A stretch of 64,000 bases of DNA. It comes from Microbotryum violaceum (taxonomy: Eukaryota). The stretch covers positions 868,001 through 932,000 of the forward strand of contig CDLV01000013.1 in the NCBI GenBank assembly GCA_001244265.2, written 5' to 3'. Below, piece by piece: positions 1 to 64,000 of this stretch. The notes beneath the pieces were generated by a model, which searched no databases, was not told where the DNA came from, and worked only from the letters and a program-made list of their open reading frames with translations. A program made the position numbers and the translations under genes. The stretch's first letter is position 1; each line of letters opens with the position of its first letter.

Positions 1-2815
1 CGCTCTTGAACCCCGATTTCCCCGGCGACGCGAAAAGCCCACCTGGTATTAAACTCACTGTCGACTCGGTGATTCCGTCCCCTTCAAATCTCGGCATCGA
101 GCTCGGCGAAGCGACTTTCATCTCGAGCTACAATGGGTCCGAGATCGGTCCTGTTACGGCGAGCGACCTCACCCTGAAGGCCAAGTCGAACACGAGCAAG
201 TCGCTTGTGGGAACTGTCATTTATCGTAACGACGCGAATGGCCTCACGTCTCTCGGCGACGTCTTCTCGCTCTTCTTGGCGGGCGAGAACGTACCTTTAA
301 CGGTCACGGGTAGTTCGGTCACCTCGCCGGCGCAGAAGACGCCCGTCAAGTGGCTTTCGGAGTCGTTTGGTCAACTTGTACTTACCGTGCCGCTTCCCGG
401 CAAGAAACAGAAGATCCTCAGCGCGCTCCAGCTCCGTGATCTGACTGTTACGCTCGACGACGTGGCGCAAGACTATGCCGCGATTATTGCGAACAATGCC
501 ACGGACGTCACCTTCCGCAACCCTTACGGCTTCACGCTCACGGCGATTCAAGCGGGAGGTAATTTCATCCTCAACTATGAAGGACAAGCTGGAACTCTGA
601 ATGTACCCGTTGGAAACGTTGTGAAGCAAGGAACATCGACCGGTCAAGATGTAAGTTGCGCCTTGGTGGCCTCAATTTCCAGCATCAGCACAGTTTCCAG
701 CATCAGCACAGTTTCCAGCATCAGCACAGTTTCCAGCATCAGCACAGCGAAGACTAAATTACACACCGCTCGCTTTTGTCTGTCCTCTGTTCTCAGGCCA
801 ACATCACCATTCAGTTCGTGAACCCTCCCGCAGTCTTTGTGGCGAACAATACGCTCGCATATCAAAAGTTCTTCGCCGCGGTCACGAACGACGCCCAGGT
901 TGCGTTCGAGCTCACTGGTGGCGCTTTTGGTGAGTCCGGTTTTCGCTCTCCTTTGGGCCGGGTATTCTTGCGACAACTGAGCTTGTCCATCCCCCCCCCC
1001 CCAGTCACTGCGCGCACTGCGGCAGGAGATATCCCCATCAGCGGCATTCCAGTCGACGTGCCCTCGACTTTCCCTGGTATCAATGGCTTCGACCACAAGA
1101 CGGCAATAAATCAAGGTAGGTGCCTGTTGGCCTCAAAGCAACTGCCACCGCACCATTCAAACATCAAGTGGCTGAGCGTGCTTTTCTTCTTCTGCAGTGC
1201 CCGTGGTGTACGGTGGAGGAAGCGACGCGGATCCCTTCGGCCAAACGGCTGGATCCGACTTTGTTCGCATCGCCCTTACGACCATCCTGATCAACCCGGC
1301 ACCTCTGATCCTCCACACCAACTTCGCGTCGCTTCAGGTTTACTACAGATCGGTGCTGGTTGGACGGGCTTACATCAACCCGCTTGATTTGTACCCGGGT
1401 GACAACGCGGTCCCTGCCGAGTTCCACTATGAGGTATGTGCTGCGCATTCATCGAATATAGCCACAGGGTGCTGTACTAATGAAAACTTTCTTCTCTGCG
1501 CAACAGCCTAAAATTCGCTCGGATCCGATAGCTCAGGACATCCTGGCCCAGTACCTCGAGACGACCGGCCCGATCCCTATCAAGATTGAGGGCGACTTGA
1601 CTTCGTCACCCTATAAATCTTTGCAACCAGCCTTGGGTGCGCTCTCGCTCGATGCGACGTTCCCGGGGCAAGGGAAGCCTCTGATCAACAAGGTCATTGT
1701 AGGTTAAATGCATTAGCTGGCACGTTCGACCGCTTGCGAGCGTCCCGGGGCGCTGACTCCACCACCTTCGCCACAATGTAGATTTACATTGATCTTATCA
1801 CAGCCTTTTGCAACCGCACGGTGTCGATTCAGACCCAACTCACCAACAACCTTGAGACGTACATCGAATTGATTCATTTCTCCGGAACGGGCACTCAAAC
1901 GGGGACGGAGTATGCCTCGTTCAACTACACGTTCTCGGGCTCCGGGTTCCGGACCGACAAGGGCGGAACGGGGCCTTTCTCCGAGGTCGTCAAGCCCGTG
2001 AAGCTCACGAGCCCTCTTGGTCTTCTCGGCTCTGCTCCACTTCTCTTCACAACGGGCTTGGGTCTCGATATCGTAAGTCGCGTCGGGCTTCTTATGCCGG
2101 CCAAATACTCGCTGACGCATCAAAATCCGCCCACTCTCAGGACATCATTGCGGAAGTGTCTGTCGGCGGATTTGTCACTCCTTCGCTCCACTATACGCAG
2201 AAAGCGGTCCCTTACGAGATCCAGCTCTCGTTAGGCGGCTCAACGACGAATTCGTCCTCGACGGGCTCCTCGCTACCGTCGCTGTCGCAGCTTACTGGAT
2301 TACTGGGTGCTCTGGGAAGTATCGCGACGTGCAACCCCGTGGGCGGTCTCACTGCAAAGACGTCGGTAGCCGGGGACCTACTGTCGTCCGCCACAGCAAT
2401 TGTTCCCTCAGCACTTCAAGGAATTATTGGAGGCCTCGGCGGGCTACTCACCGGGGCAGCTCACACCCCGAGTACGACCACCAGCCTGAGTGTGAGCACA
2501 AGCCTGAGTACCACCACCAGTCTGAGTGCCACCACCAGTCTGAGCTCAAGTACTACTGCGGCCCCCACAACGACCTCCGATACCCTCACTACGACCACTA
2601 CTACCAGTGCTCCAGTCATTCGCAAGCGGACTGTGGAAGAGAGCTTGGGACAGCAAGCCCTCGGCGAGGAGTTGAATGAGGTTCCCCAGGAGTTGCTCGC
2701 TCGGTTCGGCTTCACGCTCGGTGAGCCGGTCGCCAAGGTGCAGCAACGTCGCATGGACGAGTACTGGATCGAAAAGGCGAAACGTGCGCGAGGTGCCGTG
2801 AAGGACGATGAGTGA
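1..2815 (+). CDS. 3' part of a large multi-exon Tag1/DUF3712-like beta-rich protein with a Ser/Thr-rich tail (5' end outside the window)
   Basis: Successive ORFs join through GT-AG introns (e.g. 651-796). Repeated 'I.NP..L.L..G....Y....VG.A.I..L.L.PG.N'-type segments resemble DUF3712/Tag1 repeats. It ends in STTTSL repeats and a stop at 2813-2815. Confidence 0.6.
676..747 (+). repeat. Perfect 18-bp tandem repeat (TTTCCAGCATCAGCACAG) x4 inside intron 651-796
   Basis: Read directly from the sequence. Confidence 0.95.
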
Positions 2816-3410
2816 TTGATGAGGCGTCCGAGCAACGTTCGGTGGACACTTCCTTCTCGCTTTGGCCTTTACCCTTTAATTGTCTCTTGTTCTTCTCTTT
2901 GTCTCTAGTTGCTTTCTATTGTCTTATGTTTCTTCGGTAGCGGACCCGCCTTGGGCTTCTCGGTGTTTCAACATTCCACCCTATTCTACTCCGTGTGAAC
3001 ATACACCTCTGTCCTTAGTGGTTATTCCCCCTTTCCCACATCGACTCCTCGATTACTTGGCTGGCCCCTGCTGTTATGTGGGGCTGACCTTTGTTGGATC
3101 TTGTCCTTTCCCGTTCCTTCTGCCTGTGCGTATCATCTGCCCGTAGTACGAAGTTCTCTTCTACCACCATTTCTCTTTATCTCCCTATTCTTCTTCTGTT
3201 ATTCCAAAATAATCTCGGGTTCTGTCGCTTTCTCTCATTGTCGAGCAAGAGCACCCGAAATATTTACCAAATGGGTGTTCCCTTTTTCGTTCCATCTACA
3301 ACAGCCCGAAATCTAGACAGAAGTAAGTACATGGGAAGATCTTCTCCCTCATCTCGACTACATCAAAAGCGGCACACCAAGCCAGATCCTCCAACAAATG
3401 CCGCCGTTGC

Positions 3411-4978
3411 TCAGGTCTTCTTCCCTTCGATCGCGTCCTGGATTAATCGCCACAGCACGGAAAACATCAACCCTTGCAAACCGTTCGCCAAGATCCTTGT
3501 CCTCAAACCTCGCCCGAACAAGCCCTTCCACCCTTCGGCGGACCAAATCTTTCTCGCGGCTCTGCGGTACCCGATCGAGTTATGGTTCACTTGACGGTAC
3601 GTTTTGACGACTCGCAACGAATTGGAGATGGTGTCCGAGACGACCGAGGCTGAGAACCCGATGAAAGCCTGGCGCGAGAGGTTCGCCAACGTCGAATGCG
3701 CAAGGGGAAGATTTTTGGAGAGGAAGTTGTAGGTTGCAAACCAGGGGAAAGAACCGACGAAGGAAGCGGCGGCGGTGGCGAATGCTCCGGCCCACAAGGT
3801 CGAAAGGCCGTACATTTTGACGCGTTGCTTCAAGACGACGAGTGCTCGTGAAGAACCTTCGGTTTGCATCGTCGTCTGCGAATGATGTCATAGTGTTGGT
3901 CATGATCAGTAAAGATGACACCGCTTGAAGACGTGAAACCTGACCTTGAGGGTGTCGATTGGAACCAAAATCATCCTGAAGAGAGCGCCTGCGACCGAAG
4001 CGAAGGCAGTCTGCAGTGGACTTGGGAGTTTCGATAACCAAGGGTTGGATTCTAGTAATGCCAGAATACCTGTATTGGCTGCCGTGTCACCGAAGCGAGC
4101 GATCGGACCTTGGACCAAGGCAGGACCGAGGCCTGCGTAGAAGCGCTTGAAGCCGCCCGAGGTACGTAGTGCCGAGATGGACGAGGTCATGGATCCTCCG
4201 TAGCGGTATTGATAGTTCATCGTCGTCCGCAAGGGCATCAACGTGAGACTGAAAGAGGGTGAACACATAAGTTGATTAGTAATTTGATGTAGTTGGTCGA
4301 GTGAAAATTGTGGCTCCGAGACCGCCGACCAGGGAGACGTACACTTGGACGATCATGGCCAATGCTCCACTTAGTCCCTGTTGAATTGAATCGACGTCGG
4401 ATCAGAATACAAATGACCCATACCCGGAGCAGCTTGACTGATGGACTGACTCCTCCACCGGCTTTGGCGAGTGCGCGCTTCCAGTCAAAGCGGCCCCCAC
4501 CTTGCTTGAACGCCTGCACGATGCACACCACCACCACCACCGCGACGACGGTCCAGAACGCGAGCCACTTGTACAACGACTTGCGTTTCTGCTCCGGCGT
4601 CAACACAGGTTCGTCCGCTTCGTCATCATCGTCGTCAGCGTCGTTGTTCGCAGTCAGAGGTGCTGGCTCGCGATCGCCGGTCGTTCGATCACCGTCGGTC
4701 GGCAGCGGAGTCGCCGTGGCTGCAGTGCTTGACGACGAACGTTGTTGGCGCTGCGAAGCGAGCAAGGGTTCCCTTTCATTTCCTTTGTTGACGACTGCCG
4801 GTATGGCAGGTTTGGGTGCCGGCATCGAGTCGTGCAGGTCCGGGTATGGTCTCCAGTGACAGTGTCCCGAGCTAACCATGCGGTAAGACCGAGCCCAACC
4901 GCGAGGTGCGTCAAGCGCGTCAGGGGGCGCCGTGCGGATCGGGCCGGCCGGCAAGCTCGGACTCGACTCGGAGGTCAT
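3411..4978 (-). CDS. Mitochondrial carrier family (SLC25) protein, multi-exon, with an N-terminal extension; start at 4978 or 4825
   Basis: Carrier-signature-like segments PLRTTMNYQ, PIDTLK and SLRVVKTYRQ, plus GFKRFYAGL and EGWKGLFGRGLRTRIL. Confidence 0.85.
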
Positions 4979-5260
4979 GTCGAAATACCAGTCCTGCCCA
5001 GCCGAACGTCTGAAGCGGTGCAATTTTTGGGGATACAGACAAGGTTTAAATGAAGACTCTCCCCTTTTTCACACTTTTACAAAACTACGTTGCAGCACTT
5101 TGCTCCGTCGTCGGTCACCCCGGCCGATCGCTCACACTTCGCTCACCCACCGGCCGAATGTCTGGCTCGTGCGAGCTTCGCAAGAGCTGCCCCTCACTCG
5201 CGCTGGCCCGAGCTCACCCACACGCGCCTTCGCCGCACACCACGGCTCCCACCACCCAAC

Positions 5261-7387
5261 ATGAGCAAGTTCAAGCACGAGTCCGAAGCGAGCAAGAAGA
5301 ACAGCGGGAAACGCACTCGATCGAAGCAAGAGGATGAGGCCGTAGTCACTAAATCCCAGCAAGGCGAGTGCGTCGCCTTGCCCGAACCAGCAACGACGGC
5401 GATGGAGGAGCACGTCAACGAGTCTACTGCAGCGCCCAGCCAAGACGACGCCGGTTCAGACTCGGGCGCGGAACAATCTGCTCAGGAACGCAAAGCGAGG
5501 AAACCAAGACCGGACAGCGACAAGCCCAAAGTACGCCTTCCGATCGACGACGACGACGAGACGCCAGCGCTCTCGCACAAGGACAAGCGATTGGCCAAGC
5601 GACGCAAGCTCGCCGGGATACCCGAACGAGAACCCGCACCAGCATCTGCTTCCATGATTCACCCTTCTCGTAAAGCAGTCGTCGACCTTTCTGGTGACGG
5701 TACCGTGACAACCGCCTTCGGCAATACTCCGCCCAAGTCGGCCCACGGTGTTTGGGTCGGCAATATGAACTACGCGACCACAAGCAAAGATCTCATACAA
5801 TGGTTCAGCAGTCGTGGTCTGACCGAAGTAACGAGGATCAACATGCCAAGCGGGAAACGAGCCCACGAGAACAACAGGGGGTCAGTCTCACCCCATTGCC
5901 TTTTCAGTTTGAATAATTTTTCATGCTCATTCCTCCCCGTCTCCACAGTTTCGCCTATGTCGATTTTCCCACCGCGACCGATGTCGAAATTGCAGTCGGG
6001 GTCTCTGAACAGCATCTCGACGGTCGCAAGCTGTTGATTAAGAGCTCATCCGACTTTACCGGTCGACCGACACCTGCCGCCGCTGCACTAACGATGGCGT
6101 CGATCCCTCCTTCGGCACTTGTCGATTCTGCTCCGAAGTACCCCTTTGAAGACGATGGGGAGGACGACGATCACCACGCAGACGAAGGCGAAGACGACGA
6201 GGACGATCGGGCCAAGCCTCCCGTCGTCACTGTCGGCGCGACAGGGAACCAACCTCGACCCGTGACAGGTGTCGCCCAACCGACCCTGAACCGTACCGCT
6301 CGCAAGATCCTTGATCGACAAAAGAACCCACCCGGACCGACCTTGTTCTTGGGCAACCTCGGTTTCGAAACGACGGTCGAGGATATTCGGGAAATGTTTG
6401 ATGCGCATCAGAAGGCGATGGCGAATTGGGCACCGAGGGATAAGCAAGAGAAGAAGAAGCAAGAGAAGGAGAAGAGGAGGGCCAAGAAGCGCGAGACCGC
6501 GGAAGGGGATGAGCAAGCGAGTGGCAGCGATGAAGATTCGAGTGACGAGGAGGAGAACGATTCGAGCGACGAAGAGAAGAACGAGAAGGGCGAGGACGGT
6601 GAAGATGAGGCACGGAAGCCGAAACGTGTGCGAGCGAAAAAGTTTAAGCCCGAGAAGAAGGAACCTCTAGACCTGTCGAAAGCCCAGGATGCGGGCATAC
6701 GCAAGGTCCGCTTGGGAACGTTCGAGGATACGGGAAAATGCAAGGGGTGAGTTTTGCTCGTGGGCTGTCATTATCGTGCTATGCGCTCGCTCTCCGCGCC
6801 CTGACGCCATTGTCTTTCATATTACTAGATGGGCTTTTGTCGATTTCCATCTTCCCGAACAATGCACACGAGCACTGCTCAACATCCGCAACCACTCGTT
6901 GGCCGGCCGAACACTGAACGTCGAGTACGCCTCTTCCGATGCCGTCCGACGAGGAGCCATCGGGACGCGAGGAGCGATCCGAGGCGGGGGTGGGGGTCGA
7001 GGTGGATCGTCTCGCGGGCGAGGTGCTCATGGTGGGAGAGGGGACGATAGCCGGGGGCGAGGTCTGCGATCGACAGGGGACGGCGAGGGTGGGAGACCTT
7101 GGAACGACTCGGACACACGAGCGGCTGCTGGAGATGGAAGTTGGTACGAGAAGCCCGCCGCTGCCACCGAATACGGTGGCCCATCTGGGAGAGGCAACTT
7201 TGGGGCCGGTCGTGGTGGAAGCAGAGGAGGTGCGCGGGGAGGCCGGGGTGGACCGAGTGCTGGAGCAGGTGGAGCGTCGAGAGGAGGCCATGAGAAGCGA
7301 GCCAAGCCCGGAGCTGCTTTGGCGAGTGCGCAGCGTGCGAGTGAAGCCATCTTGCCTAGTACTGGACGCAAGATCGTTTTCGAGTAG
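5261..7387 (+). CDS. Two-RRM, RGG-tailed RNA-binding protein (Nop13-like, probably nucleolar)
   Basis: RNP2 motifs GVWVGNM and TLFLGNL; RNP1 motifs (RG)FAYVDF and KG-WAFVDF formed across introns; acidic/basic linker; RGG-rich tail ending GRKIVFE. Confidence 0.85.
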
Positions 7388-7629
7388 ATTCCGACAACCC
7401 TGTGTTTGTAATACCTTCCCCCTAATTTTTTCATGCCCACACTCGGCCGAAGTCGACCGCCGGGATCTCGGCCGAAAGTTGGTCGTCGATCGGCCGTGAT
7501 CGATGTGATCCGCAACTAAGCGCAGTCTTCCGCATCTCGAAGCGGCGGGCGAGCGCCTTTATCTGCTGTCCTTCTACCGTCCCCGCCCCGACCAGCATCG
7601 AGCCAAGACCCCTGAGCCAACCTACGAAG

Positions 7630-8922
<1,293 letters not shown>

Positions 8923-9172
8923 TGTTCGAGCGCCTACAGTACGATACTACCCAAGTCGCACAAAGTCGGCTCAGAACTGTATCGGAGGGCCAAGACTAGG
9001 TGAAATTGCAAACTATGCGGATTATATGCTGTATAAGACAAGTATGCGGTGTGGTGAAACAAAGTGCAGTGTAATGCGAGCTGGATGCGTCGAGAGAAAA
9101 GAAGGATCAGAGCCGAGAAAAGCTGTCTTGATGGATATCCCACGCCCTGTTATAAGATCCGTGATCGGGTAT

Positions 9173-11350
9173 TCAAACGTCCCCTCGATCCCAGTGAGCG
9201 TTCCTACTTGCGGGTCGAGACGAACTCAAGCCACTGGGCGGACGACCGATCTCGGACCCTGGAGCAGGTGAAGCCGCTCGTACAAATGAGATGGACAGGT
9301 TGGACTTGACCAAAGGATCGCGACTTGGAATGGCCTTGTTGTTGAACCCAAAAGGCGAAGTAGAGGGAGGGGAGACGGCGATGGGGTGAGGTGCGAAAAA
9401 GGCGAGTTCGGTCAGTGGGGTCGCTGTTCTCGATTGGGCGAGGTCAAAAGCCATCCCATCGGGGTCATCGACGATCGGAGGCATCAAAGTGGGTGAGCCG
9501 TAGATGCCATCGTGGTCTTCGACCAAGTCGATGGGGCGGTTGCCATCCGCGTCGATAGGAACTCCCAGGCCAGTCGTGGGTGGCGTGGGCCCCGCTGGCT
9601 CCGATGCGGCACGAGCTCGAGCGGCAGCAGCATTGCGAATCTTTTCGCGTTGCTTGGCCTTGGTCCGAGCCATCTCCCATTCGACTCCAGGACCCGCATA
9701 AGGAGCAAAGTCGAGCAAGGTTAAGTCGCCCTCGCCGTGTGGACCTTCGGCCACGACCCTCAGCTTCTCCGACAGGTCGAGCGCACGAGAGGCGAACACG
9801 ATGCGAACGTTGCCGTGGAGGTAGTAGTGGGGATCTGATGACTTGCTCCCGCTCGCGGAGGAAGAAGAGGCCGCCGTCGGTGGCGAGCAGAACTGTAGAT
9901 GGATGGCGTAACGTAGTCGCCCCTTGGTACTGGCATCACTGGCTTCAAAGGCATAGCTCTTTTGTCGGACAAATGTCTTGCCGCCTTGGCGTAGACGGTC
10001 CAGACCACTGAGGTCGTACGGGATGAGGAAGAGCTTGATCGCGGTCGAGTTGGGATTCTTGACGATCAGTTGGACCTGACCGCGCACGGGCACACGGTAG
10101 CCGGGGAAGCGAGGCAAGGATGGCTTGGAGGTGCTTGGGCCGTCCGCTGCAGCTGAGATTGGCTCATCACGAGGAGACCTGTCGGCGTGGAGAAGGGAGC
10201 AGTAGTAAGCCTCGAGGTCGATCGTGCCAACGTAGGGGCTCGAACCCTTCGCTCCGTCCGGGCCGGAGTAGAAGAACGCCTCGAACGGGATATTGAGGTG
10301 GGGTGGGCATCTCAATCTCGAAGGCGCATCGTTACCGCCGAGTACTCCGATCGATGCAAGGAATGGGAGTGGGAGCGAGGGCAGGGCGCTGAGTCGGCCC
10401 GTCAGAAGGGACTGCTCGAAACTGCCGACGAACGAGCCGTGGGGCACGACGGCCGGTGGCATGGTCCAACTCATGGCCGATGAAGCCCCGAACGAGGCCG
10501 AATGCGCCGAGGCTGACGATCGTCGGCGTCGACTCGATTGGGGTGAAGGGAGCAGCAACGAAGTCGAAGAAGAGCTAGAAGCATTCACACTCGCCGCAGC
10601 GGTGCGAGGAGGTGGGTATTGCGCTGAGCTCTTACGCCGAGCTCCGGGGCCGGCGGCGTAGAACGAGTTTGCGAGGGGTGATCGCGGGGACCCGACGATG
10701 ACTTGGGGAGCGGACACAACTTGTCGGGCAAAAGGAGGATGGATGGAGCTGGTCGGAGAGGATGGCGAGAAGGAAGGCGAAGGGCGAAGAAGTGTAGGGT
10801 CCGAGGTCGGGAAGAGAACGAACTCGTCCGTGCCTCCGGACGATCGACTGGATGACAACGGCACCGCAAACGGTGGTCGGAGATCTCGCAATGGCCCATC
10901 GACGATGGAACCCTCGCGGCCGTAGATTTCGAGCAGCGAAGACGATGAAGAAGATGCGATGACGTCGTTCGGCGGTGTTTCCAGTGACAAGACCGATTCG
11001 AATGAGGTGTGCATCTCTTGCAAAGGCGCATGGTGCGACGTCGGCGAGGGGACGATCGCTATAGGTTCCGATACAACGTTTGCAGCCCGATCCGAGTCAT
11101 GCACGGCCTCGGATTCATGGTGCCGCATTGGTGATGAGTCGCCTGCAGATGTGTTGGGCTCTCTGCTTGAATCGCCCGCGTGTTGTCGGGTATCTGTGAG
11201 ACACGGACACCGAGTCAGCGTCGAGCGTCGGTGATTGGTGCACCCCCACCACCGGCGAGAAGGTCACGAGACCACCCGAGCCGAGCACGACGCCGGTCAG
11301 TGAAATGTGAGCGCAACAGGCCACTCACTTTTCCCTCCTCCCCAGCTCAT
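9173..11350 (-). CDS. Atos/FAM214-like (DUF4210) protein; start may extend to 11587
   Basis: GSFVGSFEQSLLTGRLS, FLASIGVLG, SPYVGTIDL, GYRVP..GQVQLIVKNPNSTAIKLFLIPYDL, TFVRQK and LRYAIHLQF motifs. An upstream exon joins in frame via a GTGAGT...CACAG intron. Confidence 0.85.
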
Positions 11351-11985
11351 CGGAGCGGGCCGACTATCGGCTGAACGACGCACGATCTTGCGGTGGTCTG
11401 CGCTGGCGGGAGGATCAGGCCCGGTGAATGGTATGGGAAGGGTGCTGAGCTTGCTGAAGCAACGAGAGCTCCCTCCCTGGATTCTCACTTGACTCGACGA
11501 CCAACTTGAACAACCAGTGCGGTGCCTCTTTCTCGGTGATACAAACAGAAGCTCGCGGCAAAAAACTGATGAACGTTCAAAAATCATATGAAAATTGACA
11601 GCCTGTTGTCTCGAGTTGCTGCGCTCGACATTTCTGGAAATTGGAAATGATTGTACGCCAAGCCGAGGGTTCCGCCTTCGGTCGGATTAAAGTTGGCATC
11701 AACCGTTGACGGAACGATCCTGCGATTGTTTCAACAGGGAAGAGTGCGGGATATAATTCATGGGCCCCAGTGCCGAAGACATCAGATGTATTTTCTTTCA
11801 GAATTGTCGCTAGGGCCCACCTTCGAATAATACCACGACAGGTAATTCCGAGGTTTCACCGCCGTCTCACGTGGCACCGTCCCAATCGTCAAAACCTCGC
11901 GGGCGCAGCGCTGTGTTGAGGCCGTTGAGGTTCGCTTCCTGACCTCCGTGTGTGCACACTGTGCATCCGACCCCGACCGCCCACG

Positions 11986-13955
11986 ATGTCCGATTCCGCA
12001 GGACTGAGGCAACGGAAGGCCGCAGTAGCCTCATCCTTGTCTTCTTTGGCGATAGGCGATGCCTCGAGTGCCCGTGGGACCGACGATGAGGCGGAACATG
12101 AGTCGGCGTCGTCGCGGCGCAACTCGATCACGTCGATACCCATCAAGGAACGAAAAGCCCCTCTCTCGCGAGGGCGCAGTGTTCTGACTGTGCTCCTGTT
12201 CCTCGTTATCCTCGTGCCGGTGCATTGTGGTCAACTTCTGTTCTACCCGCTGTCGTTCGTGCCTGGTCAGTGCTCGTGCGGTCTTCATGCCCTTGCATTT
12301 CAATCTTCCCCATGAGACCATGCGGTGCACCGTCGAGCGCGTATCGGCACCGTGTGGGGCGATAGCCACAATCGTTGCGCACCGGACGGCTCACAAGAGG
12401 CGCCTACGAATAGCAGGCCACTCCAAGTTACATTCCACTGGGAAGGCGAACAATTCTAGTGTATTTGAAACTCATTATAAATGCCTTGGCTTTGCAGGTG
12501 GCCTTCGAGAACTGTACTGGTGGGGCATCGAGCGCACCAGCGAAACCTTCTCGACCTTGCTCGTGTTCATCTGCGCACCGTCCAAGATCGTCCTGACCGT
12601 CGATGACTCGCTCGACCTCGCCGAGCTGTACAAGAAGGACCCGGAAACCGGTTGCATGAAGCTCAACTTGGACAAGCGAGCAGGTGAGCAATCTACGCTT
12701 TCATTGTATTCCCAAGCCAGTTGGCGATCCCGTCGACCTGACCTAGAAAATACGAAACTTACATGACCACCGAATTGCTCCCGTACAGTCTATATGAGTA
12801 ACCACCAGATGTACGCGGATTGGATCTACACCTGGGCCCTCTTCTACGCCGCTGGGTTACACGGCTACGTACGAATCTTCCTCAAGGCCTCGCTCAAGCA
12901 CATCCCCATCGCAGGACCGGCGATGCGTCTGTGGTCCTTCATCTTCCTCAAGAACTGGACCCAGGACCGCAAGTCCGTCGGGAACCAAATTTTTCACCTC
13001 GGTCGACGCGCCCAACGCCACGATCGCAAGATGGCCATGCTTATCTTCCCCGAAGCGACGCTCGTCTCAGTTCTGACGAGGCCGAAGAGCAAGGCGTATG
13101 CCGACAAGATTGGCGTTAAGGACTTGAGGCACTGTCTGTTGCCCAAGTCGACCGGCCTTCTTTTCACATTGAGGACACTCAAGCTCAAGGTTGATGATCT
13201 TGCTCTGTATGATCTCACCGTGAGTCGCTCATCGCGAGGTTATCATCGAGTCTCCTGGACCTGACTCTGCTTTCAATATCTCGGTCTGCTCGCGCTGTAG
13301 ATCGGCTACCCGGGTATCCCATCAGGGGGCTATGCCCAATCCTACTATACCCTGCAGTCTATCTTCGCCGCCAGCCAAGGTCCGGATCAAGTTTCGATGC
13401 ACCTACGCAAGATCAATCTAGCCGACATCCCGATCGGCAACGTTGATCGTTCACTCACGCCCGTCCAACTTGACGACGCCTTGACGGCGGAGGAACGCAA
13501 GACGTTTGACGAGTGGGTGCGTGCGAGGTGGACGGAAAAGGATGAGCTCATGGATGGGTATTACAAGACGGGAGCATTCGAGGCCAAGGAGTCGCAGCGC
13601 ACCGAGTGGCCTGTCAAGGTCACCAGTTGGGACGATTGGGTCAGTCCACATTCCCTTTTTGGAATCATCTTACCCCTTGCGGGCGACCTCATGATCGTCT
13701 TCCTCCTCGATGTACCCGCAGTTGTCGATCGCCGCGCAATTATTCGCCCTGTACGCGATCTGGCGCATCTCGGTGTGGTCCTGGCGATTCTACCACTCAA
13801 GCTCGAGCGGAGCATCCCCCTGGAAGTCGATGTGGAAGCTGTACACCGACGCGGTGATGCAAAACTACCTCAAGACGCCTCCGGGCGTAGGGGATCATCC
13901 TCTTGGGGCTCCGGGTCCTGCAGGTGCCGGAATGGGTGCGGCGATGGGGATGTAA
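11986..13955 (+). CDS. PlsC-family lysophospholipid acyltransferase (Cst26/LCLAT1-like), multi-exon
   Basis: Motif I NHQMYADW, LKASLKHIP, IFPEAT, LLPKSTGL, YDLT, and C-terminal FDEWVRARWTEKDELM. Confidence 0.9.
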
Positions 13956-14145
13956 AAGAAAGTAGTGAACGACTACAACGCCACCTTGTTAGTTGTTTGG
14001 TGACAAAGACTCGTATTCTTGCTTGCATCACTGAAATCGATTATGTATCGACGTTATCATATTTCATCTAGTCATGAAACATCGTGCTCATCAAGCTGGA
14101 ATTCTGTAAAAACTTAGGGACCTGCGATCTTGTTCCCACCGGAGA

Positions 14146-15190
14146 TCACATGAACTTGCTGGCCATCCCCATCAAGCCACCCAATCCACCACTGTTCGCA
14201 CCCCCGATCGCGCCACTAGCCTGACTTTTGAGCAACAGTTGCAATGCCATCTTGCCGGCGGAGCCGACGGCATCTTGCTTGGATCCACCGTCGCCGGTGC
14301 CACCGTTCTGGTCGAACAATTTGGACGCCTCGGCCATGGCTTGCGAGATGAGTTGGGCTTGGAAGCCTCCTCCGCCACTGCTTTGTTGTTGGCCTTGGTT
14401 GCCCGAAGTGAATTTTTTCATCGCTTGCAGGGCAGCTGTGAGAAGTGGCGAGAGGAAGGTTTGTGTATGGGGGATCAGGGATAGGCCGACCGCGACGCGC
14501 GCGGGGAAAAGGAGAAGATTTTTCGTCAGAACAGAGCCCGAAGAGTCATCAATCCCCTTGAAACCCGATGTTGATCACTCACCAGCTGCACCTAATCCAT
14601 TGGTGCTCATGTTGGACGAGTCCTGATCGCCATAGGCCTGGGCATGGGCTTGTTGCGCCGCTTGCTCGTCGATGTCGTTATTCTCGTGTTGGCCCTGCTT
14701 GACGAAGTGCATCGCCTGTGCGAACATGCCTTCATCTTCGCCCGAGTGGCTCGAGGCGAGTGAAGCGATTTGGCTGAAGTCGACTGTAATAGAAAGAGAG
14801 GGGTTCAGGCGACGCGTGTCAGTGCATGTTGGGCATCGACTACGACGCGTCGCGCGGGCGCTTCAAGTGGGGCACAGCCTCGCCGCACTGGGCCGTTGAC
14901 ATCGACATTCCAGATGTGCAGGTGAGCGCCGCATGAGTGGGAAAACCAGAGGCAGGAGACGGAAATTTCCCCCACACCTGTCCACCACGACTACCGCAGA
15001 CCGGAAAGCTATACTTACATCCACCTCCGCCACCAGAATGGTTCTCTTGAGGGGGTCGGTTGTTGTCAGCACTGTTGAGCGCGGACGAGCCCTGGATGCC
15101 GAAGTCGCCTCCGCCCTGGCCCTGGTGCCCCTGTTGAGACGCCTCGTATTGATTGTACGCGCCTTGGGCCATGTTCATGATGTTATCCAT
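14146..15190 (-). CDS. Small Gly/Gln-rich protein resembling the basidiomycete 'beta-flanking' protein family
   Basis: MDNIMNMAQGAYNQY start; AAALQAMKKFTSG...LISQAMAEASKLFDQ...KQDAVGSAGKMALQLL...GLMGMASKFM end. Family recognised from memory. Confidence 0.7.
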
Positions 15191-15849
15191 AGTGAAGAGA
15201 GTGATGTGGGTGAAGGTTTGTGCGGTGGGTTGGATGAGATGAGATGAGATGAGGACGAGTTAAAGCAGCAAGAGCGGCCACGGCGATTCCGCCGATCTGA
15301 CGTGGCCACGCCGGAATTCAAATGAGCCGTGCAGTGGGCACCGGGGCGACCGCCGGCACCGCTCGATGCGACAATCGTGCATCAGCTGACTCTTCTTCCA
15401 GTTGAAGGGCCCGAGCTCCACACCGGAGTAAGCTGACGTGTCGTGCTCGAAATGGACGTTTTTTTGGTCCCGTGAAGAACGTGATGAAGATGAAGTCTCA
15501 CCTTTTATAGACAATCCGTGTACACCCGCGGTCTTCGCGGCTTTGGCCACTACGTACTACCTCTCGTCGAATTAAGCTGTGGGCACTGTGCTGACAGAAA
15601 ACCTCTAAAATCTCGCAGGACTACACAAACTAGTAACGAAAGTCAATCTATAAAACCAAAACCCTTTCATCACCATAACTCCACTGTATGTGCTACCTAG
15701 ACATGTCCTCCATCCTCTGAGAAAGTTGCTTTGAGTCGACCAGCACCTGTCGGAGAATTTGCGAACGATATGAACCACATAACGACTCTCCACCGACGCT
15801 CGTGAACACGATCGACTTCTTTCTTTCCTAGGAGGTCACTCACATCGCC

Positions 15850-17362
15850 TCAATTCCGAAGCGAGGAATCAAAGAGCGCGGCCCATGTGCGTGTGCGACC
15901 GCCCCAACTTCCCCTTCGCACTTTCTTCTCCGCACCCGCGCGCTCCAAGTTCCTCAAATAAACTTGCTCGTCCAACGACATCCTAGGAGACGAGGAGTTC
16001 CGTTCGAATGTGGTATGGTTGGGTAGACTGTACAAACTCGATTTGCGCCACTTGCTGGAAGAATCGGACTCTACCGATTCAATCGAGCTCGAGCTCGACC
16101 GTGACCTGCCATCGTATGAGAAAGTCGAGAGCGAAGACGACGAGGAGTTGCGTCCCTCTGAAAAAACGGACGATCCATCCCAAGTCTCGTCGTCAGAATC
16201 CTCTTCCTTCGTTGCTCCATCCAATAGCGTTTCCAGGTACTTGATCATCTCGTGTCCGCTTGAGGTCAGACTCCGAATCGCGTCGGAAGATGACCGGCGC
16301 ATGGAAGCGAAAGCTTTGATCCTCTTGCCCAAATTACTGAGACCGGAGCTCGTCGAAGTGGCTGACACCGCTGTGGCCACACTTGGCGTTCTATTCCGAC
16401 TCGAGGTGATGGATGGTGGCGGCGGAGCGTTAGATGATAGCGGAGGTTGGATGAAGCCGGATCGACGATGAGGCCGTGGTTTTGAGGAGATAAGCGACGT
16501 CGCAAGCTTTGACGGCTCGGAAAACGTGTGATCGAGCTCATAGGGGAGCGCTGGTTGCTGCGATCCCCTGGTCGACGGGAACGGAATCCGATGACGTACA
16601 TTCAAAGTCAGCTCCCGAGGCAGAGACTTGGAAGCCTTGTGGTCATGTGAAAATGGGTCTGCGACGGAAGCCGACATCCTCATCGCTGCGCCCGCACAAC
16701 ACGAGTAAGCTTTCCATCAGCCCAGCTCATATCCATAGGACACACATTGCCATTGACCCACCCTTTCTCGCCTTCTTGACACTCAAACAAATCGCCCATA
16801 ACCTCAATTCCCTCTCGCCCAACGACGCCCCGGACTCATGCTCACTAAAGCGATCCCCTTTGATCATCTGATTTCTCAACGTCTTCTCCGCCGTCGCTCG
16901 AGCAAGATGTTCGTACATCCTATACTCCTTACACTCCGGTTCAAAATCGGTGTACCATTCCGGTAAGAACAGGGGTTTAGAAACGACGCGATTGAGGAAC
17001 CGAATCGAGACGACCCCGCCGTTGGGGCATTTCGAGTCGAAGGATCTGGTTCGGACGTAGTGATGATGGTGGGGTCGAGGGTCCGAGGTATGGGAAGGAC
17101 GCTCGAAGGCTAAGGGTGAACGACGATAGGATTTACGAGTCCATTCGTAGGCTCGTGGGTGGGTAGGAGGTAGATACTGCCCCGTCGGGGATTGTCGCAA
17201 AGATGCCGGTGGGCGCGGGGCAATCCAGCCCGTGGTCGGACATGAGGATGGGGTTTTGCCGCCGACGGATGCGACTCGGAAAGGTGGTGACGGTGGCCGA
17301 GGTGGGACCGGAAGACTTGGATGTGGTAGAGGGAGGTAGGTCGGTAGATTATAGGACGGCAT
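15850..17362 (-). CDS. Hypothetical Pro/Ser-rich protein, two exons
   Basis: ORFs 16727-17362 and 15850-16683 join in frame (KKARK-AMRMSAS) via a GTGGGT...GCAG intron. No recognised domain. Confidence 0.55.
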
Positions 17363-18401
17363 GGTGGGATAGGGACCTCAAGGGTGGCGAAAGTGGCTCG
17401 GAGACGATTGCGTGCGACGGGTGGTGTGGTAGAGTGCGTCGCGAAGAAACGGAAGACAAGTCGAAGCAGGGAAGCTCAGAGCGGGTTAGGAGATGGACAA
17501 AGGCGAAGGCGAAAGACGTGGCAGGTAGCAAGATAGTGTCTAAAGGAATGATCAAATAAGGACAGAGGGAGTGGATGGGTGGGACAAGATTATGAGACGA
17601 TAGCGAGTGACGACGAACGGGACCGATCCCTCCTTTGATGAGGGCAGCCAGGGCAGGGGCCCACTCGATCTCCGCGCGCCGCACCTGTGCGGGCTAGCGA
17701 TGTCCTGAGGGAAGATCCAAGCCTGGCCAAGCTCGCAAGCAGGCGGGCGGAACAGAGCAACAAGTGAGCGTGGCGAGTGAGGACCAGTGCTGGAGAGTCG
17801 AAACCGTCCCAGTCCGTCCTAGTTGCTGCTAGTTAGGCGGCGGCGCGCGCGCGAGCGCGTAGATCTAAAACCCTCTCGCAGGAAAGGAGACACTGCAGCT
17901 CGTCACCGTCACCCGTTGCGGCTACGCTCGGGGACAAATCCCCCCTATCCGTACGACACGCCTCCCTGTTTTGGAAATCTTCGCAACGGGTTTTGCAATC
18001 ATACCCAGATCATCACCTTCAGAACAGACAAGTCCTTGATGTTTCCGGTCTGATGTTTTCCATCCCGATTCTTTCTCTTTAAACTGGCGCAGAGGGCAAA
18101 CCGGCCCTACGAGGATAGTCAAGGGCCGGGGCCGGGAGTTGGTGGTGACATCAGGGCCCTTAACAGCCGCGCGTCGGGCAGACGGTGCCTCGGGAAGCAA
18201 AAGTTGCTCGCCAGGAGGAGAGTGAAACAGTGATGTTCCGTCGGTCTGTTTTCCTCATCCTCATTATGACTCCTGTCTCTCTCGCGGTCGACGGTAATAT
18301 CCCGCATGCCTCCTGTATTGGACTCTGATTTGTTACACTGGCACCAAATAGTAGGCCGAGGCTAGCTGCCCGTCTTCGCTAGATTCACATGGTAGGAGGT
18401 T

Positions 18402-18840
18402 TTACAGGGCGCCGCGGCGGCTCTCGAGGTTCTTGACGATAAAGAGGGATGTGTCGAGGAATCGATCGACGCAGTTGACCAGACATGACTCTTCCCCTCT
18501 TGAGAAACGACCGCGGATCGAGCCCGTGATGCATCTGGGGATGAGTTGACAATGCCCGTTCAGTCTCGTGAGAGGGTTAGAGCTGCGCCGAGCCCAGTCA
18601 ATCACCACACCACTCACTTGTCCCAGCACATGTCGGTGAAGGTGTGGATCGAGGTTTGTAATCGAGCCTTGGTCTGTTCCTGCTCGAGGAAGGCTTGCAA
18701 TTCGCGCTGTTGCAGGTGCTCAAGTGAGGAGGTTCGTGAGCATCGTCACGGGGGGGCCATAAACGGGTGGGTGGTGTGTAAAGTACCTGAGTTGCGGCGT
18801 CGAACTGTTCAGTGGAAGCGGGTGCTTGAGGTGCGGACAT
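18402..18840 (-). CDS. TIM8: Small Tim mitochondrial intermembrane-space chaperone
   Basis: Spliced: ELQAFLEQEQTKARLQTSIHTFTDMCWDK-CITG...EESCLVNCVDRFLDTS; twin CX3C motif. Confidence 0.93.
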
Positions 18841-19054
18841 GGCGTACGTGTACGTGTACGTGTAGGTGTGTACGATGCGAGGTCCGGGGCGTGGAGGTGT
18901 TGCAGCTGAAAGCCGATTCGTGAGCATTGCTCGACTTGGCACGCGCTTGCGAAAGCAGTCGGCTTGGAGCTCTCGTTCCAATTCCAGCTCTCGCTCCTTA
19001 TCGACCAGCTCGCCTTTGACGACCCCCGCCTACAAGCAACCTCACAAGCTAGGC

Positions 19055-20138
19055 ATGTCGATCCGGTCCGTCACTACAGCAGTGTGGTCCTCACCCTTGG
19101 TTGCGTCGACAATAGGCGGTGGCAGCCCTCGTTCGTTCTCGTGCACGGCCTCGACCTCAGCCAAGAAAGTGCTGTCACCGCTGCACAAGACCTCGATCGA
19201 GCGAGCACGACGAGCCGAGAGGTTGAGTGGTGGAAGTGCGAGTGGGAGTCAGACGAATAGCATGATCCTGAAAGAGGCTGCTAGGACACTGCAGGTGAGC
19301 GTCATCCCAGCATCCTGATACATTCCAGTCGAGCTGATCCCGAGACTCCCATGTGCAGGCCTTATCGCCCACGACCCCGAATGCCGCTTTCGAAATCAAT
19401 ATCACCACCAAGCCTGTCGCGACCGTACAACTCAACGCCCTTCGAGGTCGAGTCTTTCTGCCCCACTCGTGCATGTCCGCGACCAAATCGACGCTGCTCG
19501 TCGTCTTCGCCTCGGGCCCCGCCGCCGCCGCCGCTCGTCAAGCAGGTGCCGACGTCGTAGGAGGCGAAGAGTTGATCCCCAAGATTCTCAATGGTGAACT
19601 GTCACCGGACAAACTCCTCACCACGTCCGAACTATTGCCGTTGATTCAAAGGAATCCGACGCTTGCAAGGATGCTCGGCCCCAAGGGTTTGATGCCTAGT
19701 GTTAAGCGTGGTACCGTCGTGGAGGACGTCGCAAAAGGTGTACAGGAGGCTCGTAACGGGTTGGATTGGAAAGGGGACTCGAAGGGTGTCGTCAGAGCAG
19801 GTACGACATGAAATCGATCCGAAAATGAGAGAATCCCGCAGGCACTAATAAGCTCTCAAACTTTTTTCACTCAGCCATCGGTAGACTGCACTTTAATGTC
19901 GAGAAGCTGCAAGACAACGTTCACACACTCTTGGCGTCCGTATCGGACATCTCATTGGGCGGTTCAGGTGCCGTCAAGGATTCGGCTGCAAGGGCAAAGC
20001 GACGTGAGTTTTTCAGTGAACTGTTTCGTTCCCACTCGCCGAGAGTTGTCCTGATCTCTCTCTTTCCGTTCAGCCGCCATCACAAGAGTGATGTTGTCAT
20101 CGACACAAGGCCCCGGTATCTTCTTGGCTGATGTCTGA
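19055..20138 (+). CDS. MRPL1: Mitochondrial ribosomal protein uL1m
   Basis: Presequence-like N-terminus; LRGRVFLPH, AGADVVGGEELI, LARMLGPKGLMPSVKRGTV; C-terminal ITRVMLSSTQGPGI. Confidence 0.92.
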
Positions 20139-20240
20139 TTGTTTTGGGTATGGAATTGTACGCCAAAGTGGTACGAAGTCCAGAGATTGTCCACCCCGTC
20201 CGACTCGAGAGCTCTACTCAGCCACCCCAGTTCCATCAAA

Positions 20241-21552
20241 TCAAAACTGTTCCCCAACCATCTTTTCACTCAGCTCCCACAACTTGGCGGCGTTCTCCTC
20301 CGACAGTGCGTACTCTTTGGCGACGTCGTTGGCGAGTTGGCAATCCTCGAGGTAGCCGCCATTTGACTCTAGGCGAGAGAAAGAGCTTGCCATGTCAGAG
20401 AGGGTATCATAAGGTTGTCAAATCGGTATGAAGTTCAAGCTTTACCTAGGATTTCGTCGTCGAATGCCGCAACGATATGCCTGCACCGAGTGTCGACACG
20501 ATGTCGGTCAGCCGCCGCCCCACATTTTGGGCAGATTATTTCAGCTAGCGGTGGCACTCACGTTGAAGTCCCTTGAGGGACGTGCTTGGACTCCGAGTTC
20601 CCTAGCTTTCTATTTCCGACTTCATCAATGATCACTGCCGACTTTTTGTGCTCCAACGACAAATCCCGAGTAAGATTCGTCATGATCCCACCTGGATGAA
20701 GTTAGAAGGTCGGCACATCCCATCGTTTCTTGAGCTCGACGCTATAGCATATTGGCCGTCTTGGCTTGGCCATACCCCAACCAAGGATCATACGCCTTTC
20801 CGTCCGGAAAACTTGATATCGTCGAACCGCACGGTACCGCAGACATGTCCCCTTGAAGAGACATTGACAATTCGGCACTTGCCCGCCAAACAAGGTCGGA
20901 TCAACCCCGTGAAGAGGAAATGACCCAAGTGACACGTCGCAAATTGCGCCTCGTAGCCATCGATGGTTTTGGTGTAGTGTTCCAAGCCCATGATACCGGC
21001 TTTATTGATGAGGACGTCGATGGTCTCTTTGTAAGCGAGATCCTCCTTGGAGGCTTCGCGGACGTTCGACAGCGAGGTGAGATCAATGATGAGCGGTCTC
21101 AAGGGAGCCGAAGGGGTTTCGGAGTGGATTTCCTTGATCGTTTTTTCGATACTAAATGAACATTTGAGAGTGAGCTGTGTAAGATGCGACAACCTGGAAA
21201 CCTCTCTGGGGGCTGGGTCCCTCGGATTCCGATCGAATCGTGTGGGGCTTCACTCTTCCGTTCGACGTACTTCGTTTTGGACCGACCGGCCAAGATGATG
21301 CGTTTGGGATTGTGTAACGCAATCGCCCTAGCTGCTTCGGCACCTGATCCACCCGGTGAACCTAGTAGACCATGATCGGAAAAGCTACCTTGGGCGGTCA
21401 GTGTGAGCCTCGCCAGATTGGTTGTCGCAGCTTCAAGTTGACTCGACCAAACTGACCGCCGGTGATGAGCACAACCTTGCCCTTGATCTGTCGCTGTAAT
21501 ACTCGGCCGCTTCCTGTGCGGTCGTCTTGTCACCAAAGTGGGATGGCGGCAT
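20241..21552 (-). pseudogene. Disabled short-chain dehydrogenase/reductase (retinol-DH/WWOX-like)
   Basis: IKGKVVLITG, GAEAARAIA, DVLINKAGIM, HLGHFLFT, RIVNVSS.GH, YGQAKTAN and LHPGGIMTNL are all present, but interrupted by at least three frameshifts and an in-frame TAA. Confidence 0.85.
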
Positions 21553-22068
21553 ATTGTTTGCGGTGTCATGACTGGGACACTAGGTGGGTCGTTGAGTGGG
21601 ACGACGAGCGGTGCCAAGCCTGCGTCAAGTCGGTGTGTTCTATACATGTGTGAGTTTTGTCTTCGGCATGCATATATGTGCGCGGTCTCAGGTCGTGACG
21701 TCGAATCTAGAGGTTTGACAGATTCTGATGCTTGCGAACGTGGCAGTGCGAAGTGACTGATGCAAAGCACTACTTTTCGGACTGCGAGTTCTCCATAACT
21801 CGAATATGTTGCATACGACCGTCGCCACGCTGCCGTCAGCTTGAAGGCGGTCCCTTTGAAAGCGGTCCGAGCTCATGGTCGTCGCCCCAAAATCGCCTTG
21901 CGCGCGCCTGTTGCTTGGCCGAGGCTGGACTGAAAGCCGACTTGTTCTTTCCCTTCCTCGACAGCAGCCACTGTCCACCACCCATCCAACCCCTTCCCCC
22001 CCCCCTCTGTCCAGCCAGCAGCACCTTGCCTCTTTTGGCCTCTTCGACCACCTGAACCCGGGCGGCGG

Positions 22069-25000
22069 ATGGCACCTTCGATGGGTGATGCGGCGTCGAC
22101 AACATCGATGCCCCCACCGACCGCTGGTACCACGACTACAACTGCCCACCCAACCTCGAAAGCAATAGCGGCCGGAGCGACACCAACGACGACGACAACG
22201 ACAACGACGACGGCCGTTCATGAGCAACCGCCCGAGGCACCGCACCCTCACGCCATGATGACGAGTGACGAGGTCGATGCTCTTGTTCATTCCTACCTCC
22301 AAGAGTCGGGTAAGTGACGGGGTCATGGCGAGTGGCGAGAGGGGCGAGGGGCGAGGGGACGTCCACCCCCGTTGGCGATGGGCCCCGTTCTGGGTGGATA
22401 TGGGCCTGGCGCGGGCTACATAGTATTGTGATGCCTGGCGGGCGGACGACCAAGGACGACCACGATCATGGGGACGCCAATCCGATGGTTGAATGTCACA
22501 CTCCCCGCTCGACGTGTTCAGCGAATTCTGGGAACATACATGATGGCATGTTGGGTCAGCCGTGTTGCGTTGCAGTGTAGGGACGGGGGCATCGGTCACG
22601 CCCTCCCTCCCCTCTTTGCCCGCCTGCTCGCTGCCCGCTGCCAGCCATTTGACGTTTCGAGCCAGCGCGAGCGCCAAAACAAAGCAGCCCCATGCCATCG
22701 TCGCTGTCGTTCCCAATCTCCGGCGCTCGAGCATCATGCCGACTCACCACATTATCAACATGAACTGACATAGCAATGCCTCTCGGCTCCCCGCAGGCTA
22801 CACTCACACCGCCTTCTCGCTCATGCACGAGTCGTCGCTCGCTGGTCCGACCTCGTCGTCGTCTTCGGCTTCGACCCCCATCAACGGACGCAAGAACGCC
22901 CTCAATGCAGTGCTCGACCACTCGATCCCGCCAGGTCATCTCGTACGGATACTGCAAAAGGGGCTACTCTACCTCGAAGCAGAGGCACGGTATCGAGGCG
23001 TCAGTTGAGCTCACCCGCTCCCAAGTGATCACTATACCAACGTCCCTCGACTCGCCAGCTGACTTTATCTTTACATCGTGCGGTCTTCATAGGACCCCAA
23101 GGAACTTTCACCGCGATTGATTGGGTACACGATCCCCAACACAATGCCGCTACCACCGTTACCCAGGGTCGTGCACAAGCAGCCATCGCCCACTTTACCC
23201 ACAGCGACAAGAACAGCTGCGAGCGCCGCCCAATCCACCTCAACGCCATCCACTTCTTCCGCTGTTCCACCCCAGCAACCGTCTGAACCCAGCGTAGCCG
23301 CAGCAGCACCTCGAGCGTCGACCCAAGCAACCTCTTCGAACAAGTCCGAAAAGGCCAAGGGCAAAGAGAAGGAGTTGAGCGCCAACTCGACATCCAATCT
23401 GAATGGCAAGCGAAAAGGATCAGACCGGGACTTTGTCAGCTCCGAGGTCGGCAAACGACCCAAGATGACCGCCAGCGACGGCTCCAAGCGAGGACCTAAA
23501 GCGAATGGCGCCCATGCCGATGATGCGATGGAGGTCGACGCGGCGTCACAGGCTGCTCCGACAACGAAGAAGAATGGTCATTCTGCCAGTTCGACATCTC
23601 GGTCCGTCTCTCCGAACGTGCAGAGGAAACCGAAATCGATCCAAACGAGTGCCGATGGCGTTGCCAATCCAAAAAAGCGACCCACATCAATGTCGAGCAG
23701 CGGGGCAGGGTCGGCCAGCGTCACGTCCACACCGACGAGTCCATCCGATACGACAGCACCATCCGACCGTAGGGCGTCATTGCCCGACGGGGAGAAGCGT
23801 AGTCATGCCGAGCTGGTCAAGATCAAGGCCGAAGATGGCAGAGCACTCGACGATTCAAACGACAAGAAGAAGAAGAAGCGGGGGGTTAAGCCTTCGAACG
23901 GGCCGCCGCATAAGCCTAGCTCGAGCGACTCGGCCGAAGTCTTCCCGACGGTCGACGCATCCAGAGCGTTGAAGTGGTCGGCGGAGAAGGGGCCTGTCAG
24001 GTTACTGCAGGGTCACACGATCGCGGTGAGTGCCTTGCGTGCTGGTTACCGTTAGCCGGAGGGTGCAAATGCTCATTCGAACCCCCTTACTCGAATCTTC
24101 TTGCAGAAAATCCAAGCTTGCACATGGAACCCCAAGGTGCCATCTCTTCTCGCCACGGGTGCCACGGATTCGACATGCCGGATATGGGACGTGCCTTCCA
24201 CACGAGCATCTGCGTCCTCGCAGCATCGAGACGTGCTCAAGGACAACATTACATTGAAGCATTCGTCGGCACAACGACGCGTCGACGTGGGCGCAATCGC
24301 CTGGGATCCCAGCGGGTCGTTGCTCGCTACAGGAAGTGAAGATGGCATCGCCCGGATCTGGACTGCTTCCGGTGATCTGCATCTCGTCCTGTCGATGCAT
24401 CAACGCGCAATCTTATCTTTGCAGTGGAACCGGCTTGGGACGATGCTTTTGACGGGGTCGATCGACGGTACCGTCTGCCTCTGGGAGATCAGCAGCGGCA
24501 AGGTCAAGCAGCAGTGGGCAACGCACGCCGATTCGGTGCTGCATCTCGACTGGAACGACGATCAAACTTTCGCCAGCGCCTCGTCGGACAAGACCATCCA
24601 CCTTTTCAATGTCGCACGCATCACACCCGTCTATCGCTTCAAAGGGCATCGCGATGACGTCAACTTTGTCAAGTTCTCGCCGTGTGGGACCTTGCTCGCT
24701 TCGGTGTCGGACGACTATTCGCTTCGTCTGTGGTCACTGCGCAACATTCCCGGGTTCCAAATCGAGGAATGCAAAGCCGCCATTGACCGCGACGAGGAAC
24801 GCCTCATCGACAGCGAGGACAATGGTGGTCAGCTCGTGCTCGATGGCCACACCGCCGATGTCCACGCTCTCGCATGGTCTCCTTCTGCGACCGCACGACC
24901 CCGGCTCGTCGCTTCGGCCTCGTTCGACAACACGGCTCGACTGTGGGACGCCGATGCGGGTGTCTGCTTGCACACGTTCGCGTTCCACTCGGACTGGCTT

Positions 25001-25273
25001 TATTCGATCGCCTTCTCTCCCAACGGCGCGTTTCTTGCGACCGGATCGAACGACGGCAAGTTGCTCGTGTGGCGCGTCAAGGATCGCTCTTTGCACCTCG
25101 AATACACGCACACGGGACCCGTTTACGAGCTCGCGTGGAAGGCCAATGGGAAACAGATTGCTGTGTGCGGCAAGTCGCACGACGTTGGCGTCATTGATTT
25201 CGACGAGAGCAAAGGTGGAGAAGGGGGAGCAGCTGCGGCTGGGAAGGATGCGAAGCTCTTAAGTTCGACTTGA
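22069..25273 (+). CDS. LisH + WD40 protein (TBL1/Sif2-like, Set3/HDAC complex)
   Basis: LisH MTSDEVDALVHSYLQESG-YTHTAFSL split by a roughly 490-nt intron; IPPGHLVRILQKGLLYLEAE; multiple WD repeats in 24101-25273. Confidence 0.9.
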
Positions 25274-26835
25274 GCCGTTGCGGTAACTCAGAATTGTCCA
25301 GGGTTGAAGCGAAGACGGGTGAAAGGGTTGACTTTGGTCGCACCATTTGCGTAGAAGACAAAATAGCCGGATTACTGAGTCCTGAAGAATACAAAGTCCG
25401 CTCGTTGTTGTTGTTGTCTTTTCTCTGTAACCATTCGCCGAGCTTTATGAATCGTTCTGAGGCTCCTGATGGTGGCCGCTCGGTTTGGCAGTGGATGGTG
25501 CGCAGCAGCGACCCGAGGTGCGGTGTCGGCAGACGCGTAATCAGATGGAGGTTGTTCGGCGATACGGGCAAAGAGGGTCCGTGGCGCGAGTTATTAGATT
25601 TCAACTTCCAAGTGGCTTGATCATCTCCTCGAATCACCGGAGTTTTTCGTTATGCTCTAAAGCTCTTTGCTCGCTGGCAATTTCTTGGCACGCTTGGATT
25701 TTGGGACCGACGCTTCCGATCACGGTCCCGTGATTCCGGGACACCGTCCGGACGCGGTCCGTTCGACATCGATAACCTCGTCTTGACAACAGACTCGCAA
25801 GCTCGAAGGGTTCACTACCAGACGTGACTGGAGCAATTTCGTGGGCGGTGACTTTTGTAGAAAAGTCACCTTGTAATTAATTGCAATCTCCCGGTGTTGC
25901 CTCCGGAGTTCCGAGTCGAGGACCCACTCTCCCGAAATAGGTAACCCCTGACAGTCTGCCAGGATCAACCGCAATCTTAGATACATACTCGCAGTGGGCA
26001 CAGGCCCCAGGGCATGTCGAAACTTGTAATCAGCCGCGCTCGTTCCCTGAGGTTCAGCACCTTACTGATTTTTTGTGCGTACGGAACTTGATCACCTTGC
26101 GTTGTGTTTTTGATCTCTTTCTCTTCTACCCCTCTCCCCCGTTTCACCTCTTGGCGACCGATACGCAGGAGCGACGGCCGACTTCGAACATAACCCTGGT
26201 AGCCTTTTCTGCGACCGGCCGAACTCGTACGTGCCCGAGCTCTCGGGGTCCTCGCGCGCCTGCGTCCGTTGTCTGCGTCAAACGCGGCACCTCGTGTGCC
26301 GGCTGAGGCGCCGGCTTGCCTCGTGCCCGTCTCATCGTCAGTCATCGTCCACGCGTCGGCGGATTCAAGCTCAGTCTGTGTCTCGACTCCGGCCTCGCCT
26401 CGTGCTCCCACCTGCGACTTAGTCGACTTCAGTGGCAATACCATCTCTCTACGAGTTCAGGACGACTTTTGAGGCTGTTGCGTGAGCTTCGCGAGAAGAA
26501 GTAGCGAGCTCGAACGCGCCCCGTGCGACCGACCCGTTCGTTACCCGCTCGCGCCCAGCACCAACCCGCCCGTGGTCAAAATCGCGACGATCTGCTCGCA
26601 CCGATCGGTCTACATCACCCGCATCGTCTGCTTCCACTGGGTCAAAGTCCCGCGGCACGGCTGTTTTGAACAGAGTACGAGTACGCAGGAGTAGGATCAC
26701 CCTTGGGACGCCTTCGTGTGCGAACTTGCCTAGAGGAAACACGCGAAGGCCAGTCACCCGATCGCGAGTCGCAGCAGCGAATCGCATCGCATCGCATCGC
26801 ATTTGCAGCTCCACGACCGTCCGACTCGGACCGAG

Positions 26836-29762
26836 ATGGGAAGCATCTACAACAGACGGATGCAATCGCACGTCGCGCCGGGCTTGCACGTGTTGGCGCA
26901 GGAGGAACTGCTCGTGGAGGATCTCAAGGTCGCGGCCGTGGGCGTGGAGAGACCGTTGGACGCGATCAATAGGGTACGTCGTCGCCGTACAGGCTTCTTT
27001 TCCCTTGCGTGCGCATGGCGTCAAGACCGCATGTTGAAGAAGAGGTGTCGGGATGACCTCTCTCTCTGTATGGCGTGCACGTGTGTCCATGCCCTCGTAC
27101 TAACGCGTGTCACTCATTTGACCCCTCGTCTCACTCCGATCGTTTTGGCTTTACCGTTTGCGGTTGTGCTTGGTCGCGCCATGTCCATCCCGCCGCGACA
27201 CACAACATCATTCCACCCGTCTACAGTATTCACGTATGGCCGACTTTGCGCCGCACATCTCCGATGGTCATCGCCAGTCGCGTTTGCCCGTCGACCTGAT
27301 CGACCCCTTTGGCTTCGACGCCGGCTCCGAGGGATCACCCTACGACACAGCACTGCAGTACTCGGTCAACGAACGCGTGCGCTCCTCGTTTCTGGGGCCT
27401 ACACCGCCGAACGGGTTCGCTCCGAGCCCCATTCCTTCGAGTTCGAGGAATTCATCGTGCTTCACCAGCTCCGGGTCGACCCTGGGCAATGGCTCGACGA
27501 CCGCACCGTCGTCGCCCGCGACGAGTCCCGTTCCATGGAAGACCCCTGAGGCGCCGTGGGGGTCCAAGCACCGCAGCTCGAGCTTTGGCGAACCGCAATC
27601 GCATCGTGCCTCGGTCAGGGCGAGCTTCATGGCGGGTGCAAATGGGACCAAGAAGCAAGGCAGTGCAAGCGCTCGTCCCTCTTTGTTGACGGCGGGGAGC
27701 AGTCAAGGCCGAAGCAAATTGTCGGGAGAAATTCATGCCGATGTGAGCGCTCTTTCCACGTCATTCGAAGCTCCGGACCAGGCTCACTCACTGATCTTGG
27801 CTTTCCCGTTCCCCGAATGCACAGAACATGTCACTCGCGGACACGACAACGAGCACTCTACCTCCAAATATCGACTACACGCACTCCAAGCTCTATCAAC
27901 GCACGCTTAAGGCGCAGAAGGCGCTCGAGAAGGACCGGGCCAAAGCCGCTGCAAAGGGAAAGATCAGCAAAGCCGACCTACAGGTACAGACCCAAGATCT
28001 CACCAGTCGCGCCGATCGGAGAAAGTCCAACACCGGCTCGTTCGTTTCCGACGTCGGTGGGTTCAGGAGCCGCAGCTCGTTGGGGTGGTTCAGATCGAGT
28101 TCCGAGGCAACATTGCCCCTGCCGCCGCCGCCAGCGAGCTTTGCAGCACCCCCGATACCGACCTCTCGATCTGTGACCCAACTCCCCTTGCCTTCACCGA
28201 CCTACTCTCTCCCACTTCCTCCTTCACCTGGACTCGACCCCAAGTACGCAACCCAGCCCCAGTTGGTGCCTCACCCTTCGCCCGAGCATCGTAGTCTGCG
28301 GACGCCGTCGCGACAGGGTCCGAACTCGGCCACTCCCTCGAGGATGTCGTCTCCTGCTCCTACGACCGATAACCCACGCAGCCGCGAGGTTTCGAGCAAC
28401 AGCATTGCGTCGCGGGGCAACTGTCCGAGCGCAGCCACCCCGATCCCAATCGCGGTTCAAATGCTGGCGGCCTCGGTACCACTGCCGGAGACACCGAAAA
28501 GTGAGACACCGCGGGCCTTTTCCCTGCCGCCCTCGGCGTCTGACCGAGATCTACCTCGAGCATCTTCATCGAACTCGATCGACCGCAAAGTCGAGACACC
28601 GGCACCCGTTCCTGCCGAACCGAGCTCTCCCGTCAAGCCGATCCCGAAGTCGGCTTCGCGCCACAGCCTCAGGACGGGGCATGCACGCATGCCGTCCTCG
28701 AGCTCTCGTCAAAGCGATCACGATATGGAGTCCATAGCTACGCCACCGCCGATCCGTCGCGATCCGTCGCCTCTTGCAGAGCGAGGCGAATTGACGAACC
28801 CGCCCCCTCGTGTCTCTTCTATCTACGCCGACACTGGTGTGGAACCCGTCCTGATGCCGCAGCAACGCGCCGTTGACCAACCGGCTACATCGTTGACGAC
28901 CGCTTCGACCGAGTCGCTGCCCGCTGCACCGTTGACTCCTCCTCTCGACGAACACATCAAGCCCATTGCTCAAGCGCAATTTGCAAAGAAACCGCCCGTC
29001 GACCTGCCCACGCCCATTCAAGACAAGACTCCTGCTCTGCTCGGTCCTGCGATGATCGATGCAATCAAGCGCCCGCGCAAATCATCATTCCGATTCTTTG
29101 GAGTGGGCAAGAAGGACGAGAACGAGCGTTTGGCGAATCCCACGATGAAGGACTCGACCAACTCGAATCGATCGACGCAGTCCGCGCCCGTGTTGTTGAG
29201 CAAGAGCCCGAGCAGGTCGATCCGGCAAACGTTCTTTGGTCGTTCGCAGCGCGCCGTACCAACCTTGCCTCCAAGCGTGCCTGCTTTACCGAAGCAGAGT
29301 TCTCGCACGCCCCCGTCCTCCAACGGCTCGAAACCGATGCCTGCTTCGCCCATAAGATCGAGTAACATCCGAAAGGGCGAACCTATGCCTGCACTCGCCT
29401 TCCATCAACAGCAACGAGAGTTGCCCTCGGCGCAAACGTCCACGACCACACTCTCGCAGTCATCGACCTCTGCATCGACCTCGACGCGGTTGTCGAAGAA
29501 GAAGTCAACGGTCGGCCAGGGTCAGGCTCCAGTATCACGACCGCCGAGTGGATTCTTCGCCTCGTTCGGTCGACAACGGTCCAAATCTTCTGCCGCGGCC
29601 GTGGGATCGGCACCAGGAATCTCGACCCGACCACCTCTCCCTGCTGGGCCACTTCCTCACGTCCCTTCACCGCTTCCGCCCGGGCCGACGAGGGGAAATG
29701 GAGGGCTGGGGCCACCTGTTCACACCGCCAAGGTCAATGGCAACATTCGCGAGTTTCCGTAA
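26836..29762 (+). CDS. Hypothetical, largely disordered Ser/Pro-rich protein, three exons
   Basis: Exon 26836-26973 splices in frame (GTACGT...CTACAG, 26974-27226) to MADFAP...; second intron about 27742-27823; then a 644-aa ORF. No domain recognised. Confidence 0.6.
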
Positions 29763-30291
29763 ATTTGGTCACACCGAGCCAGGTGTGAAACGCCTGTCAC
29801 TGGTTTCGCCAGTGTCCGAATCCGAAACCCCCGTCTTTCTCTCACGTCAACGAGGCAGACACTTGTACTGCCGCTTCGCTTTCTTCTTTGCACGTTGTGC
29901 GTGTGCATTTCGAGATATCATAGCTTTGATCTAAAGGCGTTTTTATGTCTGGCTTCCTCCCCCGCCGCCCGCCCTCTCTTTTTCACGTTTGTTTGTGGAA
30001 TCTGCGTTGATGATATCATCAGTCTTTGTCTTAAGAATCAACGCCAAGCTTTTCGAGCGCACGGGCAGTGAGGCCAAGTAAGAGGCTATTTCCATCCTTG
30101 TCACGAGAGGAAGGAACTTGTGGAGTTGTTGCATCTGTTGTTACAGCACGATCGACCCCCAGGCAGGTCGGTCACACGACAAGAGGGTCCGACAGAAAGC
30201 AGCCGGTGGCGAAGCGAGATGTACCGGTGTGAAATGTGCTCTCGCGTGAGAGGATGGCAGGAAAGTTTTGGTGCGTTTTATAGGCTCATCC

Positions 30292-31695
30292 CTACATCTT
30301 GGCGAACGTGACCTTGATCCTCAGCCCTGCCTCCTCATCACCGGGCATGACCTCCTCCCATGGTTTGGTATTATGCAACGCCTCCTTGGCCGGTGCGGAC
30401 TGCACCTCATCGACGAATTCGACGAAGGCGATATTGCTCCTTCCGGGGATCGTACGCACTTCGACCAAGCCAGGACAAGGCGCGAATACGGCTTCGAGGT
30501 GGGCTTTGGTCGTTTTGGAAGGGAGGTTTTGGATGAAGAGGATCCTGTTGGGGGGGAGGTACTCGTCCGGCATTTGGACTTGACGACGTGGGGCCGCTGT
30601 CGTCGTCGTTGTCGAGGTTGGTGCGCCATTTGCGGTCGTCGAGGTTGTTGTCGAGGCTCCGGCGTCGGGTAGAGAAGATGATGCGGCGGCTGCTGCTTCG
30701 GCGGCTGCGGTCGCGAAAGGGGAAGGAGGATTCGGTCGTCAGTTTCTAGGCGCCGGTGAGCTGGCGAGGGGACGCTGAGCCCTACCTTGCTTAGCGGCCA
30801 GCTTTTTTTGTAGTTCCTTCTTTCGCAGCGGGTTCTCTCTCCTCGACAGCTCTGCTCAGGGGTGATGGCACGGGTCAGTTCGGGGAGTGATCTTTGCGCG
30901 GCGGCACCTGACCGAAGCCGAACGAAGGTTGCGTACTCTTTCGTACTGTGCGTTCTGCGATGTGTTCTGACATGTGTTGGGGGTCCTTTTTCTTGACGAG
31001 TGCGTCCGATCTTGTCTTGGCAAAGGCGAGTTGCTGTAGTATTGTGCGCGTTGCGGTGAGGAGGGGGTGAGGGGTCGGGTTAGCAGCGGGGCGAGTTGCA
31101 GGGCTTGGCCTCGGGGTAGGGAGGCGTCCCGTCAGAGCTTAACGAATGGCGGAACGAAGGAAGGCAAACCACTGACCATGGGTTTGCCATACAGAGGGAA
31201 TCCCTTGACCTCCTTGACGGCGAGCTGAGCGGCTTTGGAGTCGTGCAGGGTCACAAAGGCCTGTCCTCGCATCCTGACGTTGCGGTGGAGTGTGACGCCG
31301 AGCACCTTGCCGTACTCTTTGAAGAGCGTCGTCAGCGATTGTTTCATCACTGTGTGGACTGAGGGATCAGCATGGCTTTGGTGGGGCGAGGTCGGGTGTG
31401 AGCGGTGAGGAGCGGTGAGGAGCGGTGAGAACTGACCGGCAAGCTTGACTTTTTCGTTGAGGTTGTTGATGTAGACGACTTCGAAGCGGGGTTCTTCCTC
31501 CTCTCGCTCTGGCTGTTGTGCTTGTTCGCCGTTCAGCGCGTCCGCTGTAGCTGTGGTGGGGTCGGTCGCAGCGGTCATCTCGACGTCGCCGGCAGCTGGA
31601 TTCGGTGCGGTCGGTGCGGTCGAGGTCGAGGCAGAGGCCGATGTCGATGGCTCAGTGGAGGCGACGGACGCGATCTCGACCGCTGGGGATTGCAT
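30292..31695 (-). CDS. U1A/U2B'' snRNP two-RRM protein
   Basis: VYINNLNEKVK, MRGQAFV, FPLYGKPM, QLAFAKTRSD; second RRM EYLPPNRILFIQNLP...EVRTIPGRSNIAFVEF. Confidence 0.92.
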
Positions 31696-32199
31696 CGTGT
31701 GGTGGCGAGAGACCGGAGTGCGACACTGGGCGTGAGTGCGAGTCGTGGGCAGAGCGAGGGCGAGGCGAGAGCGAGAGCGACTTGGGACGCGCGTGCGTCG
31801 TGCGTGCGCTAATCGGAATTCGGAATTGCACGAGGCTAATGCGCAGATAATAGCTGGGGAAAAGCGCGCAAGATGACTCGGACAAGGCTCCGCACTGAGC
31901 GCTAACTGAGCGGCTGAGCGGCTTGAGCGGCTGAGCTCTTACCGTCCTTCTGAAGAGCTTCACCAAGGCCGTCATCGGCTCCACCATCCTCTCGCCGGCT
32001 CCTTGGACTGTACAACGCTCACCGCCAGCGACGGCTCGCATCTGTTGGGTTTGCTTCACCTTGCATCTGTTGGACCCACTCTTGGCTCCGCCTCGGGCCT
32101 TGGTGCACTCTCGGCGAGCCAGCCGTGATCGGCACAGGGGACCGACCAGCTCCCTCCAAGCTCACTCGAGAGAGCGTTCCCTTCTGCGCGCCACCAGCC

Positions 32200-33972
32200 A
32201 TGCGGATACACTGTCTGGGCGGTCAGTTTGCCATTATTCGACCTCTTCCCCGGTCGACCTCACCCCGGACTGACCTAACGCGTGCTCTCCCCCCTCTCGT
32301 AGTCGGCTCGATCGGATCGTTGCTGGCAACCGCGTTCGCAGCCACGCCTTCGCCGCCGACCATTCGGCTGATCGTGCGCCGCAAGGACCTGCTCGCCAAT
32401 CTCGTCGCTCGACCCACACCCTCCGAGTCGACTTCACTTCGGCCCTCGTCCGCTTCCAACACCCCGCCCCGCGTCGCGCTCACGATCGAACGCGACGGCA
32501 TACCCCACCGCTACGCCGCGTTCGAGATCGAACACACGCTCACCCCGACCGATCAACTGCAAATCGATCCCCGTTCCGCCCACGTGGTCCCTTCCATCAG
32601 CTCATCCAAGTACGCTTCCACCGGTGGGGGTCTCTCGCGCAAGGACCCCATCTCCACCCTGATCGTCACCACCAAAGCATCCCAGGCGCTCAAGGCGATC
32701 AAGCACCTCCTGCCTCGGCTCTCGTCCTCGTCGACGATCGTGCTCTGCCACAACGGCATGGGCGTACTCGAGAACCTGCTCGAACGGTACTGGCCCGACG
32801 ACCAGCACGAGGACCCTTATTCCGACTATGGCCATCGCCGAGGTCGTCCCTCCTTCATCTGCGTCACCACCTCCCACGGCGTGTGGCGCAGATCGGCCGA
32901 CCATTTCGTCCATGCCGGATTGGGCAACCTTCAATTCGGCGTCGTACCCAATCGGTCGACGCTCTCTTCGATCCAATCCCACTGGCCCGACGAACCTTCC
33001 TCCAACCCTCTCCTCAATCCACGATCCCTCATCTCTCCCACGCTGCAACACCTCCCCACTTCATCCTCCCTCCACGCGACCCTCGATCTCTTACTGCGCA
33101 CCACCCACCTCAACCCTATCTGGCTCCCTCTACCCCAACTGCAAATAGCACAACTACAAAAATTGGCCATCAACTGCGCCGTCAACAGTTTGACCGCGAT
33201 CGTGGGGGTGCATAACGGCGCTTTGGTCGGCAGTCGAGCGGCGAAGGATATATGCAGAGAGGTCGCGAGGGAATGTTCGAGTGTGTTTGCGGCGCACGTG
33301 ATCGATCCCAAAAAGGACGGCGAAGCAGAGCAGCCCTCCGCCTTGTCCGATTTCGCATCGGCTTCGTACGACGACTCAACCCCGACCACGATTGAACCAG
33401 GACCGGCGCGAACGTTCGCGCACAATCATGCCCTATCCGAACAATCCCTCCTCCAAGCGATGATGAAGGTCATCTTCGCCACCTCCACCAACATTTCTTC
33501 GACCCTAGCCGACCTCGAAGCGATCGAACCGATCCAGGATCTAACTCGGATCGATCCCCGCCCTTTACCAACTGGGGAGAAAGCTCGCCCGGCACGCTTG
33601 CGGAGCAAGTTCGCTACAAAGACCGAGATGGACTACATCAATGGCTACGTCTCGGCTCTCGGAAGGAAATACCATATCCCGACGCCGTTGATTGACGGTT
33701 TGGCGACGATGGTCAAGCTCAAGGAAGAGATGATCGTTCACGGGGCCGTCGAGAGGTTGAGGACACAAGCCGAAGAAAAGAAGGCTCTGTTCTTGAAGGA
33801 GAAGACCAAGTTGGCCTCGAGTGCGGATCAGGGTATACCGAAGAAGACCAAAGGGAGGAGGAGGTTGGAGAAGGTGTTGGCGTTGCGGCAGAAGCACATG
33901 CAAGTCGAGCGCGAGCGAGAGCGGGACAAGATTCTCGATCGGCAAGGCGGTTCGCGTGGCGACGATAGATGA
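32200..33972 (+). CDS. Ketopantoate reductase (PanE/ApbA) family protein
   Basis: MRIHCLG-VGSIGSLLA Rossmann motif across an intron; IVTTKA, LCHNGMG, KLAINCAVNSLTAI, ISSTLAD, TEMDYINGYV. Confidence 0.85.
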   Translation: MRIHCLGGQFAIIRPLPRSTSPRTDLTRALPPLVVGSIGSLLATAFAATPSPPTIRLIVRRKDLLANLVARPTPSESTSLRPSSASNTPPRVALTIERDGIPHRYAAFEIEHTLTPTDQLQIDPRSAHVVPSISSSKYASTGGGLSRKDPISTLIVTTKASQALKAIKHLLPRLSSSSTIVLCHNGMGVLENLLERYWPDDQHEDPYSDYGHRRGRPSFICVTTSHGVWRRSADHFVHAGLGNLQFGVVPNRSTLSSIQSHWPDEPSSNPLLNPRSLISPTLQHLPTSSSLHATLDLLLRTTHLNPIWLPLPQLQIAQLQKLAINCAVNSLTAIVGVHNGALVGSRAAKDICREVARECSSVFAAHVIDPKKDGEAEQPSALSDFASASYDDSTPTTIEPGPARTFAHNHALSEQSLLQAMMKVIFATSTNISSTLADLEAIEPIQDLTRIDPRPLPTGEKARPARLRSKFATKTEMDYINGYVSALGRKYHIPTPLIDGLATMVKLKEEMIVHGAVERLRTQAEEKKALFLKEKTKLASSADQGIPKKTKGRRRLEKVLALRQKHMQVERERERDKILDRQGGSRGDDR

Positions 33973-34205
33973 TGCATGTTGTTTGGAGACCTCTTTTTGT
34001 AACAGCGCATGGAATGTCACAAGAAGTCACCACTTTGCAAGAAATTCACTTTTTGATGCGTAGGAAGAGGATCATAGGATTACAGGCAAAGACGATAGCG
34101 GGTCAACGAGAGGCGAGGAAGGCCGCACGAGCAGAATCGGACCAAACCAAGAGACGATCAAAGTAAACGCGCAAGACAAGTCGAGAGAACAAACGTTATA
34201 CTTCC

Positions 34206-36044
34206 TCACTGAGCCTCCTGGATTCCTTCCCCATCCTCCCTCTTCTTCAACACCAAATCACTCCCGATCGCGCGCCTCCACACATCCTTGACGTCATCGC
34301 ACACAGTCTCAAAGTGCGAAGTCGAATCGTATGAACGCGTGATAAAGACGCCATCGTACGATCCCGAGCTGGCGGGGCTAAAGATGGGGGCCACCTCGAT
34401 GAACTTGTCATAGATCGGGCCGAGCAATTGCAAGCCCGGTTCGAGCTCGGCTTCGGGGTCCGACGTTTCGACGATCGTCGAGACGATGGCGATGTAGATA
34501 TCCTGGGGGCAGACCATGTGATTGTGCGAGACTTCGGCGATGTAGATGTCTGTGTCACACAACAGGAGTCGGATCATCAGTTTGCACTTTCCTGTCTAGG
34601 ATGATAGCTATTAATTGGCACTGACCGTGTTCCCTGTTGACCTGCTTCTGCGGGATGATCAACTGGACCGAGTCCGAGTTGTCCGTGTTGGGGATCGGGT
34701 GCTTGAGGATGCAGATCGCTCGCACGACGCGACCCTCGAGGTAGATCTTGTCCTCTCCCTTTCCTCTGCCGCTCGGGTCGGAAAAGTACGAGGGGTCCCC
34801 AATGACCTTCTTGGCCTTGACAGTCTCGCCGCCCGAGGTGACGCCGACGAACTTGCCCTTGTCGTCGTAGACGACCTCGTCAATCTTCTTGTCGAGCATG
34901 TACGTACCACCGTAGATGGCCGATAGACGGGCAAAGCCTTGCGGCAGTTCACCGAGACCATACTGCGGGTGAAGGTAAGGGGAGCTACCGTAGCGGGCCA
35001 TGGAGGTGGTGTAGAGCAGGATGCGCTCGTACGTCTCGCGCGCGGGTCGGTCGACGTACGTGTCGTCGAGGTGGAGCGACATGGCGTGGCCGATAAAGTC
35101 CTGGGTGCCGACCTCGAGGCCAAACTTGGAGTAGACCTCGGACATGGGCGTCTGGTCGAGGTTGACGCCCTGGTGGGTCGCCGGGTCGTTCTCGCGGTAG
35201 TTTTGGACCCACTCGAAGAACTTTTTGGCGCGTCGCTTCTCGAAGAGACCCATCAGGGGCGAGCGCACGGCCTCCATCTCGGTCGAGGGCACCTTGGAGA
35301 TACGCCCGTCGCGGAAGACGTACGATCCGGCGATCTGCTTGAACTCGAGGTAACGGGTGACGTCGGTGTGGACGAGCATCTTGACCATCTCGCCGTTGGC
35401 CATCATGCTGTTGAACGGGAGATCAGCACGGTGCGTTGGCTGCAATGAGGGTGGTGCGGATGCCTCGTACGCACAATTTGGGGATGAGATCGACGGCATA
35501 GTCACGGTCGCGACCGAGATCGGATGGTGGGTCGGCGTTGCGGAATCGCTTGTACAACTGTGGGCATAACTCTGACGTGTGAATATGCGCGATCTAGTTG
35601 GTACTTGGGAGTGTGACGAGGACACTGACCTGGGTCAAGTTGAGCGAGGCTGACTCTCCACCGTAGTAGTCGTTCCTGTGGGGGAGACGGGGGAGCACGT
35701 CAGCCGCTGGCTCGTAGGTGGTGGTGGCGCGTGGCCAGATCGGTCGGGTGCGCCTGGGCCGAGAAGGACACGCGCGCCTGCTCCGGAGCGGCCGGAGCGA
35801 CGGTTCCCGCAACAAGACGACCGGAAAGATCGGTTCGGGCCAGGCTACGAGCAGTGACCAAGACTGACCTGTCCATGTGGAGTACCTTGTGGCCCTCGAC
35901 CGAAAGCAGGCCGGAGAGGACGCATTCGGTCAAGCCGGTGCCGAGGATGATCTGAGAACGGGTTCGATGAGAGCAAGGTCGGCCACTGAACGGACGAACG
36001 AACTGAAAGCGGGGGACACTTACAAAGTCGTATTCTTCATCCAT
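34206..36044 (-). CDS. GDI1: Rab GDP dissociation inhibitor
   Basis: MDEEYD-IILGTGLTECVLSGLLS, NDYYGGESASLNL, DLIPKF-MMANG, YGLGELPQGFARLSAIYGGTYML, SYDSTSHFET. Confidence 0.97.
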
Positions 36045-36487
36045 ATTGGACCGCTTGGTTTGATTGAACTAGGGGGGGGGGGGTGGTGATCTAGACGCGA
36101 GGGGAGGAAGAAGGCGACGAGCACTCGACGATGACGATGATGATGACGATCAAGGCCATTCGACGAACACGATGAAACGGTCGGGATCGGAGGACATTGG
36201 GAATGGATGTGAGCGCTCATAGTCCCAGCTTTGATCGGTGTTCAGTGGCTGCTACCGAACTCACCAGAACGAGGGGCACAAAGACGGGGTTCGTGCGACG
36301 TGAGAAGCAGAAGACAAGTGGCAAGCGGCCGGCCGGCCGAGGCTAATTCCGATTAGACTCATTATCGGCCCCACAATTACATTTCGATTGCTACGCCCAC
36401 TCCTGTGCAGTCCCCCGTGCGCGTACGCCCCTTTCTCTCCCGTTCGCTCTCCCCAGCAACTCAGCCCGCGCCGCCCTCGTCGCCAAG

Positions 36488-37123
36488 CTGTCGTCTTCAT
36501 CGGCCTACACCAAGACCCCGGGCTCGTTGAAGCTCAAAGGGGGTCTACCCACACCCGATGCGTCAGTCCTCCGTCTCCTCCGCCGCCCTTACCACCGCGG
36601 AACTCTACCTCTCCCCACATGCACCTCCAATCCCCCCCCCTTTCCTCCTCCCACCCCTCATTGACCCTCCTCCCATCCCACTCCAACGCCCACAGTAAAC
36701 AGAAGAAGAAAAAGACAAAGTCGTCGACCTCGTTGAGCCTAAAGGATTCGGACACCCACCCCGAGTCATCGTCCGCCTCGACCTCGTCCTCGCCCCACCA
36801 CCCCGGATCCACCAAGACCGAAGCTCAGAAGCGGTTCGAGCAGGTGCAGAAGAAGAGGGTCGGTCATTCACGATGGCTCAGCTCAGACTGGGCCAGAAGA
36901 AACTGATCCAACCCTCGCTGCTGTGTCTCCCAGCTGTTGGAGAAAGCGGCCAAGGCGGCGACCAAGACCCACAAGGAACGCGTCGCCGAGTTCAACGAGA
37001 AGCTCGAAAACATGAGCGAGCACTACGACATCCCTCGAGGCGAGTCATACTTCACGAGCACGCCTGTGATCGCTCCAATTCTGATGCCCGTTCCGTCCTC
37101 TCTCCACAGTCGGACCTGGTTAA
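36488..37123 (+). CDS. FAM32A/DUF1754 family protein; predicted CUG start, four exons
   Basis: Exons 36488-36561, 36696-36858, 36934-37039 and 37110-37123 give GSLKLKGG...KTEAQKRFEQVQKKR...[29 protein letters not shown]. Confidence 0.85.
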
Positions 37124-37249
37124 AGAAGAGTTCAAGTCTTGTAGAGAACGTTCGGGGGTTCGATTCAGGCGATGTAATAAAAAGATAGTGAACCTCGCAT
37201 CGTGGAAAGAAGAGCTGACATGATCAATTATCAAGCTATCGATCGGTCT

Positions 37250-39411
37250 CTACTGCTCGTCCTCATCCTCCTCCCCCACGCCGACCTGCCCCTGCTCGAT
37301 AAATTTGACCCCTTCCTTCCTCCCTTGCTCACCCACGACGGTCCAAAATACCCTCTCGGCTTCCACTACCGCCTCATCCAACGCAGTGGCTAACCGATCC
37401 GTCTTACCCGAGCTGGCAAGAGGTGGGACGACCAAGAAATTTCGAGGGACGGAGGATGTCGGTTCAGGTGGTTTGGAGGAGGCGTAAAAGACGCTGTACC
37501 GCGGGGAGATGTCCAAAGAACTCAACGCGAGCAATGCGTCGAGGTAAGGGGAGAGAAGAGCAGCCGTGTCACGATTAGTAGCTGTGAGGACCGGTGCATC
37601 GAGATAAAGCACGACTGGCGGACATGAGGCAGACGCCGAGAACGATCAGCAAACCTACGTCTCGTCGTCACCGGACTTTCATCCCAGACTCACAGGATCC
37701 AGAAGGACACGCGAACGTCCCCGGTCCGACTTGCAAGGCCGTGACCGTGCCCAACTCGTCGCTCAACTCCTTGGGCGAAAACACGAACACGCTCGAATCA
37801 GGGACGTCATCCGCATCCTGTGTTTCCTCTCCTTCGGCCCCTGGGTTCCGTTTCGGATTCGGAAAAGGGATCGCGTCAGGGAGGATGACGATGGCGTGGA
37901 CGGAATAGATATCGGAAGATCCTCCTTCACCAGGGGTCGTCCGTTTCTCCTCAGGGAACAAAATGGGAACATGGGACTGGGCCGCGACGATCCAATCGGC
38001 CGTAAAGACGTCCGCAGGTTGATCCTTCTCGATCCGAACGGGGACGCCCAAAGCACTATGCGGTATAGTGTCGTCGGCGAACGTTGAAGGTGCGGCAGGC
38101 GCGGGAGGTTGGGAAGCGTGAACGAAGAAGGGAGACTGGGCCGTAGGAACGACGATCCCTGGCTTCGCATCGAGGATCAGGGGTCCGATGGGTCGTCCAA
38201 GGATTTGTCCGCCACCCCAGACAGCACAGATCCTGTCAGAGTCTCGTAGAGAAAGCCACAATCAGCCTCCGGGGGACCCACGAAACCTTTGACCTGAAAA
38301 AATTGTCTCGGACTCACCGTGAGAAACCACCGACGAGATCGCCCGCGCCACCGTAGTGGCCGACGAGGAAGGGGGACGGACCATACCGCCCCGACGAGTG
38401 TATGAGTGTTCGTAGTCGCTCAAGTGCCGGTAGCGCAAGGTCTGAAAGACAACCATGGACCACAAGGCCGGGTCAGCGCAAGGTCGACCTCCAATGAGGG
38501 TCACGTGACTCACCTCGATCCGAAGTGCATAGAGCGAGCGAATACGCCAGCGAGCTCGACACTTCCGACGAGAGCGAAAACGTCTTTTGCAAACAATCTT
38601 GAAGAGTCAAATCGGGGTCTACATGTATATGAGGATAGAATCTCATAAGCCTGTAGTCTCCTCATGCCGGTGCCCGAGACAGGTCGGTTCGGATTGAACT
38701 GACCGCTCAATCTTGGATCGTCGGCGAGTGACTCTTGAGCCGCAGCGAGCAGCAAGAATTTAGTCAAGCGACGTTTCTCGATCAAGGAAAGAGTCTCATG
38801 GTTGAAGACGTCGGCTTTGCTCGATGGCACGGGATCAACCTTGCCTTTCCCTTTGCCCTTGCCGTGAGGTTCCGCAATCTCATTGGTTGCTTCGTCATCG
38901 CCATCGTCGTGCTCGGACCAACGCCACAGCCCTACACCGCTGACTTTGCCAAACGAGAGGTACGAAGCGACCTTACTCCTCACAAGAACGTCGATCGCCG
39001 GACCGGTCGCTCGCAACAAGGTCGGGAACAGAGACAGGGCGAAGCGTTGGCCGGTGGGGAGTAGGTCCGTGGGGGGTGCGCTCGGACTCGTCGACGCACC
39101 AGGCGCTGTAGAGGCCCATTCGCTCACTTCTTGTAGCGACAACGAGGCCCATTGATCGCCGTAGTTGCTGGATTGGTCGAGTTGCAAGACCGAATACCCG
39201 GATTTTGACAAGGCGCTGCTCGGTCAAAGGAAGGCAAGAGCCAACCAAGTCAGTCGTCGATGGAAGCTGGAACCGCACTCAGCGGAGAGCCAACAGGATC
39301 AAGCGTGTAGCTCGGGAGTAGACAGTGCGAAACTCACGCTGCGACGACTGATTCGGTCAATCCTGTGCCGACTATGATCGCGTTGAAGTGCGTCGGCGTA
39401 CCGGGCTCCAT
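37250..39411 (-). CDS. MRS6: Rab escort protein (REP/Mrs6; GGTase II component A)
   Basis: FNAIIVGTGLTESVVAA-ALSKSGYSVLQLD..NYG..WASL, VPSSKADVF..LSLIEKRRLTKFL, YGGAGEI/GFCR-like exon and VGPGTFACPSG; divergent GDI-superfamily architecture. Confidence 0.85.
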
Positions 39412-39680
39412 GGCTTGACCGAAGCCGCGAGTAGGTGGGGGGAGACCGAGGCGGGGAGAGGCGCGGCGAGGCAGGGAGTCTGAAGCGGGCGACGAAAAGC
39501 AATAACAGGTGGGATTTGGGTTCCCTTCTAGTGTTAGAACATGCACATTCTGGACCAAAACTAGCAAAAACAAGCCAAAAAAAACAAAAAAAAAGAAAAA
39601 AAGAAAAAAACCCCTCTAGTCACTGCCGAGACCCCCTGCCCATCACCTTCCGACCCAAACAAGGTTTCCCGCTTTCGAGC

Positions 39681-42600
39681 TCACTCCCGAGGCCCTTCGG
39701 TCGGCCACGGTCGGCCATAACCGTCACCCATGGGATACACGGATCGCGCAGCCGGACCAACTCCATTGTACACACCTGCAGGTACATCCTCCGAGCGCGG
39801 CGGGGCTTGCGACCAAGCGTACTGCTGCCCGTATTCTTCCGGATGGACTCCGCTTGCCGTCCCATACAGGCCGCTTTCGAACCCGAGTTCGCCGTAGGCG
39901 AGCGCCGCGGCGATGCTTGACTCGATATTCCACGGCGCGACGCCTGGCATCGATTCAGCCGTCGTACGCACGTATGGCTCTGACTTGGGAGCCGACGACG
40001 AGTAAGGCAGCACTTCCGATGACGCCGAGAGCTGTGATTAGGCCCGCCCAAGTGGCGCAAGCAGGTCAGCCGAATCCATTCGTTCACGGGAGAGCTATCC
40101 ACTCACCAATAAATGATTCACCACGTTACGGAACGGCGAGTTGCTTTCCTCGTCCTGAAGGTCAAGGCGCGGTCTCTTTCCCGGGACGGACGTAATGTCT
40201 TGCTCGGCGGCCAGCAGCCCTTCCAGCACCTTAACGCCCATCCTCGCAGCGGCCGAATTCGAGGAAGCCAATTTAAGCAGTTCGACAGATTCGCGAAGCG
40301 TGGCCCTCATCTCGATCGAGGGCTTGTGGAGCAAGTCGATGAAGCAGACAATCGACGCCACGAATTGGTACAGCGAGACGATCCAAAGTCTGAAAATCTC
40401 CGGGCATCGCTCCCCTGCTTGCCGGAGCAGAACGAGAACCGAACGAGCCGACGACACACACCTTTCGGTAGAGGCGTGGTACTTGCTGTCGTGGTAGCCG
40501 CGCATCAAATACGGTCGATGCAGTCGGAGATGTCGATTCGCAGCGGTGATCTGAATCAGTAGCGCCTCCTTTTCAAGGTTTGGCCATCGTCGATCCTTTT
40601 GCCAAGGATGCGATAGACTGGAAAAGTATTCCGGAAAGTCCGCAATGACGTCGCAAATCCGCCCGTCCATCCTGCCGATTGGGCGAAGTATTTGAGCCAT
40701 AGTCACATGACTTTAAACCTATCGCGAGAGGGCTCACTCGACAATAAAATCATAATCGGCAAGTTGGTTCACGTTGAGGTGGTCGACGAATTCGCGGTAC
40801 AGAGTGACGAATCGGAGCTTGAGGATGGTCATCGTCGATTCCTATGCACATCAGATGGTGTTCAACGACCTCATCTCGGAGCTTCGTAGGCGAGACCTGG
40901 CTTACGGTGTACTGTGACAGGGGTCTCGATACGTAATCATCGTTCATGTCGGCGTCGTTAACGTTGCTGGGTGGCGCCGTGTGATTTTGAGAAGGATGAA
41001 CACAATCTGGCACCGAGGATTTAGGGTCGGCTCAGCACAGAGAAGAACTGCAGTAACACTCCGGGGAGAAGAACTCACAAGTGCCATTGTGCGCCTGAGC
41101 ATGACTCCAGTCAAGGACGACTAGTCCCCACCATATTCTTCGACCTGTCTCCCTCCTTCGGAAGCTCTTCCAGGCCGGTGGCCACTTCTTTCCGTCCGTC
41201 TCCCATCCCAAGCGACTCAGCCCCAGGTTTGTCGCGCACTTGATCGCGGATCCTAGGAGAGCCCAATGAACATCGGCTTCCGCACTCGTGTTGTACATGA
41301 AGACCCCGGCGACGATGATGCTTTGTAGATACTCGAGCGATGGGTGTCGCAGCCAATCCGAGTTGCTGAGCATGGATAGACCACAGTGGTACACGTCCTC
41401 AGCCAGCATCGAAGCGTCTTCGAGCGAGTATCCGAGTGCCTGTGCCTCGTACGGCTCGATGAGATGCAGTGAACAGCACAAGATCATGTACAGCACGCAG
41501 AGGAACGATGTCCTGGTTGTGCGATGCGCTTCCTCGGGGTCGAGATGGAGAATGGACTTGCACTCGACAATGAAGGACGGGGTATGAAGCGACTTGGTGT
41601 ACCACTCTATTCGCCCAAAGTACGTCTCGACGAGTATCCAGCTGCGTTGCGCCCCAATGACGCTCAACGGGTTCATCATTCGGGCTCGTTCGTGGCGCAC
41701 GGATGCCGATCGTAGACTTCCGGAATCCTGATGCAAAGGATTCATGGCCTGCCTCAGGCGGCTCTTGTTGGCATTGAAAGACATGGTGATATCTATCGGC
41801 AGAAGTACAAATTTGAGCCTCATTGACAAGGTTGTCAAGCTTTATACTCCCCACCGAGCTTACCTTCGAGCATGAGAGCCATCTCTTCCTCCGGCGGCTG
41901 TCCTCTTTCGCCCCGAGCGTTGACAGCGTCGTTCGTTGGTGTCGATGCCGTGGAGGGACGGACGGGTGCATGAGTAGAGGAACCGAGAGCAGCGCTCGAC
42001 GAACTCGTAGACGTTGCGAGACGTCTAGTCGATGCAACCCCATTCGCCCCCACCCCCGCACCCGCGTCGGTGACCGCCGAAGGCTTCAAGTTGGTCGAGC
42101 CCGATGAGGAAGCCTGGCGCAGTCTCGTGGCGCCGTGATCTTCGAGCTGGGCGATCTTGTGCTGCAGGGCTCGCACCGTCGACTCGAGAGACGACATCCT
42201 TGTGAAGAGAGAGTCATATATGGGCCTGTGAGATTGATACCACTCGAAATTGCTCAGTCCTTGGCCAGCTTCAACAGTCCGAGCTGCGCAACCGCCTCCG
42301 ATGGGCCACTCCGGACCGCACGACCTGCCCGCCCGCCGACGTACGAGGGGGTTCCCGGATTGGTTTCTGGCTTCTCGCACGAGTCGGCGTCGCCACGCAT
42401 CTGGCAGGGCGCACACGGATAGACCCTGTCACATTTGATCTTCCTGCGCTTGCACTCTGCACACGACTGCACCTGCCTGCGCGTCGTACTGCCACCCGCG
42501 GACAAGGGGGTCAGCTGACTCGAAGCCATCGTCGACAGCGCCGGCGAGCATTGCGACGAGGAGGCACTCGCCGCGACGGCATAAGGTACGGTCGGAGATC

Positions 42601-42841
42601 TATCATACGTATGACCGTAAGATCCTGATCGCACACGCTTGAATGTCGGTTCCGTTCTCCCCAGATGCGACGAGGCCGACGGTTCTCGGGGTCGGATGCT
42701 CGACGACGTTAACTTGGCCAGGCCCTGCAGCTGACTCGGGCCAGCAGAAGCATCATGCCCTGAAACAGCAGCCTCAGGTGAGGACAGGCGTGACGACATG
42801 CTCATTGGCTTTAGATCTGCGTTGGCGCCGTCGCCCGACAT
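39681..42841 (-). CDS. Zn(II)2Cys6 transcription factor with fungal TF middle homology domain
   Basis: SCAECKRRKIKCDRVYPCAPCQMRGDADSC; SLEYLQSII, AIKCATNLGL, RRETGRRIWWGLVVLDW, HTAPPSNVND, LRLHRPYL. Confidence 0.93.
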
Positions 42842-44872
42842 GCCCAGAAGCCGAAGCAGGTCAAGCGGTGGCTCGAAGGCAAGTGTCGGTCCCGGCTGTG
42901 ATTGGAATTGGGGCTGTCGTTGGCTCTCATTGATCTCATTGGCGTAGTGTAGTGCCCATATAGCTCGCGCGCGAGGCCAAATTGGGAACACGAGGGATGT
43001 CTAAGCTCGACGCCCCAGAGGAAGGGCTTAGTTGAGCTTAAGGGATGTCTAACGTCAAATTAGCCGACGAACTCACGGCCCTCACTGATCAGGTCGATCA
43101 GGCCTCGCAGTCCAAGCGATCTGCAACAGCTTGTGACCAACTCCATCCCAGTCCTCCACGGCAGCCGGCAGTCAATGCAGGAAGGAGCCTGTAGTTTGTA
43201 GGAATTAAAGAGGAGCAACTCTAGTCACTTTGGTGACTCGTGTCATGGACTTTGAGTGGCAGTGCAGTGGTTCTGGCGATGACGTACGACGCTCGGAGCA
43301 CGTCTAAGTTAGAGACAGGGGGCTAGGGACGAGCACTCATGCGCCGCCGAGAGTCCGTTTACATCATAGTGAACATAGGAATATGGGCGCTTTGATGCTG
43401 GAGAATCACAAGCAATCGGTACCATTCCCTCACAGCTACGAAGTTTGTAGTTTTCTTCGGAGAACTCTCGCGAGTCTACTTCAGACGAGCTTCTCGGAGG
43501 GAGCTGCTCTGAGTATGTGTAGGTGTTTGATATCTCAAAATCCTGATTATCAGACCTCTCTTTGGTGTCAACGGAGGCGAGTGCCAGTATACCTTGGAAG
43601 GCAGGCACCACTGAGAGGGTTGAGCTCGGGCTTCATGCAGGCGTGTGGCGCGCCAACTTCTGGTGGGTCAGCTGCAGAGCATTCATGACAGCGAAACCAC
43701 GAAAATCAAAGGATTGTTTTGGCGTTAACCCGAATCGAGTGATCCCCAGTAACTCCTGCGAGGCGACATAATACTACTTAGTCTGCTGCATCTGTGGAAT
43801 ATTCTGGGTTGAAGAAATGTTGGAAGGTACCTTGTTGCCTTGGTAGATATTGGTAGATATTGGTGAGACCCAGAGGTACTGCGGTACCGGACATGGGCCG
43901 AACGTTCCCATTGAAGGAACCCTTCAGGGGGACCCAAGCTGGATTTCCTCCGGGAAGGGGCCAGCGCCAAGCTGAGCGCTGTGCTCGGCGCAGCCGATCA
44001 GTCGCTGGTCGCCCGCGATCTCGGACGCCGCCAATCGGAAGAGATGAATCGGTGACCCATGTGTAAGTCCCAAAATCTACTTATAATTATCTCGCCAGAC
44101 CGACAAGCGAATCAGCCTGGGTAGAATCCTGACCGCTGAGTGCTTACAACTCAGGAGGCGCAACGACTGGTGAACTAGAGCTGCATCCCGTCGGCTTTTT
44201 TTACGTCGCAGCACCATTTTCGTGCCAGCGTGTCATTGATCGACCCGTATGCTCCGGCGAGTGACATCATGGGGGAGTGATGTTCGATACCTACCGAAAC
44301 CCGAGAGATTGCACTCCGTGGGCTGCGTGCTTATCGGACGCTTCTTCAAATCATTCGGCGATGTGTTGTGGGAGGTGTGGGGAACGCTGGGGCGGATAGG
44401 CGAGAGCACGGAGCAGGGCCGTCACAGTGGAGAGTAGACCGCCAGCCGAACGGGTCCCAGGGTCACGGGTTGCCGTCGAGAGTGGAATTGTTGCTGTCGA
44501 AGATTGTGGCGATTGCCAATTCCCCGCGTCGCAGGAGCTCACGCTCGCGAAAGGCCGGCGGGGAAGAACACCGATCGGGCAAGCCAAGGCGACCGCCGCG
44601 AGCCAAGGTTTTTTTTACTGGTCGAGGATCGCTGGCGCCGAGCGCGATTCGGACGGTGACGCATGGTAAACTTTGGCCATGGGCTTATCCCAAGACTTTG
44701 CTCAAGACGTGACCAGTTAGAAAGCCCAAGTTGAACATGCTTTGTCCCGGTAGGCCTGGCTTTGCAATATTGCCTCTGCAAATAGGGCGCGGCCATCCCT
44801 CCCGCCCGTATCTTTGCCTCTTCTCCTCCTCTTTTCCCATTCGTTGCTTTTCAAGTGCGCCGCCGCACCGCG

Positions 44873-47351
44873 ATGTCAGCCACCCTAGACAAGCACGCCT
44901 TTGAGAAGAGCTCCGACAAGGAACCCAGTGACAATGATGTTCACGTCGTAAGTGTCGAGTCCTTCCCCACAGCTCGGCGAATGAACCCGGATCCCGGACC
45001 AAGCGAAGCTTGCCACCCCCTCGCCGCTCCTGATCGGAGGGTCAGGGGCGTCGGAAGGCTTGGGTAGTGACTAGCAGGTCGTACTCATCAGTGCAGGGAT
45101 ATTTTTCACTTACGTGACACTTGACTGATGTTCCTGTGCCGGCCATTTTAAATACCACAGACCACCGCTGCCGCTCCCGAAATTTACGACCCTTCCCAGG
45201 AGTCAATCTGGACGCGCGCCGGTCTTTCTTTCCGATCGTACACCCGCGCCCCCGGTAGCACTGCCGGTCTCAAAGTTCATGGTTCGGCGGCTCACATCGA
45301 CCCTCTCAAAGAGGGAGCAAACCCAATGCTTCAGCAAAAGATGAAGCCTCGTCATTTGACCATGATCGCGGTCGGCGGCTCGATCGGTACCGGTCTTTTC
45401 ATGCAAGTTTTTCAGGCGCCTTCGCCCGAGCCCATGCGCGGCCGACATACCATCGGTCGCTGACGTACTTTGCCTCGTTCTCGTCCTGCAGCGGTTCGGG
45501 ACAAGCTCTTAGAAACGGTGGCCCCGCTGGTATCCTCATTGCGTGGTCTCTCATCGGCATCATGATGATCAACGTTACGCAATGCCTCGGTGAACTCGCT
45601 ATTCTCTATCCCATCTCCGGTGGCTTCTACACCCTCGCTGTCCGCTTTCTAGATCCCGGCTTCGGCATGGCTCTCGGTGGGTTGCATCTGAACGTGACGT
45701 CATACGGTACTCTCTGGATCGTGTTGACGGCTGCTCCCTGAACACAGGCTACAACTATCTCTTCCAATGGGCGGTCGTCTTGCCGCTCGAAATTACCGCA
45801 GCGGGCATCACAGTGAGTGGCCCTCTACACCAATCCTGTGATTGCTGCTCTTGAAGCTGTACGAACCTTGCTGAGCTTTCCCTTTTTAAATGCTCACATA
45901 GGTGCAATATTGGAATGAGTCAGTGCCAATCGCGGCGTGGATCACCATTTTCTGGTTTGCCATCATCTTTGTGAACATCTTCGGTACTCTCGGCTTTGCC
46001 GAAGAGGAGTTTTGGTCCTCGTGCCTCAAGTTGACCGTTGTCGTGATCTTCGTCATCATCGGTATCGTGCTCAACGTTGGTGCCGGCCCCTCGGGGGGCG
46101 AATACACCACATATCTTGGTGGTGATCTATGGAGGAGCCCGGGAGCGTTCGCCAATGGGTTCAAGGGTGAGTTCTCCTGCTCAAGCCGAAGTCTCTGAGT
46201 ACTCTGGGGCTGACCGAGGTCGAGGTTACCTCGCAGGTGTGTGCGCCGTATTCGTGACTGCTGCTTTCTCCTTTGCTGGTACCGAACTCGTCGGCCTTGC
46301 GGCTACTGAGACCCCCAACCCCCGCCAGACGATGCCCGGCGCCGTCAAGGGCACTTTCTGGTGAGTTGTAGAATGGCCGACATTTGGCCACGCCAGTGTT
46401 TTGTCTGGTAACGACTTGCTGATTCATCGGGGTGGTATATCACAGGCGCATTACGGTTATCTACCTTTCTTCGCTCCTGATCATCGGTCTCAATATCCCC
46501 TATAACGATGAGCGTCTCCTCGGTGGTAGCGGAGCCGGTACTTCGCCGTTCGTCATCATGGTTGACCGAGCGGGGATCCGCGGCCTAAACCATCTCATTA
46601 ACGCTACCATCTGCATCTCGGTTCTATCCATTGGGTTGTCCTGCGTCTACGCCGGATCTCGTGTCTTGACGGCCCTGGCCGAGACCGGCTACGCCCCCAG
46701 GGTGTTTGCCTACGTCGATCGAAGCGGACGACCCCTCTGGTCGGTCTTGTTCGTCCTCGCGTTCGGCCCCATCGCCTACGTCAATGTGTCCGGCTCTGGA
46801 GATGTCATCTTCGAATGGCTCCTCGCCTTATCTGGTCTCTCAACTCTCTTCACTTGGGGCTCGATCTGCTTGTGCCACATCCGTTTCCGTCGCGCTTGGA
46901 AGGTCCAAGGCCACTCCGTTGAGGAGCTTCCCTTTAAGGCCGCCGGTGGCGTCTATGGCTCCTGGTTCGGCCTCATCCTCGTCATCCTTGTTCTCATCGC
47001 CCAGTTCTACGTTGCGATTTGGCCCATTGGAGGCAGGGAGAGCGATCCCAAGGCCGCCGCCGAGACGTTCTTCAAGGTCTACCTCGCCATGCCCGTACTA
47101 CTCTTCTTCTGGGTGGCCGCTTTCCTGTGGAAGCGCACGTTGCCTCAGCGAGCCCATGACATCGATCTCGATGTGAGTAGAGTGCCATAAATATTATTCT
47201 ACAGCGCATATTCTGACCGTGTGTCTTATTCCATACTCTGCAGACGGGACGTAAATCGTGGCTCACCGTCGAGGAGATGCGCCTCTACCGAGAGGACCGA
47301 CGCAACGCCCCTTTCTTCACTCGCGCGTTTCGCATTCTCTTCTCGAACTAA
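44873..47351 (+). CDS. Amino-acid permease (APC superfamily, YAT family)
   Basis: MKPRHLTMIAVGGSIGTGLFIGSG, LGELAILYP.SGGF, FAEEEFWSS.LK, AAFSFAGTELVGLAATE..NPR, YVDRSGRP. Confidence 0.95.
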
Positions 47352-47617
47352 GTATCTGTGTTTTCTCTTACAACGGGAAAGCCTGTGACATATTCATGGT
47401 ACGGATAGGTGTGTACACCGTATATCGTATATCTTTATTATGCCGCAAGAGGAAGTGATCAAAGTAGATTTTAAATGCCTCAAAAGAGCCGACTTCAACT
47501 TCTGAATTTGACTGCCTCCAGCGAGACCGCTGAGGAAACCTGCCGCTAATACGTGTTACCCAACGAGAGGCAACCAAAGCATGGGTCGCGCGAACCCCTC
47601 CCTTTCTTGAACATGCC

Positions 47618-48718
47618 ATGAGCTTATCAACTGAGAGCAACTCCGACACCAGCGCCTCCGAGTCCGAGTCCGCGCGAGCTTTCAAACGCATTGCTTCCGC
47701 AGGCTGTCGCGGACCGTGCGCGACTAGCCCCCGATCGGAGTATAACGATGCGCTTGCTTGCCCCGGAGTACAGCCCGCAGCCTTCCTCTTCGAACGCATA
47801 ACCGCATGGTGAGGCAATGCAGAGCTCAGACCTGTCCACAGAGTGCTTGCTTCTAATCCGCTCAGTGTTCAAACTCACGTGCAGACCGCTACCTGGCCAC
47901 GACCCGTGGCATCTCTTGAGTGCTCTCTTGTGGTGGCCTATCAACTACGCGAGCCCACCATCCTCGAGCCCCTTGCGTTGCGCCGGCAACTCGCCCAGGA
48001 TGGCTTCTTGTACCTTCGCTCGTTCCTGCCGTGTGAATTGGTGACGATCGCACGCCGTACGCTCGCGCTAGACCTCGCTTCCAATGGGTTCCTCGACACG
48101 AGTACGTGCCTGGACCTTACCGAGGACCCCTTGTACATCAATCCCGAATCGATCAAAGACAAGAGAACACCCGAATTGCTCAATCGAACGGACTTGCACC
48201 GGCATCCAGACGTCCTCTCTGTACTGGAACACGACTCTCTTCGGCGCCTGATGAGGTCACTTCTGGTCACTCCCAGTTCCGACACGGTCGGACTCGCAAC
48301 GCCGCCGAGTACAACATGTCTACCCGAATTGCGAACCCACCCTTACAAATGGCTGCGAGCTGTAGGCCCCTCGCTCTACACGGGTCTGCACGTCGATCGA
48401 ACCTATTTTCCCACCTCGTCCTTCCCGACTCTCTTAACGGCTTGGATCCCCCTCGACAATATCCCGACAGAACTAGGATCACTCGTTATCGCTCCCGACA
48501 TTTATCTCCCACCGATGAAGGTTGGCGGAGACGGAACCAAGTCGGGGTGGATCCATGAAAAGTACCTCGAGGATCAGACGATACGGTGGGAGTCGGCCGA
48601 CATGAACAGAGGCGATATCGTCATCATTGATCCGGCGAGATGCGTTCATATGAGCAGTCGAAATGTCGCGAGCCCACCGACCTGGAGGATTAGCGCCGAT
48701 ACAAGATGGTGGATCTAG
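47618..48718 (+). CDS. PhyH-like Fe(II)/2-oxoglutarate dioxygenase
   Basis: DGFLYLRSFL, KWLRAV, TGLHVD (HxD), LTAWIPL.....GSL, GDIVI....HMS and RISADTRW; intron predicted at 47809-47865. Confidence 0.8.
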
Positions 48719-48775
48719 CATGATCATACTGCATGGGCAACGCCGTTCCACTATCGAAATCGTCTCAAACTCAAA

Positions 48776-51074
48776 TTAATCCTCCTCTTCCTCCCAAGCC
48801 ACACGACTCTGCACGTGCGCGCACCCAACCTCATGCTTCTCAGCAGGTCTTCTCCACGCTCTCCGATCTATTCTCTCCCTCTCCCAATTCGTCTTTTCGC
48901 TCCATTCCCTCTCCTGCCTGTCCTGAGCTCCATTCAACGCAAACGAAAGATGGGCGACTCCGCGAGCACTGGAGCAATCCGGCGTCAGGCAGAGGATGAA
49001 CCCTCCCAGCTTGGACAGGTAGGTCGACAGCACCGACCGAGCCCAGCTTGCATCGACAACAATCATACCGTTGGTCGAGAGGAAGCTAGAAAACAAGGGA
49101 TCCTCATCGAACTCTTGGTGTCCAAGGCGAGGCCCGTCTGCGTCGAAATACGGTAATTCGTCTTTGAACGCGATCATCCGCCGAGTCCCATCCCTCAGCT
49201 TATCGGCTTCGTTCCACACTTCCCATCGGGCAATTTGCTCACGCAGCTTGGCAATACATCGATCCATGGCTTCAATGTATCCTTCGGCAAAGGCCTCGCG
49301 CCACAACGGGACGAGCTGTGCTGCGAGGTCGAACAAGCCTAGCCCGAGAGATTCGAGTCGAGGTGGAGGGGCGACGATGAGTAAATCCCTAACAACCGCG
49401 TGCGAGGGTGCAGGGGAGGGTTGCGCTGGCGCGTGCTGAAGGGACAACATAGATCCACGACGGTGCCGACGCATTGGTGCAGTCGACGAGGTCGCGAATC
49501 CGGATCCTGGAGCGGAACCTTCTGAGCGATCGCGAACAAGTTTGCGCCATTGCCTCAGGGCTTCATCGGCACGCGTCTTGCCAATACTCGCACAGGTGTG
49601 ACCTAGCGAAGAGGCGAACACAAGGGACGGGGGTCAGTATCTGGAAATGAAAAAGAGCTCGACGGGGAACTACCTACCTAGCCATTTGAGGGTGTTGGTC
49701 GCCGCCGGTTGATCAGCTTCGTGATCCCCGATCAATCCCGAACAGCGATCCAATGTCAGATGTCGAAGATTTGGATGCAACCTCAGGAAAAGCGGTAGCC
49801 GTTGATCGGCGACGACATGCGTTGTGGAAAGGTCGATCGAAAGCAGTGAGACAAACGGTCGCGGGGGTGGCCAGACTATGTAGGCAGTCAACGAGAGTAA
49901 TACATCGCGACGAGGCAAGCGAAGGACGAAATGGGTCAATTGAGAGCCGATGGGGGAGGTGGCCAAGGCGGTGATGCAATAGAGTCGGTGGAAAACCTGA
50001 ATCGAGGTATGCAGCGCGAGGTCAGAGCGCCATAAGGTCGTCGAACCGAAAGCAGACGGACGACCTTTCAAAAGTGTCTCTTATCGTACCAGCCTGATTT
50101 CAGGTTCTCATTCTCGTTATCTTGAAACTCACAATGGGCTGAGCAAAGTCCGCCTTTTCAGCCTCGAGACGTTTTGCCAACCGAGGGGCCGAGGTGTCCG
50201 GCAATTGGATCGGTGGCTTAGGTGTTAACGATGCCGACGTTGCCGGGGGTTCCGCGCCGAACTCGTCGAGCGAATCGGTCAGTTCTTGCAGGCCGAACGC
50301 CGGGGTTGCTTGACGCACGATGCCATGCGAAGGTAGAAGGTCTTGGGCATACGCCAGACAACGAAGATGAGGTGCGGCTTCGACCGGCCATTGGGCGATC
50401 GCCAAAGGTGCGGTATCGAAGTAGGCGCCCTGTCCGAAAGCGAGGATAGCTCGGTAAACTAACTTTGGGTCCTGCACGAGAAGGCAAGTACCTTACCTTG
50501 AGAAAGAAATAGTAGGACCTCTCGAGTACATAAGGGTTAAAACGCAGCCACAATTGCTGTATCGAAGCTCGAAAGGTCGGGCGCTCGAGCATTTCTTCGA
50601 GATGGTCCGGCGCGAACATGGGTCCAATCGTCATGCGTAGCGAGGTGAGGACGGGCAACGCGGCCACCAAGTTGATGATAAGTTGAGGATCATCTCTGTT
50701 GCAGTAACAAATTCGGTCAGAGAGGTACTCCATGCAACGAGAGCTGGACTGCACCCGAAGGCCTTCGATTAAAACGTCATCGTCCCCCGAATTCCGTATC
50801 GCCAACACCGCACTGACCTCCAGCATTCTACGACAGCAGTACGCACGAGTGCAGGCCACCTCGGTTGTTGGCGCAACTTGGCGAGGCACTGTGCGGCCTG
50901 GCCTGGCCGGGTGATTTGCAGGTGGCGCAGTAGCAATGCCGACGACAAGGGCGACATACACAAACAGGCCTTGATCACCGCAAGCGTAGTCGGCTGCAGG
51001 TCCGTTCTAGACAGCATCAAGAGTATGTGTTCGAACAGCTCGACCGGCAGCTGCGGTGCTCCCTGACCTGACAT
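48776..51074 (-). CDS. F-box-like/LRR-like hypothetical protein, multi-exon
   Basis: N-terminal QLPVELFEHIL F-box-like motif; LRR-like LTSLRM, LTHFVL and LRHLTLDRC segments; ORFs join via GT-AG introns. Confidence 0.6.
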
Positions 51075-51156
51075 GCTGTAGCGAGTGCTGCGGGCGGGAC
51101 CTCGAGCCTCGAGGAGGGTGGTATCTGGTGGTATTGAGCCATCGCCGGCCCGGCTA

Positions 51157-53676
51157 AGGACCCCAGAAAGTCCAGCCTGAGGCGCGTAGGTAAAATCCGC
51201 CAGAATCCCCGATTTTGGACCTCATTTGTCCACCGATTTTTGGAATTTTCGCCCAAAAAGGTCCCCAAAATGTCCAGTCCATCTACGCGCCTCAAAAAAT
51301 AGCTCTAGATTCGCTTCAAATGCTCTTAAACATCTTCAAAAATCGCGAAAACGCCGTCCGGACGTTTTTCGCTCGGGCCGAATCGGCAGAGCCCGCGCGC
51401 GCGTCAGCCGTTTCGGTTCTGCTTCGCCGAGAGCTCCTCACCTGCACTTACTGCCTGCCTCTTTGCCTATGATTTAACGTGGCCATAGTATACATGTAAC
51501 GTACAACGAGAGGTAAGATCGATTGCAGTCACTCTGCGAAGCAGTAAGCTAGCTACCGTGAGATGTACGAACCAAGTCTAATCGACAGTTGTTCTTCTCC
51601 TATGTTGCTGGCACAACTGGCAGGTATGATGCCTCGTTTCAATACAAAGCAGACAAGAGAGCCGATTTTCAAAGGCGTAGCTGACGTGACGTTTCCGTCG
51701 ATCGACCCAAACGGTGGGATCTTGGCGAACGCCGTGTATTGCCTTGCTCGCAATTGCATCCGTACCTGGGCAAGAATGAACATTATTGATGAGCACTCTC
51801 TGGGCCATATGTGCAGAGCACAATTGCAGCTCACTTCTTTACGTCTGTCTTCGATGTACCCTATGTTTTCCGTCTCGTTTGCGGTCGAAAAGCGACTGAA
51901 GGTCGCTTGTCCTGTCCAACGAATGGACCTCGCAACTCCTGACACGGCTTCGAGACGGGCTGCACCCATTGAATGCACTAAGCCTCGGAGGACACTGGAA
52001 TGCATTTCACCGTGCTTGGACAATTTTGCTTTTGATGTGGGATCGGAAACTTGGGAAGTCGAGGTGGTGGCGCCGTGCCTTCCCTTGAGTAGGACAGCTC
52101 TGAGATGGAAACATTGATGTGCCCGACGGCGCTGGATCAAGCTTTTCAGATCAAGCGCAAGCTGACGAGATTCGTAACGCAGAAGGGATGGGAGCCGAAT
52201 AATCTGAGCCTGTGAAAGAATGCTGGTTCCATTTAGTGTTGCTACACGAAACCAATTGCTTAGATGAACCTACACTACCCGGCAAGCTATCATTTGCTGT
52301 CACAATGACGTCGAGCAGGAAGCGTTCCTCTGCTTGAGCATCGACCTCGTCATAGGCCTGCTGAACGGCAAGCCTAGAATCGGAAGAGATGAGTTATCAG
52401 CTCAGAGGAGGCTGGTACAGGTCTCATTGCACTCAAATTATGGTGCAGTATCATTGTTAAGGCCAAGAGCAGCTAAAGAGCGAACAGCGTGTTCAACTGA
52501 CTTCCGCTCTTTCGGCTCCCGACGAGACCTTTCTCCAAGCCACGTTGTCCCTAGGAAAAGCACGAAAAATAATCCCAATCAACCACGCCATCGAACAGAC
52601 GAACAATTTGGCTGCTTACCAACGAAATCGAGCAGCGTGTGCAAGAACGCACTACACCCGAGGATCATTGAGGGGCTATATTGCTCCTCAATGAGCAGTG
52701 GCGGCAGCACCTCCAGAGCCTTAACGATGAGAGGCTGACTTTCGATGTCGACACCCAGATAATATTTCCATCTACTTTTGGCTACTGATAACGATCGAAC
52801 GCATGCGCTCGGTGTAATCTATATGCCGCCAGATGCTTTCGACACCGAAAGGCAGCCGGTGCCCAGCGATAGCAATTGACCGGTAACCTTGCTTACGCGC
52901 CGCAGTAATTGCTCCACGATCCTTGAATTTGTCCGTCCAAGCATCGAGCGGCCTAGGAAGAGTATCAAACTCGAGAGGCTCGTCTGTCGACCATGAAAGC
53001 TGTATCTGGGTTATCTGGGTGTCTGCAATGGGTTGTCGAAGCGGAAGGCGAGAAGCTCAAGACACCCTCACGTCCTAGAAGGGTGCCATTCGTTCGAAAT
53101 CATCGTCAAGGAGCTCGATATCCAAGTTGTCTAAATACATCTCGTCGAAGTTGGTTGAAGCGAGAGCCTAACCTAGGATGTTGATGACGATGATGGCACA
53201 GACGACGCGACGCGGCGGGGGAGGCAAGAGACGGCGCACTAAGACGAGACGGCTCGTTCAACCAGCCAAGAGGGCTATAATTGCCAAATCGAACCATTAG
53301 AGCCGTTGTTATGAATTCGGTACAGGCCATAGTGTTTCGCGCGCGCTCCGCACGTTCTTGAGGGTCGGCAAACTCTGGCGTACCAAGTCGAATGTGGCTG
53401 AAATGGGCCCAGATTTGTCCACTGGCACCTACGGGCCTAGGACCCACCCACACGGCGCACCCTGATTTGTCCACCCCCGACTACGCGCCTCTGATGTGCA
53501 TAAAATACAATCTGTCGTTCTTGACCACACCCAGACTAAAAGCAAGTCGTAACTAGAGCTCGGCAGTTCTAGCTACTCAGAGGCTACTTATAAGGCTGTT
53601 CTGTAAAGCATCCCCTTACACCCACAATTTGTCCAGTCGGGCACTACGCGCCTCAGGCCGGGCTTTCGTGGGTCCT
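51157..53676. mobile_element. Non-autonomous/decayed cut-and-paste DNA transposon, 33-bp TIRs, 8-bp TSD
   Basis: Left end AGGACCCCAGAAAGTCCAGCCTGAGGCGCGTAG (51157-51189) versus the reverse complement of 53644-53676, AGGACCCACGAAAGCCCGGCCTGAGGCGCGTAG: 29/33 identical. CCCGGCTA lies at both 51149-51156 and 53677-53684. Confidence 0.92.
51553..53160 (-). pseudogene. Decayed spliced ORF inside the transposon
   Basis: Protein-like segments (AGHRLPFGVESIWRHI, LHTLLDFV|GTTWL, IDGNVTSATPLKIGSLVCF) separated by GT-AG signals, stops and a frameshift. Confidence 0.55.
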
Positions 53677-53822
53677 CCCGGCTACGCCCGGCTTCTTGCC
53701 TTTACTAATCGATCGGACAGACCGAGGTCCAAGTCGCGCGGTTTCGTTATTTTTGCTCTTGTGCTTTCGCCCCACATTTGATGCCGCAGATGCTCCTGTC
53801 GGAACCAGGCAGTAACAAAAGT

Positions 53823-56043
53823 ATGAGCAGAAGCGACACTCGAATCGACCACGACGCGTATCATGAGCTCAACCTGCACCTTCAGCAGCAACAACACGAG
53901 CACGACTACGTGAACGGCCTTGGGCACGAGCACAGGCACGCCGGGCACGACGAGCCCGAGCGCGTGCTCGTCCGACAGCGAGCGAGTACGTCGACCAAGA
54001 ATCGCCCGAGATCGCCCAGCCCGTATCGAGCGCACCCGGAGCAATCCTCGACCGAATTGTGAGTCCGGTCCTGTTCCTCCATGTGTAACACCCCCGAATG
54101 TTAAGCACGTATGCCTACCGATGTATCGTCTGAACGGGGATAAGAGCGATCGACGGCGCCCGCGAGCGAGAGGGGGCTCGGACCACTGCAGGCGCACGTC
54201 AGCAGAGAGGCGATCGAGTGGGCTATTTGGGCTGACTCTCTCATCGTACATCGGACTATGCACTCGATATTTTGCCTCATCAGTTTGAAGAGGTCAGTAC
54301 CTTTTCAATCCTTCTCGTCAGCGGCATGGCTGCGTGTCATGAGCAGCTGCTGTGACTGACAACTGATGACGATCTCTATAACACGCACCCACCCATTTTG
54401 GATTTGGCGCGGCGGCAATTCCTCGGCTTGGCGGTCTCCATTGCGGTTCCCGACGACCCGCATCCCTCGTTCCTCGACCCGCGTCCCTCGGCGGTGACCC
54501 GTGACTCGTACTACCGCCTGCTCGGTAACCGACCTGCCTCGCCTCGCCTGCCGTTACCGACCATAATGTTCCAACTCGCAGCTTCTGGCAACATAGCATC
54601 GACATTGCAGAGACTGTTCACGACGACTTCAAACACCAGGCACTGCCCCTCGCCCGAATCAAAAAAGTCATGAAGTCGGATCCCGAAGTCAAGGCTAGTC
54701 GCAACACACAGCCGTAGCTTTAGAACTTGAGAGACCTGACAGCTGACCTATCATTGTGGCCTTTGGACGCACAAAGATGATCTCTTCCGAAGTGACAGTA
54801 TTGCTCGAGAAAGCTTGCCAAAGTCAGTCAAATGAATGCGGGTGTAATAGCTCACATCCAACGGTGGCGCGCAGTAGAGAGTAGAGAGGGCGGACACCAC
54901 CGCCAGGTGAGCCTGCTGAGTTCTGACCCTTCCCGTATCTTTCGCTCGACAGTTTTCATCCAAGAAATCACCAATCGGGCCCACATGGTGTCCCTTGCTT
55001 CTCGTCGCCGCACCTTGGCCAGGTCAGACGTCGCCGAAGCGGTCGCCAAATCCGACACGTTCGATTTCCTCGTCGACGTCGTGCCGCGCGACGAGTCGAC
55101 CCCCCTCCCCCCCTCGGCATCTGCGTCTGTTTCGGCTCCAAACTTGGGTCAAGATGGTACAGAAGAATCCGAAGCACCCAAAGCTTCAACTAGCCGCACG
55201 ACGCTCGACAGCTTCACGTCGAGTCTGGATGTTGGTGCCGCCGAAGATGCCGTCGAGGATCCCGAAGATGAAGCTGGCCTAGGCGAGGATGAGCTCGCTG
55301 AGGGGACTCTCGGTGTATCAACGACGAATGCGCGTAAGCGACCCTCACGTGCCACTGGCAAACCGCGAGGTCGACCAAAGAAGAGACCGGCGACAGATAC
55401 GGGGCCTTCACATAGCGAGCGGGAAGCTGAGCACGAACGAGCTCGGCTAGTTGCTGAGGAGCAGGCCAGGCATGCTGCAGCAATGGGGCACTTGCAAGGC
55501 AAAGCAGCCGAAGCGAGCAACCCAGCACCGACCCCGGCCCCTCAAATGCCTCCTCCCAATCCGACAAGCCACCATTCGGGTCACAATAGCGGTATGTATG
55601 GCTTGTCTGCGCAAAGTATGCAGGCACCACCCCACCTGATGGGCCTGCCAATGGGGATGGGATTGGGCATGGGTATGGGCATGCCGATCTCGATGCCGAT
55701 GGGTCTGCCCACATCAGCCGCTGGGTCACACGAGGAATATCAGAGGTGGATGCTCGAGCAGTTTCAAAGGAGCGGGGCGCACAATGCTCATGTGAGTTGG
55801 TGTTTCAAGTTATGTCAGACCACGTCCGAATTGCTCGAGCTGAATGACGGCCCAACTGCGCTACCTTGACCAGCCCTTCATGGCCCCTGGATCCATGCCT
55901 TGGCCCAACCCATTCACTTACGATGTAGGTCAAACCGTACCTGCGAAGCTGACGAGCAGCTCCAAGCTGAACCAGACCGCTCTCTCTCTTCCCCTTGCCC
56001 ATAGTCGAGCCACACCTTTGCGCACACTGCCCAACGCGAGTAA
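53823..56043 (+). CDS. HAP5: NF-YC/Hap5-like histone-fold CCAAT-binding subunit
   Basis: Spliced: EFLKSFWQHSIDIAE...DFKHQALPLARIKKVMKSDPEVK-MISSE...EKACQIFIQEIT.RA...RRRTL.RSDVAEAVAKSDTFDFLVDVVPR. Confidence 0.85.
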
Positions 56044-56207
56044 TGTGATTCATTGTTTTGTGCCAACCGGCGACATCTTGCACCAACATTCGAAATCCAA
56101 CCATATCAGTGCCAGATTGCGTCCGAGACATTTTCGTTCCAGTGGAGGTGACGTTGCATACAATAGACAAAGATAAAAACTGCCAACAGATGCAAAAGAG
56201 TTCATAT

Positions 56208-58041
56208 TCAAGCCTCGGCCAAGTTCACATCGGCAAACTTGGAGTACTGCTTCCTCGACTTGACCTTGTCGACGTCCGCTTGGGTAATGGACTTGCACTG
56301 CGAAGTGTTGCGGCGGGTGAGCCACCTGCCCAACTCGTCATATAGGTTGCGGATCAGTGCTTACCTCGGCGGCGTGGTTGTAGCCGAGGCGCGCTCGACC
56401 ATCAGCGCCCCCTTCCTTGTAGAAGCCGGGTCGCTTGAAGATGGTGACCACACACGCGCCACCTGATCGTCAAGGATGACGCGTAATCAATTCGCACAAT
56501 CTGAACTCTCTTGCAGCCGAGGAAAACAAACTCACCGAGACCCAAATTGTGAGCGAGAGCATAGCACTCCTTGCCTTGCTTTTCCGCAGCTCCCGGTACA
56601 CAGCGAGGATCTTGCATCGGTCCCGCCCATCCACGGAGCTGATTGACGAGGTAGAAAGCCATACCCAACCCAGTCGCGCCAAGGGGATGTCCCTTGGATT
56701 CGAGACCACCGGAGGGATTGATGACGAACTTGCCGCCATAGGTGTTGTCGCCCGAACGAGCCAGTTCGTGAGCTTTACCGGAGGCGGTCAACTGCAGCGC
56801 GTCGTAGACGAGCAACTCGTTCGCGGCGAAACAGTCGTGCAGTTCGATGATGGAGAGGTCATCGGCTTTGATACCGGCTTGCTTGTAGCACTTCTGCGCC
56901 GCAATACGGGTCATGTCGGCGCCGGTCAGCTCGATGGAGGAGCGGTCGTTGAAGAGGCGAGGGCTGTCCGTCGTCATAGCTTGAGCGACCATCTCGATTG
57001 CTTGATTCTGCAGGTTGTGCTTCTTGACGAAGTCCTCGGAGACGACGATCGCGCAAGCGGCACCGTCTGAAGTGGGGCAGCACATACCACGCGTCATCTG
57101 TACTCAATATATATTGACAGAGTGAGGCTCAGACCTCCGCTTCGGCAGCGGATGAAGATCAGGCACCAAGGACTCACGTTGTCAGTGATCTTCTTGTCGT
57201 TATAAACCTCGTCAGTGGTCATGACGTTGCGGAACTGCGAGTACGGGTTCACTGCGGAGTGTTTATGGTTCTTGGCTGCGATGCTGGCCACATCTCTCCA
57301 TGTCGAGCCATACTTTTGGCAGTACTCCTCGGCACCGTTGCCGAAGATCTGAGCAGCAAAGGGTCCTGATCCGACGCCGACGACGTCGTTCATCAACTCG
57401 ATCGTCTTTTCGAGAGGGGGCGCACGATCACTGAAGGTGGTGGTCAACGAGCCAGGGGCCATCTTCTCGAAGCCGATGGCCATGATGCAATCGGCGACGC
57501 CGGCCTCGACCATTTGACGGGCGAGGAAGAGTGCCGAAGAACCCGTCGAGCAATTGTTGTTAACGTTGACGATAGGGATTGCCGTCATACCGAGAGCATA
57601 AAGGGCACGCTGACCGCAAGTCGAATCCTTGTGTGGGAGTAAAGGGAGCCCAATCAGACTCTGTAACGAAGCAATTATTGGTGCAGGGAGGGGTAGGGTC
57701 CGGGCTCGGCCTGCAGCGTGTGCAATTTACTCTGGGTGGCCACTGGCGAAGAGAGACTCACGCCATAGACGTATCCAGCATAGGCTTGTTCGACCTCGTC
57801 GTAATTGATTCCGGCGTCGAGGAGAGCCTTGGTACTGAAGCGCAACAAATGGAGAGTCGGTCAGCAAGACAATCCGCGCCTCGGCAACCAGTCTCTTGGC
57901 GGGGCCCAAAGCGGGGGCGGGGTTTGATTCGTGGCCTACTCACGCAGCTTCGACGGCCAGTTCGGGATAGTCGATGAGGTTTCGGGGCTTCATGAACGCC
58001 GTCATGCCGACACCAGCGATGAAAGTCTTCCGGGGAGCCAT
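56208..58041 (-). CDS. SCP2/SCPx-type thiolase
   Basis: FIAGVGMTAFMKP, IPIVNVNNNCSTGSSA, KNHKHSAVNPYSQF, CCPTSDGAA, IELHDCFAANE, INPSGGLESKGHPLGATGL, HNLGLGG. Confidence 0.94.
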
Positions 58042-58976
58042 GGTGAGAGTGCTGAGAAGACTGAGTATGGGGATCGGAGCGAGGTCAATAAAAATGATTG
58101 GGAAGGATCATGGAAAGTTGCCGCCGTCGGTTGAGAGCCAAGGCTTTGAACTGTAGGAGGGAGTCTAATACTCACTAAGATGGAAATTGTAACAATGTAA
58201 GCAAAGGTTGTGATTTGCGTGAGTAAGAGAGAGTTGGAAGGTAGGAAGGTAGACTGTGGCAAAGGGCAAGCAGGAGCAAGCCAAGCCGAGTCGAAGCGTC
58301 AGATCGGAGTCCGGCATAGTCCGGCAACGTTGGCAAACCGGAGGGTTGCGCGGCTCAGCGTGCGAGCTGCTACTCCAGGCCGACCCCGTGGGGCGGTCCG
58401 TGATGCTCGGGGAACTCGCCTGACTTCATCATGTGCTTTCGTACCCGCCCCGCTCTATTTCGCCGTGGCCACAAAGGCGCCTCGATCGAAGTCCGAAGAT
58501 CGACAGCATTCTTCAGACTAGTTCTCAAGATAAAGATAGGCGATGATCAGTGAACCCTTTTTGAGCGAGGTAACCACCACACAATCAGGACGTGATGTGA
58601 GTGGTCAGTGCGGTACCTGAGCCGGGCCTCGCGCGCTTGAGGAGTTGAGACTGTCGACAGGTAGGCGACAGCTCGGCGACTGTCCCGTTCGCTGTTGACG
58701 CCAACACTAACGCCGTTGAAACGAGTCGCCTTGTACTCAACCATGAGGGCATTGCTCACAACATCTTGCTGATGCCACTTGAACGAGAGAAGCTCTGCAG
58801 TACTGCATGCATCCACGTGACAGGACTCCGAATCGAAATGCGCATGCACCACGGATTTGAAATTCGACAAAGCCTAACGACTAAGGCAATAAGCAACAGT
58901 GTTCATACAACAAATTAAGCAAAGCGGGGAAGACTAGAGGAGGAATTCTTAAAAATCGCAGTCTCGCATGGGTGAA

Positions 58977-61900
58977 TCACAGAAACTGCCGCTTCGTCGG
59001 AGTGCGCGGCGCAGGGGACGGCGACAGTGCGCTGGAGCTCAGCTGTTTCACCGAGTTCGACTGAACGTGCTGACCAGCAGTGGAGATGCTGAGCCGCCGT
59101 TTTGCCTTGACGGCCTCGTTCAGAGCCCCGACCAGATGGTGCGAATGGTTGCTAGCGAGCCAGAGAAAGAATGCGTTGGCGAGAGGGTAGATGTTGTATG
59201 TCCAGCGAATGCCGTACAGCAGCGCAAACCCTGCTGCGATCAGGGGTAGCGCGATCGAAACAGTCGAGGCCGTTCTGCAAGCCAAGGTAACTGGTGAGTC
59301 AGTAAGGGAAACGAAAAGATAAGACACCTGAACTAGGAATCAAAAACGAAGCGAGGGCGACTTACGGACCAGGCGTGCGCTGCAGCATTTTGCCCGAATG
59401 CAGTGCCTCGACGTTGAGGAGGAAGCCGAGGATGTTGAGTACGTTGTGGTCAGTAGAGAATGGCGCAAGCCATCCGACGGCTAGGTTGCGCACCCAGACC
59501 GCAAGAATCATGGCATTGATGGGCAAGAGACCGATCATGACTAAAAGGGAGACAAACGAGTAGTGATAGCGATCCCACAAGCGGCGAGTCGATGCAGGCG
59601 TAGAGGGCGCGCTGGCGTCCTGCGCCAACAGAAGCGCTCTGACGGTTGAGAGGAGGTGCACGAGGAAGAGGACGAGGAAAGCGAATTGGTAGGGGGCAAA
59701 GAAGAGCACGAACAAGACTAGCGCTCCCATCGTCACGATGCGCTGCAGCGGCAGCGTTTCCCGAGGCTCCACAAGCGTAACAAAGGACCGCATTTGAGAA
59801 GGACCCCGCTGACGGATCAGCCGGACGAGTCGAGCCAGGACAGTGACGAGTAGGTAGAGCGCAGCATACTCGAGGACAACGACCGAGAGCATGGTGAAGA
59901 GAATGAATGCGCCGAGAAACGCGAAGAAGGGGCCCTGATTGCCCAGCAGCATCTCCGAGATCCATCTCGGCGGCAACGACGGGAGGACGTGGGCGTCTGC
60001 ACTTGCGAGCTTTGCTTCAACGAACGATAGGCGCGTGCCCAACATGACAGACTGCAGAAAAGAAAGCGCCACGAGGCTACCGAGTAACGGCATGAGGTGA
60101 TGTCTCGTGAACGTGCCGAGGGCCGTGGCGAATGGCGGGAAGCAGTGTCCCGAATTGTAGTCCCGGAGCTGGCAAGCGAATACTAACAGGATGAGTGCAA
60201 AAGGGAAGGCAACGACCGCCATCCGGTAGCGCATCGCCAGGTTCCCCAGCGACGCCCACAGGTCGAGCTTGATCTCGATCGCGACATCCGCGGATGCGCG
60301 AGAGTTCTCGCGGGCACAGGTCGGATCAACGATGAGCTGCAAACGCGCGCCCGGCGAGACGAACGGTGACGCTGGAGCAGGCAGGTACGGTCCTGAGGCA
60401 TGCGTATATAAGGAAGCCTCGCGGACATTGGGGAAATACTTGGTTTCGTGCAGCAGCGACGAGTATTGCCGCAGCAATGGCGCAAAGAGGACGGTGGACG
60501 AGTCTGCAAGGATTCGGATAGGATCAGTTGCTGAAAGGTGATAAAAGTGAGCTGGCATCGAATATTCCCTACGCTCACCTTGGCAATCGCTCCGGAAGAC
60601 CTTCATTTTGAACGTGAGCAGAGACGAGTCCAGCGTGGGAAGCCAAAGCTCAGAGATGAGCGAGGGCGTGGTCGGAAAGTTCTCAATTTTGAAACCGCCT
60701 AGCATCAGTTCTGAGAAGAGTAGGCGAGCGTTCAGTAATCGGTAAGGTTCATGCAGGGCGGATCCAGCTCGGTAGGACTCACGGAAAGCGGACTTGTCGA
60801 CGGTGTGAACACGTCGATCTTTGTCCCCGAATTCGGCTAGGAGCCAGGCGTTACCCGGCTTGACGACGACGACAATCACATCCTGACTTTCGAGCTGAGA
60901 GACATCGACGTCGAGGAAGGCCATCGTACCATCCTCAGCGGGTGCGGGCAATATCGGTGATTGAGCAGAGTGAGGCGATATGGGGATAGTGGTGACAAAA
61001 GAAGGGAAGAGGGACGTGCAGGAACTGCTGTGCGTCGACTCGGGCGCCGACTCGTTCTTACCGCAGGCATAGACTTCGACCAAGCTGTCGAGTGATCGCC
61101 CGATATTCGCCGACGTGAGGAGCGAGAAGACACGAGCTGAGCCGTACGTTCGCCGCGGAGGAATGGGAAGGACGAACGTCGAGCGCTTATCCCCGTGGCC
61201 TCGCAGTGACAGGCGCTCGCCGATCGCCAGCTCCCGACCATGTTGGCCTCGCTCTAGCGACTCGAGAGTACTCTTACGCCCTTCAGGTTTGACTGGGTGG
61301 GATTCGATGGCCCCAAGCAAGCGCTCTGCCAGCTTTCCAACGCGAGCCTCTCGCGGAAGCACGCCCAGAGGCGAGCGCACATCGACAATCACCAGCAAGG
61401 CGGTGGCCACCGTTTCCATCAATTGGCGGCACCAAAGCATCGCGAGATGATCGATCGGCGTCTGCACACCCGGGATGGCAGTCGTAAAGACGGTGAAGCC
61501 ATGCGAATCGTTCAGAGGCATGATCGATGTCAGCGACGCCGACTCGGACGCGATGGTTGTGTCCGAGATGCCTCCTGAGATAGATACAAGGACGAGATTG
61601 GACAGCTCGGCCTCGCCGCGTAAGTCTCGGCGCGAAGGCGGTGACGACATCGCCTCGAGATGATGAGCACGTCGCCAGTAAGAATTGATATTGTCGTAAA
61701 CTCGATCCACTCCCCTGTCCACGGTCACTGGTGGAACGGCATGGGGCGTTGCGATCGTGACAAGGGTCGAGATGCTGCCGGACTGATAGTGCGGATGCAG
61801 CAGAGCGGCACGCGCGACGATTCCACCCATCGAATGGCCTATGACGATGACCGACGTTGGGTCAGGTCGACCTTGTTTCGCGTTTGATTCTTGGTGGTAG

Positions 61901-62778
61901 AGCGAGAGAATATAGCGAATCGAGTCCGCGAGATACTCGGCCTGATCGAGCAAGGTCTGGCCGTGGAAAGCCGAAAAGTCGTCGTTGAAATCGAGCGTGA
62001 AGAAATCGAGGGGTCTTCCCCCCTCCTTACTACCCATACCTTTGCGACGCACGCCGGGAAGCTCGTAGTAAGCTCGACTTGCTGCACTTGCGAGCGATCT
62101 GACCTGGCGAAAACTCCCAGCGTTGCCGGGGACAAAGATGACTGGAATTCCGGTAAGGGCGAAAGCTCTTGGAGTCGGATCGGTACTTGCAGCCCCATGG
62201 CCGACATGCGGCTCGAACGGATCGTCATCCCATCCTTCCTCCCGATAGAGATACAGACCCCAGGGTCCTGCGCCTAGCCGACTGTATTCACGCCCAAAGG
62301 CTGTGGAATCCGGATTCGGAGCAGGCGAGGTCAACGGCGAAGGCGACGGCGAGCGAGCCACGAAGAAGCGGGCATGAGCTTCGGGAACGCGTGACGACCA
62401 CAGCCGAAAGAGAGGAAGTGACGTGCCAGAAATATGGAGATATGACGGCGACATCCAGCTTTGTCGACATGCGCCCGCTCCGCCCCCTTTTGCGTCGGGA
62501 GGCAACGATCCTGGCGGATATCGCGGAGGCGAGGCGACGTGTGCGAGCAACACGGTCACCAGCGCGACAAGCGACACGAGAACGATGGCGACGAACCCAG
62601 CCAAGGGGGTACGACCGAACGAGGAGCGGTTTGTGGCGGCATGAACAACATATCCAGCGCTCTTTGGTCTTGCTGTTGTCGCCGTTGTTGCGGCGTCGAG
62701 CGCGTCCGGTGCGATCGTCGATCGGGTCGAGCTCAAGAGTCCCGGTTCCTGTGATGCAACTCCCGCCGGGTCCGGCAT
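58977..62778 (-). CDS. BST1: GPI inositol-deacylase (PGAP1)
   Basis: CRQSWMSPSY, LYLYRE, GIPVIFVPGNAGSFRQVRS, DFSAFHGQTL..QAEY, lipase motif GHSMGG, IDHLAMLWC.QL and a multi-TM C-terminus with PYQFAF. Confidence 0.95.
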
Positions 62779-64000
62779 GCGATCAACAACCGACGATTTC
62801 TCGACTAGTGGCCGCCACGCAACAAAGAGTCGGCTCGACTCGACACGTTAGAAACGGCACAGGAGAGGCGGTCCAGTCAGATGAGCGTGCGGGAAGGAGG
62901 AGCAGCAGCGCGTCCGTACGGCACCGGGTTGCACTATTGGTGACAAGTTGCGGTGGGAATGAAACTTCGGCAGCTTCAGCCGAGTTTCCGGCTCGCGCCG
63001 GGCCACCCTTCGCTCCGACAACAGCACCTGTTAACGACCACTTGCAATCGATTGCGAAAACTGCTGGGTACCTTAGGTTTGTACCGTGCACTTCTCTGCC
63101 TTGGTCCGCGCCGCCCATACACATCGGTCCGACTGCGCGACCTGCCGCCGGCGCTATTACTTGCCATTTGACAGTCACGGACGTCAACATTCTGGATTCT
63201 GAAACTTGCCTCGGAAATAGGATTGCGCTTTTTTTTTACGGACTACTACGAATTCTTTAATCAACTACATCTTACTTGGATGACGTACAGGGGAGTTCAT
63301 GCAGCGCTGACACCCTTGCTAAAGCGGTCTAGGCACCTACTACTCTGTATTCACTCGGCGCTAGGACTCGGCATGAAAATGAGGGTAGACGGACTGAAAT
63401 GTACAGCGAGACTTGATCGCCCTCGAGTCGAGGATTTTCAGGCACGGTGCAGTTTCCCCCCACCCCACCCACCCCAAAATAGGTGCACCGATTGGCCATG
63501 TCCGATGCACCCACCTACCCGGTTATTTAGGTACCTAGATAACCCTTAACTAATACCACGGCCACTTCCAACATACCTAATGTCACCTAGCGCCAGTAGT
63601 AGGACGCGCGGGGCTCGCGATCGATAGGGGGCAGTTCCATTTTTGAAATTTCATCAGATGTAGCAACTGCACGACCTTGCAAAATCGCCGCAGAATAGCA
63701 GACACTGCATGGTGCGTTATGGTTTCATGACGTTGCTTCACTGTAACCTTGCGTTGAGAAACATTCGAGCACGATCTGACGTCTGACAGTCACATCTAGT
63801 ACTTGAAAGAGGCTTCAGGTGCGACATCACAAGGCGGTACCTGTTTAACGGATTTTCACATAGCTCTCTAAGAACCATCCAACCAGTCTATCTCTCAAGT
63901 AGACATCATGTACAGCTTGGTTCATTATGACGGCGAGGGAAATCAGTGACGCGCCTCGGGCCTGTGCCAGCGTGGACCCGGCGGCTCTTGCGACACTCAC

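What the first reader, a model, noticed from the sequence alone, without database searches (positions are those of the whole stretch)
51149..53684. Boundary-complete DNA transposon with AGG...CCT termini and an 8-bp TSD, family unassigned
Seen: 33-bp terminal inverted repeats (4 mismatches) exactly bounded by a perfect 8-bp direct repeat CCCGGCTA, defining a 2,520-bp insertion not evident from the ORF track. Established: TSDs of about 8 bp occur in hAT, P, Merlin and Zisupton-type elements; hAT ends usually begin (C/T)AG and P ends CA, and AGG fits neither. Inference: this is an internally deleted copy of a larger, possibly poorly described basidiomycete DNA transposon family.
Basis: partly seen in the sequence, partly recalled or inferred. 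Interest (0 to 1): 0.8.

Follow-up and report, generated by a model that had tools for sequence, protein, structure and literature searches.

The report
Deleted fungal P-type transposon copy
This is a real but crippled copy of a cut-and-paste jumping gene whose full-length form makes an enzyme shaped like the fruit-fly P element transposase with a SUMO-type protease attached; relatives with the same unusual ends are common in basidiomycete fungi, where such elements had been reported as rare.

Summary
Confirmed: 33-bp TIRs (4 mismatches), perfect 8-bp TSD, 2,520 bp. The family is multicopy (126 TIR matches, control 0); 33 of 49 TIR pairs have a perfect 8-bp TSD and none another length from 4 to 12. 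The window copy is one of ten 2.3-2.5-kb copies with the same two deletions of a 6.5-kb element, and also carries a 130-bp solo-LTR fragment. The long element encodes an Ulp1-like protease fused to a DDE transposase with D-D-DxxH-E motifs; a model of a close relative matches Drosophila P transposase (Z 26.4; next 11.3). So the family is assignable: P-type. Non-canonical features hold lineage-wide: AGGACCCC ends in 19 of 26 distant metagenome families (control 1), Ulp1 in 19 of 28 long homologues, no THAP hit. No empty site was seen in 4 runs. Rust P elements are already in Repbase (2011), and a rust protein with the same motifs lies in that paper's supplement, so the lineage is probably catalogued; its breadth, ends and protease I did not find described in 9 searches. 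The scan found this lineage before on other copies in this genome (e1-7146590, e1-7176048).

The parts
51149..51156 (.). Left copy of the 8-bp target-site duplication (CCCGGCTA)
   Evidence: 8 bp is the family rule (33 of 49 pairs)
51157..51189 (+). Terminal inverted repeat at the 3' end of the transposase gene (starts AGGACCCC)
51157..51465 (-). Terminal 309-bp block, matches positions 6186-6494 of the full-length element; holds subterminal repeats at 51225-51232 and 51283-51294
51465..51469 (.). Junction of the small (about 337 bp) internal deletion, shared with 9 other 2.3-2.4-kb copies
   Evidence: loose ends of reads from undeleted copies at 51465/51469
51460..52375 (-). Decayed C-terminal exons of the transposase gene (residues about 1047-1268 of relative P0001, with stops)
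   Evidence: L001 row; window = L001 + 49656
52530..52531 (.). Junction of the large (about 3.76 kb) deletion that removed the Ulp1 domain and the whole catalytic core
   Evidence: none of 7 motifs found in the window copy
52531..53140 (-). Decayed N-terminal coding region upstream of the lost Ulp1 domain (ATG at 53140-53138 is my reading), with stops
53414..53490 (+). Subterminal repeats at the gene-5' end (TTTGTCCA at 53414 and 53466; CTACGCGCCT-like at 53429 and 53481; another TTTGTCCA at 53628); candidate transposase-binding sites (inference)
53491..53620 (+). 130-bp fragment of an unrelated 143-bp solo-LTR-like repeat (TGTAAGG...CCTTACA) replacing 23 bp found in other copies; the junction lies in a short microhomology at 53482-53490
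   Evidence: tables 5, 5c; 41 matches; 5-bp TSD in 3 of the 5 copies inspected
53644..53676 (-). Terminal inverted repeat at the 5' end of the transposase gene (ends GGGTCCT)
53677..53684 (.). Right copy of the 8-bp target-site duplication

Best explanation
The 2,520-bp element is a non-autonomous deletion derivative of a 6.5-kb cut-and-paste DNA transposon of a divergent, basidiomycete branch of the P superfamily. Shown: TIR/TSD anatomy, copy number, the two deletions, the long partner, its domain order (N-terminal region, Ulp1-like protease, cysteine clusters, P-like HTH region, split RNase H core with a helical insertion, C-terminal helices) and the P-like fold. Inferred: a transposase made by a full-length copy (this family, or a sister family with the same first 21-28 terminal bases) bound the TIRs and subterminal repeats, excised the deleted element and inserted it with an 8-bp staggered cut into GC-rich, weakly palindromic DNA, here a 223-bp gap between two divergent start codons. 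The deleted form itself jumped repeatedly after the deletions, since copies with the same breakpoints have different TSDs. A solo LTR later landed in the subterminal region of this copy and was partly deleted, probably immobilising it. Most likely role of the protease (inference, about 50%): it removes SUMO from the transposase or from silencing chromatin at the element. Most likely cofactor (inference, about 55%): the insertion domain still binds a purine nucleotide that positions the 3' end, here a T rather than the G of Drosophila P.
For: TSD census; shared breakpoints in 10 of 10 copies of 2.34-2.52 kb compared, 92-95% identical to the window copy against about 90% for full-length copies; long copies with perfect 8-bp TSDs, e.g. 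L033, L034, L040. AlphaFold model of relative P0002 (86% identical to the catalytic exon; pLDDT 77): Foldseek best hits 6pe2/6p5a E 2.5e-13 and 4e-13, next Hermes 2.1e-4; VIA-align Z 26.4, rmsd 3.8 A, 394 aligned, next ISCth4 Z 11.3, rmsd 6.4, 270 aligned. ESM Atlas: nearest named clusters are P/THAP9 families PF21787-9. [quoted passage not shown] PF12017 (P HTH) hits 4 of 28 homologues, 1 above its cut-off. Ulp1: profile hits yeast Ulp1 at 1.5e-17; H 51/54, D 45/53, Q 49/53, C 48/50. Target bias: C at position 3 or G at 6 in 39 of 72 half-sites against a background of 0.24, as in the P core GTCCGGAC (PMC2577343 passages).
Against: No sequence-level hit to the solved P transposase, by single sequence or profile; identity in the structural match is 12-14%; PF21787-9 hit none of the 45 proteins scanned. 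Ends are AGG..CCT, not CAT..ATG, and the flanks do not complement the TIR ends as they do for Drosophila P. No THAP domain. Spacing between the catalytic motifs is longer (122 and 65 residues against 73 and 33). No empty site in 4 runs. 13 of 49 TIR pairs lack a TSD. 9 of 10 long family-1 copies are visibly damaged in the protease-to-catalytic exons and the tenth has a conserved His replaced, so no active source is shown. In the Microbotryum copies the protease triad Asp reads Asn, so activity there is uncertain.
Confidence: 0.85

Rival explanations
1. The lineage is a sister group of P that deserves its own superfamily rank: same fold and 8-bp TSD, but its own termini (AGGACCCC), its own insertion-domain motif (DRQDD), a protease in place of THAP and possibly a different cofactor chemistry.
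For: Termini conserved across distant relatives (19 of 26 families, control 1 of 26); no sequence or Pfam bridge to the P catalytic domains; 12-14% identity to P; by motif spacing the P GTP-contact positions K400/V401 correspond to D382/D383 here (spacing only, not a residue-level superposition).
Against: The fold match covers HTH, core and insertion domain together and stands 15 Z units above the next family; a stripe-rust protein with the same motif set lies in the genome from which Repbase curators described P-1_PSt (PMC3164196 passages and supplement file 8), suggesting that curators already file this lineage under P.
Confidence: 0.1
2. It is a hAT, Merlin, MULE or Zisupton/KDZ element (all can give about 8-bp TSDs; Zisupton carrying an Ulp1 domain is recalled, not from a call).
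For: 8-bp TSD fits hAT and Zisupton (PMC12730594 parts 1-2); Hermes and ISCth4 appear among the fold hits.
Against: Hermes Z 9.0 (rmsd 7.5, 307 aligned) and ISCth4 Z 11.3 against P Z 26.4; no hAT, MULE, IS1595 or KDZ Pfam family among the hits for 45 proteins. No solved KDZ or Merlin structure appeared in the lists, so those two are not excluded by fold alone.
Confidence: 0.03
3. The structure is conserved host sequence or a chance repeat, not an insertion.
For: No empty allele in 4 public runs; the left junction is bridged in all 3 DNA runs.
Against: 126 TIR matches, 33 perfect and different 8-bp TSDs, read depth over the element about 28-78 times the flanks in run X1.
Confidence: 0.01

Closest known systems
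Drosophila P element transposase (PDB 6p5a/6pe2) and the P superfamily (P, 1360, Galileo, THAP9)
   Same: About 30-bp TIRs plus subterminal repeats, 8-bp TSD, GC-rich weakly palindromic target, internally deleted non-autonomous copies, D-D-D(2)H-E order, HTH + split RNase H + helical insertion fold (Z 26.4, rmsd 3.8 A, 394 aligned).
   Different: AGG..CCT ends (3' terminal T, not G); no THAP domain; N-terminal Ulp1-like protease; about 6.5 kb and roughly 1,400-1,900 aa against 2.9 kb and 751 aa; DRQDD motif in the insertion domain; 12-14% identity.
Rust-fungus P elements in Repbase (P-1_PSt, P-1_MLP, P-2_MLP, P-N1_MLP, P-N2_MLP; PMC3164196)
   Same: Same subphylum as the host genus; 8-bp TSD; autonomous and non-autonomous forms; a predicted stripe-rust protein in that paper's supplement (PST130_8219_1) shows the same DxxH, DKQDD and E-H-x-F-G motifs.
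   Different: Unknown: I could not see the Repbase entries, so their termini, domains and identity to this family are untested, and nothing I saw links PST130_8219_1 to P-1_PSt.
Ulp1/SENP cysteine proteases (Pfam PF02902; yeast Ulp1, PDB 1euv)
   Same: Profile match E 1.5e-17; H-D-C triad and oxyanion Gln conserved in most homologues.
   Different: Fused in frame to a transposase; triad Asp is Asn in the Microbotryum copies; deleted from the window copy. Ulp1 capture by other DNA transposons is known (search listings for MULE and Ginger papers; details recalled).
hAT (Hermes), MULE/IS256 (ISCth4), Transib/RAG1
   Same: RNase H core with a helical insertion domain.
   Different: Much weaker structural match (Z 8.7-11.3, rmsd 5.3-7.5 A).

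Membership tests
P superfamily | TIR element with 7-8-bp (rarely 9-bp) TSD | tested here: met
   33 of 49 pairs perfect 8 bp, 0 at 4-7 or 9-12 bp; 5 of 9 complete metagenome elements with flanks
P superfamily | DDE triad with D(2)H motif between second D and E | tested here: met
   D139, D261, D326-x-x-H329, E507 conserved at 95-100%; first two Asp end predicted strands and the Glu lies in a helix
P superfamily | P-type fold: HTH, split RNase H, GBD-like insertion | tested here: met
   Z 26.4, rmsd 3.8 A, 394 aligned, model 41-539 on 6p5a 138-566; Foldseek E 2.5e-13; predicted model of a relative, not of the window copy
P superfamily | Detectable sequence similarity to P transposase profiles (PF12017, PF21787-9) | tested here: inconclusive
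   PF12017 in 4 of 28 homologues, 1 above cut-off; none in the 17 proteins; PF21787-9 none; PF21788 found nothing in the genome but also nothing in its controls
P superfamily | 5'-CA...TG-3' termini (CAT/ATG for Drosophila P; superfamily-wide rule recalled) | tested here: not met
   AGG...CCT in this genome and AGGACCCC in 19 of 26 distant families
P superfamily (animal members) | N-terminal THAP domain | tested here: not met
   No THAP hit in 45 proteins; THAP is stated to be absent from fungi (PMC7776569 passage), so this separates animal P only
P superfamily | GTP cofactor requirement and 17-nt staggered donor cleavage | not testable with these tools
   By motif spacing only, P D528/S409/D444/N447 correspond to E504 (109/115), S391 (96/120), D423 (108/120), Q426 (116/120); K400/V401 to D382/D383
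Repbase rust P elements (P-1_PSt, P-1_MLP group) | Transposase homology to the catalogued entries | not testable with these tools
   Repbase is not available; indirect hint only
hAT | hAT transposase fold and dimerisation domain; (C/T)AG termini (recalled) | tested here: not met
   Termini AGG; Hermes Z 9.0, rmsd 7.5, 307 aligned, against P 26.4; no hAT Pfam hit
Zisupton/KDZ, Merlin | KDZ or IS1595-type transposase domain | tested here: inconclusive
   No such Pfam hit; no structure of these families among the fold hits, so not excluded by fold

The most novel reading that the evidence does not exclude
A basidiomycete-wide clade of P-related transposons, not yet defined in print, with a fixed AGGACCCC terminal signature, an in-frame SUMO-type protease in place of THAP and a remodelled nucleotide pocket facing a terminal T. 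It would be the main form of P-like element in fungi, missed by Pfam-based surveys (11 copies with a domain in the 2017 survey), distinct enough for its own group name, using its protease against SUMO-dependent silencing and showing that the GTP-terminal G contact of P transposition is not universal.
Probability: 0.25. Interest if true: 0.72.

Novelty: new variant of a known kind. Interest (0 to 1): 0.48.

Why it matters
P elements are the only transposases known to use GTP, which pairs with the terminal G of the element (PMC7776569 section 8). A widespread fungal branch that ends in T and has a changed pocket is a natural test of how general that chemistry is. A published survey counted only 11 fungal P copies with a recognisable domain (PMC5751038 Table 1); this lineage gives 517 protein clusters at 50% identity, with named members in Microbotryomycetes, Tremellomycetes and Agaricomycetes, all labelled hypothetical, so a sizeable part of basidiomycete 'unknown' repeats and orphan genes may be this one group. 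The AGGACCCC end plus 8-bp TSD is a simple rule to annotate it. The window copy itself is a dead derivative of modest interest, apart from sitting in a short divergent promoter.

Tried and rejected
Alternative boundaries (GG ends with a 9-bp TSD, or hAT-like TAAGG ends): the flanks do not allow them and no length other than 8 gave a perfect repeat. Pfam on the window's two longest ORF pieces: nothing. Sequence and profile searches of PDB for the catalytic core: nothing but Ulp1-type proteases. PF21788 in the genome: nothing, and nothing in the controls either, so uninformative. Empty site: none in 4 laid runs, all contigs, 4 of 24 listed runs; one may be the source sample. Expression: no RNA holder listed; the one possible RNA run gave only scattered short pieces on the flanks. 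Complementation of the target by the TIR ends, as in Drosophila P: not seen. A loose terminal motif gave a high control (9 of 30 and 6 of 26) and was dropped for the strict 8-mer. Literature: 9 searches listed no paper describing an Ulp1-fused or AGG-ended fungal P element; Repbase, Dfam and subscription journals are outside the library. Left flanking ORF: no Pfam hit.

Full report
OBSERVATION. The arms 51157-51189 and 53644-53676 are 33 nt with 4 mismatches and are bounded directly by CCCGGCTA at 51149-51156 and 53677-53684; the element is 2,520 bp. No other structure of this kind lies in the window. Short subterminal repeats (CTACGCGCCT-like, TTTGTCCA) cluster within about 260 bp of both ends.

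COPIES. A search of the window's own genome (33 Mb, 20 contigs) gave 122 matching pieces with only 40 of 250 candidates scored; a TIR pattern matched 126 times, the reversed control 0 times. From the loci I fetched (not all copies) I paired 49 left and right ends: 33 have a perfect 8-bp direct repeat, 3 have 7 of 8, 13 have none; no pair has a perfect repeat of 4-7 or 9-12 bp; mismatched pairs reach 7 of 8 in 0 of 2,352 cases. The size classes are about 265 bp (5 of 5 with TSD), about 1.38 kb, about 2.35-2.5 kb and about 6.5 kb. The 36 targets are 69% GC against 54% in flanks 100 bp away, with C at position 3 or G at position 6 in 39 of 72 half-sites (background 0.24); other positions are weak and I did not correct for multiple tests.

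ANATOMY OF THE WINDOW COPY. Against a 6,494-bp copy, the window element covers positions 1-56, 80-1013, 4774-5848 and 6186-6494; the gene runs on the window's minus strand. All 9 other copies of 2.34-2.42 kb that I compared share both breakpoints, are 92-95% identical to the window copy (full-length copies about 90%), and 6 of these 9 have their own perfect TSD. A 2,689-bp copy has only the first deletion. So a deleted subfamily arose and then transposed in trans (inference). The large deletion removes the protease and all catalytic motifs; what is left are decayed N- and C-terminal exons. Unique to this copy, 130 bp at 53491-53620 replace 23 bp seen in other copies. They are the 3' part of a 143-bp repeat with TGTAAGG...CCTTACA ends, at least 40 other copies and a 5-bp TSD in 3 of 5 inspected: a solo LTR by its anatomy (the terminal signature is recalled). 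Its first bases are lost at a microhomology with the element's subterminal repeat, so LTR insertion followed by a short deletion is the simplest history (inference).

THE LONG PARTNER. The 6.5-kb copies carry one multi-exon gene. Pfam finds Peptidase_C48 (Ulp1) in 3 of 11 ORF pieces, 1 above cut-off, and nothing else of note. The closest named proteins are hypothetical proteins of Microbotryum (89% and 86%), then Mycena (31-35%). Of 10 long family-1 copies, 9 have stops, frameshifts or lost motifs in the protease-to-catalytic exons; L036 is open there but has the His after the catalytic Glu replaced and lacks a TSD. A second family (about 63% amino-acid identity in the catalytic exon) and a third (about 53%) share the first 21-28 terminal bases; family 2 also has 8-bp TSDs. 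No active source is shown.

WHAT THE ENZYME IS. P0002 finds 517 clusters at E<=0.001 among 50%-identity representatives. Of 30 looked up, 18 carry an organism name, all basidiomycetes (Microbotryum, Phenoliferia, Naganishia and Agaricomycetes); 12 have none. In 121 aligned homologues the near-invariant residues are D139, D261, D326-x-x-H329, D379-R-Q-D-D and E507-H-x-F, the order described for P transposases (PMC3698922, passages). The ESM Atlas puts P/THAP9 clusters nearest among named ones. An AlphaFold model from an 85-sequence alignment (121 were too many; pLDDT 77) matches Drosophila P transposase at Foldseek E 2.5e-13, next Hermes 2.1e-4, and at Z 26.4, rmsd 3.8 A, 394 aligned, next ISCth4 Z 11.3. 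Against this: identity is 12-14%, no sequence search reaches the solved P transposase, and only PF12017 gives weak hits (4 of 28). Ulp1 is found in 19 of 28 long homologues, 14 above cut-off, and the profile hits yeast Ulp1 at 1.5e-17; the triad is conserved across the family, with Asn for Asp in the Microbotryum copies.

THE ENDS ARE A LINEAGE TRAIT. I dropped 34 that were too short on both sides; the 45 kept fall into 27 DNA clusters, 26 testable. AGGACCCC stands at the expected distance and orientation in 15 of 30 left and 22 of 30 right ends (controls 0 and 1), or 19 of 26 clusters (control 1). Of 9 complete elements with flanks, 5 have a perfect 8-bp TSD; lengths are 6.2-7.3 kb. Their transposases are about 25-39% identical to P0002 in the best segment and closest to Agaricomycete proteins; the hosts are not named, so 'fungal' is inferred. 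One family begins AGGACAC and one AGGCCC.

THE SITE. The insertion lies 75 bp upstream of an ATG on the minus strand (ORF without Pfam hit) and 140 bp upstream of an ATG on the plus strand; downstream exons there encode an NF-YC/HapE homologue (that this ATG starts that gene is my reading). The empty interval would be about 223 bp, a likely shared promoter, in line with the promoter preference of P (PMC7776569, passage). In 4 laid runs of four organism labels no contig skips the element; the left junction is bridged in 3 of 3 DNA runs and the right in 2 of 3. The insertion is therefore shared among close strains or species; the empty allele was not seen.

MECHANISM. Shown: ends, TSD, deletions, domain content, fold. 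From established knowledge (PMC7776569 section 8): P transposase pairs the ends, cuts them out, and joins them to target strands 8 bp apart; GTP in the insertion domain bonds to the terminal G. Inferred: the same path here, with a non-THAP DNA-binding part (cysteine clusters lie before the HTH region) on the subterminal repeats. By spacing from conserved motifs, four of the P GTP-contact positions have conserved counterparts (E504, S391, D423, Q426) while K400/V401 fall on D382/D383; this is not a superposition. The 3' terminal base is T, which also offers an imino hydrogen (general chemistry), so GTP use is plausible but open. The protease most likely counters SUMO-linked repression or controls the transposase (inference only).

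WHAT IS KNOWN. P elements with 8-bp TSDs were reported from rust fungi and deposited in Repbase (PMC3164196: passages, section 13, two supplement searches; file 8 was cut when stored). That supplement holds a predicted protein with the same motif set, so the Repbase rust P entries probably belong to this lineage; I could not check. A 2017 survey lists P as confined to Pucciniales and Allomyces in Repbase and found 11 copies with a domain (PMC5751038: passages and section 15). Two Microbotryum papers give TIR elements only as a class in the passages I saw (PMC4469406, PMC10502011); their supplements, unread, may name families. Kojima 2025 (PMC12730594: parts 1-3 of 7 and a term search) covers other fungal groups and does not contain 'Ulp1' or 'P element'. 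Also seen as passages: PMC2577343, PMC3698922, PMC5718144, PMC5753468 and bioRxiv 2025.06.16.659975 (supplements closed). Nine searches listed no description of an Ulp1-fused or AGG-ended fungal P element. Two earlier notes of this scan on other copies reached the same reading; I had stated it before the look-up and tested it here.

VERDICT. Real element, correctly bounded, correctly read as a deleted copy. It works like a P element (85%); strict membership holds on TSD, catalytic motifs and fold, and fails on canonical termini and THAP, so I file it as a divergent P-type variant rather than a canonical P. Interest 0.48: the copy is dead, the lineage is probably catalogued from rusts, but its breadth, terminal signature and protease fusion appear undescribed and give a direct test of the GTP-terminal base mechanism.

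Noticed in passing
window 53491-53620; L122-L126: A very short (143-bp) solo-LTR-like repeat family with TGTAAGG...CCTTACA ends, 5-bp TSD and at least 40 copies, 98-99% alike among the five best; its parent retroelement was not looked for.
   Followed up: partly
L087-L091 (e.g. G000:C13:426721-426985): 263-276-bp MITEs with the same TIRs; 5 of 5 have perfect 8-bp TSDs. A 1.37-1.39-kb class also exists (5 of 6 with TSD).
   Followed up: partly
L101-L119 (family 2), L096/L098/L099/L120 (families at about 53%): Two or more sister families with 53-64% transposase identity keep the first 21-28 terminal bases, so cross-mobilisation is possible; family 2 has T-rich subterminal tracts.
   Followed up: partly
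L017 (G000:C1:3196122-3199063) and L016 (G000:C16): Rearranged copies: one has the same end type at both termini in inverted orientation, another has a TIR directly abutting a second TIR, as expected from local re-insertion or aberrant transposition.
   Followed up: no
L005, L008, L023, L027, L116 flanks: The same short flanking sequence (around CCCATGGTACGGCG) recurs beside several different insertions, suggesting repeated insertion into one spot of another repeat.
   Followed up: no
G000:C2, C1, C17: Copies look concentrated on contigs C2, C1 and the small C17 in the listed matches; not tested against contig length or recombination status.
   Followed up: no
L100 2670-4943 (G000:C17 near 130,200-132,400): An unrelated 2.0-2.3-kb structure with long GC-rich inverted repeats (over 100 bp) beside a fragment of this family.
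   Followed up: no
L092 and L093: About 4-5 kb of unrelated sequence nested inside deleted copies while the outer TSD stays intact; LTR-type ORFs interrupt L042 and L043.
   Followed up: no
window 51074-49670 (-) and 53824-55869 (+): Divergent flanking genes: an ORF whose start resembles an F-box motif (recalled; no Pfam hit) and an NF-YC/HapE CCAAT-binding subunit (PDB E 1e-11).
   Followed up: partly
window 47813-48718 (+) and 56402-57726 (-): A PhyH-family dioxygenase and a thiolase-family gene lie nearby (Pfam).
   Followed up: no
L033/L032 protease-to-core linker: A tandem 'TDDDC' peptide repeat varies from 1 to 5 units between copies.
   Followed up: no
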